A DNA stretch of 64,000 nt from an uncultured Arcobacteraceae bacterium (GTDB lineage: Bacteria; Campylobacterota; Campylobacteria; Campylobacterales; Arcobacteraceae), in NCBI GenBank assembly GCA_964022095.1, contig CAXHZO010000001.1:192001-256000 (forward strand). The letters are read 5' to 3'. The notes beneath the pieces were generated by a model. It was not told where the DNA came from, made no database searches, and was given only the letters and a program-made list of their open reading frames with translations. Below, in pieces: positions 1 to 64,000 of the stretch. The number at the start of each line of letters is the position of its first letter. Position 1 is the first letter of the stretch. The position numbers and the translations under genes are program-made.

Positions 1-2
1 AT

Positions 3-539
3 GCAAAAGCAACAATTGTAAAAGACCCAGATGATTTAAAGAATTTTAATAGAGTTATCTTACCAGGTGTTGGTGCATATGGCGATGCAATGGAACACTT
101 AAATCAAACAGGTATGAAAGAAGCAGTTCTACAATTTGCCAAAACTGGAAAACCTATGATTGGAATATGTCTTGGAATGCAACTTTTATTTGAAAGTTCG
201 CAAGAGTTTGGACATACTCAAGGACTAGGTTTAATTGATGGGGAAGTTGTAAAATTTGATAAATCAAGAATGCATGAAGATCACAAAATTCCACATATGG
301 GATGGAATACAATTGTAAATAAAGAGCATCTATTGTTTGATGGACTAAAAGATCCTTATTTATATTTTGTTCACTCTTATCATGCAGTTACACATGAGAA
401 AAATATAATTGGAACTACAAACTATGGATATGAGTTTGCAAGTGCAGTTAACAAAGATAACATTTATGGATTTCAACCACATCCAGAAAAATCTCATGAT
501 AATGGTATTCAAATTTTAAAGAACTTCATGAAAATCTAA
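3..539 (+). CDS. hisH: Imidazole glycerol phosphate synthase glutamine amidotransferase subunit (5'-truncated by window)
   Basis: Frame is open from base 3 (..VILPGVGAYGDAM), with GICLGMQLL, PHMGWN, YFVHSY and FQPHPEKS motifs. Confidence 0.97.
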   Translation, partial: AKATIVKDPDDLKNFNRVILPGVGAYGDAMEHLNQTGMKEAVLQFAKTGKPMIGICLGMQLLFESSQEFGHTQGLGLIDGEVVKFDKSRMHEDHKIPHMGWNTIVNKEHLLFDGLKDPYLYFVHSYHAVTHEKNIIGTTNYGYEFASAVNKDNIYGFQPHPEKSHDNGIQILKNFMKI

Positions 540-559
540 ATCTTTAAAAAGGAGCTCTT

Positions 560-1411
560 ATGAAAACAATTGCTATAACAGGAGCTAGTGGTTTTGTAGG
601 TACTAGTTTACGAAACTTTTTCACTAACAAATATTACAAAGTTATCTCAATACAAAGAGAAACACTAAATAATAAATCAAGATTAGAAGAGAATATTGAC
701 TCTTCTGATATTGTTATAAACCTAGCTGGTGCTAATATTATCAATAGATGGAGTGACTCATATAAAAAACTTCTATACTCCAGTAGAATAGAAACTACAA
801 AAAAAATCGTTGATGCTATTGAAAATGTCAAAAATAAACCTGAACTTCTAATATCAACTTCAGCAGTTGGAATTTATGATAATAAAGCTACATACACAGA
901 AGAGGGAAATCACTCAAAAGACTTTTTAAGTTCACTTTGTGAAGACTGGGAAAAAGAAGCTTTAAAAGCTAAAAGTGATAAAACAGATGTATCAATCTTT
1001 AGATTTGGTATTGTTTTAGGAAAAAATGGAGGGGCATTAGCAAAAATGATTACTCCATTTAAATTTGGTCTTGGTGGAGTTATTGGAAATGGTAAGCAAG
1101 CATTTTCATTTATTCATATTCAAGATTTATTAGAGGCTTATAAATTCATAATAGAAAATCCTTGTTCAAAAGTATTTAATCTAAGTGCACCATGTCCAAC
1201 TACAAATGCAGGATTAACAAACGCTTTAGGTAAAACACTAAAAAGACCTACTATACTTCCAGTACCAGAATTTGTTTTAAGACTTATTTTCTCAGAAGGT
1301 GCTAAAGTTTTAACGGATGGACAGAGTGCTATTCCTCAAAATTTATTAGACCTGGGATTTGAGTTTAAATACAAAACAATAGAAGATACAATCGAAGATT
1401 TGTGTAAATAA
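560..1411 (+). CDS. TIGR01777-family NAD-dependent epimerase/oxidoreductase (YfcH-like)
   Basis: ITGASGFVG Rossmann motif, INLAGANI, SAVGIY, RFGIVLG, GGAL..M, C-terminal DUF1731-like region. Confidence 0.9.
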   Translation: MKTIAITGASGFVGTSLRNFFTNKYYKVISIQRETLNNKSRLEENIDSSDIVINLAGANIINRWSDSYKKLLYSSRIETTKKIVDAIENVKNKPELLISTSAVGIYDNKATYTEEGNHSKDFLSSLCEDWEKEALKAKSDKTDVSIFRFGIVLGKNGGALAKMITPFKFGLGGVIGNGKQAFSFIHIQDLLEAYKFIIENPCSKVFNLSAPCPTTNAGLTNALGKTLKRPTILPVPEFVLRLIFSEGAKVLTDGQSAIPQNLLDLGFEFKYKTIEDTIEDLCK

Positions 1412-1432
1412 AACTAAACAAGGAAGTATTAT

Positions 1433-2140
1433 ATGGATATTTTACCAGCAATTGATCTAAAAGATGGAAAAGCTGTAAGATTAAGTAAAGGACTTATGGA
1501 TAGTGCGAAAATCTATTCTGATGAGCCATGGCAAGTAGCAAAAAGATTTGAAGAGTTAGGTAGCAAATGGGTTCATGTTGTTGATTTAAATGGTGCCTTT
1601 GCAGGAGAGCCAGCAAATTTAGAGCAAATCAAAAAGATTAAAGAAAATTGTAACTTAAAGATTGAAGTTGGTGGTGGAATCAGAGATGAAGAGACTATCA
1701 AAATGTATTTAGAGCTTGGAATTGATAGATTAATTTTAGGTTCAATTGCGGTAAAAGATCCTCAATTTGTAAAAGATATGGCTAGTAAATATCCAATTGC
1801 TGTTGGAATTGATGCGATGAATGGAATGGTTGCAGTCGAAGGTTGGGCAGAGGTTTCAACTATGAAGGCAACTGATTTAGCAAAAGAGTTTGCAAATGCA
1901 GGTGTTGAAGCGATTATTTGTACAGATATTTCAAAAGATGGAATGCTTTGTGGTGTAAATGTAGAATTTACTGAATCAATAGCACTTGCATCTGGAGTTG
2001 ATACAATTGCAAGTGGTGGAGTAAAAGATATAAATGACATCACTAATTGTAAAGAAAATGGAAATGTAACTGGAGTAATAGTTGGTAAAGCATTTTACGA
2101 AGGTACTCTTGATTTAGAAGAGGCTTTTAAAGCCCTTTAA
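1433..2140 (+). CDS. hisA: ProFAR isomerase HisA
   Basis: [40 protein letters not shown] motifs. Confidence 0.98.
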
Positions 2141-2156
2141 TTAAAAAGGTTAGTGA

Positions 2157-2327
2157 ATGTGTCTTATCATCTCTCTAATCTTTTCAAGCCTAGCATATAC
2201 TTTCTATGAAGATGGAAATATGCAAGGCTTTTATATAAATATCTCAATCGCCCTATTCTTTATACTACTAATGACTAGAAATATACTAAAAACTAAAAAA
2301 CTAAAAGACAATGAAAGAAAAAATTAA
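2157..2327 (+). CDS. Small 56-aa two-TM membrane protein (below ORF-track cutoff)
   Basis: Hand translation MCLIISLIFSSLAYTFYEDGNMQGFYINISIALFFILLMTRNILKTKKLKDNERKN*; AAAAGG SD upstream; fills the hisA-MFS gap and overlaps the MFS start. Confidence 0.75.
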   Translation: MCLIISLIFSSLAYTFYEDGNMQGFYINISIALFFILLMTRNILKTKKLKDNERKN

Positions 2328-3624
2328 ACAAAAAACAGAATCAATTTATGAAAAACTCATGAATGAAGAAGATGCAAGAGTTTGTAAAGCTATTGATGAA
2401 AGTGCTTGTAAAGTAGTTCCTGGAAACTTTTTTCTTACTATTATTAGCTACTTTTTTAATAAACTAGCTGATAGTGTTGCTAATACAAAAGTAATCATTC
2501 CTTGGATTATGCAAAGTCTTAATGTCCCACTTTTTTTAATTAGTTTTTTAGTTCCGATTAGAGAATCAGGATCATTACTACCACAACTATTAATTGCTGC
2601 ATTTGTACGTAAAATGCCTATTAGAAAATATGTATGGAGTATTGGAGCATTTTTACAAGCAATATCAATGATAGGTATTGGAATTGTGGCATGGAATATG
2701 ACAGGACTTAATGCTGGTATTGCTATTATTGCTTTGATAATAATTTTTTCTTTAGCAAGAGGACTTAGCTCTGTTGCAGCAAAAGATGTACTTGGTAAAA
2801 CAATTCCAAAAACAAGAAGAGGAGCTCTAAATGGATACTCTGGAAGCTTAGCTGGTCTTTTAGTAATTGGTCTTGGAGTTTATTTTCTTAGCATTGGAGA
2901 AAAACCTTTTTCACCTCAAAACTTTGGAATAATACTTTTTGTAGCAGGATTTTTTTGGATAATAGCAGGACTGGTATATTCAAGAATACAAGAGTTTGAA
3001 GGGGAAACTGAAGGTGGAGGAAATGCTATTAGTGTTGCATTAAAAAAAGTAAGTTTACTTAAAACAGATAAAGACTTTAGAAACTTTGTAATCTCAAGAG
3101 CACTATTTTTATGCTCAGTCTTATCAGCACCATTTTTTGTGATACTAGCTCAACAACACTCTAACTCTAATAACTACTTACTTGGTCTGTTTATACTTGC
3201 AGGTGGAATTGCCGAATTTTCTTCATCAATTATTTGGGGAAAGTTATCTGATAAATCTAGCAAAAAATCTATGATAATAGGAGCAAGTATTTCTTCGGCC
3301 TTAGGATTTTTAGTATTTTTTCTAGATACTTTTTATGAAAATATTTTTGCTACTATTTGGATAATGCCCATAATCTATTTTGTTTTAACAGTTGGTTATC
3401 AAGGAATTAGAATAGGAAGAAAAACTTATTTAGTAGACTTAGCAGGTGGAAATAAAAGAACGGATTATGTGGCTGTTTCAAATAGTATTATTGGATTTAT
3501 TTTATTAGGTAGTGGATTTATTGGAGTTTTAAGCTCACTTATTGGTCTTAATGGAATTATTCTTTTATTAGCAATCATAGGTTTAATAGGAGTTTATATA
3601 TCTTCTAAATTACCTGAAGTTTAA
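2311..3624 (+). CDS. MFS-type permease
   Basis: About 12 hydrophobic segments; WGKLSDKSSKK MFS loop motif; N-terminal EDARVC..I...AC signature. Confidence 0.85.
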   Translation: MKEKIKQKTESIYEKLMNEEDARVCKAIDESACKVVPGNFFLTIISYFFNKLADSVANTKVIIPWIMQSLNVPLFLISFLVPIRESGSLLPQLLIAAFVRKMPIRKYVWSIGAFLQAISMIGIGIVAWNMTGLNAGIAIIALIIIFSLARGLSSVAAKDVLGKTIPKTRRGALNGYSGSLAGLLVIGLGVYFLSIGEKPFSPQNFGIILFVAGFFWIIAGLVYSRIQEFEGETEGGGNAISVALKKVSLLKTDKDFRNFVISRALFLCSVLSAPFFVILAQQHSNSNNYLLGLFILAGGIAEFSSSIIWGKLSDKSSKKSMIIGASISSALGFLVFFLDTFYENIFATIWIMPIIYFVLTVGYQGIRIGRKTYLVDLAGGNKRTDYVAVSNSIIGFILLGSGFIGVLSSLIGLNGIILLLAIIGLIGVYISSKLPEV

Positions 3625-3629
3625 TATAC

Positions 3630-4637
3630 TCATCTATTTTTTGCAACTTCCCTCATATCAATATTTTTATCAAGTTCATCAATTATTTCTCGGCCAAGTA
3701 AAGTTTCCATAGCATCTTCTAGTGTTACAATACCTTCTGTTTGACCAAATTTATCAACTACTATAAATAAATGCTCTTTTTTCTTCAAAAATAAATCAAG
3801 AAGTTTAGATACAGATAAGTTTTCACTAACTTTAAATACAGGCTTTATAAGTTTTTCTATGTCATTTGATTTATTTATATGTTCAAAGAAGTACTCTTTT
3901 GATAAAATAACACCCATAATATCATCAATATCTTTATTGTAAATAGGAACTCTAGAGTACTCTTTTAGTTTTTCTAAATTTTTTCTAGAATCAAAGACAT
4001 TTTTTAATTCATCTAAACTAAGTGAAAACATAACTTTTCTAGGAGTATAAATATCCTTAACTCTAACGTTATTCAAGTAAAGAATATTTTCTATGATTTC
4101 ACTGTCTTTTTCTTTTATTATCCCTTCTCTTTCCCCAATATTTACAACAGCTTCAATCTCTTCTTTTGTAATATTCTTTTTATCTTTTTTATTAGATATT
4201 AAAGCTGTAATTTTATTCATTACCATTAATAAAGGATAAGTTAAAAATACAAGTATTTTTATAATATAAGAGCTAATACCACTTAACTGTTTCCAATAAA
4301 CTGCACCTATAGTCTTAGGTATGATTTCTGAAAACACTAATATCAATAAAGTTAATATTGCTGAAATATAAAACATAAATTCTTGGCCAAATATCTTGAC
4401 AGCTTCTGCACCAACACCAGCTGCTCCTAAAGTGTGAGCAAAAGTATTCAAGGTCAAAATTGCACCTATTGATAAATCAATATCTCTTTTTTGTTTTATA
4501 AGTCTTTTTGCTAAAGTAGGTTTAGTTTTCAAAAGAGACTGAATATATGCAGGAGTTAAAGAAAGTAGCACTGCTTCTAAGATTGAACATAAAAAAGATA
4601 TACCTATTGCTATGAAAAAATATGTAAGTAGTAACAT
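3630..4637 (-). CDS. CNNM/DUF21 + CBS-domain protein (CorC/HlyC-like)
   Basis: SFLCSILEAVLLS, ILTLNTFAHT, SEIIPK, TPR, SRVPIY, GIVTLED motifs. Confidence 0.92.
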   Translation of the reverse strand: MLLLTYFFIAIGISFLCSILEAVLLSLTPAYIQSLLKTKPTLAKRLIKQKRDIDLSIGAILTLNTFAHTLGAAGVGAEAVKIFGQEFMFYISAILTLLILVFSEIIPKTIGAVYWKQLSGISSYIIKILVFLTYPLLMVMNKITALISNKKDKKNITKEEIEAVVNIGEREGIIKEKDSEIIENILYLNNVRVKDIYTPRKVMFSLSLDELKNVFDSRKNLEKLKEYSRVPIYNKDIDDIMGVILSKEYFFEHINKSNDIEKLIKPVFKVSENLSVSKLLDLFLKKKEHLFIVVDKFGQTEGIVTLEDAMETLLGREIIDELDKNIDMREVAKNR

Positions 4638-4665
4638 GTTATTCCAATTAATCTACTCTAAATAT

Positions 4666-7620
4666 CTATTTCTCTAGCATTGTATAGTGAAGTTCTAATC
4701 CACTAGAAGTTGCTACAAATCCATTTACATTTATACTACCATCATGTACCATTTTATGATGTTCTTTACATAATGGAACTAAATTATATTTATGATTTTG
4801 ATTTATGTGTCCAATAAAGCCATCTTTATTCGCTCTTGCCTGCTCTTTTATATGGTGAACATCATCACAAGCTTTTCCACAAATAACACAATTTGAAGCG
4901 AATACATCTTTGTTGTATTTAGAGGTTTTTCTTTTTGATAATCTCTCTATTGGATTATAATCATCAGTTAGTTTTTTTCTAATATCATTTGCAACACTTA
5001 AGAACTCTTTATCCATATGAAGAGATTTTGCATACTCTAATCCATACATAGATGAACCACTTCCATAAGCTAGCTTTCTATCAAATATCAACTTATCTTC
5101 ATCATCTTTATACATAACTGATAAATGAAGTGAAATTATATTTTTTAGCTTTTGAATCTCTTCTAGCTCTGGTAATTGATGTAAGTGTGTTGCAAAAACA
5201 AATATTGATTGAAGTTTTGCAAGTTTTAATATTGCACTTGCAACAATACTTAATCCACTCATTGTTTCAGTACTATGTGATATTTCATCACCAAGAACTA
5301 GTGAACTTTTTGAAGCTCTATTAAAAATATTTTTTAGCTCTAACATCTCAACTGCAAATGATGATAAACCTTTTGCAATATTATCAGCCCCACTAATTCT
5401 TGTAAACACTGCATCAAATATAGAAAATCTCATAGATTTTGCAGGTACATAAAAACCTGCTTGAGCTAAAATAACTGAGATTCCAATAGCTTTCATAAGT
5501 GAAGATTTACCTGAAGAGTTTATACCAAATAATAATACTCCATGCATTTTATTGTTATAAATATTAACTGGATTTGAGTTTTTAATAATAACATTATCTT
5601 TGTACTCTTTAGAAGCATGACTTAATTCACCTAAAATTACATCATTTGGTACATAAATACCTTGCTCTTCATTTGCTTCAATTATAGGGTGTCTTAAATC
5701 AATAAGTTCAATAAAGTTTTCATCCTCTTTTGTTTTTACGATTTTTGGACAAGTATAATTGTATTTTTTAGCTGTTTTGATATTTGATACTGTTAAATCA
5801 ACTTCAGCGATAAACTGAACTAATTCTTCAAGAAGTGTTGCGAACTTTTTCTCAAACTCTGCAATTTTTTCTTTAAATACTAGTTTATTTAATTCAACTA
5901 TTTTTCTTAAATTATGAACATATTTATCTGATACTTTCTCTGTGATTTTACAAAAGATTTTTACATTGTTTGTTTGCACTTTTACTGTAAAATCTTTGAA
6001 TAAATGTAAATCATCATCAATTATAATATGAGAGTTTTGCAAGTCATCTTTAATTAAATTGTATCTATTTTTAGTTAGAGTTAAAAAAAATCCCTCTTTA
6101 TCTAATCTATTAATTCCAACATAATTTCTATCTTCAGTTTTTAAAAAAGTTAATACGTGTGCTCTTAATAATTCTAACTTAGAATATAGCTGTTCATTTT
6201 GAGAATTCAACTCATCAATTTGTGTATTAATTCCTTCACAAACCATGTTTCTTTCAACATCTTTTAGCATATATTTACCACTAATTGATAAATCAAATGT
6301 TGAATCAATAGATTGAATAAATAGTTCAAGTTCAGCACTACTACAAGGAGGAGCTAAAAACTTGTAATTTTCCATAAAAGAAACTACTTCTTTAATACTA
6401 AGAAGTGAATCATAAAGATAGTTCAACTCAAAAGGATGGAGTCTATTTAACTTTATTCTTCTTGTAAGTCTTTCTATATCATAAATGTTTGCTAGTTCAT
6501 TCTCAATTGGTGTGTGATAATCAAAAAGTTCTTTTGAAAGTGCAAATCTTCTTAAAATTTCTTTGCTATCTTTTACAGGATGTGTTAATCTTTCTTTTAA
6601 AAGTCTTTTACCCATTGCAGTTGAAGTGTTATTGATTAATTTTATTAAACTTGGGTTATGTGTTGTTTCAATAACATTTAACTGCTCTAATGCATTATTT
6701 CCTAAATAAATATACCTACTAACATCAAGTTTAGCAGGAAATGATAATTTTTGAATAATATTTGAATCATGCCCTATTACAAAATCAATTAAAACAGCAA
6801 GTGATTCTGTACTTAAAGGAACTCTTTCCATATCAAGATGCTCAATTGCTGTTAAAAGAGATTGGATATTAAAAACATTTTTAAATAGTTCATTTTGATA
6901 ATTTATTTTTGGTCTAAAAGAGCCTATATGAAATGTTTTTAGTTTTAATTCTAAGTAATCAATTACTTCTTTTTGATCAATTAACTTATCTGCAAAAGTA
7001 ATTACTACTTCATTAGTTTTATGCATATTCATATAATTAAATACTTCATCTAGTGCAAAAAACTTATCTTCACTTGTTCCATGAACTTCATTGTAATAAC
7101 ACTTCCCAGTAGTTACATCAATAGCACTATAACCAACTAAATATATACCTTTTACCTGGTCAATTAAAAGTGAAGTAATGTTATTTTCATCTTGGTCAAC
7201 TACAAAATCAAAGTTAGTACCAGGACTAACTACTGTATCAAGGTATCTAGATACATTAGGTGGAACACCTTTTTGTCGAACTATTGCGATAGTATATTTT
7301 TGTTCGCCAATTATTCTTGCTAAGTGCTTATCAAAAGAAATTGCAGGAACACCTGCCATAATTGGATTTTCTTTTGAGTTTTCTAAGATTGTTTTATTTT
7401 TTCTTGTTAGTTGAATATTTAATAGTTCAGCAATCTCTTTTGCTTTTCCTATTTGTTCTTCTTCATTATTTACTTCGTAAACTTCAAAAAATGTTCCTAT
7501 TTCCATTAATACAACAGTATTAGGACCATATTTTTTCTCAAACAGCTTTTGAAGTTCAAAATATGTAATTGTCAGTAAAGTTTTTTTATCAGCTAAAAGC
7601 TCTGCTACTTCTTCTCTCAC
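4666..7620 (-). CDS. MutS-family ATPase with C-terminal HNH endonuclease (MutS7 type)
   Basis: GTFFEVY mismatch-binding motif, MGKRLLKERL, RHPIIE, GINSSGKS Walker A, SSFAVEM, GDEI, FATHLH; C-terminal CVIC..VHH..NLVPLCKEHH HNH domain. Confidence 0.93.
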   Translation of the reverse strand: MREEVAELLADKKTLLTITYFELQKLFEKKYGPNTVVLMEIGTFFEVYEVNNEEEQIGKAKEIAELLNIQLTRKNKTILENSKENPIMAGVPAISFDKHLARIIGEQKYTIAIVRQKGVPPNVSRYLDTVVSPGTNFDFVVDQDENNITSLLIDQVKGIYLVGYSAIDVTTGKCYYNEVHGTSEDKFFALDEVFNYMNMHKTNEVVITFADKLIDQKEVIDYLELKLKTFHIGSFRPKINYQNELFKNVFNIQSLLTAIEHLDMERVPLSTESLAVLIDFVIGHDSNIIQKLSFPAKLDVSRYIYLGNNALEQLNVIETTHNPSLIKLINNTSTAMGKRLLKERLTHPVKDSKEILRRFALSKELFDYHTPIENELANIYDIERLTRRIKLNRLHPFELNYLYDSLLSIKEVVSFMENYKFLAPPCSSAELELFIQSIDSTFDLSISGKYMLKDVERNMVCEGINTQIDELNSQNEQLYSKLELLRAHVLTFLKTEDRNYVGINRLDKEGFFLTLTKNRYNLIKDDLQNSHIIIDDDLHLFKDFTVKVQTNNVKIFCKITEKVSDKYVHNLRKIVELNKLVFKEKIAEFEKKFATLLEELVQFIAEVDLTVSNIKTAKKYNYTCPKIVKTKEDENFIELIDLRHPIIEANEEQGIYVPNDVILGELSHASKEYKDNVIIKNSNPVNIYNNKMHGVLLFGINSSGKSSLMKAIGISVILAQAGFYVPAKSMRFSIFDAVFTRISGADNIAKGLSSFAVEMLELKNIFNRASKSSLVLGDEISHSTETMSGLSIVASAILKLAKLQSIFVFATHLHQLPELEEIQKLKNIISLHLSVMYKDDEDKLIFDRKLAYGSGSSMYGLEYAKSLHMDKEFLSVANDIRKKLTDDYNPIERLSKRKTSKYNKDVFASNCVICGKACDDVHHIKEQARANKDGFIGHINQNHKYNLVPLCKEHHKMVHDGSINVNGFVATSSGLELHYTMLEK

Positions 7621-8051
7621 CTTCTTTTTCTAACTCCCGTCCAATCTCTAATTAGATTTCTTTGCTCTTTTGTTAAATCACCCTCTTCATGAAGCCATAT
7701 ATAACTCATTAAAGGCATAGAACCATATACTGTTCTATAAATTGCTTTTAATTTCTTTGTCTTATCTTCTTCATTATAATTTTTCCAAGTAGAAAAATTT
7801 AATGCTTTTCTACCTTCATTAACATGATTTGATATTACCCAAGAAAATGGAGCAATATGTGAGTATAAAGGCCATTTAACTTCATTTGAATGACAATCAT
7901 AACAAGCATTTTTAAATATCGTCATTACTTCAGTAGGGGCTTGTATTTCTAATGTTTTATCAACACTTGGCAAGTCTTTGTTTGTTTGAATAAATTGCAT
8001 AACAATAAATACAATTAAAAATACTAATAATGCTCTTTTCATATTACTCAC
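7617..8051 (-). CDS. Haem-binding domain protein (Haem_bd, monohaem c)
   Basis: N-terminal TM, ACYDCHSN CxxCH, APFSW, GRKALNFS, MP..Y..LH. Confidence 0.88.
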   Translation of the reverse strand: MSNMKRALLVFLIVFIVMQFIQTNKDLPSVDKTLEIQAPTEVMTIFKNACYDCHSNEVKWPLYSHIAPFSWVISNHVNEGRKALNFSTWKNYNEEDKTKKLKAIYRTVYGSMPLMSYIWLHEEGDLTKEQRNLIRDWTGVRKRR

Positions 8052-8379
8052 ACATCAAAGTATATGGTCTTTTAATTTCTTCTATAAACTGATAAATACC
8101 CATGTTTCGTCCATACCTTTTAAACTCTTTTTTATCAAAATAAATTACCGTTGTAGGTATAGAAAATACAGTAAATTGGCTTGTAATTTCTTTATGTATA
8201 TCAGTTTGTACTTCGTAAATTTTGAATTTAGGGAAATTAGCAGATACTTCTTTTTCAATTTTTGGTTTTAGTACTTTACAAACTGAACAATTTTCTCCAC
8301 TAAAGTATATTAATACAGGTTCACCTGTATTAATACAATCATTTAGTTGTTGTAGTGTTTGGATTTTCTGCAAATTCAT
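8044..8379 (-). CDS. Thioredoxin-family protein
   Basis: CSVC active-site motif, FSIPT cis-Pro region; start placed at MNLQK (uncertain); overlaps the upstream gene's 3' end. Confidence 0.85.
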   Translation of the reverse strand: MNLQKIQTLQQLNDCINTGEPVLIYFSGENCSVCKVLKPKIEKEVSANFPKFKIYEVQTDIHKEITSQFTVFSIPTTVIYFDKKEFKRYGRNMGIYQFIEEIKRPYTLMCE

Positions 8380-10360
8380 CTTCCAATTCATCACCAACAC
8401 ATTTTATTGGATCATCACTATTAACGTTTACTTGATAAGCTTTTTCTCTAAAAATATCTTCTTTTGTTAAAGAGATACCTTTCATATGAGATAATGGGAA
8501 GGCAAAGGCAACACCTTTTCCAGTTGTTGTAATATGAAGAGAATGAATAATAGATTTTATAACTTCATTTACTAAATGTCTTGGTAATAAAAACAATAAC
8601 ATCGCATCAGTTGCTTCAAATGATGTTCTATAGAAGTTTGCCATTCCTTCCAGTCCAATACCATGAGCATTTATTACTGTAGCTCCACTTGCACCTGCTT
8701 TATGTGCTGCTTGAATTGCATCAGATTTTTTATCTTCAGGAACAATGATCACAACGGCACTAAACTCTAATGCTAAAGAGTGTCTTACTTTTGAGCCATC
8801 AATATTTACTGTTGATAAATCCATATTCTCTGCATCTGCAATATTATCATGTAATAACTCTTCTTTTTCAATCTCAGTATCAGATTTAACTCCAAGTTTT
8901 TCAGTTATTATTCCATACAACATAACTGTAATCATTGGGAAAAGAGAAGCAAATGCAATTAAACCAAATCCATCAATTAATGGACTTCTTCCTTCAATAT
9001 TAGTTGCTAAACCAATACCAAGTGCAGCAACTAAAGGTACTGTAACAGTTGAAGTAGTAACCCCACCTGAATCATATGCAATTGGAATAATATACTTAGG
9101 TGCAACAAAAGTTAAAATGATTACAACTAAATATCCAACAATAATATAATAATGAATATGTCCACCATCAACAATTCTAAAAGCACCTAATGCAATACCT
9201 ATTGCAACACCAGCTGCTACAAATAGTCTTAAAGCAAAGTCATTAATCTTACCATCACTAATCTCTTTTGCTTTTTTAGCAATCGCCATTAATGCAGGTT
9301 CTGCCATAGTTGTTGAAAATCCAATTGCAAATGCAAATGCATAAATCATTAATACAGAAGATGATTTAGTAAGTTGATAGGCCATTGTCTCACCAAGTGA
9401 GAATAGACCCATTTCAAGTCCTAGTATAAATGCATATAAACCAATAATTACAAGAACAAAACCTAAAAATACAGTTTTTAATTTCTCAATTGGTTTTTTT
9501 AGTACAGCATACTGAAAGAAAAAGATAATTGCTAAAATAGGAATAACATCTTTTACAACTGATAAAATACCACTTAAAACAGATTGAATAGTAATTGTTG
9601 TTGCTTCTGATACAGTAGCTTGAATAACAACAGACCCTACATCTTTTGCATCAACTAAACTATAAACTGCAATTCCATAAATTTGTACAAAAATCATTGG
9701 AGTTAATGATGCAAAAGCAATTAAACCAAATCCATCAATAACAGGATTTCTTCCTTTTATTGAAGAAGCTAATCCAATACCAAGAGCAGCTACTAGTGGC
9801 ACAGTTACAGTTGAAGTTGTTACTCCACCTAAATCGTATGCAAGACCAATAATCTCTTGAGGTGCAAAAAACGTAACACCAACAACTAAGATGTATCCAG
9901 CAATTATATAGTAGTGTATTGGATGACCTTTGATGATTCTAAATACACCTAAAAGTATTGCAAATCCAACTGAACCTGCAACAACAAACCTAAGCCAAGT
10001 TGCATCAATACGGCCACTTGATATGGAAGCTGCTTTATCTGCAATAACTGCAAGTGCAGGTTCTGCAATAGTAGTACCAAAACCAATTAAAAAACCAAAT
10101 ATTAGTATCCAAGTAGTCCAACCTGACTTCGCAAAATCACGGGCTAAGCCTTCTCCTACTGGAAATACTCCAATCTCTAGACCTTGTAAAAAAATTGCTA
10201 ATCCAACTCCTACAATACCTAATCCAATTGCAGTACTAACCCATCCATCTGGTACAGCTTGAATAATAGCAAGTTGAAAAAATAAAATTACAACGATTAT
10301 TGGGATTAAATCCCTGAATGATTCTTTTAAGAGTTTTAGAAAGAAATAGAATTGTAACAA
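8339..10360 (-). CDS. Tandem DUF1538 membrane domains fused to a C-terminal P-II-like domain
   Basis: Two repeats of T.AEPAL and AYD.GGVTTSTVTVPLVAALGIGLA..DGFGLIAFASL; C-terminal GASGATVINAHGIG...GKGVAFAFP P-II-like motifs. Confidence 0.85.
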   Translation of the reverse strand: MLQFYFFLKLLKESFRDLIPIIVVILFFQLAIIQAVPDGWVSTAIGLGIVGVGLAIFLQGLEIGVFPVGEGLARDFAKSGWTTWILIFGFLIGFGTTIAEPALAVIADKAASISSGRIDATWLRFVVAGSVGFAILLGVFRIIKGHPIHYYIIAGYILVVGVTFFAPQEIIGLAYDLGGVTTSTVTVPLVAALGIGLASSIKGRNPVIDGFGLIAFASLTPMIFVQIYGIAVYSLVDAKDVGSVVIQATVSEATTITIQSVLSGILSVVKDVIPILAIIFFFQYAVLKKPIEKLKTVFLGFVLVIIGLYAFILGLEMGLFSLGETMAYQLTKSSSVLMIYAFAFAIGFSTTMAEPALMAIAKKAKEISDGKINDFALRLFVAAGVAIGIALGAFRIVDGGHIHYYIIVGYLVVIILTFVAPKYIIPIAYDSGGVTTSTVTVPLVAALGIGLATNIEGRSPLIDGFGLIAFASLFPMITVMLYGIITEKLGVKSDTEIEKEELLHDNIADAENMDLSTVNIDGSKVRHSLALEFSAVVIIVPEDKKSDAIQAAHKAGASGATVINAHGIGLEGMANFYRTSFEATDAMLLFLLPRHLVNEVIKSIIHSLHITTTGKGVAFAFPLSHMKGISLTKEDIFREKAYQVNVNSDDPIKCVGDELEDEFAENPNTTTTK

Positions 10361-10392
10361 ATTAAGAGTCTCCTTGTGTTTTTATGAAAGCA

Positions 10393-10418
10393 ATAAACAG
10401 CTCAAAGGAGCTATTTAT
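10393..10418 (-). terminator. Probable intrinsic terminator after leuA
   Basis: AGCTC-aaag-GAGCT hairpin with A/T-rich flanks just after the leuA stop. Confidence 0.5.
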
Positions 10419-10421
10419 ATT

Positions 10422-11978
10422 TTATACTTGATGTTCAGTATTATTTTTTGAAAGTCTCTCTTTTTGAGAAAGATATGAATTAACTGAACTTAAGTAAGCC
10501 TTCGCAGTTGCTAACATAGTATCAATACTTAATCCATGTCCTACAAAAGATGGAGCATTCTCATCAAATACAACTCTTGTAGTAACTTTTGCTAATGCAT
10601 CTTTACCTTCAGTTACTGAAGTTACATTATAACTTCTTAGATCACCAGTAATTCCAGTTAATCTATCTATAGTTTTGAAAATTGCATCCATTGTTCCATT
10701 ACCAATATTTGCTTCGCTCATTAACTCTTCATTTTGTTTAATTGTAACAGCTGCCATTGGTATACCATTTGAACAATCAGAGATTTGTAATCCTACTAAC
10801 TCATAAGTTTTACCTGAATTTAATGCTTCATCTGTGATTAACATTCTTACATCATCATCAGTAATATCTTTTTTCTTATCAGCTAAGATTTTAAATCTAT
10901 CAAATGCAGAGTTTAACTCTTCATCTGTTACTTTATCAAAACCTAAGTGAACAATTTTATCTTTAAACGCTGCTCTTCCACTATGTTTACCTAAGATTAA
11001 AGTTGATTCTTTAAACACACCAACATCTTCAGGTTTCATAATTTCATAAGTCTCTTGGTGTTTTAATACACCATCTTGGTGAATTCCACTTTCATGTGCA
11101 AAAGCGTTTTTACCAACAATTGATTTATTTTGTTGTGGTTCAACACCTGTAATTGTTGCAACTAATCTAGAAGTCGGATATAACTCAGGAGTGTTAATAG
11201 TAGTATATAACTCACCAAATGCATCTTTTCTAGTTTTAATAGCCATTACAGCCTCTTCTAAAGCAGAATTACCAGCTCTTTCACCTAATCCATTGATTGT
11301 AACTTCTATTTGTCTAGCACCATTCATAACAGCAGCTATAGTATTAGCCGTTGCTAATCCTAAGTCATTGTGATTGTGAACAGAAATAATTGCTCTATCA
11401 TTTGCATAATCACTTAATTCTTTAATCATAGAACCTAATTCATGAGGTAATCTATATCCAACAGTATCTGGTAAGTTAATTGTTGAAGCACCTGCTTGAA
11501 TAACTGCATCCATAATCTCTTTCATAAATGAAATTTCAGATCTACCTGCATCTTCAAATGAAAACTCTACATCATTAACAAATGTTTTTGCATATTGTAC
11601 TGCATGAACTGCTCTTTTAATTACTTCATCTGGTTCCATTTTTAACTTGTACTTCATATGGATTGGAGAAGTAGCGATAAATGTATGAATTCTATGTAAA
11701 GGAGCTTTTGAAACTGCTAATCCTGATTGCTTAATATCATTTTCTATTGCTCTACTTAAAGAACAAATTGAAGAGTTTTTAACTTGCTCTGCAATTCTAC
11801 TTACTGCATCAAAATCACCAGGACTAGCTGCAGCAAAACCTGCTTCAATAACATCTACACCTAATTTTTCTAACTGTAATGCTACTTTGATTTTTTCTTC
11901 TGTATTCATTGAACAACCCGGACTTTGTTCACCATCTCTTAATGTAGTATCAAAAACTATAATTTTATTTTTATCCAT
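10422..11978 (-). CDS. leuA: 2-isopropylmalate synthase
   Basis: [48 protein letters not shown]-terminal regulatory domain. Confidence 0.98.
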
Positions 11979-12074
11979 TATTATTACCCTTTGAAATATA
12001 TATAATTATATCCTTTTTTTTATAAAAAAAGATAAACTGATTTGTTGATTATTTTTGTTAAATTACGAATGTAA

Positions 12075-12152
12075 TTAGAGAGAAATTTTAAGCAATAGAA
12101 GAGTATTAACACTTTTGATGAAATGGTTATTATAAAAATCAAATATTTTCAT
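12075..12152 (-). CDS. Putative leu leader peptide (25 aa, MKIFDFYNNHFIKSVNTLLLLKISL)
   Basis: AAAGGGGAG SD; four consecutive Leu codons CTT CTA TTG CTT; lies between a consensus promoter and leuA. Confidence 0.75.
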   Translation of the reverse strand: MKIFDFYNNHFIKSVNTLLLLKISL

Positions 12153-12182
12153 TTACTCCCCTTTTTAGTTTTAAGTAGTATA

Positions 12183-12211
12183 AGTATAATTAATAAAATA
12201 TTATTTGTCAA
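12183..12211 (-). promoter_or_regulatory. Sigma70 promoter for the leader peptide and leuA
   Basis: TTGACA(12211-12206)-N17-TATACT(12188-12183). Confidence 0.8.
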
Positions 12212-12214
12212 GAG

Positions 12215-13492
12215 TTATTTTGAATGTTTAGATAAAACTACTTGATTTCTACCTTTTTCTTTTGCTTCATATAATGCATCATCTGCGTATTTGTAAATTT
12301 TTGTTTCATCTTCTAAGTAATTAGAACTTTGAACTAAAAGTCCAGCTGAAACAGTTACATCTGTTCCATCTTTATGTTTTATTCTAAGGTTTTCAATATT
12401 TGTAATAATATCTTTTGAGAATTCTAAAGACTCATCTATACTTAAACCAGAGAAAATAATACTAAACTCTTCTCCACCCATTCTAAATAGATAATCTGTA
12501 GCTCTTCTTAAAATTGAAGATTTTAATGTATTAGCAATTTGAATTAAAATTTCATCACCTTTTTGGTGACCAAAACTATCATTATATTTTTTAAAGTAAT
12601 CTATATCAATACAAAGTAAACTTAATACACTATCTTCTCTTTTTACTCTTCTAAGCTCTTTATCAATGATTTTATTAAAATATCTTCTGTTATACACTTT
12701 TGTTAAGTCATCTTCAATTGCTAATGATTCAAGTTTCTTTTTATTTGTTATATCATGTCTTATTGCAATAAATTTTACTATATCATCATCTTTTTTAATG
12801 GGAGATATATTTAGTTTGGTCCAATAAGTATTGCCATTTTTATCTTTATTTTTAACTTCTGCATTGAAATTTCTTCCCAATAATATTTCTGCCCATAAGT
12901 TTTCATAAAATTTATCACTAGTATCTTCATGTCTTAAGAGCTTATGAGTATTACCTATTAACTCCACTTTAGAGTATTTTGTTAATTCACAAAAAGCATC
13001 ACTAACATCTAAAATGGTACCTTCTTTATCTGTAATAGAAATTAGAACATGTTTATTTACAATATCTAATAAATTATCTCTCTCATATAATTCATTTTGT
13101 AAATGATTTTCTAAAACAACACTTTGAACATCACTTACTAATTCCACTAAATTTATTGGTTTGATTATAAATTTATCAACTTTTAATTCAATCGCTTTTA
13201 AGAAGTATTCTGAATCTGAATAAGCTGTTGTAATGATCACAGGAACATTTCTATTTGTACCTAATTCTTTAATCATATCAAGACCATTCATTATAGGCAT
13301 TTGAATATCTGTAATCACTACATCTGGATTTACTTTTTCAAAAAGCTCTAATCCCTCTTGTCCATTACTAGCCAAATGGAATTCTTTCACAAATTTATCA
13401 AAAAAGTATTTTACTTGTTCACTAATATTTACTTCATCTTCAACATATAAGATTTTTATATTCTTAAGTAATTTTCTGTTTAACTCTTCCAT
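12215..13492 (-). CDS. REC-PAS-GGDEF diguanylate cyclase
   Basis: ILYVEDE/ITDIQMP receiver, PAS/PAC, DIDYFK, RATD I-site, GGEEF. Confidence 0.93.
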   Translation of the reverse strand: MEELNRKLLKNIKILYVEDEVNISEQVKYFFDKFVKEFHLASNGQEGLELFEKVNPDVVITDIQMPIMNGLDMIKELGTNRNVPVIITTAYSDSEYFLKAIELKVDKFIIKPINLVELVSDVQSVVLENHLQNELYERDNLLDIVNKHVLISITDKEGTILDVSDAFCELTKYSKVELIGNTHKLLRHEDTSDKFYENLWAEILLGRNFNAEVKNKDKNGNTYWTKLNISPIKKDDDIVKFIAIRHDITNKKKLESLAIEDDLTKVYNRRYFNKIIDKELRRVKREDSVLSLLCIDIDYFKKYNDSFGHQKGDEILIQIANTLKSSILRRATDYLFRMGGEEFSIIFSGLSIDESLEFSKDIITNIENLRIKHKDGTDVTVSAGLLVQSSNYLEDETKIYKYADDALYEAKEKGRNQVVLSKHSK

Positions 13493-13496
13493 ATTT

Positions 13497-14375
13497 TTAT
13501 CTTTTTTCAGAACTTAAAGAAATTATCTCTTCTAAACTCTTTAAAATTGCCTCATTGTTTTTACATTCATTATGATTGTTTATTAACTCTAAAGATAGAG
13601 TTTTAATTTTACTTAATCTATCAACTTGTATTTCTGTAAAAACAAAAATACTCTTTTTTGTTTCATCAAAGTATCTATATTTTATTTTAAATTTTCGATT
13701 ATATAAATTTTTACATTTACTATTTTTAAATGTAACTACATATTCATTATCAGGATTTTCAATAATATAATCTACATAATTTTTATGAGTATCAATATTT
13801 ATTAATTCAAATAAATCTTTATATTCATTAAAATCTTTATTTAATATTTCTGTATTATGTTGAGATAAAAGAGTTGATAAGTTTTTATTAACAAATTCAA
13901 TTGTTTCAGAGTTTACAATAAACATAGAAGAACTAGTTGAGTCAATTAAAAACTGTATGTAATCTTCGCAATGACTTTTATCTATTGATTGTAGATTTAA
14001 AGACTTTTGAATAATTACTAATATTTCTGATAAATTTATCGGTTTTAACACATACTTGTCAATTCCAAGCTCTATTGCTTTTACTAAATAATCACTATCA
14101 GAGTATGCAGTAGTTAGTGCAATTGGTATTTCAGGATTTATTTCTAATACTTTTCGAGACATTTCTAAACCATTCATTTTTGGCATTTGAATATCTGAAA
14201 TTATCATATCAGGATTATGCTCTTTAAATAAAGCTAAACCTTCTTCACCATTTTTTGCAACTATTAATTTTTTTACATATCTACTTAAGAAATATGATAT
14301 TTCTTCAAGTGTCATTTCATCATCTTCTACATATAATAATGTTACGTTTTTCAATAGTTTTTTATCAATTTGCAT
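13497..14375 (-). CDS. Response regulator (REC + degenerate PAS-like region, no clear output domain)
   Basis: LLYVEDD, ISDIQMP, TAYSD, LKP receiver motifs. Confidence 0.85.
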   Translation of the reverse strand: MQIDKKLLKNVTLLYVEDDEMTLEEISYFLSRYVKKLIVAKNGEEGLALFKEHNPDMIISDIQMPKMNGLEMSRKVLEINPEIPIALTTAYSDSDYLVKAIELGIDKYVLKPINLSEILVIIQKSLNLQSIDKSHCEDYIQFLIDSTSSSMFIVNSETIEFVNKNLSTLLSQHNTEILNKDFNEYKDLFELINIDTHKNYVDYIIENPDNEYVVTFKNSKCKNLYNRKFKIKYRYFDETKKSIFVFTEIQVDRLSKIKTLSLELINNHNECKNNEAILKSLEEIISLSSEKR

Positions 14376-16180
14376 TAATTATCCTTAAACTTATCTCTAA
14401 TTTCTAAAAACTCATCTAAATTGTCAATAAAGATTTTTATTAAATTAGGATCAAAATGTTGTCCACTCTCTTCTTTAAATAAATGAAGTATTTTATCTAA
14501 AGGCCAAGCTTTTTTATAAATTCGTTCACTACTTAAAGCATCGAACACATCTGCTATTGCTGTTATTCTACCAAATATATGAATATTTTCTTCTTTTAAT
14601 CCTAAAGGATATCCTGATCCATTCCATTTTTCATGGTGTGTATAAGATACAATTGATGCAGCTTTTAGAATTGGCCTTGTTGAATCTTTAAAAATATCAT
14701 AACCAATTTGAGAATGCGTTTTCATTATTTCCCACTCTGCAGAATCTAATTTCCCAGGCTTATTTAAAATTGAATCAGGAATACCAATTTTCCCTATATC
14801 ATGCATAGGAGAAGACATAAATAAAAGATTTATTTCTTCGCTACTTAAATTAATTTTTTGTGCTAATAACTTAGAGTATTCGGCAACCCTTCTAACATGA
14901 TAACCTGTTTCTTCACTTCTTGTTTCACCAATTTGCCCAAGTTTATAGATAATCTCTCTTTGAGTTTGCTCTAATTCTTTATGTAAGTTTTCTATTTGAG
15001 TAATATCATGCCTAATACCCATAAATTCAACTACATTTCCATCAAGATCTTTTAATGGATACATCGTGACACTACAGTGAAATACATCTTTAGATTTTGT
15101 ATAATTTGAAATTTTTCCTTTCCAAATTTTTCCTGAGAATATCTCTTCATTTCTTTTTTTATTTTCTTCTTTTGTTAAGCCAACATGACTTAAAAATGAG
15201 TATGGTTTACCAATTAAATCATTTTTAGTATAGCCACTAATTTTATAAAAAGCCTCATTTGCATATACAATATTTTTATTTAAATCCATTCTTAGAATTA
15301 TATTACTTTCGTTAATAGCTTCTTTATATGAATTAGCAATTCTAATAGATTCAGATACATTAAATGCACTTCTTTGAGTCTGTTCTTTAAAGTACTCTTT
15401 TGAATTTTCTAAATCTGTAATATCATTAGATAAAGATATAAATTCTATAATATTTCCATCTAAATCTAAAATAGGCTTAATAATAATATCAACATAATAA
15501 ATAGATCCATCTTTAGATAAGTTTTTTAATCTTCCTTGCCACAATCTTTTTTCTACTTTTATTCTTTTCCATAGCTCTTTTACAGTTTCTATATCTGTGT
15601 CAGGATGGGCTATTATACTATGGGGCTTACCTATAAGTTCTTCTTTTCTATATCCCGATATTTTTTCAAAAGGTACATTTACATATGTAATAATTCCACT
15701 TAAATCAGATTTTGAAATAATAGATCTTTCATCAACAATATCTTTGTACTGTTTTAAACTATTTAAGATCTCTTTATTATCTTTTTCTAATTTAATATTT
15801 TTTGAAATTTTTGATAAGGTATCAACTAAAGATATTAAATTTAAAGGTTTTGTCAAATAATGAGTGACATTTAGCTTTATTGCTTTGAATAAATAGTCAG
15901 TATCATTAAAAGCTGTAATTACAATAATAGGTATGTCATTATTCTCTTCTCTGATTTTTTCTATCATTTCAATACCATTTAATACTGGCATTTGAATATC
16001 TGTAATAATTAAATCAGGTTGATTATTACAAAACTCTTCATATCCAGTTTTCCCATTTTCAGCCACATATAGTTTTTGAACTTTACTAGCTAAAAAATAT
16101 TCTAATTCTTCCCGTGTATTGGGGTCATCTTCAACGTATAAAACTGTTAAGTCTTTTAAAGTACTTAATAGATTTTTCAT
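14375..16180 (-). CDS. REC-PAS-PAS-HD-GYP c-di-GMP phosphodiesterase
   Basis: Receiver, two PAS/PAC domains, HVRRV, MHDIGKIGIPD, HHEKWNGSGYP, ADVFDAL. Confidence 0.94.
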   Translation of the reverse strand: MKNLLSTLKDLTVLYVEDDPNTREELEYFLASKVQKLYVAENGKTGYEEFCNNQPDLIITDIQMPVLNGIEMIEKIREENNDIPIIVITAFNDTDYLFKAIKLNVTHYLTKPLNLISLVDTLSKISKNIKLEKDNKEILNSLKQYKDIVDERSIISKSDLSGIITYVNVPFEKISGYRKEELIGKPHSIIAHPDTDIETVKELWKRIKVEKRLWQGRLKNLSKDGSIYYVDIIIKPILDLDGNIIEFISLSNDITDLENSKEYFKEQTQRSAFNVSESIRIANSYKEAINESNIILRMDLNKNIVYANEAFYKISGYTKNDLIGKPYSFLSHVGLTKEENKKRNEEIFSGKIWKGKISNYTKSKDVFHCSVTMYPLKDLDGNVVEFMGIRHDITQIENLHKELEQTQREIIYKLGQIGETRSEETGYHVRRVAEYSKLLAQKINLSSEEINLLFMSSPMHDIGKIGIPDSILNKPGKLDSAEWEIMKTHSQIGYDIFKDSTRPILKAASIVSYTHHEKWNGSGYPLGLKEENIHIFGRITAIADVFDALSSERIYKKAWPLDKILHLFKEESGQHFDPNLIKIFIDNLDEFLEIRDKFKDN

Positions 16181-17794
16181 TTAAGCCTCTTGTGTAATTG
16201 GAATTTTTATAATAAACATAGCACCATTATCAACATTCTCAGTGCTTAATGTACCTTGCATATTCTCTTCAATAATAGTTTTTGACATATATAACCCTAT
16301 TCCTGTACCTTTACCCTCTTCTTTAGTAGTAAAATATGGATCATAAATTTTATCAATAATTAAACTAGGTATTCCTCCTGCATTATCTAAAACTGTTATA
16401 TATGCAAACTTATCTTCTTTTTTTAAACTTATACTAATCTCTTTATTTTCAACTTTACTTTCAATCAATGCATCTTTAGCATTATTTATAATATTTAATA
16501 AAACTTGTGAAAACTCATTTGGAAAACCAAATACTTCGATAGGATCATTAATATCCTTATTTAGTTTTATATTATTATTAACTAAAGCTGAATCTACCAT
16601 AGAAATAGATTTTAAAATATTTTTATTTAAAGAGAATGTTTTCTTCTCTTTATTTGGCTTAAAAAAGTTTCTAAAATCATCAATTGTTTTTGACATATTA
16701 CTAGTTAATAGATTGGCCTTTGTTATAGATTTATCCATAAATTCATCATCTAAATCTCCAACTTTATATGTAAAATCAATATTTTGTAATACTAAACTTA
16801 AAGCATTTAGTGGCTGTCTCCACTGATGAGCAATATTTCCAATCATCTCTCCCATAGCTGCTAATTTTGATTGTTGAATTAATAATTGCTCTTGTTTTTG
16901 TCTTTTTGAAATTTCATCTATAACTCTATTTTCAAGATTTTCATTTAGCTCTTTAAGTTCTATGGATTTTTCTTCTAAAGATTTATTAACTTTTTTTAGT
17001 TCGCTTGTTCTAAGCTCAACTCTTTTTTCAAGTTCCATTTGAGACTTTTTCAACTCTTTTTGTGAGTATTCTAATGAATCAAGCATTTTATTAAAAGTTA
17101 TAGATAACTCTCCAATCTCATCATTTGTTTTAATATTAGCTCTTTGTGTTAAATCACCTTTAGAAATTTTGTAAGATACTTTACTTAATTTTATAACGGG
17201 ATTAGTAATCATTGTTGCAATTAAATAAGATAAAAAGATTGAAGTAAGTAGCAATACTAAAGCTAAAAAAACTATGTTATTATACATTTCATTAATCTTT
17301 TTTTCATACTCTTGAAGAGATAGTTCTAAGTGATACCAACCCCAAAGTAAACCGGAAATCTTAACTGGATACGTATATTTTAATACTCTTTTATTTGAAT
17401 AAAGTGATTGAACAATTTCAAAATTACTAGCTCTATATTCATTTTTTTTATAAAAATTTTTACTGTTGTCTAATAACTCCCATTTCTCTTTTTTAATAGA
17501 TAAGATATTCCCATCTTTTCTAGAAATTAAAAAAGTCTCTATTTGTTCATTTTGATTTACAAACTTTAGAACAAACTCTAATAAACCTATTTCATTATCA
17601 ATAATCATATCATCTTTTTTTACAAATGATATAGAATCACCAATACTTTTTGCTTCAGAAGATAGTGACTCTAAAATGGATTTTTTCTGGAAATTAATAA
17701 CTTGCAAAGTGAATGCAGATAAAATCAATAAAATCGCAAGAAAAATCAATATGAACAATTTTCCAAATAGTTTATTTCTAAATAAGTTTAACAT
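16181..17794 (-). CDS. Membrane sensor histidine kinase (periplasmic domain, HAMP, HisKA, HATPase)
   Basis: Two TMs, DEIGEL HAMP, IAHQWRQPL H-box, NAKDA, DNAGGI, GTGIGL. Confidence 0.95.
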   Translation of the reverse strand: MLNLFRNKLFGKLFILIFLAILLILSAFTLQVINFQKKSILESLSSEAKSIGDSISFVKKDDMIIDNEIGLLEFVLKFVNQNEQIETFLISRKDGNILSIKKEKWELLDNSKNFYKKNEYRASNFEIVQSLYSNKRVLKYTYPVKISGLLWGWYHLELSLQEYEKKINEMYNNIVFLALVLLLTSIFLSYLIATMITNPVIKLSKVSYKISKGDLTQRANIKTNDEIGELSITFNKMLDSLEYSQKELKKSQMELEKRVELRTSELKKVNKSLEEKSIELKELNENLENRVIDEISKRQKQEQLLIQQSKLAAMGEMIGNIAHQWRQPLNALSLVLQNIDFTYKVGDLDDEFMDKSITKANLLTSNMSKTIDDFRNFFKPNKEKKTFSLNKNILKSISMVDSALVNNNIKLNKDINDPIEVFGFPNEFSQVLLNIINNAKDALIESKVENKEISISLKKEDKFAYITVLDNAGGIPSLIIDKIYDPYFTTKEEGKGTGIGLYMSKTIIEENMQGTLSTENVDNGAMFIIKIPITQEA

Positions 17795-18684
17795 TATTTA
17801 TATTTCTCTTTTAATTCATAATATCTTTTATAAAAATTATTCATATCTGACAAATTTTCTTTTTTCACTTCATATACATCATAAAATTTAAATAAAGAAT
17901 ATAATTCTTTAATATCCTTATCATTTTTTAAATTTTTAAATGCATCAAAGAAAATATCTACAGTAGTATTATCTGTAGATTTTGAAAAGAAACTAATAAA
18001 AGGAATGAAGTCAACACTTGAACATTCAAACAATTTTACACGTTGTTTTATTGAAGGGTTTAATTCTAACATTGTAGCCCAAGTATCTTTTCTAACCAAT
18101 GCTAAATCTTGTTTTTTAAAAAAAACATTTAATAAACTTGTTGATTCTTTTTCTTCATACTTTATGGATTTTACAAGTTTATTAAACTCTTTTTTAGTAT
18201 TTTGCAAACTTTTATGATCAAGCCAAATACTTCCAATAGACTGATACTCTTTCATAATAATTGTTTTATCTTTCAAATCTTTATATGAATCAAACTTAAT
18301 ATCACTTCTAGCAACTAAACAAAATTTATACTCTCTTTTCTCATTAAAAGCAACACTCCAATATCTTGAACTTATAGAATCAATTTTATCTTTACGCTTA
18401 TAATAGTCGCCAAATTCCATAGATGCCATATTCAAACTATTACTCATATAACTTTTATAAACTTTTTCCCTATCATCATAAAAAATAACATTTAAATTTA
18501 CATCTTTTTTCTCACCAACCCTATTAAGCCATTTACTTAAACTTTTTCTTGCATCTTTAAAGTCAGCTAACATATCATAACCTTGTAAAAAACCATAATT
18601 AACGACATTGTTTAATTCTTTATCATTTGAAAATGAGTTTAAAGTAAAAATAAATAAAAATATTATAGAGATGATTTTTTTCAT
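17794..18684 (-). CDS. Periplasmic substrate-binding protein, PhnD/SsuA-like
   Basis: Signal peptide; LVARSD...DLKDK, LLNVFFKKQDLALV, ELNP pattern; TAATG overlap with the kinase gene. Confidence 0.7.
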   Translation of the reverse strand: MKKIISIIFLFIFTLNSFSNDKELNNVVNYGFLQGYDMLADFKDARKSLSKWLNRVGEKKDVNLNVIFYDDREKVYKSYMSNSLNMASMEFGDYYKRKDKIDSISSRYWSVAFNEKREYKFCLVARSDIKFDSYKDLKDKTIIMKEYQSIGSIWLDHKSLQNTKKEFNKLVKSIKYEEKESTSLLNVFFKKQDLALVRKDTWATMLELNPSIKQRVKLFECSSVDFIPFISFFSKSTDNTTVDIFFDAFKNLKNDKDIKELYSLFKFYDVYEVKKENLSDMNNFYKRYYELKEKYK

Positions 18685-18777
18685 AATAAACCTATTGTTT
18701 TTTAAATATTATAACTAAAATTTTATAAAAATAACTGATTTAAGAATGAGTTAATAATAAGACAGTATCTAGAAAGA

Positions 18778-18808
18778 TAAATAAAGAGATAAATAATCTC
18801 TTTATTTA
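18778..18808. terminator. Hairpin terminator after ftsH
   Basis: TAAATAAAGAGAT-aaata-ATCTCTTTATTTA perfect inverted repeat abutting the ftsH stop. Confidence 0.65.
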
Positions 18809-20827
18809 TTAAAGTTTTTTATCAGAGTTATCTTCAGTATTTGAATCTTCATTTTCTTCACTAACTTCTGATTTTTCATCATTTAAAGCTTCTGTATGTA
18901 AGTCTTCATCTTCAAACACAGTTCCACCATTTTCTTTAATGATTTCTCTTACTCTTTCCCCTGATATAACTTCAATTTCTAATAACTCTTTTGTCATTTG
19001 TTCAATTGCATCTTTACTATTTTCAAGAGTATTAATTACAACTTCATATCTTTCATTTAATATTTTTTTAATATAGTCATCAAGATTTTTAGCCATATCA
19101 TCAGAGAAGTCTTTTTGAGTTTGTCCACCTAAGAATTGGTTACTTCTTTTTTCTAAAACCATTAATCCAGCAATATCACTCATTCCGTAAACAGATGCCA
19201 TAGACTTAATAATATCAGTTGCACGCTCTAAATCATTTCCTGCCCCTGTACTAATTTCACCAATAAATACTTGCTCAGCAGCACGTCCTCCAAGTAAAAC
19301 ATCAACTTCAGCTATTAGCTCATGCTTTTGCATTAAGTATTTGTTTTCTTCTGGAGTATTTAATGTATACCCAAGTGCGGCTAAACCTCTTGGAACAATA
19401 GATACTTTATTTACTTTTTTAGCACCTTTTGTAACTTCTGCTATTAATGCATGACCTGATTCGTGATATGCAACAATTTCTCTTTCTTTTGGAGAAATTC
19501 TTCTTGATTTTTTCTCTAAACCAGCAATTTGTCTCTCTACTGCTTCTTTGAAATCTTCAGGATCAACTTGTTCTTTTGAAGCACGTCCTGCTAAAAGTGC
19601 TGCTTCATTAATGATATTTGCTAAATCTGCACCTGCAAGTCCTGCAGTCATTTTTGCAATCTCTTTTAAATCAACATTTTTCCCAAGTTTCACTTCTTTA
19701 ATATGTACTTTTAAAATTTCAACTCTACCTTCATAATCAGGTTTATCAACTAAAACTTGTCTATCAAATCTTCCTGGTCTTAATAATGCAGGATCAAGTA
19801 CTTCTGGTCTATTAGTTGCAGCTAATACAATAACTGGTGCCGCTTCTGTTGAGAAACCATCCATTTCAGCAAGTAATTGATTTAGAGTTTGTTCTCTTTC
19901 ATCATTTCCACCCATAGGACCACCACTTGCTCTACTTTTACCAATTGCATCAATTTCATCAATAAAAATAATAGCAGGTGCTACTTTTTTAGCTTGTTCA
20001 AATAAGTCTCTAACTCTTGAAGCACCAACTCCAACAAACATTTCAATAAATGCTGAACCTGAAACAGATAAGAACTCTACATTTGCTTCACCAGCAACTG
20101 CTTTTGCAAGTAATGTTTTACCAGTTCCAGGAGGTCCTACTAAAAGAACACCTTTAGGAATTTGAGCTCCAAGTTTTACATATCTTTCTGGATCTGATAA
20201 GAAATCAACTACTTCTTGAACTTCTTCTTTAGCTTCTTTATTACCAGCCATATCTTCAAATTTTACATTAGGTTTTTCAGAATTAATCATCTTTTTAGAT
20301 GACCCGATTCCAAGAAGGCCACCGCCTCCTCCTCCACCCATAGATTTTTGCATTCTTTTTGCAATAAACATCCAAATAGCAAAGAAAATAAAGATTGGTA
20401 AGACCCATCCAAATAAAATATCTGCTAATACATTTTCTTCATTAATACCACCATATGCAATTGCATTTTTTTCTAATGTTGGTATTAATGTCTCATCTGG
20501 TACTACTCTTCTTGCTGTATAAGTAGTCACTTGTCCTGCTGTATTTTTAGAAACTGCTTTTATTTGTGTGTTTCCAATTCCTACATACTCAATTTTTCCA
20601 GAGCTAATAAGCTTTTTTAAATCAGAATATGCAATTGTTTTATTTGCAGTTTGCCCAAATGCACTAACATTTTGATTACCAGTATTTCCCATTTGATTTT
20701 CTGGGAATATTGTTTTGAATACAAATATTGTAACTATTGAAAAAATTACAAAAATTAATAATGGGTTATTATTAAAAAAGTTGTTATTGTCACCATTATT
20801 ATTGTTATTGTCTTGTTTTTTAGCCAT
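18809..20827 (-). CDS. ftsH: ATP-dependent zinc metalloprotease FtsH
   Basis: Two TMs, [38 protein letters not shown]. Confidence 0.98.
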
Positions 20828-20840
20828 TAACTAAAACTCC

Positions 20841-21650
20841 TTATTTATTTTTAAAAACTACAGTCATCCATTCATTTTTATGAATAATTTCTAACTGCTC
20901 TAAATCTTCAAATTTTTTTAAAACTTTATCAATGTGTTTATCTAATATTCCTGAGATTATTAATATACTATTTTCATTTAATCGTTTTTTTAAATCTTTT
21001 GAAATCATAACTAACACATCAGCAACGATATTTGCAATTACAACATCATATTTTTTCTGTGTTTTACTAACAGATCCAATCCAAGAGTCATTAAACTCTA
21101 TAGAGTTTAATTGTGCATTTGATAAAGAGTCTTTAATACAAACTTCATCGGTATCACAAACATCAACAATTGCATTCTTTTTAGCTGCAGCAATAGATAA
21201 TATACCACTACCACATCCTACATCAACAACTGTATCTCCAGATTGTAAATACCTATCAATTGCATCAATACACGATGAAGTCGTTTCATGATGACCTGAA
21301 CCAAAAGATAAAGCTGGATTGATAATAATATCTAATTTTCCTTGTTTTTTCTCTTCCCATGATGGTCTAATAAAAAAGTTTCCAATTTCGATAGATTTAA
21401 CAGAATCTTGATACTGTTTTATCCAATCAATATTCTCTTTTTTTTCTATAGTAATACTACAGTTTATATTTGTTGCTTCACAAAACTTTTCAATACCTAA
21501 TTTAACATCAGATAAGTCTTCTTCGCTTCTTGCTATTATTGAACCATCAGATTCTTCAATAGCTTCGTTTGTTAGTGCTGTTAATAGATCTAAAAAAACT
21601 TCATAGTTTGAAGTTGGTTTTATTATTAACTCAAAATAATATTCAGACAA
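20841..21650 (-). CDS. prmA: Ribosomal protein L11 methyltransferase
   Basis: INPALSFGSGHHETT, DVGCGSGILS, VIANI, ISGIL; TTG start. Confidence 0.95.
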   Translation of the reverse strand: MSEYYFELIIKPTSNYEVFLDLLTALTNEAIEESDGSIIARSEEDLSDVKLGIEKFCEATNINCSITIEKKENIDWIKQYQDSVKSIEIGNFFIRPSWEEKKQGKLDIIINPALSFGSGHHETTSSCIDAIDRYLQSGDTVVDVGCGSGILSIAAAKKNAIVDVCDTDEVCIKDSLSNAQLNSIEFNDSWIGSVSKTQKKYDVVIANIVADVLVMISKDLKKRLNENSILIISGILDKHIDKVLKKFEDLEQLEIIHKNEWMTVVFKNK

Positions 21651-21743
21651 AAATTTCCTTTATATTTAACAAATAATAATTAATAAAAATTATATAAAGT
21701 TTAATATTTTATCTAAATATCTTTTGAGAATAATTAAATGTAG

Positions 21744-22676
21744 TTAAAAGAAGTTCTCTATCATATCTCTCATTACTTGAGGATCAGAAATTCTATTAAT
21801 AATATCTCTAAATTCATTGGCACCAGTGTACCCTTTAGAGTATGAATGTAAAAGCTTTCTAAACATTACTGTACCATGTACACCATGGAATTTTAGTACT
21901 GCATCGTAATGTTCTAAAATTATCTCTTTTTTCTTTTCTTCATCAATATCTTCAACACCATGTTTTAATTGATAAAATACCCATGGCTTTCCAATTGAAC
22001 CTCGTCCAATCATAACTCCATCTGCATTAGTATATTGTAAAACTTGTTTTGCTTTTTCGTAATCTTTAATATCACCATTTGCAATAACAGGAATTGAAAC
22101 TGCTTCTTTCATAGCTTTAATTGCATCATAATCAACTGGTGCTTTATATTTTCCAGCTCTTGTTCTTCCATGCACAGATACAAAATCAACTCCACAAGCT
22201 TCTACTGCTTTGCCAATATCAACAGGGATTTTTTCATTTACACCTAATCTTACTTTTGCACTTGTGTATTGCTTTTTAGAATACTTTTTAACTGTAGATA
22301 AAATCTCTTCTAATTTGTCTAGATCACCTAAAAGGTTTGAACCTGAACCATGATTAAAAACTTTTGGTGCTGGACACCCACAGTTTAAATCAATTCCATC
22401 AATACCTTCAACATCATTTAAAATTTCAACAGCTTCTCTTACAAGTTCAGGTTTATTTCCTGCAATTTGTACAAAATAAGGGTCTTCACTAGGTGATTTT
22501 TCTATCATTTTTAAAGTTTTTGCTGATTTGTAAACTAATGCATTTGAAGATATCATTTCTGATATTGTTAAATCTGCACCAAACTTCTTTACTACAGATC
22601 TAAAGGGTAAGTCAGTGTACCCAGCAAGTGGAGCAAGCACAATAAGTGGCTTGCTAAAATCTAATTTTTTATTCAT
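21744..22676 (-). CDS. dusB: tRNA-dihydrouridine synthase
   Basis: LAPLAGYTD, DLNCGCP, VHGRT, ANGDI, GVMIGRG. Confidence 0.93.
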   Translation of the reverse strand: MNKKLDFSKPLIVLAPLAGYTDLPFRSVVKKFGADLTISEMISSNALVYKSAKTLKMIEKSPSEDPYFVQIAGNKPELVREAVEILNDVEGIDGIDLNCGCPAPKVFNHGSGSNLLGDLDKLEEILSTVKKYSKKQYTSAKVRLGVNEKIPVDIGKAVEACGVDFVSVHGRTRAGKYKAPVDYDAIKAMKEAVSIPVIANGDIKDYEKAKQVLQYTNADGVMIGRGSIGKPWVFYQLKHGVEDIDEEKKKEIILEHYDAVLKFHGVHGTVMFRKLLHSYSKGYTGANEFRDIINRISDPQVMRDMIENFF

Positions 22677-23689
22677 TATTTGTAAGAAATTGCCTCTAAA
22701 TTATATTGTTTACCTGCTTCTTTTAAATCAAGTAATGCTTTAAATGCAGTAAACTCTTCTTCCCTAGTTCCAGAGATAACTTCTCTTACTTTTTCAATCA
22801 TTTCATATTCACATAAAACATGTAAGTATGCTGGAGTTGCATCTTCTAATTCATTTGATAGTTTTTCAAATAAAGAGATGATTTGATCAGGTTGTAAAAT
22901 TGTTTCATAATTTTTTGCTAAAGCAATATAATCTTCAGTTTTATAATCTAACTCTTTTACTATTTTTAAAATCTCTTCAGTTGTAAATCCAAACTCATTA
23001 TTAGCTGCATCTTTTTCAAAAAGTTTTTTAGCTAATTGTTTATCTAGTTTAATATTTTTGTAAAGTTTTTTTACTGTTGTCATTGTTTTTTCATTTAAAA
23101 CTTTATCAAAAGCATGTCTTGCAACATTATTTGGATAGTTTTCACTTTTCTTAACAACATCTACTGCAAAGTCAACTTGTTCATTAATTTTATTTAATAA
23201 ATTAAGATTAGCAAACTCTGATGTTTCACTTAGTTTTAATGTTTTATCATTAACAAATTTACCATTTCTAATATCTTGGATATATGCAACAATCTTATTT
23301 AAATCTTCATCTGTAGAAGAGAATGTTTCATCTTTTACTGTAAAGTTAAATTGAGAAAGAATCTTTGAAAGACTTTTAAAACCTTGAGTTTTAAATTTCT
23401 TGTTGTTATTTTTACCTAATAAATTTGACTTTAATAAGTTAATCATAGTTTCATGATCTTTTCTAACTGCTCTTGATTTAAATATATTTATTAAACCATA
23501 AAAAACTATATGCCCTATAGTTGCAATAAATAAAAATGCTAATGGTAATATTAACCATACTGCAACTGGTAAGTTAACAGAAATATCTAAAACTGTAATT
23601 TTGTAATGACCTAGTTCTAAACTAAATGCATAACCATAAACAGCTACAATGAAAATTATTGAAAAAACAACATATTTTTTAAAACCCAT
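22676..23689 (-). CDS. Conserved Campylobacterota membrane-anchored hypothetical protein (LapA-like N-terminus)
   Basis: Two N-terminal TMs (LPVAVW..LP) then a helical domain; lies between dksA and dusB. Confidence 0.7.
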   Translation of the reverse strand: MGFKKYVVFSIIFIVAVYGYAFSLELGHYKITVLDISVNLPVAVWLILPLAFLFIATIGHIVFYGLINIFKSRAVRKDHETMINLLKSNLLGKNNNKKFKTQGFKSLSKILSQFNFTVKDETFSSTDEDLNKIVAYIQDIRNGKFVNDKTLKLSETSEFANLNLLNKINEQVDFAVDVVKKSENYPNNVARHAFDKVLNEKTMTTVKKLYKNIKLDKQLAKKLFEKDAANNEFGFTTEEILKIVKELDYKTEDYIALAKNYETILQPDQIISLFEKLSNELEDATPAYLHVLCEYEMIEKVREVISGTREEEFTAFKALLDLKEAGKQYNLEAISYK

Positions 23690-23713
23690 AATTAAAATCC
23701 TCTCTTTATTCTA

Positions 23714-24067
23714 CTACTTCTCAACCTCATAAATCTCTCTACATGGTGTACAAAACTTTGCAAAAGGCTTAGCTCTAAGTCTTCCAATTGCAATAGTTTC
23801 ATCACACATATCACAGATTCCGTAAGTACCTTTTTGTATTCTTACTAATGCATCTTCAATTTCACCAAGCTCTTTTATTTGTTGGTTTGCGATAATTCCT
23901 TCTTTGAAACTATCACTTGAAACTTCTGCGTAATCATATTCATCATTACACTCTGAGTTCTTTAAAGAATCAATACTCTCTCTACTTCCCTCGATATTAC
24001 TTGTGATTAACTCTTTTCTCTTTAATAGAATCTCTTTTAATTCATCTATTTGCTTTGAATTTGGCAC
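23714..24067 (-). CDS. dksA: RNA polymerase-binding protein DksA
   Basis: DEYDYA coiled-coil tip, GTYGICDMC..I..GRL.AKP.A..CTPC zinc finger; GTG start. Confidence 0.93.
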   Translation of the reverse strand: MPNSKQIDELKEILLKRKELITSNIEGSRESIDSLKNSECNDEYDYAEVSSDSFKEGIIANQQIKELGEIEDALVRIQKGTYGICDMCDETIAIGRLRAKPFAKFCTPCREIYEVEK

Positions 24068-24117
24068 ATTTTACCCTTATTAAAAAAATTTCGACATTAT
24101 ACAGAAAATATAATAAA

Positions 24118-24576
24118 TTATTTATGATAAGGATGGTTATTTTGTATACTAAGTGCTCTATAGATCTGCTCAGCCAACATTACATTAACTATTTTGTGAG
24201 CCATTGTTAAATCACTTAAAGATATTATACTATCACATTTCTTTAAAAACTCTCTTTGAAAGCCAAAAGCGCCACCAATAAAATAATTTATTTCATTTTT
24301 ACCCTCAATTAGTTTTGAAAAAGCAAAAGTATCTACTCTTTTACCCAAAACATCAAGTGCTATGTTATAACCTTTTAATAATGGTTCATAAGCTTCTGAA
24401 TATGCAATTTGAGACTCTTTTTCACCTATTGTTTGTGCTTTTGAGATAGTTTTATTAAAAATATAGTGTATTTCTATTTTTGCATATTTTGATGACATTT
24501 TTAAAAATTCTTTAATAATAGAGTCAAATTCATCTTTTGATGGTTTTAAAATAGTATAAATATTAATCTTAATCAT
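24118..24576 (-). CDS. rlmH: 23S rRNA m3Psi1915 methyltransferase
   Basis: ALD..GK, FIGGAFGF, SLS.LT.AH, EQIYRA, HPYHK. Confidence 0.95.
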   Translation of the reverse strand: MIKINIYTILKPSKDEFDSIIKEFLKMSSKYAKIEIHYIFNKTISKAQTIGEKESQIAYSEAYEPLLKGYNIALDVLGKRVDTFAFSKLIEGKNEINYFIGGAFGFQREFLKKCDSIISLSDLTMAHKIVNVMLAEQIYRALSIQNNHPYHK

Positions 24577-25174
24577 AAAAAGCACTTCCTACAACATTAA
24601 ATTTAATATTTTCAATGTCATCACTTGCTTTAACTCCACCAATTGCACAAACAGGGTGTTTAGAGATTTTTGCTAAATAACTTATTTTATCACCTAATAT
24701 AGTTGATACATCTTTTGTATTAGTAGTTTTATAAGCACCAAGACCGATCATATCTAAAGGCAAAGTATTTGCTTCTAAAATCTCTTTTTCATTATGTGTC
24801 GATAGACCTAAAAGTTTATCTTTTATCTTTATTCTAATTAATTTTATTGCTAATTTTTTATCTTTGTGTATTTTTTCAAAATCTTCTTGACCTAAATGCA
24901 AGCCATCTGCATACTGTATTAATTCAATTTTATCATTTATAATAATTGGTATATTTAAACTATTTTTTAAATATAAAAGATTGTTTTTTTGCTCATCAAT
25001 AGAAGATATTTTATCTCTATATTGAACTAACTTTACATCTTTTTCATGACATAATTGAACAAATTTTTCTAATGTTATTGATTTTTTTTGCAGTGTTTCA
25101 TAGTCACATAAAACATACAAGTAATTAAAAGCCTTAAGTTCGAAACCTAAGGCTTTTTCAAAGTTTGTTAACAT
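24569..25174 (-). CDS. thiE: Thiamine-phosphate synthase family protein
   Basis: VQYRDK, IIND, DGLHLGQED, GLSTHN, TNTK, AIGG. Confidence 0.88.
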   Translation of the reverse strand: MLTNFEKALGFELKAFNYLYVLCDYETLQKKSITLEKFVQLCHEKDVKLVQYRDKISSIDEQKNNLLYLKNSLNIPIIINDKIELIQYADGLHLGQEDFEKIHKDKKLAIKLIRIKIKDKLLGLSTHNEKEILEANTLPLDMIGLGAYKTTNTKDVSTILGDKISYLAKISKHPVCAIGGVKASDDIENIKFNVVGSAFYD

Positions 25175-25178
25175 TTTT

Positions 25179-26048
25179 TTAGTTAGCTACTTTTTCTTTT
25201 GAGAACATTTTTAAAAGATCAGATAAAGTCTTTTTCATATCACTTCTATTAACAACCATATCAATAGAACCTTTTTCAAGTAAGAATTCAGCTCTTTGGA
25301 ATCCTTCAGGTAAATCTGCACCAATAGTTTGTTTAATAACTCTTTGCCCAGCAAATCCTATTAAAGCACCTGGTTCTGCCATGATAATATCACCTAAGAA
25401 TGCAAATGAAGCAGAAACTCCACCCATTGTAGGATCAGTTAAAATTGAAATATATGGAAGCTTAGCATGGTCTAATCTTTTTAATGCAGCTGAAGTCTTT
25501 GCCATTTGCATTAATGCAAAAGTTGACTCTTGCATTCTAGCCCCACCAGAAGCTGAAACAATTATTAAACCTTGATGTTTTTCAATTGCTCTATTTACAG
25601 CTCTTACAATTTTTTCACCTTCAACAGAACCTAAAGATCCTCCCATAAATGAGAAATCAAATACAGCAAGTTGTACACCAGCACCATTAATAGTAGCTTC
25701 ACCACTAAGAACAGATGATGTTCTTCCTGTTTTCTTTTCTGCTTCTTGAACTCTTTTTTTATAAGACATTTTATCTACAAATTTTAAAGGATCGTTTGGC
25801 TTTAAATCAGCATCGTATTCAACAAAACTTCCCTCATCAGTTATAATCTCAATTCTTCTTTTTGCCCCAATTCTCATATGAAAATTACATTTTGGACAAA
25901 TGTTATTTTGATTTTCTACCTCTTTAAAAAACATCAAAGCACTACACTCTGGACATTTAATCCAATGTGTAGGTGCATCTTTTTTTGTTGGCTGCTCTTT
26001 TGAACTACTTTCAAAAGAAATCTTACTAAATAGGTTTTTTAAATCCAT
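25179..26048 (-). CDS. accD: Acetyl-CoA carboxylase carboxyltransferase beta subunit
   Basis: WIKCPEC..CPKC zinc finger, FMGGSLGSVEGEK, SGGARMQE, GFAGQRVI. Confidence 0.98.
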   Translation of the reverse strand: MDLKNLFSKISFESSSKEQPTKKDAPTHWIKCPECSALMFFKEVENQNNICPKCNFHMRIGAKRRIEIITDEGSFVEYDADLKPNDPLKFVDKMSYKKRVQEAEKKTGRTSSVLSGEATINGAGVQLAVFDFSFMGGSLGSVEGEKIVRAVNRAIEKHQGLIIVSASGGARMQESTFALMQMAKTSAALKRLDHAKLPYISILTDPTMGGVSASFAFLGDIIMAEPGALIGFAGQRVIKQTIGADLPEGFQRAEFLLEKGSIDMVVNRSDMKKTLSDLLKMFSKEKVAN

Positions 26049-26066
26049 ATCAATCCTTTAATCTAA

Positions 26067-27275
26067 TTAAATATTCTCAAATTTTTCTAATTCATTAAGT
26101 TTTTCCCAAGGATAATCACCTTGTCCAACTTGTCCTCTTGCAGCAACATCTGCATAAAGGAATGTATCTTTACTTGGCTTATCTAAACCAAATTTTTCAG
26201 TAATCCATCTTGGTGTTAATGGGAAAGTACTCATTACAAACTCTGATAATTTATCATCATCAAATTTTGTATAAGTTCCCATTGTATCTACTGCAATAGA
26301 AGTTGGTTTTGCAACACCAATTGCATATGAAATCTGAACAATTGCTTTTTTTGCAAGTCCAGATGCAACGATATGTTTTGCAATCCAACGAGCAGCATAT
26401 AATCCACTTCTATCAACTTTTGTATAATCTTTTGAACTTTGAGCTCCACCACCAATTGGTGCATACCCTCCAAAAGAATCAACAATAAGTTTTCTTCCCG
26501 TTAAACCACTATCAAATAGTGAAGAGTGACTAACATATTTTCCTGTTGGATTAATATGTATAATTGTATCATTTTTATCATATAAGTTTGCAGGTAAGCC
26601 TGTATCATCAATTAATGTTTGAATTAATGCTCTTACTTCTTCAATTGGCATTCCCTCTTTTGAAGGTGCACTAACAACTATTGTATGAATTTTTTGAGGT
26701 TTACAGTTTTCAAAGTTTTCTTTTGAACCATAATCTAAAGTTACCTGAGTTTTAATATCAACTCCTAAAGTATCTTTATGAGCTAAGGCATAATTGTAAA
26801 CTTTGTCACTTAACATTCTTGCATAAGTAATAGCAGCTGGCATATACTCATCTGCTTCTATTGAAGCAAATCCGAACATAATACCTTGATCTCCAGCTCC
26901 AATTTCTCCAGTTTCTTGATCTACACCTTGTGAAATATCAGGAGATTGTTGGTTTAATAAAACTTTTACATCTACGTCTTCTGGATATAAACACTGCTCT
27001 TTAGTAAATGCAGATTTTCCATCATAACCAATTTTAATAAGTGCATCTTTTACAAGATCTTCATATTCAGCGTCACTTAAATGACATTTTGACTTCACTT
27101 CCCCACCAATAACAACATGCTTTCCTGCTACAAATACTTCTGAAGCAACTCTTGAGTTTTTATCTTCAATAATTAATTTATCTACAATTGAGTCAGCAAT
27201 TATATCAGCACATTTATCAGGGTGTCCGGGGCTCACAACTTCGCTTGTGAACAAATAGTGTGTATTGTTTTCCAT
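26067..27275 (-). CDS. metK: S-adenosylmethionine synthetase
   Basis: FTSEVVSPGHPDK, QQSPDI, GAGDQG, DSGLTGRK, GGGA.S.KD.TKVDRS; start placed at MENNTHYLF. Confidence 0.97.
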   Translation of the reverse strand: MENNTHYLFTSEVVSPGHPDKCADIIADSIVDKLIIEDKNSRVASEVFVAGKHVVIGGEVKSKCHLSDAEYEDLVKDALIKIGYDGKSAFTKEQCLYPEDVDVKVLLNQQSPDISQGVDQETGEIGAGDQGIMFGFASIEADEYMPAAITYARMLSDKVYNYALAHKDTLGVDIKTQVTLDYGSKENFENCKPQKIHTIVVSAPSKEGMPIEEVRALIQTLIDDTGLPANLYDKNDTIIHINPTGKYVSHSSLFDSGLTGRKLIVDSFGGYAPIGGGAQSSKDYTKVDRSGLYAARWIAKHIVASGLAKKAIVQISYAIGVAKPTSIAVDTMGTYTKFDDDKLSEFVMSTFPLTPRWITEKFGLDKPSKDTFLYADVAARGQVGQGDYPWEKLNELEKFENI

Positions 27276-27355
27276 TTTTGTTTTCCATCCTTTTGTTTTC
27301 CAGAAGCCTAAGCTCCGTTGTTTTCCATTCTTTTGTTTTCCATTTTTGTTTTCCA
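27265..27355 (-). repeat. Six direct repeats of TGGAAAACAA in the metK leader, with a central hairpin
   Basis: Minus strand reads three repeats, GGAGC-TTAG-GCTTC, then three repeats; the last repeat overlaps the metK ATG. Confidence 0.9.
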
Positions 27356-27479
27356 ACTAATAATAATTTATATAAGTTAAAAAATAAAATAAAATTTAAA
27401 AGTATGAACTTTAATACTCTTTATACGTATTTATAAAAAGTATTGGATTATATCCAAAACTTTTTAAAATAAATTAATT

Positions 27480-29285
27480 TTATTCTACTGTTACTGATTT
27501 TGCTAGGTTTCTTGGCATATCTACATCATTACCAAGTCTAATAGAAATTTCCATTGAAAGAAGTTGAAGAGCAACTAGCATTTCGAAAAACTCTAACATA
27601 TAGTGATCTGTTTTAGCAGTTTTTATAAAGTCATCTGCAAGTTCAAAATCTAGTGGTGAAATTGCACATATAGTACTATCTCTTGCGCTTAACTCTTCCA
27701 CATTTGATTTAATTTTATCATATAATAAATTTTGAGGCATAAGTGCAATTGTAAATAACTCAGGATCTGCAAGTGCAATTGGTCCATGTTTCATCTCACC
27801 TGCTGGGTAACCTTCTGCGTGTAAGTATGAAATCTCTTTTAATTTTAAAGCACCTTCAAGTGCCAGTGGGAAAAATACATCACGTCCTATGAAGAAAAAT
27901 CCATGTCCATGAAGATATCTTTTTGATAATCTTCTTGTTTTTTCATGAATTTTATCATTTACTACAAGTGATTTTGGAACTTCTCTTAAAGCATGTAACT
28001 CTTCTTGCATTTTCTCTTTTGTAATTACATTTTTAGTTTTTGCAAAACTTAATGCTAACATCCATAAAACAACTGTTTGAGTTGAAAATGCTTTTGTTGA
28101 AGCAACACCTTTTTCAATTCCTGCTCTTGTTAAAATTGTAGCATCAGCAGTTCTAGTCATAGATGAGTTATCAACATTACAAATAACTAATGTTTTTAAT
28201 CCTGCATTTTTTGCCATTTTTAATGCTTCTAAAGTATCAGCTGTTTCACCACTTTGAGAAATAACTACAAATAGCGTATCTTTTGTAAGTAATGGTTCTT
28301 TATATCTAAACTCACTTGCAATTTCAATATTACATTTAACTTTTGAAAGTCTTTCAAATAAATATGAAGCTGTTAATCCTGCATGATAAGAAGTACCACA
28401 AGCACAAATTTTAATTTCATTTATTCCTTCAATTAAAGAAGAATCAATTTCATCAAAATTTATTTCATCATCAGCAATTCTTCCAAGCATACAATCACTT
28501 ACTACATTACTTTGCTCATAAATCTCTTTTTCCATAAAGAATCTAAATCCATCTTTTTGGGCAAATTGTTTAGAATTAGGTAAAGTACTCCATGAGTAAT
28601 CATCACTGAAAAACTCAATTGAATCAGCACTTGCAATTCCTCCAACTCCATCTTCTAAATATACTACCTCATTTCCAAGTCCTATTAAAGGAGCATCAGA
28701 AGATGCAAATAATACTTCATCTTTTTCATTTCCTTTAGCAATAATTAGTGGACTTCCATGTTTAAAGAAAAATACTTTTGTAGGGTCTGCTTTTGTAATA
28801 AGTAAAATCGAAAAAGCACCTTCTAAACTCTCAATAGTTTTTTTGAATGCAGCTGTTGTGTCATTTAATTTATTGTAAAAGTTTTCAAATAAGTGAACAA
28901 TTACTTCTGTATCTGTTTGAGATACAAATTTATGTCCTTTTGAACTTAAATCATCTTTTAACTCTTTATAATTTTCAATAATACCATTATGAACTACATA
29001 TGAATATTCACCTAAGTGAGGATGTGCATTTAATTCTGTTGGCTTACCATGAGTTGCCCATCGTGTATGACCAATACCAATTTCATATTCGTCTTTTGAA
29101 ACACTATCATTAACTTTTTCTTCAAGATTTACCAATTTTCCAAGAGCTTTAAATACATCGATTTTTTCATCTTTTAATACAGCAATCCCTGCACTATCAT
29201 AACCTCTATATTCTAACTCTTTTAATCCATCTAGTAATATCTTAGTAGTCTGTTTTTTACCAATATAGCCAACTATTCCACACAT
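27480..29285 (-). CDS. glmS: Glutamine-fructose-6-phosphate aminotransferase
   Basis: MCGIVG, LEYRGYDSAG, GHTRWATHG, SQSGETADT, EGALKLKE, PRNLAKSVTVE. Confidence 0.99.
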   Translation of the reverse strand: MCGIVGYIGKKQTTKILLDGLKELEYRGYDSAGIAVLKDEKIDVFKALGKLVNLEEKVNDSVSKDEYEIGIGHTRWATHGKPTELNAHPHLGEYSYVVHNGIIENYKELKDDLSSKGHKFVSQTDTEVIVHLFENFYNKLNDTTAAFKKTIESLEGAFSILLITKADPTKVFFFKHGSPLIIAKGNEKDEVLFASSDAPLIGLGNEVVYLEDGVGGIASADSIEFFSDDYSWSTLPNSKQFAQKDGFRFFMEKEIYEQSNVVSDCMLGRIADDEINFDEIDSSLIEGINEIKICACGTSYHAGLTASYLFERLSKVKCNIEIASEFRYKEPLLTKDTLFVVISQSGETADTLEALKMAKNAGLKTLVICNVDNSSMTRTADATILTRAGIEKGVASTKAFSTQTVVLWMLALSFAKTKNVITKEKMQEELHALREVPKSLVVNDKIHEKTRRLSKRYLHGHGFFFIGRDVFFPLALEGALKLKEISYLHAEGYPAGEMKHGPIALADPELFTIALMPQNLLYDKIKSNVEELSARDSTICAISPLDFELADDFIKTAKTDHYMLEFFEMLVALQLLSMEISIRLGNDVDMPRNLAKSVTVE

Positions 29286-29353
29286 ACACGTCCTTTTTTG
29301 TAGTTCTTTTTACAGAAAAAATTATATTTAATTATTACTAAATAACTGCTTTT

Positions 29354-30124
29354 CTAATTTAATAACTTAATTAATCTTTCGTGAATATAGGTATTTGTTG
29401 CAACTATATATTTGTCTTCAAAAAGCTTATAATCACTTCCATCTAAAGTCGTAACTTTACCACCTGCTTCACTTAAAATTATAATACCAGCACTCACATC
29501 CCAAGCTTTTAAGTTCATTTCATAATAACCTTCATATGTCCCTCGTGCTACTAAACATAAATCAATTGCTGCACTTCCAAGTCTTCTAATATCTTGGCAC
29601 TTTGGTAAGATTATTTTGATTTTTTCGATTACATCATTTAAATCATCTTTATTTGTTCCATTTGAATATGGAAATCCTGTAGCCATAAGTGCCTTTTGGA
29701 AATCACTTTCATTAGATACTTTTATTTGTTTTCCATTTAAATATGCACCTTGACCTATTTGAGCTTCATACATTTCATCTAAAATAGGATTATAAACTAT
29801 TCCTATAAATGGTTTTTTATCTTTATAAACTCCAACAGAAATAGCTGTATGAGGAACACCATTTACAAAATTTGTTGTTCCATCAATTGGATCAATTATA
29901 ATTGAGTCTTTAAATTCACAATTTGAATTATCTGATTCTTCAGCAATTAAATTAAAATCTTTAAACTCTTTTGCAAACTTCTCTTTTAAAAAGTCCTCAA
30001 CTGCTACATCATATTTAGTTACTAAATCTTTTTTAGCTTTAAAAGTTACATCCTTATTTGAGTAATAACCTTCATATAATATTTTTCCCGCTTCTTTTAT
30101 AATTTCTTTTAGTTTTTCTTTCAT
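29354..30124 (-). CDS. suhB: Inositol monophosphatase family protein
   Basis: DLVT..D, AEE, IIDPIDGTTNF, RRLGSAA, WDVSAG. Confidence 0.92.
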   Translation of the reverse strand: MKEKLKEIIKEAGKILYEGYYSNKDVTFKAKKDLVTKYDVAVEDFLKEKFAKEFKDFNLIAEESDNSNCEFKDSIIIDPIDGTTNFVNGVPHTAISVGVYKDKKPFIGIVYNPILDEMYEAQIGQGAYLNGKQIKVSNESDFQKALMATGFPYSNGTNKDDLNDVIEKIKIILPKCQDIRRLGSAAIDLCLVARGTYEGYYEMNLKAWDVSAGIIILSEAGGKVTTLDGSDYKLFEDKYIVATNTYIHERLIKLLN

Positions 30125-30168
30125 ATTCACACTTTTTGTTTTTTTGTATTCTATCAAATGATGATTAC

Positions 30169-30478
30169 ACTTTAGTTAAAAATGAAATTCAATATACTTC
30201 TAATAACAGTCAAATAATAGTAAAAAGTAATAAAAACACTAGTTTTTATGAAATTTCAGTACAAGATTTTGGAATTGGCATAGAAAAAAACCATCAAAAA
30301 AAGATTTTTGAAAAATTTTATAGAACAGATAAAAGTAGAAACAAAAATTCAGGTGGGTACAGGTCTTGGAATGTCCATCGTTAAGAAGATTGTAGATATT
30401 CACAAGGGTAAAATTAATATAGATAGCCAAGAGGATATTGGTACTAAAATCACATTGTCTTTTCCTCTACAGAAATAA
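30169..30478 (+). pseudogene. Frameshifted remnant of a sensor histidine kinase HATPase domain
   Basis: LVKNEIQYT..VQDFGIGI..IFEKFYRTDKSR..SGG in one frame continues as GTGLGMSIVKKIVDIHKGKI..GTKITLSFP* in another (shift near 30355); no H-box or plausible start. Confidence 0.85.
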
Positions 30479-30515
30479 TTTTTATACAGTTTCAGTTTCT
30501 TTTAATTTAAAATGA

Positions 30516-30524
30516 TGTTATAAT
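30516..30524 (+). promoter_or_regulatory. Extended -10 promoter (TGnTATAAT)
   Basis: TGTTATAAT with an AT-rich upstream tract; predicted TSS ~30531. Confidence 0.7.
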
Positions 30525-30530
30525 TACATT

Positions 30531-30699
30531 ATCCAAACAATACGGAGGTGTAAATGACGAAGGATTCACATTTTTAGCATTGTTCAACACTAATAGAATA
30601 TTCAATTTGCTTACGAGTAAATTATATAGATAAGTGGAATTATTTATAAAAATAATTTTAAACAGGAGAAGATTTGACGGAATCTTTTCCTTTTTTTTT
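30531..30699 (+). ncRNA. Candidate ~170-nt structured sRNA with five GGA motifs
   Basis: Bounded by a promoter and a terminator; hairpins at 30604-30623 (UACG loop) and 30625-30648 (GUGGAA loop); only a 7-codon ORF inside. Confidence 0.55.
30664..30699 (+). terminator. Intrinsic terminator
   Basis: AGGAGAAGATT-tgacgg-AATCTTTTCCT 11-bp stem followed by a T8 tract. Confidence 0.85.
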
Positions 30700-30782
30700 G
30701 CCTAATTTTTTCTAAGATTTAAATTTCACTTTTTTTCCAAGCTACTATCTTATACTTCTATTATCTTAAAAAAAGGATAAGA

Positions 30783-30920
30783 ATGAAAAGATTTATTGCA
30801 ATTTTAGTATTAACATTAGAATTAGCATCAAGTGCATTTGGTCATCATATGTCTGTGTATGATGATGCTGGAATCAATATTCCAGACTTATCTACACATT
30901 TATTGATAGAATTCTTTTAA
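30783..30920 (+). CDS. Small secreted peptide, 45 aa (below ORF-track cutoff)
   Basis: AAAAGGA SD; MKRFIAILVLTLELASSAFG|HHMSVYDDAGINIPDLSTHLLIEFF*; TATACT -10 at 30751-30756; followed by a terminator. Confidence 0.7.
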   Translation: MKRFIAILVLTLELASSAFGHHMSVYDDAGINIPDLSTHLLIEFF

Positions 30921-30931
30921 TAGTAGATAAT

Positions 30932-30967
30932 AAAAAAGGGGAAGTTATTATAACTTCCCCTTTTTTT
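30932..30967. terminator. Bidirectional intrinsic terminator (groEL / small peptide)
   Basis: AAAAAAGGGGAAGTTA-tta-TAACTTCCCCTTTTTTT. Confidence 0.92.
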
Positions 30968-30994
30968 AATAATTGTATTAATGTAATTATAAAA

Positions 30995-32894
<1,900 letters not shown>

Positions 32895-32946
32895 TATACT
32901 TCCTTTTTTTGTTTATAATTTATATATTCTAATTAAACTTAGAAAC

Positions 32947-32973
32947 TTAGCACTCTAATTTTCTAAGTGCTAA
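32947..32973. promoter_or_regulatory. CIRCE element (HrcA operator)
   Basis: TTAGCACTC-N9-AAGTGCTAA, one mismatch to TTAGCACTC-N9-GAGTGCTAA, upstream of groES. Confidence 0.92.
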
Positions 32974-33002
32974 ATTTTATAAAATTTTTAATTAATTGTC
33001 AA
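32974..33002 (-). promoter_or_regulatory. groESL sigma70 promoter
   Basis: TTGACA(33002-32997)-N17-TAAAAT(32979-32974). Confidence 0.85.
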
Positions 33003-33006
33003 GAGA

Positions 33007-33027
33007 TTTGAGTTAAATCGACTAAGA
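33007..33027. promoter_or_regulatory. HAIR-like element (HspR operator)
   Basis: TTTGAGT-N7-ACTAAGA versus consensus CTTGAGT-N7-ACTCAAG, directly upstream of the groESL -35. Confidence 0.6.
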
Positions 33028-33041
33028 GTATATCAAAAGTT

Positions 33042-33902
33042 TTATTTATGTCTATTAATGTACTTTAATAATAGTTCTTCTAAAGAGTTTTTTAGATTAT
33101 TATCTAGTGTATTTAATGTATCTTCACATTTTTTTGCTAATTTATCTGCACTTTTCATTGCACCATCTAGTCCAAGTAAATTTACAAATGAATTTTTCGC
33201 TTCATCATTTTGAGTAGTTTTACCAGCTTCTTCTTCACTTTGTGTTTCATCAATAATATCATCTTGAATTTGGAACAATAATCCTAGATCAATTCCAAAA
33301 TCATAAAGCTTATTTTGAGTATCTAAATCATACTCACTTATTATTGCACCCATTTTAAGGCTGGCTGCTATTAATCTTGCAGTTTTATGAATATGTAAAA
33401 ATTCTAATTGATTAAGCTCTAATCTTTGGTTTTCAAAGAAACAATCAATTGCTTGACCAATAATCATTCCATCAATTCCACCATTACTACTTAGACATTT
33501 AATTAGTTCAATTTTTATATCATTATGAAGTGATGCATTTGATATTAGATTAAAAGCTTCAGTATTTAAAGCATCTCCAACTAAGATTGCAGTTACTTCA
33601 TCATATTTTTTATGAATCGTTTTAAAACCTCTTCTTAAATCAGCATCATCCATTGAAGGCAAATCATCATGCACAAGAGAATAAGTATGTAAAAACTCTA
33701 TTCCTAAAGCTACAGACATTGCATTTGGTATCAATAATGATTTGTTTGATTTTATAACTGATAGTAAAAGCATAGGTCTAAATCTTTTTCCACCAGCTTT
33801 TAACATTTCACCCAAAGCTTCTTCAAAATATGGGTGAAAAGATTTAGATTTTGGTAAGTTATTTAATAAATAGTTTTCAAATTCTTCTAGTAGTTTTTTC
33901 AT
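33042..33902 (-). CDS. ispA: Geranyltranstransferase / FPP synthase
   Basis: GGKRFRP, SLVHDDLPSMDDADLRRG, GQAID, HKTA, FQIQDD. Confidence 0.93.
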   Translation of the reverse strand: MKKLLEEFENYLLNNLPKSKSFHPYFEEALGEMLKAGGKRFRPMLLLSVIKSNKSLLIPNAMSVALGIEFLHTYSLVHDDLPSMDDADLRRGFKTIHKKYDEVTAILVGDALNTEAFNLISNASLHNDIKIELIKCLSSNGGIDGMIIGQAIDCFFENQRLELNQLEFLHIHKTARLIAASLKMGAIISEYDLDTQNKLYDFGIDLGLLFQIQDDIIDETQSEEEAGKTTQNDEAKNSFVNLLGLDGAMKSADKLAKKCEDTLNTLDNNLKNSLEELLLKYINRHK

Positions 33903-33905
33903 TTA

Positions 33906-34226
33906 TTACTTTTGACCAAATGAACCAAGACCACCCATCATGTTCATTGCCATCATCTTTTTGTTTTCATCGCTTTGTTTTATCACGTCATTCATTGCTG
34001 AAATTAATAAAATCTGTAAAGAGTCTTTATCTTCTAAAAGAGAATCATCAATTTGTAAATCTACAACTTCTGAATTTCCATTAATAGAGATTTCTACCAT
34101 TCCACCACCAGCTTTAGAAGTAAATAGTTTACTTGAATTTTCTTCTTTCTGGTTTTCAGCCATCTCTTGAAATTGACCCATCATTTTATTTAAATCTAAA
34201 TTCTTTAAATCTATTCCATCAAACAT
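33906..34226 (-). CDS. ybaB: YbaB/EbfC nucleoid-associated protein
   Basis: AGGGMV.I..NG...[14 protein letters not shown]. Confidence 0.9.
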
Positions 34227-34602
34227 GATCACTCCCTACTAATTCATTTGTGATTAAATCTATATTGTTTTTATCGTCAACTAATACTACTGTTGGTTTA
34301 TAATCTTCAAGTTCAGATTCATCATATGAAGCATATGAGATAACAATGATCTTATCACCTATCTCAACTTTTCTAGCAGCAGCACCATTTAGACACATAT
34401 CTTTTGTTCCAGGTTCACCTTTGATAACATATGTTTGGAATCTCTCACCATTATTAATATTTACAATATCAACTTTTTGTCCTACTCTTAAATTTGCAGC
34501 TTGCATAAGCTCATAATCAATCGTTATTGATCCTACATAATTAAGATTTGCATCTGTTACTGTTGCTCTATGAATTTTGCTATATAGCATATCAAATGTC
34601 AT
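34219..34602 (-). CDS. panD: Aspartate 1-decarboxylase
   Basis: [33 protein letters not shown]. Confidence 0.98.
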
Positions 34603-34619
34603 ATACTTAAGTCCTTTTT

Positions 34620-34982
34620 TTAACTTCCTAAATTAACCGGTTCTCCCCAGTATTGTGAAGGCATTAAATACTCTTCTACTGGGTTTCCACCTAATATATG
34701 TTCTTCTACAATCTTATCTATTTTATCCTTAGATAATTGAGCATACATATAATGTCCTGGTTCTACTAACATTACTGGACCCATCTGACATCTACCTAAA
34801 CAAGAAGTTCTAACTACTTGTACAGGTCCCATTAATCCTTTTTGCATCAATGATTGCGCTGTGTGATTAAATAAATCTCTTGTCTGCTCACTTACACATG
34901 AGGGCTTTGGCATTCCAGGAGGAGATGCTTGCTCACATTTAAATATATAAAATGTTGGCTGAGGGATTGATGGCATATCCAT
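34620..34982 (-). CDS. Thioredoxin-like [2Fe-2S] ferredoxin
   Basis: IFKC-x12-C ... [10 protein letters not shown]...V.P...Y...I.EEHI.GG.PV. Confidence 0.88.
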
Positions 34983-35128
34983 TATAAGTCCTTTTTTTAA
35001 CCATTCTTAATAAAAATCTTTGAATTTTAACACTTTTTTTTTAAACTTTACTAAAAAAGATTTTTTAATTTATTTTTAAACCTATTATACTATACTTTTT
35101 GCACTATATTTAAATTAAAAGGTAAGAA

Positions 35129-35662
35129 ATGAAAAAGATTTTGTTTTTTATTTGTACTTTTATGTTACTTTTAGAAGCTTCAAATCCTATAGCAGTAATG
35201 AAAACTACAAAGGGTTCTATTGAAATAGAACTTAGACCAGATATGGCTCCAAAAGCTGTAGAAAACTTTATCACACATTCAAAAAATGGATACTATGATG
35301 GATTAATTTTCCATAGAATAATAAAAGACTTTATGCTACAAGGTGGAGACCCTACAGGAACAGGTAGAGGTGGTGAATCAATTTGGGGTGAACCATTTGA
35401 AGATGAGTTCTCACCTAATGCAGTATTTGATAAACCAGGAATCCTTGCAATGGCAAACTCTGGACGAAACACAAATGGTAGTCAATTTTTTATTACTACA
35501 GTTGCAACATATTGGTTAAATGGTAGACATACAATTTTTGGATATGTTAAAAATGGAATGGATACAGTTAAATCTTTAGAAAATGTACCTACATCAGGAA
35601 GATATGGTGGAGATAAACCATTAGCTGAACAAAAGATTTTATCAATAACTATAAAAGAGTAA
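35129..35662 (+). CDS. Cyclophilin-type peptidyl-prolyl isomerase (signal peptide)
   Basis: APKAVENF, FHRII..FM.QGGDP, LAMANSG.NTNGSQFFIT, HTIFG. Confidence 0.95.
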   Translation: MKKILFFICTFMLLLEASNPIAVMKTTKGSIEIELRPDMAPKAVENFITHSKNGYYDGLIFHRIIKDFMLQGGDPTGTGRGGESIWGEPFEDEFSPNAVFDKPGILAMANSGRNTNGSQFFITTVATYWLNGRHTIFGYVKNGMDTVKSLENVPTSGRYGGDKPLAEQKILSITIKE

Positions 35663-35673
35663 TCATTTTTTGA

Positions 35674-37023
35674 TTACTCGAAAATCTTTCCTAAAAACTT
35701 TTCATCTGCAACATTAATAATCTTCTTTTCTAAACTTTCTAATTTTTTAGATTCTTCTATAGCTTTTTCTTTCCAGTAAGAAAGTTTTTCTACAAGTACT
35801 TCATCATTTTGTAAAGTATCAAGTTTTTCATTTAATTTTTCAATTGTATCTTTGTATTCATTTTCAATTAGTTCATGTTGTAATTCAATATTTAAAATCT
35901 CTTTTTCATTTACTTCTCTTAAATAATTAATTTTTTCATTTAATCTTTTAACTTGTATTTTTAAATCTGAATTCTTTTTTGTTAGTTTAAAACTATTTGT
36001 ATGTGTTTCATGTTTTTTAAATAAGCCTAATTCTAGTTTTAAATTCTTAATTTCAATTTGACTTTTTTGGGCATTATGCATATATTTATCAATACTATTT
36101 AAAGCTTTATTTAGATCTTCTTGAGCTTTTTTTAGTTGTGAAGTTAAGTCATTTATTTTTAAAGTCAGTTCCAAACTACCTTCTTGACTTCTTTTAAAAA
36201 TATCACTTTTATCCCGCATTAAAGCAAGTTGTATCTCTCTTTTTTTATTTTGTTCTTCAGTTATATCTTTTTGAATAGAGATTGTTCCTACAATTTGTTT
36301 GTTATCATCTACTTGAGTTATCATATAACAATCAGTTGTATAAGAGCCTCCATTGTTTTTTATATTTTTTAAAGTTCCACTCCAAGGCACATTATTTAAT
36401 ACATCAGCATATAAAGAAATATAAATATCATCAGACATATCTTTATGTTTTAAATCTTTGAAATCTTTACCTATAAGCTCATCTTTTGAATATCCAGATA
36501 TTTTACAAAATAGCTCATTTACATAAGTGATTTTCATTTTCTTATCAGTTTTGATTACTATATTTGTTGAGTCAATAACCTCTTTAAATTTACTAAGCTC
36601 TTTAATATTTAAATCTAATAAAGTACTTTGATAAAGCGTTTTTGCTATTTTTGAAACTTTTTCTATTAAGACTCTAATATCAACTGGTTTGATAATATAT
36701 TCATCAATTTTAAGCTTTATTGCCTCTAATAAAAACTCATTATCTGAAAATGCTGTAGTTAATATTACGGGGATATCTTTATTTGTTTTTCTAACTTCTT
36801 TAATCATATCTATACCGTTTAATGAGGGCATATTAATATCAGAGATTATGATATCGATCTCTTCACTAAAAAAAAGATCTAATCCTTCAAGGCCATCTTT
36901 TGCGATATATACATTATTAAAAAAGTTTAGTAAAAGTTTTGATAGTTCTGTTCTTACTACATTATCATCTTCGACATATAGCAAGTTGATTTTTTTAAGA
37001 ATCTCTTTGTTACTAGTTTTCAT
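35674..37023 (-). CDS. REC-PAS protein with long C-terminal coiled coil
   Basis: LLYVEDD/ISDINMP receiver, PAS/PAC, heptad-rich C-terminus with no enzymatic motif. Confidence 0.85.
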   Translation of the reverse strand: MKTSNKEILKKINLLYVEDDNVVRTELSKLLLNFFNNVYIAKDGLEGLDLFFSEEIDIIISDINMPSLNGIDMIKEVRKTNKDIPVILTTAFSDNEFLLEAIKLKIDEYIIKPVDIRVLIEKVSKIAKTLYQSTLLDLNIKELSKFKEVIDSTNIVIKTDKKMKITYVNELFCKISGYSKDELIGKDFKDLKHKDMSDDIYISLYADVLNNVPWSGTLKNIKNNGGSYTTDCYMITQVDDNKQIVGTISIQKDITEEQNKKREIQLALMRDKSDIFKRSQEGSLELTLKINDLTSQLKKAQEDLNKALNSIDKYMHNAQKSQIEIKNLKLELGLFKKHETHTNSFKLTKKNSDLKIQVKRLNEKINYLREVNEKEILNIELQHELIENEYKDTIEKLNEKLDTLQNDEVLVEKLSYWKEKAIEESKKLESLEKKIINVADEKFLGKIFE

Positions 37024-37029
37024 AAAAAA

Positions 37030-37419
37030 CTACTTGATTTTCATATTAACAATGATATCTATAAAATTAATAAAATCAAAAGGTTTAAGTAAATATTCAG
37101 CTACTCCATACTCTTTTGCTCTTTGAATATACTCTTCTTCTGTATGAGCAGACATAATTATAGTAGGTAATTGTTTACCTTCTTCATTTAACTTTTTAAT
37201 CATCTCTAAGCCATTCATGTGAGGCATATTAATGTCAGTTATTAAAGCATCGATATCTGGATTTTCATCTAAAACTTTAAGTGCTTCAACACCATTTGAT
37301 GCAGTTAAATAATTTATTTCTAATTTAGATAGTGCGTCGCAGATAATATTAAGTAATTCCTCTTCATCCTCTACAAACAATAATTTTAATTTTCTTAACT
37401 GCTCAATCTTCTCTTGCAT
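37030..37419 (-). CDS. Single-domain response regulator
   Basis: LFVEDE, ITDINMP.MNG, MSAH, LKP. Confidence 0.9.
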   Translation of the reverse strand: MQEKIEQLRKLKLLFVEDEEELLNIICDALSKLEINYLTASNGVEALKVLDENPDIDALITDINMPHMNGLEMIKKLNEEGKQLPTIIMSAHTEEEYIQRAKEYGVAEYLLKPFDFINFIDIIVNMKIK

Positions 37420-37423
37420 TTTC

Positions 37424-37906
37424 CTACCTATCTAATAGTTCTTCTTTTGCTACTACTTTTTCGATGTCCATTACAACTAACATTTCATTATTATCTAACC
37501 TAACAAAACCTTTTAGGTATTTAGCAGGAATTGCTGAACCCATTTCTGAAACAGGAGCTAAGTTACTTGTATCTAATCTTTGTACATCATCTACTAAATC
37601 AACAACTACTCCTAGCATTCTGCTATCTTCTGTAATTACTGCAATTACTGATGTATTTTCATTATAAATAGCAGGTCCAGTTTTAAATTTAGTTCTTATA
37701 TCTAAAATTGGTACTACTTCACCTCTTAGATTGATTAGCCCTTTTACCCATTGTGATGTGTTAGGCAAAGTTGTAATGTTGTCAGGGTATGTCAAGATTT
37801 CTCTAATTTTAGGTAATTCAATTGCATACTTCATAGCACCTAATTCAAAAGTCATATATTCACTTGTATTAGCCCAGTCAATTACTTGTTCTTCGTTATT
37901 TTCCAT
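37424..37906 (-). CDS. cheW: Chemotaxis coupling protein CheW
   Basis: YMTF.LG..YAI....IREI, KGLINLRGEVVPILD, GVVVD.V.DV. Confidence 0.93.
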   Translation of the reverse strand: MENNEEQVIDWANTSEYMTFELGAMKYAIELPKIREILTYPDNITTLPNTSQWVKGLINLRGEVVPILDIRTKFKTGPAIYNENTSVIAVITEDSRMLGVVVDLVDDVQRLDTSNLAPVSEMGSAIPAKYLKGFVRLDNNEMLVVMDIEKVVAKEELLDR

Positions 37907-37998
37907 AGAGTTTTCCTTTTAGCTTATACCAAAATTTATTTTTACGGTTCAACTTTTTTTGTAAACTTGTATTATTTTACCTTTTGTAAACTTAAAAT

Positions 37999-39252
37999 TT
38001 ATTGTTTTTTTAGATTATTTACAAGGCAAGTAGCAATATATTTTGGAGTTTGAAGTTCTATTTCATCACCAATACTAATTGTTTCCAAAGAAATTATTTT
38101 ATTTTCTTTGGAAATTTGGACAAATCCATTTTTGTCTTTTTTATCAGGATGATTCATTTGATAATTTGATTTTAATAAATCAATTTGAGATTGTGACTTA
38201 TTTAAAATAGAAGAAATTGAGTTTTTATAACTTGTATTATATAAATTTAATTCATTTTGAGAACTGTTAATTTTCTGTAATAAATCAGTTTTAAAAGATG
38301 ATTTTAACATCTTAATTTCAGATTGAATATATTCAAATTTACTTTCAATTGAGTTTTGAACAAACAATCTTCTTAGATTTTCTACTTCTTGCTGTTTAGA
38401 TAAGATTATATTTTTAAATCTATTTTGATACTCAGTTGAAACTGAATCTAAATACATTCTATGTTCATTTATATCTGGAAGTGCAATTTCAACTGCATTT
38501 GATGGAGTAGCTGCTCTAATATCTGCTACAAAGTCGCTTATTAAGTAATCAACTTCATGTCCCACTGCTGAAATAATTGGAGTAGTTGCTTCATAAATTG
38601 CATTTGCAACAATCTCTTCATTAAAAGCCCAAAGATCTTCAATACTTCCCCCGCCTCGGCCTACTATCATGACATCACAATTTAGTTTATCTGCATATCT
38701 TATAGAGTTTGAAATATCAAAAGCTGAACCTTCTCCTTGCACTAATGTTGGAATTAAAATAAACTCCACTAATGGCCATCTATGATGAGCTACTTTTTTC
38801 ATATCTTCAATAGCAGCACCTGTTGAAGAAGTAACTAAAGCAATTTTTTTAGGATATTTTGGAAGTTGTTTTTTTATTTCAGGATTAAAGTATCCTTTAG
38901 AATCAAGTTTTTCTTTTAATTGTTCAAAAGCAAGGGCTAATGCTCCTTTTCCTGATGGCTCAATTTTATTACATAGAAGTTGATAATTTCCCCTTGGTGC
39001 ATAAACTGTAATATTTCCAGTAATTACAATTTTTTGTCCTACTTCAAGTTGAAATTTCAAATACTTTGCATTACCTCTAAACATTACACATGAGATTGTA
39101 GAGTTTTGATCTTTTATTGAAAAATAAATATGACCTGAATTGTGATAAGTTAAATTTGAAACTTCACCTTCAACATAAACTTGAATAAAAGTAGTTTCTA
39201 AAAGTGATTTTATTTGTGTATTTAATGTAGTTACACTTAATGGTGAATTCAA
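37999..39252 (-). CDS. xseA: Exodeoxyribonuclease VII large subunit
   Basis: GEVSN...SGHIYF, TS.TGAA, GRGGGSIEDLW.FN, SAVGHE.D, A.TPS. Confidence 0.97.
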   Translation of the reverse strand: MNSPLSVTTLNTQIKSLLETTFIQVYVEGEVSNLTYHNSGHIYFSIKDQNSTISCVMFRGNAKYLKFQLEVGQKIVITGNITVYAPRGNYQLLCNKIEPSGKGALALAFEQLKEKLDSKGYFNPEIKKQLPKYPKKIALVTSSTGAAIEDMKKVAHHRWPLVEFILIPTLVQGEGSAFDISNSIRYADKLNCDVMIVGRGGGSIEDLWAFNEEIVANAIYEATTPIISAVGHEVDYLISDFVADIRAATPSNAVEIALPDINEHRMYLDSVSTEYQNRFKNIILSKQQEVENLRRLFVQNSIESKFEYIQSEIKMLKSSFKTDLLQKINSSQNELNLYNTSYKNSISSILNKSQSQIDLLKSNYQMNHPDKKDKNGFVQISKENKIISLETISIGDEIELQTPKYIATCLVNNLKKQ

Positions 39253-39277
39253 AATTGTTTCCTAAAAAGCAAGAAAA

Positions 39278-39988
39278 TTATATTTTTCTTGCAATTATTA
39301 GTGTAGAGATATTCATAGAAAATGCTTTTACATGAACTGGTTCAAGGCCTGCATTTTTAAGTTCACTACATAAGTTTTCAGTTGTTAAAAACTCATCAAT
39401 AGAGTTTGGAAGATACGTATATGCTTCTTTATTTTTTGAAATCATCCCACCTAATGTAGGAAGAATTTTATTCATATAAAAATCAGTTACATGATCTAGT
39501 AACTTCTCTTTTTTATTTTTTGTAAACTCATTAATTACTACAAGTCCATCTTTTTTTAAAACCCTTGCAAACTCATGAAAGGCCTCTTGTCTTTGAACAA
39601 CATTTCTAATACCATAAGAAATAGATATTACATCAGAGCTATCACTATCAAGAGGCATATCTGCAGCTCCTGCTTCAATAAATTTAACATGAGGAAGTTT
39701 TTTCTTCCCAACATCCATCATCCCAACACTTGGATCAACTCCAACAATGTTATTTAATTTAATACTATTTTCTTTTGCAACTTTTTCCCAGTAAATAATC
39801 ATATCACCAGTACCACAAGCAACATCAACAATTTTTTCTATATCTTTTTTTCCATATAGTTCAAATGCTTTGTTACAAGCTTTATTTCTCCATGATTTAT
39901 CAATACCCATTGATAAAACTCTATTTGCTACATCATATGTTCCTGCAATATCATTGAACATTGATACTATTTTTTCTTGTTTACCCAT
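39278..39988 (-). CDS. ubiE: Demethylmenaquinone methyltransferase UbiE/MenG
   Basis: MF..IA..YD..N..LS.G.D..WR, DVACGTGD, YGIRNV, AY.YL..SI. Confidence 0.93.
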   Translation of the reverse strand: MGKQEKIVSMFNDIAGTYDVANRVLSMGIDKSWRNKACNKAFELYGKKDIEKIVDVACGTGDMIIYWEKVAKENSIKLNNIVGVDPSVGMMDVGKKKLPHVKFIEAGAADMPLDSDSSDVISISYGIRNVVQRQEAFHEFARVLKKDGLVVINEFTKNKKEKLLDHVTDFYMNKILPTLGGMISKNKEAYTYLPNSIDEFLTTENLCSELKNAGLEPVHVKAFSMNISTLIIARKI

Positions 39989-40005
39989 TTAATTTCATTC
40001 CTAAA

Positions 40006-40254
40006 TTATAAAAAATATTTACCTATTAATAAACCTAAAATAAAACCTATATTAACAGCAACAGCGATTGCCATATAAGAAACTTTTTTATTTGCTTCTG
40101 GGATTTTATAAATTAAATCTTCTTGATGTCGTAAAGTCTCTTCAAAATTCTTTGTTGACTTTTCAACATTATTTACTACTTTTTTCAGTGCAATTTCTGA
40201 AAATTCCATTCGTTCAACAAGCTCTTTTGCTTGCTTAAAACTCATATCACTCAT
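40006..40254 (-). CDS. Small coiled-coil protein with C-terminal TM anchor
   Basis: 82 aa; ATGA overlap with the upstream ATPase gene. Confidence 0.7.
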   Translation of the reverse strand: MSDMSFKQAKELVERMEFSEIALKKVVNNVEKSTKNFEETLRHQEDLIYKIPEANKKVSYMAIAVAVNIGFILGLLIGKYFL

Positions 40255-41045
40255 TTTTTAATTTCAATCCACTTGTCTAAATCACAAAAAATTCTATTAA
40301 GTGTATTAATCACATAATCTTTTGCTTCAGTTTGAATTCTTCTAAAGAAAAGATATTTTCTAGCACTTTCAATATCACCAAGTTCTTTTGCCCTCATAGC
40401 TTTTGCAGCAAAATCACTATTATTATAAGCCATTTCCCAAACTGTACTTCCTAAGTATCTACTCATAGTAATTACTTTGTCATTTTTAACTGGAAAATAT
40501 TTTGGATTTTTAACAAAATCACAAATTACCGAGTTTGAATCTAAGTATTTATGTCCAAAGAAATTAATAAATTGTTCTTTATAATAATCCTCTTCCATAG
40601 AGATCGATCTATTTAATGCAAATATCATATTCTCTTGAGGATTTTTTTCAATTTTTTTAATTTTTTTCATTGTTGCAATTGCATTTTTTCCATCAAGTTC
40701 ACCGTCACCTAAAGGAATAATCCATTTTACATTTCCAAATGAACCTACTTTCTTAATCTCATCAAGTACAAGTGATGATGTTTTATTTCCACCAACATCA
40801 ACAATAACTTCATGATTATCATCCATTAAGATTAATTCATCAAGTTCGTTTAACCTGTTAGTTCCTAACATTCTTTTATTACAAATTTCTGTTCTAGTAA
40901 AAGATTGAGAATCATTGTTTTCATCATCAATTTCAATATATGTAACTTTTTTCCCATGTTTTTTATACAAGTATGGAGCAATAACTTGCATAGCAACTGT
41001 AGATTTACCTACACCACCTTTTGTCTGTGGAATTATAATCATCAA
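40251..41045 (-). CDS. ParA/MinD-like deviant Walker A ATPase
   Basis: TKGGVGKST, IEIDDEN, VIVDVGG. Confidence 0.75.
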   Translation of the reverse strand: MMIIIPQTKGGVGKSTVAMQVIAPYLYKKHGKKVTYIEIDDENNDSQSFTRTEICNKRMLGTNRLNELDELILMDDNHEVIVDVGGNKTSSLVLDEIKKVGSFGNVKWIIPLGDGELDGKNAIATMKKIKKIEKNPQENMIFALNRSISMEEDYYKEQFINFFGHKYLDSNSVICDFVKNPKYFPVKNDKVITMSRYLGSTVWEMAYNNSDFAAKAMRAKELGDIESARKYLFFRRIQTEAKDYVINTLNRIFCDLDKWIEIKK

Positions 41046-41690
41046 TTAGCCCTTTGGATTTTGTTTCATAAACTCAACAATTTTGCCGTGAAATCTGCAA
41101 TAAAGCTTATTTAGAGAGATTTCATAACCATATAGTTTGGATATTTTATCGTAATTTTCATTAATTCCATATACTATCCATGTCTGTATATCGTCATATG
41201 AATCAAACTCATATCCAAATCTACTCAATAGTTTTGCGGTATATTTATCAACAACCATATACTCTTGTTTGCATCCATAACACAAAATTGCATCTGCTGT
41301 TTCAGGACCAATTCCTTTTTGATTTAAAAGCCAATTTCTTGAGACATTTTTACAAAAGTTTTCAAAATCATAAAACTCTTCAATTATGTTTTTACAAATT
41401 TGTTTTATTCTACTAGCTTTTTGATTTTTAAAGCCACTTGGAGTAATAGCTTGAATTAGTATGCCAATATCTATTTCAATTAGTTTTTCTAAAGATAGAA
41501 GATTTAACTTTCTTAGATTTTCTAATGATTTTTCTACATTTACCCATTTTGTATTTTGAGTTAAAATTGCACCTAAAAATATTTCAAAATCACAATTATT
41601 TGGCCACCAAAACTCTGGTGTTTCCTCAATAAGATTTTGCTCTTTTAAAAACGTTAATAGCTCAAAAGAGTTAGAAATATTACTCAACAA
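41046..41690 (-). CDS. HhH-GPD DNA glycosylase (3-methyladenine glycosylase III type)
   Basis: WWP, GAILTQNT.W, KGIG.ETADAIL, VVD.Y, FHG.IVE. Confidence 0.9.
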   Translation of the reverse strand: MLSNISNSFELLTFLKEQNLIEETPEFWWPNNCDFEIFLGAILTQNTKWVNVEKSLENLRKLNLLSLEKLIEIDIGILIQAITPSGFKNQKASRIKQICKNIIEEFYDFENFCKNVSRNWLLNQKGIGPETADAILCYGCKQEYMVVDKYTAKLLSRFGYEFDSYDDIQTWIVYGINENYDKISKLYGYEISLNKLYCRFHGKIVEFMKQNPKG

Positions 41691-42504
41691 AAGCCTCTGT
41701 GATTATATGTTCTGCTTTGTTACAATATTTTTTTATCTTAAAAGCATTTGTTGCTTTTCCCTCAGTTATATCTACAACCATCATTTGTAAAATTGATTTA
41801 CAATTATTTGGTACTTCAAAATGTCCACCAATTCCAGTTGTTGCTTTTTGAATAGGAATTTTTCCATCCATTCCAATAACATTATCTCTACAACCAGTTA
41901 ATCCAATATCAGTTAAATATGCAGTGTTTTCAAAGATTTGTAAATCATCAGTACTTACATGAGTATGTGTTCCACAAATAGCACTTACTTGATTTTTAAA
42001 CATCATTAACATAACTCTTTTTTCACTTGTAGCTTCACCATGAAAATCTATAAAGATATTTTTAACATCCTCTTCATGAAGTTTTGCAACAACTTTTTTA
42101 GCCCAGTTAAATGGATTTTCAACTGTAGGCATAGAAAACTGTCCCATCAAGTTTACAATGGCAAGTTTTTCTACACTATCGCCACTAGTTACCTCAGCGA
42201 TTTTCACTCCACTTCCAACTAATCCTTCTGGATAATTATCAGGTCTTAAAACATTTGAATTTTCAAGTAAAACCATCATGTCTTTTTTCTTATCAAAGCT
42301 ATGATTTCCACCAGTTATTACATCAATACCCATTTTAAATAAATCAGAACTATTTGTAATTGTTAATCCGAATCCATGGCTTGCATTTTCAGCATTTGCT
42401 ATTACAAAATCAATATTGTATTGTTCTTTTATTTTTGATAAATTATCTTTTATGATTTTTCGGCCTGGTCGACCAACGATGTCACCAATGAATGCTATTC
42501 TCAA
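41680..42504 (-). CDS. YmdB/TIGR00282 metallophosphoesterase
   Basis: GDIVG.PGR, N.EN..HG.G, T.GNH, DFH.EATSEK, GTHTHV. Confidence 0.95.
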   Translation of the reverse strand: MRIAFIGDIVGRPGRKIIKDNLSKIKEQYNIDFVIANAENASHGFGLTITNSSDLFKMGIDVITGGNHSFDKKKDMMVLLENSNVLRPDNYPEGLVGSGVKIAEVTSGDSVEKLAIVNLMGQFSMPTVENPFNWAKKVVAKLHEEDVKNIFIDFHGEATSEKRVMLMMFKNQVSAICGTHTHVSTDDLQIFENTAYLTDIGLTGCRDNVIGMDGKIPIQKATTGIGGHFEVPNNCKSILQMMVVDITEGKATNAFKIKKYCNKAEHIITEAFVE

Positions 42505-42581
42505 TAGTTGTCCTTAAAAAATGCCCTTTAAAAAATAAGGACTTAAATATTTTGGAATTTTAGCAGTTGTATGGTTATGAC

Positions 42582-43736
42582 TTAATTAGCTAAAGAGTTT
42601 AAAGCCTTAGCACATGTAACTGCTTGTGAGAAATATATCTGAAAATTAAAGCCACCAAGCTCTCCTGTAATATCTAAGCACTCTCCAATAAAGTATAAAT
42701 CTTTTTGTTTAGTACTTTGAAAAGTTTGATGATCTATCTCATCTGTACTTATTCCACCTTTTGTTACCTCTGCTTTTGTATAGCCAAAATTACCTGCTGG
42801 TGGAAACTCATAGTATTTTAAAACTTTTAATTTCTCTTTTTCTTCTTCACTTAATTCACTAACTGATTTATCTTTTACATCAATTGATTTCAAAAACTCT
42901 TCTGTGAATCTTTTAGCAAAGGGAAGTGCTGTTGATATTTTTTTGTTTCCTTTAAAAAAATTCTCTAACTTTTTTTTAGGTAAAAAATCGATTGCAATTT
43001 TTCCCTTTTGCCAATAAAGTGATGTAGTTAAAGTAACAGGTCCAGAACAACCTTTATGAGCAAATAAAAATGAACCTTCAAATCTTTTGTTCTCCACAAA
43101 AGTATTAACCATCATTGAAATACCAGAAAGATTTTTAAACCAAAACTGCTCTTTTTGAACAGTAAATCCAACAAGTGCAGGATCAAGTTTTGTAACAGTA
43201 TGTCCAAACTTTTTAGCAATATCATATGCAATTGAGCTTGCATTTAAAACAGGATAAGACAAACCTCCACTACTAAGTACTACTTTTTTTGCTTCAATTA
43301 TATTTTTATCAGTTTTAATTTTATAGTTTTTATCAAAATCTATATCAATCACTTTTGTATTTAAAAACTTTTTTACATGAGTGATTAATTTTAAAAACAT
43401 ATCTATTACATCTTGTGAAGAGTTACAAAAATATGTTCCTTTCACTATTTTTGGATTTATTTTAGGAATAACATCATTTTTGTTTAAAAACTCGATTAAA
43501 TCATCTTTTGAAAAATTTGATAAAAGTTGTTTAATTAATTTTTCATCACCTAAATAGTTTTTATGGCTTACTAGTTCATTAGTGATATTACATTTTGCTC
43601 CACCACTAACTTTTATTTTTGCTCCAACTTTTGGGTTAGCATCAATTATACAGATATTTTTATATTTTCTTTTATCTAACTTTGATGCAAGCATTAAGCC
43701 ACTTGCACCTGCACCAATAATAGCTATATCGTAGAT
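42582..43736 (-). CDS. HI0933/BaiN-family flavoprotein (NAD(P)/FAD-dependent); apparent ATC start
   Basis: KIKVSGGAKCNITN, GGLSYP, A.VT.GG, GE.LD..G..GG.N; the YDIAIIGAGASG Rossmann motif is in frame upstream of the first ATG (43694). Confidence 0.88.
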   Translation of the reverse strand: MYDIAIIGAGASGLMLASKLDKRKYKNICIIDANPKVGAKIKVSGGAKCNITNELVSHKNYLGDEKLIKQLLSNFSKDDLIEFLNKNDVIPKINPKIVKGTYFCNSSQDVIDMFLKLITHVKKFLNTKVIDIDFDKNYKIKTDKNIIEAKKVVLSSGGLSYPVLNASSIAYDIAKKFGHTVTKLDPALVGFTVQKEQFWFKNLSGISMMVNTFVENKRFEGSFLFAHKGCSGPVTLTTSLYWQKGKIAIDFLPKKKLENFFKGNKKISTALPFAKRFTEEFLKSIDVKDKSVSELSEEEKEKLKVLKYYEFPPAGNFGYTKAEVTKGGISTDEIDHQTFQSTKQKDLYFIGECLDITGELGGFNFQIYFSQAVTCAKALNSLAN

Positions 43737-44989
43737 GAATTATCCTTTTTACAAATAAATCTATTAATTCCATCTATATACTCATACTCTAAACTATAAG
43801 CATTTGCTTTTAAAATATTATGCACAATATATAAACCTAAACCAAAAGAGTTTTTTGATTTATCCTCATTACTAAAAAATGGTTCAAAATATTGTTCTAA
43901 TTCAAACTCTAAAGCTTTTCCATCATTTTCAAAAACTATATCTTCACCTTGTGTTTGTATAGTAACTTTTTTACTATTTGAGTATTTTAATGCATTATCA
44001 ATTAGGTTTTTAACTGCTATTGAAAATAGTTTGAAATTAACATTTATCTTTTTATTTTCGTGATTATAGATAACATCATCTTCTTCTAACATTAAAATAT
44101 CTTGTGCATTTTCTAAAATGTCATTTAAATAGTACATTTTTTTATCAATATTTTTAGTTGAAGAGATCAACTCTTCAATTGATGCAAATTCGTTGATAAG
44201 TGATTCTAGTCTATTAAATACTGATATCATCTTTTCATTGTTTTGTTCATTTTGTTCTAGTTGTGTTAAAAACTTTCCTTTTGTAATTGGAGTTTTTAGT
44301 TCATGCATTATATTTCTAATAAATATATTTCTAGACTCTTTTAAATTTTTTAATTTTAAAGCAGTATTTTTAAATTCCATCCCAAGCTGTGAAACTTCAT
44401 CTTTTGCTTCACTATTACAACACTCAAAATCAAAATTCTCATCACCTAATGTTTTTACTTTATCTTTTAGTATTTTAAGGGGCATTAGTTTTCGTAAAGT
44501 TATTATATAAACTAAAATTATTGTTATAAAAATAATTGCAAATACAAGCATGATATAAATGTTTATATTTATTAAGTTTTCACTTTGGTCAGTATTATCT
44601 TTTATTAATAAAGTCCAACCTTTTCTTTGTGATTTTAAATAAATATAAGTATTATCATTTAAACTTAAAACTCTTAAGATATCTTTTCTTTTTGGATTAA
44701 TTCTTTGTACAACAACTTTTGTTTGGGGGTTATATGTAATTGCATTTATTTTATTAATATTTCTTAGTAGTTCATATCCCATGTCATTTAATCTATCTAA
44801 AAATTTTTGATCAAAACCAACTTTTGATTGCTTATGTACCATTTTTATAGGAAACTCATATCTATCAAATAAAACACTTTCTTTAACTTTATAAGCATGA
44901 GTCATTAATATAAAAAAACTAATGACTACTAATAGTATTGAAATAATAAAACTAACTGTTATTGTAAAAAATATCGATGATCTATTCAT
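43724..44989 (-). CDS. ArsS-family sensor histidine kinase
   Basis: Two TMs, HAMP DEVSQL, RNIMHELKTPITKG, NLIDNALKY, GLGLYI. Confidence 0.93.
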   Translation of the reverse strand: MNRSSIFFTITVSFIISILLVVISFFILMTHAYKVKESVLFDRYEFPIKMVHKQSKVGFDQKFLDRLNDMGYELLRNINKINAITYNPQTKVVVQRINPKRKDILRVLSLNDNTYIYLKSQRKGWTLLIKDNTDQSENLININIYIMLVFAIIFITIILVYIITLRKLMPLKILKDKVKTLGDENFDFECCNSEAKDEVSQLGMEFKNTALKLKNLKESRNIFIRNIMHELKTPITKGKFLTQLEQNEQNNEKMISVFNRLESLINEFASIEELISSTKNIDKKMYYLNDILENAQDILMLEEDDVIYNHENKKINVNFKLFSIAVKNLIDNALKYSNSKKVTIQTQGEDIVFENDGKALEFELEQYFEPFFSNEDKSKNSFGLGLYIVHNILKANAYSLEYEYIDGINRFICKKDNSSTI

Positions 44990-45666
44990 TGTGTAAATTT
45001 ATACCCCATTCCTCTTATTGTATGTAAAAACTGTGGTTCTCTTGGATTTTGTTCTATTTTATGTCTAATTCTATTTATAATTACTGCAAGGGAACCAGAA
45101 CTATCATAATCTTGATTTAGTAAATCAGAATTATCAAATATCTCTTCCCTTGAGATTACAAAACCATCTCTTTTTATAAGCAAAGATAAAACTTCAAACT
45201 CTGCTGCTGTTAGTTTAACATATTTACCATTTTTTGTGATTTCATTTTTATCAATATTAACTTCAAAGATTTTATTTAAGACTTCTTCTTGTTGCATATT
45301 TGAGTGATTAAATCTTCGTAAAACTGTTTTAATCCTAACTTCAAGTTCTCTTGGTTCATATGGCTTTGGTAAATAATCATCTGCCCCTAATTGAAGTGCA
45401 GTTACCTTATCTGTTAAGTCACTTCTAGCACTTGAAATTATAATAGGAATATCAAAGTTTTTGACTATCTCTTTACAAACATCTAATCCATCCATACCAG
45501 GAAGTGTTAAATCAAGTATTATTAAATCAAATTTTTGTATTTTTAAAGTTGAAAGAGCCAAAAATGGCTCTTCAAAATTTGTAACTTCGATATTAAATTG
45601 CTTTAAATATTGTGTTAAAACATCTGCTAATTCTAAATCATCCTCTACCATTGCAATTTGTATCAA
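44986..45666 (-). CDS. OmpR-family response regulator
   Basis: EDD, LDLTLPG.DG, GADDYLPKP, LT..EF, IRG.GY winged helix. Confidence 0.95.
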   Translation of the reverse strand: MIQIAMVEDDLELADVLTQYLKQFNIEVTNFEEPFLALSTLKIQKFDLIILDLTLPGMDGLDVCKEIVKNFDIPIIISSARSDLTDKVTALQLGADDYLPKPYEPRELEVRIKTVLRRFNHSNMQQEEVLNKIFEVNIDKNEITKNGKYVKLTAAEFEVLSLLIKRDGFVISREEIFDNSDLLNQDYDSSGSLAVIINRIRHKIEQNPREPQFLHTIRGMGYKFTQ

Positions 45667-45675
45667 AGTAAATCC

Positions 45676-46110
45676 TTAGCTTCTTTTTTCTTTTTTTAAA
45701 TCCATTAAAACTTTTAATTGTTCTTTTTGTTTAGTTGTTAATAGTTCATAAACTTTTTCAATCATATCTGCTCTTGATTTTAACATATTCTCTCTTTTTT
45801 GACTAGTAATTTCTAAATATTTTTGTTTATCGAAAGAGTTTTTTGTAAATGCTTCATTTACTGTTTTTCTATTTTTCCTATTTTCTAACATTATTTCTTT
45901 GATTTTTGTTTTTTGCTCACTTGTTAAATTAAGTTGTTTAAACATTGCTAAAATATGTCTACCTTTTTTGTGATTGCTTTTATTCATATGATAAGCTTTT
46001 TTAGATTCATACTTTGCACCTTTTTGATTATTCATCATTCCACAATTTGCAAAAACAGATGTTGCAACAACTGAACTTATTAATAAACCTGCTAGTAATT
46101 TTCTTTTCAT
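45676..46110 (-). CDS. Spy/CpxP-family periplasmic chaperone
   Basis: Signal peptide; two LTxxQ motifs (LNLTSEQK, LLTTKQK). Confidence 0.88.
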   Translation of the reverse strand: MKRKLLAGLLISSVVATSVFANCGMMNNQKGAKYESKKAYHMNKSNHKKGRHILAMFKQLNLTSEQKTKIKEIMLENRKNRKTVNEAFTKNSFDKQKYLEITSQKRENMLKSRADMIEKVYELLTTKQKEQLKVLMDLKKEKRS

Positions 46111-46150
46111 TTTTAATCCTTTTTTATATTTGATATATAAAATTATGACG

Positions 46151-46180
46151 TATAGAATTTAATCATTATTAAATTCTATA
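46151..46180. promoter_or_regulatory. Perfect 13-bp inverted repeat in the divergent spy / DGC promoter region
   Basis: TATAGAATTTAAT-catt-ATTAAATTCTATA. Confidence 0.55.
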
Positions 46181-46250
46181 TTAACGATTTCTTAACAAAT
46201 AATGAGAATCAATAATTAATTATGTTAAAATATAATCAAAAAGTATAAGT

Positions 46251-47945
46251 ATGTCTCTATCAAATTTTATTACAAAACTAATTCTAATAACTGTACTTAT
46301 ATCATCACTTCTGGCATTTTTATTTACTATATTATTTCAATACAATAGTTTTTTAAAAGAAACAGAAAATATAAAAAAAGATTTCCTACTACAAAAGAAA
46401 AAAGAAGTAAAAAGAGAAATAGAAAGAATTCATAGTTTTATAAAATACAAAAACAATAGTCTTTCTTATATAAAAAATAAGGATATAGAAACTATTCAAA
46501 ATGAAATATTAGATTGGATTTCAACAGTTAGATTTGGTAAAAATGGCTATATTTTTATCAATACAGTTGAAGGAAATTCAATTTTATTTGATGGAAAGAA
46601 AAATGTACCAGCAATAAAACATCCAAATAAAAAAATCTTTGACCAACAAATACAAGCTTTAAAAACTAAAAGAAATAACTTTATAAAATATACATTTAAA
46701 AAATTAAATAATAATAAAACATCAACTAAAATCTCTTACATTTTATTATACGAACCTTGGGGTTGGATTATTGGGAGTGGTTTTTATTTAGATGAAGTTC
46801 AAAAAGAAATCAAACAAAAAGAAGAAGCTTTTAAACAAACAATTTTAAATGAAATAAAATCTATTTTGATTGTATTTATAATACTTGTTTTAATTTTGGT
46901 AATTATCTCTAAAAAAATAAAGCAATATATAAATAACAATATCAAAAATTTGATTGAAGAGTTTAAAAGAGCCTCATCAAACAATAATATTATTGAATCA
47001 AAAAGGTTTAGTTTTGAAGAGTTTTCTTCTTTAGCAAGTAGTATTAATGAGATATTAGAAGATAAACATAAAGCTGAAAAGAAATTAAATATCTATTTAA
47101 AAATTCTTGATGAACATGTTATCACATCCACAACTGACATAAAAGGTACTATTAAAAGTGTAAGTAAAGCTTTTTGTGAAATATCAGGGTATTCAAAAGA
47201 AGAACTAATTGGAAAAAAACATAATATAGTTAAACATGAAGATATGAGTCAAAAAACATATGAAGAACTTTGGAATACAATACAAAGTGGAAAAATCTGG
47301 AAAGGTGAATTAAAAAACAAAAAGAAATCAGGAGAGGTATATTGGGTAGAAGCTATCATTCAACCAATTATTGAAAATGGCAAAATCTCAGGATATACTG
47401 CAATTAGACATAATATCACAAATAAAAAAAGAGTTGAGTATTTATCAATTACAGATGAATTAACTCAACTTTATAATAGAAGATACTTTAATAAAATCAT
47501 TGAAGGTGAATTAAAAAGAGCAAAAAGAGCAAATAGTTTCATATCTTTTATGATGTTAGATATAGATTATTTTAAAAGATACAATGATAATTATGGTCAT
47601 CAAAAAGGTGATGATATACTTGCTAAAATAGCTTTAGTTCTAAAAGAAAATTCAAAAAGAATAAGTGATTATGTATTTAGAATTGGTGGTGAAGAGTTTG
47701 CATTTATTTTCTCTTCAGTTGATGAAAATAAATCTTTTGAGTTTGCTAATAATATAAGAAAAGATATTGAGCAATTAAAAATAGAGCATACAAAAAGTCC
47801 AATATCAAAATATGTTACTGTTTCTGTTGGAGTGGTTTGCAAAAAAGCAAATGATATTTCTAGCTCTTCTGAACTTTATAAATTAGGGGATAGTGCTTTA
47901 TATAAAGCAAAAGATAATGGAAGAAATAGTGTAATTATCAAATAA
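46251..47945 (+). CDS. Cache-PAS-GGDEF diguanylate cyclase
   Basis: TM, RFGKNGYIFI / KISY..YEPWGWIIGSG single Cache 2 domain, TM, PAS, RISD I-site, GGEEF. Confidence 0.93.
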   Translation: MSLSNFITKLILITVLISSLLAFLFTILFQYNSFLKETENIKKDFLLQKKKEVKREIERIHSFIKYKNNSLSYIKNKDIETIQNEILDWISTVRFGKNGYIFINTVEGNSILFDGKKNVPAIKHPNKKIFDQQIQALKTKRNNFIKYTFKKLNNNKTSTKISYILLYEPWGWIIGSGFYLDEVQKEIKQKEEAFKQTILNEIKSILIVFIILVLILVIISKKIKQYINNNIKNLIEEFKRASSNNNIIESKRFSFEEFSSLASSINEILEDKHKAEKKLNIYLKILDEHVITSTTDIKGTIKSVSKAFCEISGYSKEELIGKKHNIVKHEDMSQKTYEELWNTIQSGKIWKGELKNKKKSGEVYWVEAIIQPIIENGKISGYTAIRHNITNKKRVEYLSITDELTQLYNRRYFNKIIEGELKRAKRANSFISFMMLDIDYFKRYNDNYGHQKGDDILAKIALVLKENSKRISDYVFRIGGEEFAFIFSSVDENKSFEFANNIRKDIEQLKIEHTKSPISKYVTVSVGVVCKKANDISSSSELYKLGDSALYKAKDNGRNSVIIK

Positions 47946-47960
47946 CTACACTTTTTCTTT

Positions 47961-50948
47961 TTATTTTCTTAAGTACTTCATAGTTGTTGCAATAATATCG
48001 TCATCATCTTTACTTGGAGATTTTATAGTCTCTTTCGTATCATCTGATTTGACAAATGTAATATTCATTTCATAAGAGCTTATAGTTTGAATACCTTTGT
48101 TTATTGCTAAAATTTTAATCAAGATTAGTTCAATAAACTGTTTTGTTGGAATATCTGGTTTTCCAAATCTATCTTCCATCTCTTCTTCTATTGCATATAC
48201 TTCTTGATTATCAAGAGCTTTACTAAGACGTCTATATAATTCAAGTCTAACTCTATCTTCATTTATATACTCATCACTAATATAAGCTGAAATTGCTAAT
48301 TTAATATCAACTGATTTTTTCTCTTCTTTTGTATCACCACTTAATGTGGCTAAGGTATCTTCTAACATTTTAAGATATAGTCCATATCCGATTTGTTTGA
48401 TATGTCCACTTTGTGCTTCACCAACAATATTTCCACCACCTCTGATTTCTAAATCTTGGTGAGCAAGTGCTGTTCCACTTCCTAAGTATGAATTTGACTC
48501 AAGTGCGACTAATCTTTTAATTGCATCATCAGTTATATGTTTTTTATCTTCAACTACGTAGTAACAAAAACCTTCTTTATTGCTTCTACCAACTCTACCT
48601 CTTAATTGATGTAAGTCTGCTATACCAAATCTATCTGCACCATCAATTACAATTGAGTTTGCATTTGGTAGGTGAAGTCCAGACTCAACAATACTAGTTG
48701 CAAGTAAAATATCAAACTCTTTGTTTTCAAAAGCTTCAATGATTTTTTCAGCTTGAACTGGTTTTATTTTAGAGTGAATAATCTCTATTTTAATATTTGG
48801 AACAATCTCTTCAATATCACTTTTTTTAGCTTCAATTGAAGCGATGTTATTGTGTACATAAAATAACTGTCCACCCCTTCTTTTTTCCCTTAAAACTATC
48901 TCTTTGATTAACTTATCACTATACTCTTTTACATAAGTTCTAACACCTAATCTTTCACTTGGAGGAGTAAGTAAAGCACTCATTCCTTTTAGCTTACTAA
49001 GAGCTAGATTTAAAGTTCTAGGAATTGGAGTTGCACTCATTGAGAAAATATGAACATCATCTCTTAACTGTTTTAATTTTTCTTTTTGTTTAACACCAAA
49101 TTTATGCTCTTCATCAATAATTACAAGTGCTAAATTCTTTGTTTTTACACTTAAAAGTGAATGTGTTCCAATAACAACTTGAATGTCACCAGATTCTAAA
49201 CCTTTTTTTACAAGAGATTTCTCTTTTGTAGTTGACTTACCATCAAGTTTTGCAACTGTTATTCCAAACTCTTCAAATCTTTTTTGAATTCCATGGAAAT
49301 GTTGACTTGCAAGAAGTGTTGTAGGACATACAAAAAGTGTTTGATAACCATCTAATACAACTGCTAACATTGCATTCATTGCAACTTCTGTTTTACCAAA
49401 TCCAACATCACCTGAAAGAAGTCTATCCATAACTCGACCTGAGCTTAAATCATCAAATATCTCACGAACACTTCTTTTTTGATCTTTTGTATATTCAAAT
49501 CCTGAGTTTTTTGAAAACTCTTCTAAAGTTTTTTTATTTGTATTAATTTTTATACCATTTACAAGTTCACGTGCAGCTGCCATTTTAATAATATCATTTG
49601 CAATAGCAAATAATCTATCTTTAACTTTTTCTTTTAACTTAGCAAAGCTTCCTTTACCAAGCTTATCAACAACAGCATATGAACTTCCATCAGCAACATA
49701 TCTATCAATTAAATCAATATTTTCAACAGGAATTAAAAGCTTATCATCACCTGCATACATAACAATTACAAAATCTCTTTTAGCACCCATAACTGTAACT
49801 GGCTCAATACCTTTATACTGACCAATACCGTGCTTTTCATGTACTACAAAGTCATTTACCTGAAGTTCATCAAGTACAAGTTTTACTTTCTTCTTTCTTC
49901 TTTTTTTAACTTCTTTATTTAGTGAAATAATCACTTCATCATTTGATACTAAATTTATAATTTGATTATCAAATAAATAGTTGATTTCTTTATTACTTAA
50001 GTCTAAATCAAAGCCTTTAACCTTTGCTTCAGTACTTGAGATAATAGTAACTTTCTTACCAGAATGAAAAGTTAAAAACTCTTTTACATTTGCAGGGGCA
50101 ACCTCTTGGTAGTTTTTTGAATATGTGATTTGAGGAAGAGTTAAAAACTTATCTTTGCTTATTCTTTTTTCTTCAAAAACATAAACTTCTTCAAGCTCAT
50201 CAAGTGCTTCATGGGTAATAAATGAGTTTAAGTTTTGAGGTAAATACTCCCCTAAATCATTTAGATACCAAAATCCAAGGGAATGAATATCTTTGATAAA
50301 TGCATCTGTTTGAACAGTTTCTATCTCTTCATTTATTTGTGCATAAGTTTCTTCATCAAGTGCTAAAAATGCAGGATTAATTTTAAAACTTTCAATCTCT
50401 TCTTTAAAGGATTTTTGATCTTCAATATCAAACTTTCTAATACTCTCAACTTCATCATCAAATAAAGATACCCTAAATCCAGTATCACTTCCAAGAGGGC
50501 AAATATCTATAATATCTCCCCTAATAGAAGCTTCACCTTCACTTGTAACAATGTCTACAAAATAGTATCCCCAATTATACAGTTTGCTTTTAAACTCTTC
50601 TAAATTTAAAGTATCGGCAAAATTTATTTCAAAACTATCAAAACATTTTTGCTTTGGCATAGAGTAAGAGATAGTTCTAATAGGTGAAATTAAAATCTTA
50701 TCTTGTTTTTTATAGTCATAAAATGCGTTTAAAGATTTTGTGATTTCTTGTAATTCTTCACTAAAAGAGAGTAAGTCATCTCCAAAATTTGCTCTAAAAT
50801 CACTTAATACAAAAGGCTTAAATCCTAAAAAAGAAACAACATCACTTGCCATTTGGGCTTGTATATCATCATTTACAATTAAAAGTTGACACTCTTTTAA
50901 TCTTTTATCTTCTTTTAAATTCTTAAGATACTCGTAAATATTTTTCAC
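47961..50948 (-). CDS. mfd: Transcription-repair coupling factor
   Basis: VVH..HGIG.Y CarD-like domain, MDRLLSGDVGFGKTEVA, DEEH, SATPIPRT, QLRGRVGR, DLEIRG. Confidence 0.97.
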   Translation of the reverse strand: MKNIYEYLKNLKEDKRLKECQLLIVNDDIQAQMASDVVSFLGFKPFVLSDFRANFGDDLLSFSEELQEITKSLNAFYDYKKQDKILISPIRTISYSMPKQKCFDSFEINFADTLNLEEFKSKLYNWGYYFVDIVTSEGEASIRGDIIDICPLGSDTGFRVSLFDDEVESIRKFDIEDQKSFKEEIESFKINPAFLALDEETYAQINEEIETVQTDAFIKDIHSLGFWYLNDLGEYLPQNLNSFITHEALDELEEVYVFEEKRISKDKFLTLPQITYSKNYQEVAPANVKEFLTFHSGKKVTIISSTEAKVKGFDLDLSNKEINYLFDNQIINLVSNDEVIISLNKEVKKRRKKKVKLVLDELQVNDFVVHEKHGIGQYKGIEPVTVMGAKRDFVIVMYAGDDKLLIPVENIDLIDRYVADGSSYAVVDKLGKGSFAKLKEKVKDRLFAIANDIIKMAAARELVNGIKINTNKKTLEEFSKNSGFEYTKDQKRSVREIFDDLSSGRVMDRLLSGDVGFGKTEVAMNAMLAVVLDGYQTLFVCPTTLLASQHFHGIQKRFEEFGITVAKLDGKSTTKEKSLVKKGLESGDIQVVIGTHSLLSVKTKNLALVIIDEEHKFGVKQKEKLKQLRDDVHIFSMSATPIPRTLNLALSKLKGMSALLTPPSERLGVRTYVKEYSDKLIKEIVLREKRRGGQLFYVHNNIASIEAKKSDIEEIVPNIKIEIIHSKIKPVQAEKIIEAFENKEFDILLATSIVESGLHLPNANSIVIDGADRFGIADLHQLRGRVGRSNKEGFCYYVVEDKKHITDDAIKRLVALESNSYLGSGTALAHQDLEIRGGGNIVGEAQSGHIKQIGYGLYLKMLEDTLATLSGDTKEEKKSVDIKLAISAYISDEYINEDRVRLELYRRLSKALDNQEVYAIEEEMEDRFGKPDIPTKQFIELILIKILAINKGIQTISSYEMNITFVKSDDTKETIKSPSKDDDDIIATTMKYLRK

Positions 50949-51259
50949 TATTTAGCTTCTTCTTTTAGTTCTTCAAAGAAACCTGTTTGTTTATCATAAT
51001 AGTATGGAGGATATGGTGTCTCATTTAATAAAAATATTAAATTTGCTTCTTGGAAACCTGCTTTTTCTAAAGCTTCTTTAAATATTTCTAAAATAAAAGC
51101 TTTAGTCGTAACTAAAGTTGTAGTTGAAGATGAAGTGTATACATGTTTTTCACCTTCTACTGTTTTAAAACTTTTTCTTTTTAAAAATTTCTGCATTTTT
51201 TCTTCATCTTCAAGTCCACCTACATCAAGTAACACTAATACATCAATTGAATCTGCCAT
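50948..51259 (-). CDS. Hypothetical protein
   Basis: 103-aa ORF with AAGGA SD; its stop overlaps the mfd start. Confidence 0.7.
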   Translation of the reverse strand: MADSIDVLVLLDVGGLEDEEKMQKFLKRKSFKTVEGEKHVYTSSSTTTLVTTKAFILEIFKEALEKAGFQEANLIFLLNETPYPPYYYDKQTGFFEELKEEAK

Positions 51260-51286
51260 TTTTTTCCTTCTTTTTATTTTTCTAAA

Positions 51287-51532
51287 TTATTTACAACAAC
51301 CACTACCACAACATTTAAGTGATTTTTCCAAAGGCTTTGCAAGTGAAATTTTAAAGTTATCAAAGATTTTTAGTATTTGAAATGAATGTTTAGCACAAAA
51401 CTCACTATTCATTGTATCTTGCATTTTTATTGCAAAATTATATGCATCTTCTTCTTTTTCAAATTCACTACTTCCTTCTAAATCACTTTTTTTAAAGCAA
51501 CTACATTGTTTATCTACAATAACTTTATACAT
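51287..51532 (-). CDS. Small Cys-rich hypothetical protein
   Basis: CSC, FC.KH, and C-terminal CCGSGCC; AGGA SD. Confidence 0.75.
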   Translation of the reverse strand: MYKVIVDKQCSCFKKSDLEGSSEFEKEEDAYNFAIKMQDTMNSEFCAKHSFQILKIFDNFKISLAKPLEKSLKCCGSGCCK

Positions 51533-51544
51533 AAAATATTCCTA

Positions 51545-52252
51545 TCATAATACTAATGTAGATACAAATCCAATTAGTCCACCAAATACTGCACCCCAAA
51601 TAACAAGCCATCCAAGATGTTCTCTTATCATTTCTTGAACAATTTCTTTAACCATTTTAGGAGTTAACTCATCTAATCTTGAACTTACAATTTTACTTAA
51701 TTTACTGTGAACATCTTGTGATAAATCTTTCGATTTTAGACTCTCTGTTAATACATCTTGAAAAGCTTGTGTTTGAGTAATATCAATAATTGAATTTTGA
51801 AGTTTTTTGATAAAAGGTTCCTTTAAAGGTTCAAGTGCAGCTTCACCTCCAAACATTCCTAACATTCCACCAAAACTTGACTCCATAACTGATACTTTTA
51901 ATGAATCATAAGCAGGAGTAAAATCTGTTTTATTTAAAATCTTTTCAAAATCAATTGTGTCTTTTGCACTATTTACTTCAGTTTGAAAAAATTTTGTTAG
52001 ATGCTCTTGAGTAAAAAATTGATTCATCATTAAATTATGAATTGATGTTTTAAACTGAGTGAATTTACTCTCAATTACTCCACTTCCATATAAAAATGGT
52101 ACCTTCTCAAAAAGCATATGTATTGCAAGTGTATTTGTAACTGCACCACTTAAGGCAAAAAGACCCACCATAAAAATAGTGTCATTTCCATTTGAGTAAC
52201 CGTAAGCCATAATTAAAACAGTAATTAAATTTGTAATATCAGATTTATTCAT
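51545..52252 (-). CDS. DUF445-family membrane protein
   Basis: FALSGA.TN.LAI.MLF.KVP.LYGSG, HLGWLV.WG.VFGG.IG. Confidence 0.88.
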   Translation of the reverse strand: MNKSDITNLITVLIMAYGYSNGNDTIFMVGLFALSGAVTNTLAIHMLFEKVPFLYGSGVIESKFTQFKTSIHNLMMNQFFTQEHLTKFFQTEVNSAKDTIDFEKILNKTDFTPAYDSLKVSVMESSFGGMLGMFGGEAALEPLKEPFIKKLQNSIIDITQTQAFQDVLTESLKSKDLSQDVHSKLSKIVSSRLDELTPKMVKEIVQEMIREHLGWLVIWGAVFGGLIGFVSTLVL

Positions 52253-52316
52253 TATGATAAACTCCCTTAATAAAAAGGGATTTTATCATAACTTTTTAAA
52301 AGAGTGTTTTAAGAGA

Positions 52317-55300
52317 TTATTTGATTTCGTAAACTGCTGTTGAGCCACTCATTTCAAAAGCAACTAATAATAAAGCATTACCAGTTGGCGAATTATCAGC
52401 TTTTATAAATTTCATACCCTCAGGAGAAATATCTCCATCTTTTTGAGTGTTAATAAACTTAACAAATTTAGCATCTGCTGGTATTGTAATATCATATACT
52501 ACAATTGCATTTTGTCTTTCTAATCCTACAAAAGCATAAGTTTGAGTTCCAATTTTACCAACAGTTATAGCTTCAGGCTCAACACCTTTATTTCCACTTC
52601 TACCATCAATATCACCATCATCTTGGTTAAATAAATTTGGCATCATTTTTGAAGTTATTTTTGAAAGTGCATCACCACTATCCCAAACTAAGTTTGCTTC
52701 ATCATCCCAAATTGTGAAACTTCTTGCACCAAATGCATATAATTTATCATAATCACCATCTAAATCTGTATCACCCATATCAGTGATAACTTTTAAATCA
52801 TTTTCATCTGAATAAGAAGCAGAGATTACAGAATCTAAATCAAGTTTTTTAATTTTTGCTTCATCAACAAAAACATCATTATCTGATGAGTCTAAATACT
52901 CTCTTCCATCACCTTCATTTGCTGTAACTAAATAAGTTTTACCATCAACTTTATATGAAGCGATTGAATCAGGCATATATAAACCTTTTAATCCCTTATA
53001 ATTCTTCATTAATGCAAAACCTTCTTCTTCAATATCAATTGTATTTTCATTTTCATAATCTTTAGATCCTAAAGATTTAACAGCAATTACAACTGGAGTT
53101 GAAGTACTAATATCTATTTTTGCAACTGCATTGTTTTCTTGTAAAGTTACATATGCATAAGTTCCACTAACTGTGATATATTCTGGTTCTAAATCTAAAG
53201 CCTTATCATCACTTGGTGTTCCACCTAATCTAACAGGTGTTTCATCTTCTGCATTACTTAATGTTGCATTTTCAAATCCAACCTCAGCATATCCTGTATC
53301 GTTATCTTCAACATTTGCATCAGCTAATGTTACAATACCAACTGTTCCTGCTACATCAACATAAGTTCCAGATGAAGCATCAGGTTCACCTTCATTTGCT
53401 ACAATAACTTTTGCACCATCTTCACTAAATGTAACCATATCAGGTAAATATCCAACAGTTGTTTGAGAAATTAAATTACCTTCAACATCAAACACTACAA
53501 CTTTCCCTTTTGTAGTTACTTTATCAGAACTTCCAACTGCAACTGCAACTTTTCCATTTGCTACTGCAACACTTTGAACACCAGCACCATAAGTTGATAA
53601 ATCAACTTGTGTAGTTGTTCCTAAAGTTCCATCTTCATTCATAGGTGTAATATCTAAAGTATTATCTGCCCCATTAGTTGTAAACATCTTTTGTGAGTTT
53701 TTGTCAAAGGCAACAATTTCACTTCCAGCTTCTTTAGAAGTTTCTAAAGTTGCGATTTTAGTTACTGAATCAATAGTTTTAACATCATTTAACTCAGTTA
53801 AATTTTTAAATGGTCCTACATATCCAATCACAGATTGTCCTGCATCAGTTGTATTATCATCTGGGTGTTGAGTAACTACAGACATATATCCAAAGCCATT
53901 TGCTAAATCAGTATACCAAAATGGAGAAGTAGACTCAGCTCCAACTGGAGTTGTAAATGTTCTCGTTAACTCTTTTGTTTTCACATTGTATGACCATACA
54001 ACATTGTTTTCATGTTTCCCTGTATCTTCACCAATAGTTAAAACATCAGAGTTAGGTAAAAATGAAACATTATCTGGATTTGAAATTCCATTTACATCAC
54101 AATAGTTCCCAGCGTATGTAGTTCCATCTTCATAAGTTATAGGGTTACCTTCTAAGATTGAATACATATTTTCAACTACATATTTAGAAGATATTTTTGA
54201 ATCAGCAGTATCTTTTAACATATTTGTTGAAACATCTAATGCATAAACTGCACCACATTTATTTTGTTCAACTTTAATATCATCATTTCCACCTAAATCA
54301 TTTGAAGAATTTTCTTCCATCCCTCTTTCAACAGAACTCATTGCAACATATAAAGTTCCACTGTTTTTATCAAAAGTAATACCTTCTTCTTTTCTAAACT
54401 CAGTTGTTGCACCCATGTATGCAGCATATCTTCTAGTTTCTAATCTTGAAGCAGCTTTTTCCATACCATCTTTAAGTTTTAAACACTCTTGTCCTGCACT
54501 TGTATTAACTGAAGTAAATCCTTCAGAACAAGTTCCATCTATACCTTCAGATACTTCAAAAATATCAGAGAAATTTAAAGCATCATTAGTAGTTACATCA
54601 CCATCTGGATCTAAATAATCTCTAATCTCAGAATTTGTAGAATGTCCTAAATTAATCCAAGTTATATCAGCTTCACCAGCTCCAACTCCAATTTCAGATG
54701 TTTGATTCCATTTTGCAGCATATAATGTACCAGTACTTAAGTCTTTTGCTTTATCTGCAACAAACATAAATAACCCAACATTTGTTCCATCATCACTCAT
54801 ATACACAGTTTTATTATCTGGCATCACATATGATAATTCATGAGAGAATCTACCCATTGAATAGTGTTTAGAGTATTGAGCTTCTCCGTCATCACTAATT
54901 TTAACTTCTGGAGACCAACCATAATAGTATGGGTTCATTTTTGTAAAATCACCACCCCAGAATTTTGCAGTTTCATCATAATACTTACTTCCAGTTGCTT
55001 TATCAAATCCAGCAGCTTCAACTGCTCTTGCATCAGTTTCATACTCTTCAGAACCTAAATGAGATTCCCAAGGTGTTTTTTGACCAGCACAGTGAACAAA
55101 TCCACCAAACTCATCTTTTTGTGAAATAAACTCTAATGTTCCCTCTTTTGCACTTAATTTTCCATCTTCTTTTTGCTCTAATTCAGTCATGTACATTGCA
55201 CCAATTTGACACTCAAATTGTGAAACCATATATAATTTATCATTTACATTTAAAAATGAAGAGTAATCAAGTCCAGAACCAACACCTTCATTTGTACCAT

Positions 55301-56081
55301 TACAAATATATGGCTCACCTTCACCAAAAGTTATAGCTTCATCATTCATATCTTTTACTAAACCAAAAATTTCTTTTGTAGTATCATCTTGATAATTTGT
55401 ATGCATTATCGGTGTATAAGAAATTTCTTGTTCAGTTCCATTAATCATAACTTTTGAACTAGCTTGTTGAGTTAATTTATCTATTTCAGTAACTGGAGTT
55501 TGAATCTCTTCAAATTTAACTTCAACTCTTTTTGAAGTTTTTGCAGAAGCTATTTTCCCTTTATTTTTTTCAAACTTAGTTTTTAAATCACTATCTACAT
55601 CAATGTCAGATAATAAACTTTCACTAAATTTATCAAATGAACTAAAATCAGTAATATCATCAGTTGCACTTTTAAAAGTTTCTGAAATTTTAGCATTTTG
55701 TGCTTTTGATAACTCTGCTTGAGTTAATCCAGTTGCTGCAGATACATATCCCCAAATTGCATCAGAACTAACATTTGGGTTTTTTGTAGTATCTTCTAAA
55801 ATACTATCAATAGTTAAATTTGCCCCAGCAGTTGACTTTAGTTTTACTCCACCAAATGTAAATTCACACTCATCACCTGCATTAAAATTATATTCACCAT
55901 TATCATTAGTAGTGCCTGAGTTTGAACCACATACATAATCAATATTCCCTAAATATGGATTAAGTTGTAAAGATCCCGTTGATGTTGAAGAACTTGAATT
56001 ATTTGAAGAACTTCCACAACCAACGAAGGTAAAAGTAGCTAAAAGTGCACATGCACTTAAACTTAAATACGATTTATTCAT
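52317..56081 (-). CDS. phoX: Lipoprotein: PhoX-family alkaline phosphatase (DUF839) fused to a choice-of-anchor-I beta-propeller
   Basis: Lipobox FVGC; PhoX-type CAGQKTPW..HL.SEE, MGRFSHE, K.EG, NPDN, GED, QHP; C-terminal LPDMVTF, ANEGEP, LEPEYI, LQENNA, ANEGD.R, KG.EPE, GLER, PEG. Confidence 0.85.
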   Translation of the reverse strand: MNKSYLSLSACALLATFTFVGCGSSSNNSSSSTSTGSLQLNPYLGNIDYVCGSNSGTTNDNGEYNFNAGDECEFTFGGVKLKSTAGANLTIDSILEDTTKNPNVSSDAIWGYVSAATGLTQAELSKAQNAKISETFKSATDDITDFSSFDKFSESLLSDIDVDSDLKTKFEKNKGKIASAKTSKRVEVKFEEIQTPVTEIDKLTQQASSKVMINGTEQEISYTPIMHTNYQDDTTKEIFGLVKDMNDEAITFGEGEPYICNGTNEGVGSGLDYSSFLNVNDKLYMVSQFECQIGAMYMTELEQKEDGKLSAKEGTLEFISQKDEFGGFVHCAGQKTPWESHLGSEEYETDARAVEAAGFDKATGSKYYDETAKFWGGDFTKMNPYYYGWSPEVKISDDGEAQYSKHYSMGRFSHELSYVMPDNKTVYMSDDGTNVGLFMFVADKAKDLSTGTLYAAKWNQTSEIGVGAGEADITWINLGHSTNSEIRDYLDPDGDVTTNDALNFSDIFEVSEGIDGTCSEGFTSVNTSAGQECLKLKDGMEKAASRLETRRYAAYMGATTEFRKEEGITFDKNSGTLYVAMSSVERGMEENSSNDLGGNDDIKVEQNKCGAVYALDVSTNMLKDTADSKISSKYVVENMYSILEGNPITYEDGTTYAGNYCDVNGISNPDNVSFLPNSDVLTIGEDTGKHENNVVWSYNVKTKELTRTFTTPVGAESTSPFWYTDLANGFGYMSVVTQHPDDNTTDAGQSVIGYVGPFKNLTELNDVKTIDSVTKIATLETSKEAGSEIVAFDKNSQKMFTTNGADNTLDITPMNEDGTLGTTTQVDLSTYGAGVQSVAVANGKVAVAVGSSDKVTTKGKVVVFDVEGNLISQTTVGYLPDMVTFSEDGAKVIVANEGEPDASSGTYVDVAGTVGIVTLADANVEDNDTGYAEVGFENATLSNAEDETPVRLGGTPSDDKALDLEPEYITVSGTYAYVTLQENNAVAKIDISTSTPVVIAVKSLGSKDYENENTIDIEEEGFALMKNYKGLKGLYMPDSIASYKVDGKTYLVTANEGDGREYLDSSDNDVFVDEAKIKKLDLDSVISASYSDENDLKVITDMGDTDLDGDYDKLYAFGARSFTIWDDEANLVWDSGDALSKITSKMMPNLFNQDDGDIDGRSGNKGVEPEAITVGKIGTQTYAFVGLERQNAIVVYDITIPADAKFVKFINTQKDGDISPEGMKFIKADNSPTGNALLLVAFEMSGSTAVYEIK

Positions 56082-56118
56082 TATATTTCCTTTTAGATTT
56101 TGTGTTTTGACATCGCTA

Positions 56119-56151
56119 ATTCTAAAATCAAAAAATTACTATTTGATAACA
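56119..56151 (-). promoter_or_regulatory. Pho-box-type promoter of phoX
   Basis: TGTTAT-CAAATA-GTAAT-N10-TAGAAT. Confidence 0.75.
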
Positions 56152-56227
56152 TTTATAAAAATGGTGACTTGATTTTTTAAATATAATAATGACAAGAGCT
56201 ACTACTAGGTACTTTAGTGTTATAAAT

Positions 56228-56270
56228 AAACTTATAAAAAGGATACAGTGGTATCCTTATTTTTTAAGTT
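56228..56270 (-). terminator. Intrinsic terminator of the four-gene operon
   Basis: Minus strand AAGGATAC-cact-GTATCCTT followed by TTT; extended AAACTTA/TAAGTTT pairing. Confidence 0.7.
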
Positions 56271-56271
56271 T

Positions 56272-56580
56272 TTAGAATATTTTTATATATTTGTGTTCAG
56301 GAGTTTTTCGTAGATAAAATTCTAATTTTGAAGGTTTTGTATTTGTATTTATTAAAACAGATTTTTTTAAAAAAGGAAATCTTTTATTAGCTAGTTCTTT
56401 ACCGTGCTGATCTAAAAGTTTAATACTATATAAACCACATTTATTTCTACTATTACTACTACATACTATATTTGCTTTTTTTAAACTACTATCATATGAT
56501 ACTTCCAAATCAATTGTGTAACTTACAGGATGAGAAAAAGCTATACTTGCACATAGTAAACTTAATAATATTTTTTTCAT
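56272..56580 (-). CDS. Small periplasmic hypothetical protein (mature N-terminus His-Pro)
   Basis: MKKILLSLLCASIAFS|HP signal peptide; C-x7-C; ATGA overlap with the upstream gene. Confidence 0.75.
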   Translation of the reverse strand: MKKILLSLLCASIAFSHPVSYTIDLEVSYDSSLKKANIVCSSNSRNKCGLYSIKLLDQHGKELANKRFPFLKKSVLINTNTKPSKLEFYLRKTPEHKYIKIF

Positions 56581-57059
56581 TTTACAACTCCAATACAATA
56601 ATCATATTCACTCTTTTGAACATCAGTTTTTAAATTTGTTTTTAAATCATTTAACTTATAAGCAAGCATTATCTTTTCATCCATTGTACATACTGTTGTC
56701 TCACTTGTTAGAACAAAAGGAATATCAAAAACAATGCTTAATCTTTTTTTATCAAATAGTAAATCTACATTTTTAGGTTTTATCTCAAACTCTTTATCTT
56801 CATTTGCTAAAAAGATATTATAGTTATTGTTTTTTAACTTATAAAAATGTGCTTCTAAAAACTGTTTTTTTTCATCTTCATCTAAAACTTTATTTCTATT
56901 TTTATCAAAATCAAACATTAAAATTTTTGAGTTCAATCTATCAAATTTCCATATATTTTTTATATTGCTATGGCTTATTTCTAAACTTGAATCTAAAAAA
57001 TAGTGAGGATGAGCAAAAACATAAACTGTAAATATCAAAAATAAAACTAACTTTTTCAT
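56577..57059 (-). CDS. DUF1007-family periplasmic protein
   Basis: VFA|HPH.F.D N-terminus, W.FD..S, EF-hand-like DFDKNRNKVLDEDE. Confidence 0.8.
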   Translation of the reverse strand: MKKLVLFLIFTVYVFAHPHYFLDSSLEISHSNIKNIWKFDRLNSKILMFDFDKNRNKVLDEDEKKQFLEAHFYKLKNNNYNIFLANEDKEFEIKPKNVDLLFDKKRLSIVFDIPFVLTSETTVCTMDEKIMLAYKLNDLKTNLKTDVQKSEYDYCIGVVK

Positions 57060-57787
57060 ACTAATAACACTGCTCCCATGGCAAATAAAATAGCTATTCC
57101 ACCATAAGAGATTAAATTCATAATTGAACTTAGATTTTTGCTATTTGATTTTTTAATTTGTGTTGATAAAATTGCTGCAAGGGAGATTGTAATTCCCATT
57201 CCAATACTCATGGTAATTGCACTTAAAACTCCTAGATTTATGTACCCTAAAATAATAGAAAAAAGAACAATTGACATAACACCAGGACAAGGTACGATTC
57301 CAATACTCATAGTAACAGCTAATAAACTTTTATTTCCCACTCTTTGAACTTTCTCCTCTTCATTTCTATCTTTATATGTTTCATATAATAAAAATAGTGC
57401 AATTAAAATGATAAATATAGCAGATACTTTATACATGTTTGAATTTATATCTGAGAAATATTTTGTAATTGCACTTTCAAAAAACATATATAAAACAAAT
57501 GTAATTACAAGTGCTGAAATTGTATGTATAACAGACGTTAAAAAACCAGCTTTAAAAGCCTCTTTCATTTTTGCACCTTTTACTAAAAAGTAACTAGCAA
57601 TTACCATTTTTCCATGACCTGGCCCTAAAGCATGAATAAGCCCATAAATAAAAGATACTGCTAAAATATACAAGAACATATTCTCATCACCTGCTTCTAA
57701 TTTATCAAATGAATCACTAATTGTTAAATTAATTTTTTGTTGAGTGCTTATTATAAAATTTAAAAACCCATTATATATATCTGTCAT
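57056..57787 (-). CDS. NiCoT/RcnA-like (HoxN/HupN/NixA family) metal transporter
   Basis: YGLIHALGPGHGK, GIVPCP, MSIGMGITIS; lacks the His-rich loop. Confidence 0.85.
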   Translation of the reverse strand: MTDIYNGFLNFIISTQQKINLTISDSFDKLEAGDENMFLYILAVSFIYGLIHALGPGHGKMVIASYFLVKGAKMKEAFKAGFLTSVIHTISALVITFVLYMFFESAITKYFSDINSNMYKVSAIFIILIALFLLYETYKDRNEEEKVQRVGNKSLLAVTMSIGIVPCPGVMSIVLFSIILGYINLGVLSAITMSIGMGITISLAAILSTQIKKSNSKNLSSIMNLISYGGIAILFAMGAVLLV

Positions 57788-59535
57788 TTTTCAACCTTTT
57801 GTAAATGTGTCATTGTTCCAGCTTTAATATTTTTATGTACATTATTGGAAGGTTTTATATGTACATCTTTTCCGTATATATAGCTTTGTTCATCAACAAT
57901 CACCTTATAAGCTTTATTAAGTTTAATTGCTCTTTTAATACTTGGTAGAATCAAATATGAGATGTCATCTTTTATTTTTTCTAACTCTTGAGTTTTAAAT
58001 TTCCATTCTTGTTTTAATATAACCTCTGGATTTTCTAACTTTGTTATTAAATCTTTTTGTATATTTGAAGTGTTTTTTTCCCAATCTTTTTTAAAAAACT
58101 TTTTCATAACTTCATGATTTGATCTAAACTCATCCCCTGCACTATTGTTTTGTAAATATCTAACATACTCTGTTTGGCCATTATGAAGTTTTTTATCAGG
58201 TATACCTTCTAAACCTTTTTGAGTCCAATGATACCAACCATCTAAATATGAATCAAATTCAAGTTTTCTTTGAAACACATAAGTAGAATCTACAATTGCA
58301 CCAACATTACTATGGCAGCCCATACATGAAAGAGTTTCTTCATAAGTTTGTGGTCTTAAATCACCCTTTTTATCTTCAATAAAACCTTGATAAGTCCATC
58401 CTCTTTTATTTCCAAGACCTTTTTCCATATCACCTAAGTAAACATCTAATCTATCTGGAAAGTCATGTCTTTCTTTTATATCCGCTAAACCTATATTTAT
58501 TAATTGTGAATATGTATTCCAGTGAGTTTTTTTTGCATACCTAAACTCTTTTAATCTTGAAGACATTTTTATTTTTTCATCTTTATCGAAATCTATATAT
58601 CTAACAGTATGCGCAAATTCAGTTCCAATAGGATAAAGTCCTGGAGCAATTTTTATTTTATTTTCAAGTAAAAGTTTTTTTGCAAAACCTACATAAGTCA
58701 TTGAAAAATCATAGATTCTTCTAGTTTTAAAATCATACTTTGGTTTTATCCAATTAAACACAATTTGTGAAGCAATATCTAATTTGCCATTTTGGTTTAA
58801 ATCTACACCAAATTTGTTTTCATCAGTTTTAGGAATATCTATTGTTTTTTGTTTTATTAGTGATTCAACTATTAAAAGATTGATTTTATAAACATCTAAA
58901 TCAAACTCACCATTTTCATCAGTTTGAAACTTTTTTGAAAGTCTAATTAGAACATCATCAGTACTACCATTTGTTGGCCAGAATGTTCCTAAAAATGGTT
59001 GATATGCAAAGGCTCTCCATCCTGAGTATTTATCATTGTTTGTTTTATCGAAACCTTGTGAATCAAAATTAAAATTAATATCAGGAATATATCCATCCCA
59101 TTTTCCATTGTTATTAAAATCCCAATTTTTATTTAAATTTTCAAGTTTTGATTTTAAGATAATTTGACCATCGCTATTTTTATAATTATCTTCTCTTATA
59201 TATTTTAAAATAGCTTCGTTACTTATTTTTTCAATATCTTTTGTTCTATCTTTAAATAAGTTTGTCCATTTGTTTTTTAATGCAGGGGAAGGGAAATCAT
59301 ACCCTTCTTGTAAATCAGCATCTAAAAGTGTGTAATTTGGTTCTTTATTTTTAACATGACATGAAAAACATGGGTTATGCAAAATGTTTTCATTAATATC
59401 ATTTACTGTTTTAGTATAGCATTGACTTGGGATGTATGCTGTTTTATTATATAGCTTTTTTGACTTTAAATCTAACTCTTTACTACACAGAATATTTAGC
59501 AATAAAATACTAAACACCATAATTATTTTAAACAT
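57784..59535 (-). CDS. Exported 583-aa protein with two c-type haem motifs
   Basis: Hydrophobic N-terminal signal; CFSCH and CMGCH; also QCYTKT, FWPTNGSTDDVLIRL, GFIED..G.LRPQ. Confidence 0.8.
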   Translation of the reverse strand: MFKIIMVFSILLLNILCSKELDLKSKKLYNKTAYIPSQCYTKTVNDINENILHNPCFSCHVKNKEPNYTLLDADLQEGYDFPSPALKNKWTNLFKDRTKDIEKISNEAILKYIREDNYKNSDGQIILKSKLENLNKNWDFNNNGKWDGYIPDINFNFDSQGFDKTNNDKYSGWRAFAYQPFLGTFWPTNGSTDDVLIRLSKKFQTDENGEFDLDVYKINLLIVESLIKQKTIDIPKTDENKFGVDLNQNGKLDIASQIVFNWIKPKYDFKTRRIYDFSMTYVGFAKKLLLENKIKIAPGLYPIGTEFAHTVRYIDFDKDEKIKMSSRLKEFRYAKKTHWNTYSQLINIGLADIKERHDFPDRLDVYLGDMEKGLGNKRGWTYQGFIEDKKGDLRPQTYEETLSCMGCHSNVGAIVDSTYVFQRKLEFDSYLDGWYHWTQKGLEGIPDKKLHNGQTEYVRYLQNNSAGDEFRSNHEVMKKFFKKDWEKNTSNIQKDLITKLENPEVILKQEWKFKTQELEKIKDDISYLILPSIKRAIKLNKAYKVIVDEQSYIYGKDVHIKPSNNVHKNIKAGTMTHLQKVEK

Positions 59536-59560
59536 ATATTTTCCTTCAAATTTAAAGGCA

Positions 59561-59593
59561 ATTATAATTTCAAATAATTACAAGTTGATAACA
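59561..59593 (-). promoter_or_regulatory. Pho-box-type promoter of the cytochrome/NiCoT operon
   Basis: TGTTAT-CAACTT-GTAAT-N10-TATAAT, near-identical to the phoX promoter. Confidence 0.75.
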
Positions 59594-59617
59594 GCCTCAA
59601 AGTGGTTACTTTAAAAG

Positions 59618-59650
59618 TGTCACCTTTTTGTAATCAAAGGTTACTAAAAT
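59618..59650 (+). promoter_or_regulatory. Pho-box-type promoter of the olsF-like gene
   Basis: TGTCAC-CTTTTT-GTAAT-N10-TAAAAT. Confidence 0.7.
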
Positions 59651-59669
59651 TTCATCAAGGAGTATATAG

Positions 59670-61382
59670 ATGATAGATGTACAAAAAGAGATAGAAAAAA
59701 AGTTTCCAAAGATAAAAACAAAACAGAACTTTTTGAAAAAATCTTTATTTAAAGTGGCTAAGAAAATAGTTCATGAAGACTCTATAAACAATTTTTTACA
59801 ACAAAATTCACACCTAAAAGGCTTTGATTTTGTTGATGCGGTTTTAGACTATTTTGATTTTGATTATACAGCTTCTAGTAATGATATTCAAAACATTCCT
59901 TCAAGTGGTAAAGTTGTGATAATTGCAAATCATCCATTAGGTGGACTTGATGCTTTATGCTTATTAAGACTAGTTGGTCAAGTTAGAAAAGATGTAAAAA
60001 TTGTAGCTAATGATTTTTTAGTTGGATTTGAGGCTTTAAGCTCACTTTTTATTCCAATTGACAATTATAAAATGAAGCAATCAAAACAGGATATAAAAAA
60101 TATATATGAAGCTTTAAATAATGAAGAAGCAATCATAATTTTTCCTGCTGGAGAAGTTAGTCGTGCTACTTCAAAAGGAATTAAAGATCCAAATTGGAAC
60201 AAAGGATTTTTAAATTTTGCGAAAAATACAAATTCACCTATTTTGCCAATTTTTTTAAATGCTAAAAACTCTAAGACATTTTATACAATTTCTTTAATAA
60301 ACAAAACATTTTCAACTTTACTTTTATCAAATGAAATGTTTAATAAAAAATCAAAAAGAATAAATATAAAAATTGGAAAAATTATTCCAAATGAAAATAT
60401 TTTACCAAAGGGATTAGATAAAAAATATGTTTTAAATCTATATAGAAAACATCTATACTCATTAAAAAAAGGGAAGAAGTCTTTTTTTGAAACACAAAGT
60501 GCAATTGCCCATCCAGTAAATAGAAAAGATTTATTAAGTGAGCTTAAAAACTCTAAACTAATAGGTCAAACAAGCGATGGTAAAAAAATCTATTTATATG
60601 ATTATGTAGAAGATTCAATTGTACTAAAAGAGCTAGGAAGACTAAGAGAATTGTCTTTTAGAAAAGTTGGGGAAGGTATTAATAAAAAAAGAGACACAGA
60701 TAAGTATGATATTTACTACCAACATATTATTTTATGGGATGAGAATGACTTAGAAATAGTTGGTTCATATAGAATTGGTAATAGTGATTTTATATTTAAA
60801 AATATTGGAGTAAAAGGTTTTTATTCATATAATTTATTTAAATACAATGAAGAGTTTACACCTTATTTAAAAAATTCAATTGAGCTTGGAAGAAGTTTTG
60901 TTCAGCCAAAGTATTGGGGAACTAGAGCACTTGATTATCTATGGTTTGGAATTGGAGCTTATTTAAAAACTAATCCACAAATAAAATATATGTTTGGTCC
61001 CGTTTCACTTAGTGCAACTTATCCAAAAACTGCAAAAGATTTATTAGTATTTTATTATAAGCACTATTTTGGAGAGAGTAAACAACTTGTAAATTCAACA
61101 CAACCTTATCAATTTTCTAATAAACAATCAGAAATAAAACAACTTTTTAATTTAGAAGATAGAAAAAAAGATTTTAAAGTACTAAAAGCAAGTTTAGCAA
61201 ATATGAATGTTTCTGTACCAACTTTATATAAACAATATAGCGACATAGCACAAGATGGTGGTGTTAAATTTTTAGGATTTAATATTGATAAAGATTTTAA
61301 TGATTGTATCGATGGATTTATATTAGTAGAAGTAGATAAAATTAAAGATACTGCAAGAAAAAGATATATAGATAAAGAGTAA
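59670..61382 (+). CDS. olsF: Bifunctional acyltransferase (PlsC-like + GNAT), OlsF-like ornithine-lipid synthase
   Basis: ANHPLGGLD and FPAGEV acyltransferase motifs; C-terminal GRLRE.SFR.VGEG..DKYD, ELGRSFV, LW.GIG, P.LYKQY (OlsB-like GNAT). Confidence 0.8.
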   Translation: MIDVQKEIEKKFPKIKTKQNFLKKSLFKVAKKIVHEDSINNFLQQNSHLKGFDFVDAVLDYFDFDYTASSNDIQNIPSSGKVVIIANHPLGGLDALCLLRLVGQVRKDVKIVANDFLVGFEALSSLFIPIDNYKMKQSKQDIKNIYEALNNEEAIIIFPAGEVSRATSKGIKDPNWNKGFLNFAKNTNSPILPIFLNAKNSKTFYTISLINKTFSTLLLSNEMFNKKSKRINIKIGKIIPNENILPKGLDKKYVLNLYRKHLYSLKKGKKSFFETQSAIAHPVNRKDLLSELKNSKLIGQTSDGKKIYLYDYVEDSIVLKELGRLRELSFRKVGEGINKKRDTDKYDIYYQHIILWDENDLEIVGSYRIGNSDFIFKNIGVKGFYSYNLFKYNEEFTPYLKNSIELGRSFVQPKYWGTRALDYLWFGIGAYLKTNPQIKYMFGPVSLSATYPKTAKDLLVFYYKHYFGESKQLVNSTQPYQFSNKQSEIKQLFNLEDRKKDFKVLKASLANMNVSVPTLYKQYSDIAQDGGVKFLGFNIDKDFNDCIDGFILVEVDKIKDTARKRYIDKE

Positions 61383-61393
61383 ACCTCTTTATC
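61371..61393. terminator. Hairpin between convergent genes
   Basis: GATAAAGAG-taaac-CTCTTTATC. Confidence 0.55.
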
Positions 61394-61400
61394 TTAAAAA

Positions 61401-61916
61401 CTATTTTTTACAGTGTTGAGCATAGAACTCACCAAATTTAAGTCCTGTTCCATCTCTGTCTTTTTTTACTGTATATTTTGTACCTACAGCATTACACTCA
61501 TCAATCCATGAGTATAAATCATAAACTTTTACTGTTTTAAAACCCATTTGTCTAAATGTTTGTGCTTCAATTGATGCTCTTGCTGCTGAGTTACAAACAA
61601 CAATTAATTTATCTTTTACAAAATTATCATCAATATCTGTAACAACATTTGCTAGAGCTACTTCAGGTGCTTGTCTACCAATTCTATAACTTCCTGGAAT
61701 ATTAGCCCCTGACCACTCTTCTAATGTTCTTACATCAACAACTGCCCAGTCTTTTGATTTTAAAGCTTTTTTTACTTCTTGAGTTGTTGCATAAGTACCT
61801 GCTTTTTTCTCTTGAGCTTTTAAATTTTTTGTTAAACTTTTGTAGTCAATAAAACCTTCTGCTAACATTGTTGAAGCTAATAAACCTAATCCTAGTAAAA
61901 TATTTCCTAATTTCAT
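61401..61916 (-). CDS. Periplasmic rhodanese-domain protein
   Basis: Signal peptide; VVDVRT.EEW...IPGS; active-site loop CNSAARA. Confidence 0.85.
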   Translation of the reverse strand: MKLGNILLGLGLLASTMLAEGFIDYKSLTKNLKAQEKKAGTYATTQEVKKALKSKDWAVVDVRTLEEWSGANIPGSYRIGRQAPEVALANVVTDIDDNFVKDKLIVVCNSAARASIEAQTFRQMGFKTVKVYDLYSWIDECNAVGTKYTVKKDRDGTGLKFGEFYAQHCKK

Positions 61917-62019
61917 CTTTTCTCCTTAATGATTTAAGAAGAGTTTATATTAAATATCTTTACATATAAGTTAAAACTATAATTTATTTATTTATAAATA
62001 TTATAATAAATTATAGTAT

Positions 62020-63633
62020 TTAATCGATTCTACATAGCATAACTTCGTCAACAACGGCTCTTGCTATTTGATCTGTCTCTACAATCACGTGTTCTAAATG
62101 TAGAGTTTCTAATGTAACTTTATCATTTTCACTAGTTACTGTTACAATAGTTTTACTATTGTGAGTTAAAGAATCTACTGCTTCACAGATTAAATGTAAG
62201 GCTTCTGGGTTATTCACTGCAACAATAACAGCAGATGCTTTTTTAATATTTAATGAACTTAAAATATGTTTTTGCGCAGCATTACCAAATACTATTGGTT
62301 CACCCCTACTTTGTCCTAATTGGAAGAATTTCACATTATGTTCTAATATCACATAATTTTGATTAAAGTTTTTCAATTGTTTTACAATTGATTGTCCAAA
62401 TCTACCATACCCAAGTACAACTACATGGTTTTCAGTATCTTCATCAATTGGATTAGCATTACATACCATCATCACATCTTCAGGTATTAATTTAGCTGCT
62501 GCTTTTGATAAATTCTTTAAAATAATAGGAGTTAAAATCATTGATATAACTATTGTTACAATTAATATTTGTGAATAAGTAGGATCAACTAAATCTTGAC
62601 TTCTAGCTAATTCTAAAATAGCTAGTGAAAACTCACCAATTTGAATTAAAGAAAGAGCTGTTTTAAAAGCAACTCTTTTATTATCTTCGTATCTAACTAA
62701 TGTGTAGATAATTATGTATTTTAGTCCCATTAAAATAGGAAGAAGTACTAAAATCACTAAGATATAATCAGCAATAATGGTAAAGTTAATTTGCATACCA
62801 ACAGTAATAAAGAAAACACCTAATAAAATATTTCTAAAAGGAATAAGGTCAGCTTCAACTTGATGTTTAAACTTAGTCTCTGCAATCATCATACCTGCAA
62901 CAAATGCACCAAGTGAATATGTAAATCCAAAATAATATGCCATATATGAAGAACCAATTGCAAGTAATAAAACTGATGCTACAAAAAGTTCATCTGATTT
63001 TGTATTAGAAACATGTGTTAAAAATGGCTCTAATAAATATCTACCACTAAAGTATAAAAGTGCTAATAATACAACTGCTGCTAATACAGTTTTACCAATC
63101 ATTAAACCTACACTACTTCCTTCACCCATTGTAAAGAAAGAAATCATAAGAAGAATTGGTATTACCGCAATATCTTGCATAATTAAAATACCTAAAACTC
63201 TTCTACCATGAGGTCTATTTATCTCTTTTGTTTCATTAAAAGTTTTTAATACAATTGCAGTTGAAGATAGGGCTAATGCAGCACCTATGATAAGTGCTGT
63301 TTGAGTTCCAAGTCCAATTACAAATTTACCTAATAAAAATACAACTAAAGCTGTAACTATTATTTGTAAACTTCCTGTAAAGAAAACTTCTCTTTTCATC
63401 TTTTTTAAATGCTCAATTGAAAACTCAAGTCCAATTGTAAACATTAGGAAAACCACCCCAAACTCAGCAATTTCTTTTAATTCGTGATTATTAACTGCAT
63501 CATGAAGATTAAATACATAAGCAATTATAGTTCCCGTTAAAATATATCCTATAATAGTAGGAAGATGAAATCTTTTTAATATTAAATTTACAACCAATGC
63601 TATTAAAGTTGTAGAAACTATAATTCCTAACAT
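62020..63633 (-). CDS. CPA2-family cation:proton antiporter (KefB/KefC-like) with TrkA-N domain
   Basis: AEFGVVFLMF.IGLE, LSSTAIV, QDIA, LGAF.AG, QIGEF, GYGRFG. Confidence 0.93.
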   Translation of the reverse strand: MLGIIVSTTLIALVVNLILKRFHLPTIIGYILTGTIIAYVFNLHDAVNNHELKEIAEFGVVFLMFTIGLEFSIEHLKKMKREVFFTGSLQIIVTALVVFLLGKFVIGLGTQTALIIGAALALSSTAIVLKTFNETKEINRPHGRRVLGILIMQDIAVIPILLMISFFTMGEGSSVGLMIGKTVLAAVVLLALLYFSGRYLLEPFLTHVSNTKSDELFVASVLLLAIGSSYMAYYFGFTYSLGAFVAGMMIAETKFKHQVEADLIPFRNILLGVFFITVGMQINFTIIADYILVILVLLPILMGLKYIIIYTLVRYEDNKRVAFKTALSLIQIGEFSLAILELARSQDLVDPTYSQILIVTIVISMILTPIILKNLSKAAAKLIPEDVMMVCNANPIDEDTENHVVVLGYGRFGQSIVKQLKNFNQNYVILEHNVKFFQLGQSRGEPIVFGNAAQKHILSSLNIKKASAVIVAVNNPEALHLICEAVDSLTHNSKTIVTVTSENDKVTLETLHLEHVIVETDQIARAVVDEVMLCRID

Positions 63634-63645
63634 GTCCTAATCTCC

Positions 63646-63999
63646 TTATTTATAATGCATTTGCTTATACCCTTCTAATCTTTTCTTATATGATGAGTTT
63701 AACATTGCATTTTTTGAATCTAAAAAATCTATAGCAAGACACTCTTGATTTCCTCTACCAATTCTTCCTAAATACTGCACTAGCCTTCCATAATAGGAAA
63801 TGGGTGTTGCAAAAAGAATTGTATTTAGATGTGGAAAATCAATACCTTCACCAAAATATGAAGTAGTAGCTAAAATTAATGATTTCTCTTTTACAAGTTT
63901 CATATTTTCAACTTGCTGCTTTTTATTCATACTTCCATGAACACTAACAAAGTCTATATTTTCATTTTGTAATAACTTTTGTAATGAATTTATATGTTC
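63646..63999 (-). CDS. SF2 DEAD/DEAH-type helicase, C-terminal part (truncated by window)
   Basis: Frame is open to the window end (..VHGSM); LAT...GEGID.P.L and QYLGRI.R motifs V/VI. Confidence 0.85.
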   Translation of the reverse strand, partial: EHINSLQKLLQNENIDFVSVHGSMNKKQQVENMKLVKEKSLILATTSYFGEGIDFPHLNTILFATPISYYGRLVQYLGRIGRGNQECLAIDFLDSKNAMLNSSYKKRLEGYKQMHYK

Positions 64000-64000
64000 T

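Follow-up and report, generated by a model that had tools for sequence, protein, structure and literature searches.

The uncharacterised Aq_1262 family (PF27085; the name is taken from Atlas), to which we assign a predicted periplasmic protein with two c-type haems, is very probably the dedicated partner of a divergent group of PhoX-like phosphatases. Its genes lie almost always beside those of this one PhoX type, which suggests that the phosphatase needs an uncharacterised redox helper. The pair is encoded in a stretch of 64,000 nucleotides from an uncultured Arcobacteraceae bacterium (hereafter the window), where the cytochrome gene heads a four-gene minus-strand unit next to phoX. The pairing of cytochrome and PhoX is narrower, and stronger, than what the original prediction had proposed, namely that the four genes form one conserved system: the cytochrome alone is tied to PhoX across phyla, while the other three genes, for a NicO-like permease, a DUF1007 protein and a small His-Pro protein, occur in 8, 7 and 7, respectively, of 80 loci, all from Arcobacteraceae or close kin.

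Linkage was counted in the best 80 of 591 loci confirmed in genome contigs, these being the most similar to the query and many of them mutually related. A PhoX-like gene adjoins the cytochrome gene in 79 of these best 80, upstream on the same strand in 71, divergently oriented in five and downstream in three, the usual order being phoX and then the cytochrome gene; the sole locus lacking phoX has no upstream DNA. These 80 loci span at least six phyla (Campylobacterota, Deferribacterota, Gamma- and Alphaproteobacteria, Geobacter and kin, Leptospira, Holophaga and Bacteroidota), and in all seven other cytochrome-bearing relatives a PhoX-like gene again stands beside that of the cytochrome. An S/T-R-R motif is found in none of the 68 full-length PhoX-like proteins from adjacent genes, and a lipobox-like motif in 57 of them.

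The association follows the divide between Sec- and Tat-type PhoX along which a test of co-occurrence of the 583-aa family had been proposed, and strongly so. In a phylum sample of 301 genomes, scored for divergent PhoX, canonical PhoX and the cytochrome family, the divergent class is present in 22, of which 19 have the cytochrome, always within 3 kb; these 19 are all the cytochrome-bearing genomes of the sample. Canonical PhoX, whole or fragmentary, is present in 25 (Tat signals having been read in two), and every one of these lacks the cytochrome. Two genomes, G007 and G008, encode canonical PhoX with the motif SRRT(V/L)(L/I)KG, and both are without the cytochrome. No Aq_1262 homologue was detected in three of the 22 divergent-PhoX genomes (G217, G240 and G319, 99-100% complete), even with a 44-sequence profile, and the helper is therefore dispensable or replaceable in some lineages; the PhoX-like protein of G240 is nested among those paired with the cytochrome.

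The genes and signals of the locus are collected in Table 1. As described originally, the four genes are chained by ATGA stop/start overlaps (57784-57787, 57056-57059 and 56577-56580), the small-protein frame having been listed as 56272-56598, with the ATG at 56580 the likelier start, which gives 102 aa. The proposed terminator is likewise present as a hairpin, which none of 200 shuffles equals in folding; the T-run behind it is interrupted, and a terminator scan consequently flagged it on the other strand only.

Table 1. Features of the cytochrome-phoX locus, in window positions.
Feature	Position	Strand	Basis or remark
DUF445 membrane protein gene, downstream of the long PhoX form	51545..52252	-	Pfam DUF445, 51 bits
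PhoX-like lipoprotein gene, 1254 aa	52317..56081	-	Lipobox FVGC; PF05787 78.8 bits, above cut-off (six-frame search)
Matching motif AGTCACCA-N10-TGTTATCA	56144..56169	-	62 nt before the ATG of the PhoX-like gene
Terminator-like hairpin after the four-gene unit	56239..56258	-	Fold -13.4 kcal/mol, z -4.4
Small His-Pro exported protein gene, 102 aa	56272..56580	-	ORF; no Pfam or NCBIfam family
DUF1007 protein gene, 160 aa, predicted periplasmic	56577..57059	-	Pfam DUF1007, 64.8 bits (cut-off 27)
NicO/RcnA-superfamily permease gene, 243 aa	57056..57787	-	Pfam NicO, 62.1 bits (cut-off 27.7)
Di-haem c-type protein gene, 583 aa	57784..59535	-	ORF translation; Pfam PF27085 (Aq_1262 family)
Pho-box-like motif AGTAACCA-N9-TGTTATCA	59586..59610	-	50 nt before the ATG of the 583-aa gene
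olsF (bifunctional ornithine lipid synthase), divergent neighbour	59670..61382	+	NCBIfam NF052615, E 3.6e-252, 838 bits (cut-off 620)

The island of olsF, operon and phoX is probably turned on by phosphate starvation, as judged from its promoter motifs and gene content, and the Pho-type regulation originally suggested gains support from a motif held in common with pstS and from the divergent olsF, whose product makes a phosphorus-free lipid. The motif before the 583-aa gene lies in a 134-bp region common to the operon and olsF and is kept in a genome of the same genus (L012). In its two-part form, a pattern built from the very three sites it later recovered, it has three occurrences in the 2.57 Mb of the genome, one each ahead of the operon, phoX and pstS; relaxing the pattern gives no genome-wide enrichment (8 matches versus 6-16 in shuffles). 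Of 77 loci, 10 have TGTMAY-N5-TGTMAY in the upstream 250 nt, the background rate being 0.003 per 270 nt. The operon and phoX promoters had been called nearly identical, which was overstated: the motif is indeed common to both, but the upstream regions are alike at some 73% identity across about 55 nt, and their local score of 52 (shuffles 30 +/- 5) is matched or exceeded by 2 of 1000 shuffles and by 3 of 1000 real low-GC segments of the genome. Elsewhere, olsF lies within three genes of the cytochrome-phoX pair in 8 of the 80 loci, and neighbours of the pair include olsF, PhoA, phytase-like, nuclease, pst and phoU genes.

The three genes behind the cytochrome gene are, we suggest tentatively, in the service of PhoX metallation: the NicO-type permease, the DUF1007 protein and the small His-Pro protein, whose genes are predicted to share a transcript with that of the haem protein in the present genome and close kin, would transport a divalent metal or pass it on for use by the phosphatase. 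RcnA/NicO and DUF1007 genes are usually adjacent, and the window proteins, also adjacent, pass both Pfam cut-offs for such pairs (COG2215/COG3683), yet they differ in having no His-rich loop, a short DUF1007 protein (160 aa) and a permease scoring 53 bits against NCBIfam RcnA, under its cut-off of 195, and in following a cytochrome gene within a Pho-type operon. The permease, whose gene comes directly after that of the cytochrome in 8 of the 80 loci, indeed reads HALGPGHGK, and has no His-rich loop, as had been noted; the motif is kept in seven of eight orthologues, and seven of the eight have no His in the central loop. The His-Pro(-His) mature ends ascribed to the two periplasmic proteins are also borne out, on predicted cleavage sites, as ...VFA|HPHYF in the 160-aa protein, whose mature form would begin HPHYFLD, and ...AFS|HPVSY in the 102-aa one, which would begin HPVSYTIDL. 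The former has two invariant Cys and an EF-hand-like loop (D52, N54, N56, D60, E63), and HPHxFxD is invariant or nearly so across 20 aligned DUF1007 sequences. The latter, without a match in Pfam or NCBIfam, has HPVSY after a hydrophobic leader in all seven orthologues, resembles the DUF1007 N-terminus (BLASTP E 5e-4) and probably folds as a small beta-sandwich, Atlas offering generic beta-sandwich leads only.

A substantial though somewhat doubtful competing possibility is that these three genes form an ordinary Ni/Co/Zn-type transporter, unrelated to PhoX, that joined the operon by chance. Their rarity among the 80 loci would fit, as would the wide occurrence of the DUF1007 and NicO families outside this setting, with distant DUF1007 paralogues also in genomes without the cytochrome or a PF05787 match, and our literature search found nothing that ties NicO or DUF1007 families to phosphate. 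On the other hand, the ATGA overlaps couple the three genes translationally to the cytochrome gene, and close orthologues of the 160-aa DUF1007 protein are limited to five relatives with the same operon. Elsewhere, moreover, the cytochrome gene is followed by other putative cation movers, an MntP-like one in L076 and L069 and a Na/Ca exchanger in L047.

PF27085 was found in all 120 listed homologues of the 583-aa protein. As first described, this is an exported protein with a hydrophobic N-terminal signal followed by two CxxCH motifs (CFSCH 56-60 and CMGCH 404-408); both are near-invariant (171-175 of 177 aligned sequences) and are kept, together with C39 and H309, in 170-175 of the 177, an alignment in which a conserved Met ligand was not found. 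At least two CxxCH occur in 74 of 75 full-length Aq_1262 neighbours of PhoX-like genes. The AF2 model of the protein is confident (pLDDT 94.1), and its only fold matches, the five best among them, are to cytochrome P460/c'-beta (Z 3.9-5.3; e.g. PDB 6hiu, 8brk, 7s5o, 2je3 and 6amg): residues ~127-430 of the model align over 129-137 positions, nearly the whole of those chains, with CxxCH near the domain end in both. The likeness is weak (Z at most 5.3, best Foldseek E 0.1, and a Pfam PF16694 (P460) match at residues 371-413 of 20.5 bits, below the cut-off of 27), with rmsd 3.4-5.1 A, and unlike P460/c'-beta the present domain has large insertions, with a further haem motif and a helical C-terminal portion at its flanks. 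Fusions are also found: three of 29 long homologues combine PF05787 with PF27085, with PhoX-like followed by Aq_1262 confirmed in a single chain in P0296 and P0317, and 27 of the 29 bear a TolB-like PD40 propeller. In one homologue (P0150), Aq_1262 is fused to a PF04185 phosphoesterase, a family that, to our knowledge, uses no iron, and this fusion is at odds with a helper that serves only the PhoX cluster.

The neighbouring lipoprotein comprises an N-terminal portion that matches no family, a divergent PhoX-like region (~186-780; PDB PhoX 3zwu, E 4e-5) and a choice-of-anchor I domain (786-1253; 277.9 bits), a fusion that sets it apart from canonical PhoX. The prediction that it lacks a twin-arginine signal stands, since it reads ...FTFVGC, with no RR motif and a lipoprotein signal. 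Canonical Tat PhoX (Pseudomonas fluorescens 3zwu/4amf and the Campylobacter jejuni type) belongs with its clade to one Pfam family and has metal-site motifs (Cys and acidic) and a phosphate-starvation context in common with it, but scores 430-600 bits where the clade matches only positions ~150-500 of the PF05787 profile (50-95 bits), and it has a twin-arginine instead of a Sec or lipoprotein signal and no haem partner. The cut-off is passed by all 16 stand-alone PhoX-like neighbours (63-88 bits). Although at least 3.2 substitutions per site away from canonical PhoX, the clade retains C-A-x-x-T-P-W...E-E, aligned to Cys175/179 of PDB PhoX, and also GW.E, GR..HE, DD, E.T and QHP; by these residues, it looks catalytic.

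The closest precedent for the pair is the lipoprotein phoX operon of Flavobacterium, with its MauG-like di-haem gene (Lidbury 2020, 2022). The original claim that no such system had been described thus holds for PF27085 itself, on which our literature search found no publication, but not for the kind of pairing, since an analogous one is published (PMC8115612, PMC8812569, as far as the available portions of both extend). According to these portions, Flavobacterium johnsoniae Fjoh_2478, a PhoX-like lipoprotein, and Fjoh_2477, a MauG-like di-haem cytochrome c peroxidase (PF03150), are encoded in one operon, both genes are induced by low phosphate (PMC8115612 Table 1, PMC8812569), and phoX on its own gave no activity in a foreign host; a need of PhoX for the haem protein in order to become active was suggested by the authors (PMC8115612, PMC8812569). 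That operon resembles the present pair in a divergent non-Tat lipoprotein PhoX with an exported two-haem protein, the F. johnsoniae PhoX being likened to our clade by its published description and not by sequence, and a low-phosphate response is known there. The present partner, in contrast, belongs to PF27085, has no PF03150 match at E 0.01, and occurs in many more phyla than the Fjoh_2477 type. MauG, cited in the accessible part of PMC8812569 as completing the cofactor of methylamine dehydrogenase oxidatively, is likewise periplasmic, with two c-type haems, and encoded beside the enzyme proposed to be matured. The present protein is, however, larger (583 aa), with one predicted haem in a beta-sheet P460-like domain, and it would act on a metal cluster where MauG acts on a tryptophan pair; no CCP or MauG chain was among the fold matches of its model, and no sequence similarity to MauG or di-haem peroxidases was detected.

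Taken as a whole, the best explanation, to which we give an even chance, is that the Aq_1262 cytochrome is a partner acting on the cofactor of Sec-exported PhoX. Tat export of PhoX has been argued to allow iron insertion in the cytoplasm (Rodriguez et al., PMC4223295, in the portion available). The divergent PhoX-like phosphatases would instead exit the cell unfolded via Sec, mostly as lipoproteins, and could not obtain the Fe(III)-oxo-Ca cofactor in the cytoplasm, so that the haem protein would act on PhoX outside it. By analogy to MauG, it would most likely oxidise PhoX-bound Fe(II) to Fe(III), or otherwise build or maintain the cluster; such maturation or maintenance as the cytochrome's task has, in our estimation, somewhat less than an even chance, a periplasmic maturation role being plausible. 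The second haem would sit, in the model, in a P460/c'-beta-like pocket, of a kind usually open to NO and other small ligands. This last feature also suits an unlikely alternative, a periplasmic peroxidase-like or NO/sulfide-handling activity by which the haem protein would shield or reactivate the exposed Fe(III)-thiolate site of surface-tethered PhoX and not assemble it. Many hosts live in sulfidic or micro-oxic settings (Sulfurimonas, Sulfurovum, Thiomicrorhabdus, Thiothrix, Geobacter), and the dispensability of the helper in three of 22 genomes fits a conditional role, but Aq_1262 is also found in aerobic marine heterotrophs (Microbulbifer, Catenovulum, Pseudoalteromonas, Thalassolituus), and neither fusion to PhoX nor linkage with it in 79 of 80 loci would be expected of a general detoxifier.

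Tight gene pairing and fusions also resemble a catalytic subunit with its cytochrome subunit, and the pair might then be a two-subunit redox enzyme, whose PhoX-like propeller oxidises phosphite or another reduced phosphorus compound, with the di-haem protein removing the electrons. The distance of the clade from canonical PhoX would suit this, and weak phosphite oxidation by P. fluorescens PhoX is published, but the activity is very low and the part of that report available mentions no cytochrome (PMC12704751). Every hydrolytic metal-site motif is retained in the clade and the neighbours are ordinary phosphoester-scavenging genes, and we consider such an enzyme quite improbable. That the cytochrome is merely co-regulated with PhoX and acts on the substrate pool, by reducing phosphate-holding Fe(III) minerals or binding a ligand, would accord with its fusions to the PF04185 phosphatase type and PD40 propellers and its place in islands with several other phosphatases, but has only a slim chance, given a pairing specific to one PhoX clade and absent in 25 canonical-PhoX genomes, and an outer-face location that finds no support here. 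The tie of the DUF445 gene to PhoX and the cytochrome is uncertain; this gene accompanies the long PhoX form in loci L013, L014, L017, L019-L021, L052 and L062.

PhoX is one of the main phosphate-releasing enzymes of marine and soil environments; because it depends on iron, it ties the phosphorus cycle to that of iron. On the accepted view, PhoX leaves through the Tat system since its iron must enter in the cytoplasm; Rodriguez et al. (PMC4223295) argue this for PhoX and PhoD, and a 2025 study (PMC12594817) repeats it. A large clade of PhoX-like proteins, which includes the 1254-aa protein of the window and is now delimited, breaks this rule. Our analysis firmly supports the 583-aa protein encoded nearby (hereafter, the cytochrome) as a specific genomic partner, and sometimes a fusion partner, of these Sec/lipoprotein PhoX-like phosphatases, which keep the metal-site motifs. 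The partner gene is present in more than 590 species-level genomes and almost always accompanies the divergent PhoX clade, and the association bears on how a major environmental phosphatase obtains its metal cofactor.

The four genes of the operon and their surroundings, in DNA of about 27% G+C, are listed in the table. The ORF call for the small protein begins at 56598; its start is most plausibly the ATG at 56580, giving 102 aa (MKKILL...), so that all three operon junctions become ATGA stop/start overlaps, exactly where the original prediction had placed them. Gene order, overlaps and protein motifs, as described from the sequence in that prediction, were all recovered. The T-run behind the hairpin that follows the last stop is interrupted. 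The closest named relative of one operon protein comes from Malaciobacter, and the nearest cytochrome loci, among the 80 best of 591, are those of Arcobacteraceae.

Features of the operon and its flanks in the window
Feature	Position	Strand	Remarks
583-aa ORF, cytochrome	57784-59535	minus	ORF call
243-aa ORF, NicO-like	57056-57787	minus	ORF call
160-aa ORF, DUF1007	56577-57059	minus	ORF call
Small-protein ORF	56272-56598	minus	ORF call; likelier start 56580
Hairpin after last operon stop	56258-56239	minus	free energy -13.4 kcal/mol, z -4.4
PhoX-like 1254-aa gene	52317-56081	minus	next on the operon's strand past the hairpin
DUF445 gene	beyond the 1254-aa PhoX-like gene	minus	
olsF (ornithine-lipid synthase)	59670-61382	plus	NCBIfam E 3.6e-252; divergent, 134 bp upstream of operon

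Membership of the 583-aa protein in PF27085 is near certain, given that all 120 homologues among the matches listed (52-82% identity to the window protein, named "hypothetical" or "cytochrome c domain-containing") have a precomputed PF27085 match and that the nearest Atlas clusters are 100% PF27085, under the family name Aq_1262. An exhaustive homologue search at E up to 0.001 gathered 503 clusters at 50% identity, and a literature search in a limited collection of papers found none on the family. Behind a hydrophobic signal, CxxCH motifs at residues 56-60 and 404-408 form putative haem attachment sites, as would be expected of an exported c-type cytochrome. Both are kept in 171-175 of 177 aligned homologues and, counted together with C39 and H309, in 170-175 of the 177, a set in which no Met is conserved above 76%. 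Two conserved Asp/Asn/Gly-rich loops, at residues ~138-152 and 243-253 (WDFNNNGKWDGYIPD and VDLNQNGKLD), look like calcium-binding loops.

The fold was approached through a confident AlphaFold model built from a 44-sequence alignment (pLDDT 94.1, pTM 0.92). The sole Pfam/NCBIfam matches of the protein, to cytochrome P460 and c550, are sub-threshold, the former (PF16694, residues 371-413) scoring 20.5 bits against a cut-off of 27 (E 6.6e-4). A PDB sequence search at E up to 1 returned chance-level rows only, and no Foldseek match in the PDB reached E 0.001 (best E 0.096). The VIA structural search, which is independent of Foldseek, listed just 8 chains with Z of 2 or more; its top five matches are all cytochrome P460 or c'-beta, at Z of only 3.9-5.3 over 129-137 aligned residues, and span model residues ~127-430. 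In our reading, the N-terminal haem motif is followed by a greatly enlarged haem domain resembling P460/c'-beta and by a C-terminal part made of helices; the likeness is weak, and the protein is not assigned to the P460/c'-beta family. PF27085 is an uncharacterised haem-protein family without a solved relative. Identity as a MauG/CCP homologue was rejected for want of a sequence match, neither PF03150 (CCP_MauG; Pfam, E up to 0.01) nor any MauG/CCP chain in the PDB sequence search having appeared; such chains were also absent from the Foldseek and VIA matches, which for a 583-residue model is no proof.

The putative partner, the 1254-aa protein, starts with a lipoprotein signal (..FTFVGC) that has no twin arginine. 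No family is assigned to its first ~190 residues, its middle matches PhoX (PDB 3zwu, E 4e-5) and residues 786-1253 form a choice-of-anchor I domain. PF05787 scores 78.8 bits on the PhoX-like part, above the cut-off, in a six-frame search of the window's genome, and is not listed for the whole protein by hmmscan at E 0.01; the stand-alone PhoX-like relatives of ~600 aa all pass the cut-off of 24 (16 of 16, at 63-88 bits). When a profile of 21 clade members was aligned to PhoX in the PDB, C-A-x-x-T-P-W...E-E, GW.E, GR..HE, DD, E.T and QHP proved conserved, the invariant cysteine aligning with Cys175 in 4amf numbering (Cys179 in 3zwu). We take the aligned residues to be the PhoX metal ligands, the cysteine being the presumed iron ligand. 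An S/T-R-R (Tat) motif is missing from all 68 full-length adjacent PhoX-like proteins, 57 of which have a lipobox-like motif; the canonical PhoX proteins of two relatives, G007 and G008, bear Tat signals of the form SRRT(V/L)(L/I)KG. A genome of the same genus as the window's encodes two PhoX-like paralogues of this same long build in tandem (locus L012, 12648-16679 and 16916-19999), and a separate copy of the promoter motif considered below precedes the second.

Linkage was assessed in three sets. Among 41 close relatives, eight have the cytochrome, and in all seven besides the window's genome a homologue of the window's PhoX-like protein adjoins it; G007 and G008, with canonical full-length PhoX (E about 1e-130), have no cytochrome. 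In the best 80 of 591 confirmed loci, found with a 13-sequence profile in contigs of one genome per species, a PhoX-like gene accompanies the cytochrome gene in 79, lying upstream on the same strand (71), divergently (5) or downstream behind the three extra operon genes (3); the sole exception ends without upstream DNA. The gap is at most ~500 nt in 62 of these 80 loci, wider spacing reflecting long PhoX forms, insertion of a phytase-like gene (L049) or the presence of four genes in between (L066). A phytase-like gene coding for a beta-propeller (PF13449) separates phoX from the cytochrome gene in L049 (2263-3471) and also in L016 (7763-8971). No CxxCH ORF from outside the family adjoins the pair in the 80 loci, which excludes a MauG-like gene as its regular neighbour.

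The third set, an even sample of 301 genomes of the phylum, separates the two PhoX classes. A PF05787 match occurs in 47; the 25 with canonical PhoX or fragments of it all lack the cytochrome family, which is present in 19 of the 22 with divergent PhoX, always within 3 kb, so that the original prediction, which had looked to co-occurrence of the 583-aa family with Sec- rather than Tat-type PhoX, is borne out on this point. Four of the 19 are distant family members, of which the two inspected are complete proteins with a pair of CxxCH motifs, encoded immediately behind the PhoX-like gene. A broader profile likewise finds no Aq_1262 member in the remaining three genomes (G217, G240, G319). The PhoX-like gene of G240 and G319 has pst, phoU, two-component and olsF genes around it, and in the tree the G240 protein is nested among paired ones. 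Both genomes are 99% complete and have the cytochrome nowhere; their PhoX-like genes belong to the same clade and are embedded in pstSCAB-phoU or two-component clusters (L121 in G240, L120 in G319). For 63 pairs, the tree of the PhoX-like proteins correlates with that of the cytochromes (r 0.53; permutation maximum 0.11), which adds weak support, since shared species history alone could produce the correlation. The PhoX-cytochrome association is real and unusually consistent.

Partnership extends to single chains. Among 29 homologues longer than 1021 aa, three join PhoX and Aq_1262, with the order PhoX-like then Aq_1262 confirmed in P0296 and P0317, and 27 contain a TolB-like PD40 propeller. 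A PF04185 phosphoesterase is joined to Aq_1262 in P0150, and a cytochrome-d1-like propeller is present in two further homologues. In the PD40 fusions (P0297-P0323; loci L070, L074, L082, L087, L090), which measure ~1015-1160 aa, the propeller is C-terminal to the cytochrome, and phoX is still adjacent; they come from Desulfuromonadota, Leptospira, Holophaga and others.

The genes behind the cytochrome are far less constant. The 243-aa protein scores 62.1 bits against Pfam NicO (cut-off 27.7) and 53.1 against NCBIfam RcnA (PRK10019; cut-off 195), and so does not qualify as an RcnA equivalent; it has the HALGPGHGK motif and no His-rich loop, the central loop being His-free in seven of eight orthologues. 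The 160-aa protein matches DUF1007 (PF06226; 64.8 bits, cut-off 27) with profile positions 3-122 of 211 covered. Across 20 aligned sequences, its predicted mature end, HPHxFxD, varies little or not at all; the alignment also shows two invariant cysteines and an EF-hand-like loop (D52, N54, N56, D60, E63). This conserved loop, residues 52-63 of the product of 56577-57059 (minus strand), reads DKNRNKVLDEDE and hints at calcium binding, which is of interest because PhoX needs calcium. The 102-aa protein belongs to no Pfam or NCBIfam family, and Atlas gives only generic beta-sandwich leads; HPVSY follows the leader in all seven orthologues, and the N-terminal part is similar to that of the DUF1007 protein. 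Nothing on the function of DUF1007 or COG3683/COG2215 turned up in the literature search listings.

Behind the cytochrome gene, the NicO-like, DUF1007 and small genes are found in only 8, 7 and 7 of the 80 best loci, all from Arcobacteraceae or close kin. The five relatives that share the operon are the only ones with a close orthologue of the window's DUF1007 protein; distant DUF1007 paralogues are present in six relatives that match neither cytochrome nor PF05787. Elsewhere the gene directly behind the cytochrome varies (PhoA-type phosphatase, metallophosphoesterase, olsF, TonB-dependent receptor, MntP-like, Na/Ca exchanger). From this distribution and variety it follows that the triad is a lineage-specific addition, and the four genes cannot stand as one conserved system, with the extra genes in only 8 of 80 loci. 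Putative cation movers do recur directly behind the cytochrome, as MntP-like genes in L076 (9704-10387) and L069 (6281-7033), both at ~29 bits, just over the cut-off, and as a Na/Ca exchanger in L047 (9674-10654), a pattern that is suggestive, if small in numbers. These loci represent three unrelated lineages, and the position is that of the window's NicO-like gene.

A pairing of PhoX with a haem protein has been noted before, though not tested, in Flavobacterium, and the window case is a variant with a different haem family, PF27085. Table 1 of Lidbury et al. 2020 (PMC8115612) places the lipoprotein PhoX_like Fjoh_2478 and the "MauG_like" Fjoh_2477 (pf03150) of Flavobacterium johnsoniae in one context, and the same source records strong induction of both at low Pi. 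In the account of Lidbury et al. 2022 (PMC8812569), F. johnsoniae phoX alone gave no activity in Pseudomonas putida, phoX and the MauG-like gene form one operon in all Flavobacterium genomes, and the authors suggest that this PhoX may need a cofactor.

By analogy with the role proposed for that MauG-like partner, the most economical reading is that the haem enzyme would mature or maintain the Fe(III)-Ca cofactor of PhoX outside the cytoplasm. Its architecture would be a previously unseen one, with one haem at the N-terminus and then a P460-like catalytic one, and it might oxidise Fe(II) already bound in PhoX and so build the Fe(III)2-oxo-Ca3 cluster. In Arcobacteraceae, a NicO-type permease could export the metal, and the DUF1007 protein, with its N-terminal His-Pro-His and EF-hand-like loop, could hand it over, aided by the small His-Pro protein. 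The original prediction assigned export to the permease, chaperoning to the His-Pro proteins and redox adjustment of the metal to the cytochrome, a scheme that may hold in Arcobacteraceae and fails as a general system, the extra genes being limited to that lineage. A complete extracytoplasmic assembly pathway for the PhoX cofactor, combining a dedicated haem enzyme with an Arcobacteraceae metal supply and having evolved at least twice, as an Aq_1262 and a MauG-like type, is proposed tentatively and seems rather unlikely as a whole.

Three observations speak against maturation: three genomes with divergent PhoX manage without the cytochrome, the PD40 fusions are left without explanation, and one family member is fused to a PF04185 phosphoesterase, a family that, to our knowledge, does not use iron. 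Among the alternatives, the likeliest is that the cytochrome guards or repairs the exposed iron-thiolate site of PhoX. Next comes a genuine pair of redox enzymes whose substrate is reduced phosphorus; last of the three is a role of the cytochrome in mobilising phosphorus independently. Should the haem protein be needed for activity, this would explain the failure of such PhoX genes in foreign hosts, as recounted for P. putida (PMC8812569), would affect the reading of metagenome phoX counts, and would offer a way into the extracellular assembly of a mixed Fe-Ca cluster.

Control of the operon by phosphate starvation is likely, judging from promoter motifs. The operon and phoX promoters align over ~55 nt with a score of 52 (30 +/- 5 for shuffled sequences, of which 2 in 1000 reach it) and share the core AGT(A/C)ACCA-N-TGT(T/A)ATCA, a third copy of which, with half-sites 11 bp apart in Pho-box-like fashion, lies 45 nt before pstS. 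The pattern, which was derived from these sites, occurs exactly three times in the 2.57-Mb genome (operon, phoX, pstS) and in none of 5 shuffles; a relaxed form shows no genome-wide enrichment. The pattern is also conserved in the same-genus genome, where it precedes both the cytochrome gene and the second PhoX paralogue. Of 77 loci, 10 have an 11-bp-phased repeat, TGTMAY-N5-TGTMAY, in the 250 nt ahead of the phoX-like or cytochrome gene, the background rate being 0.003 per 270 nt.

The divergent olsF shares its 134-bp control region with the operon, so the Pho-box-like motif may serve both directions. In 8 of the 80 loci an olsF gene is found no more than three genes away from the PhoX/cytochrome pair, and a partial olsF-like ORF sits beside the canonical Tat-PhoX of G008 (L099). 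In the same-genus genome (G001), an IS110-family transposase gene (L012, 7807-9006, plus strand) has come to lie between olsF and the cytochrome gene, just upstream of the promoter motif. About 6 kb from the island, the window also encodes an ArsS-family sensor kinase, an OmpR-type response regulator and a Spy/CpxP-like periplasmic chaperone (43724-46110, minus strand); nothing in the analysis pointed to them as its regulators.
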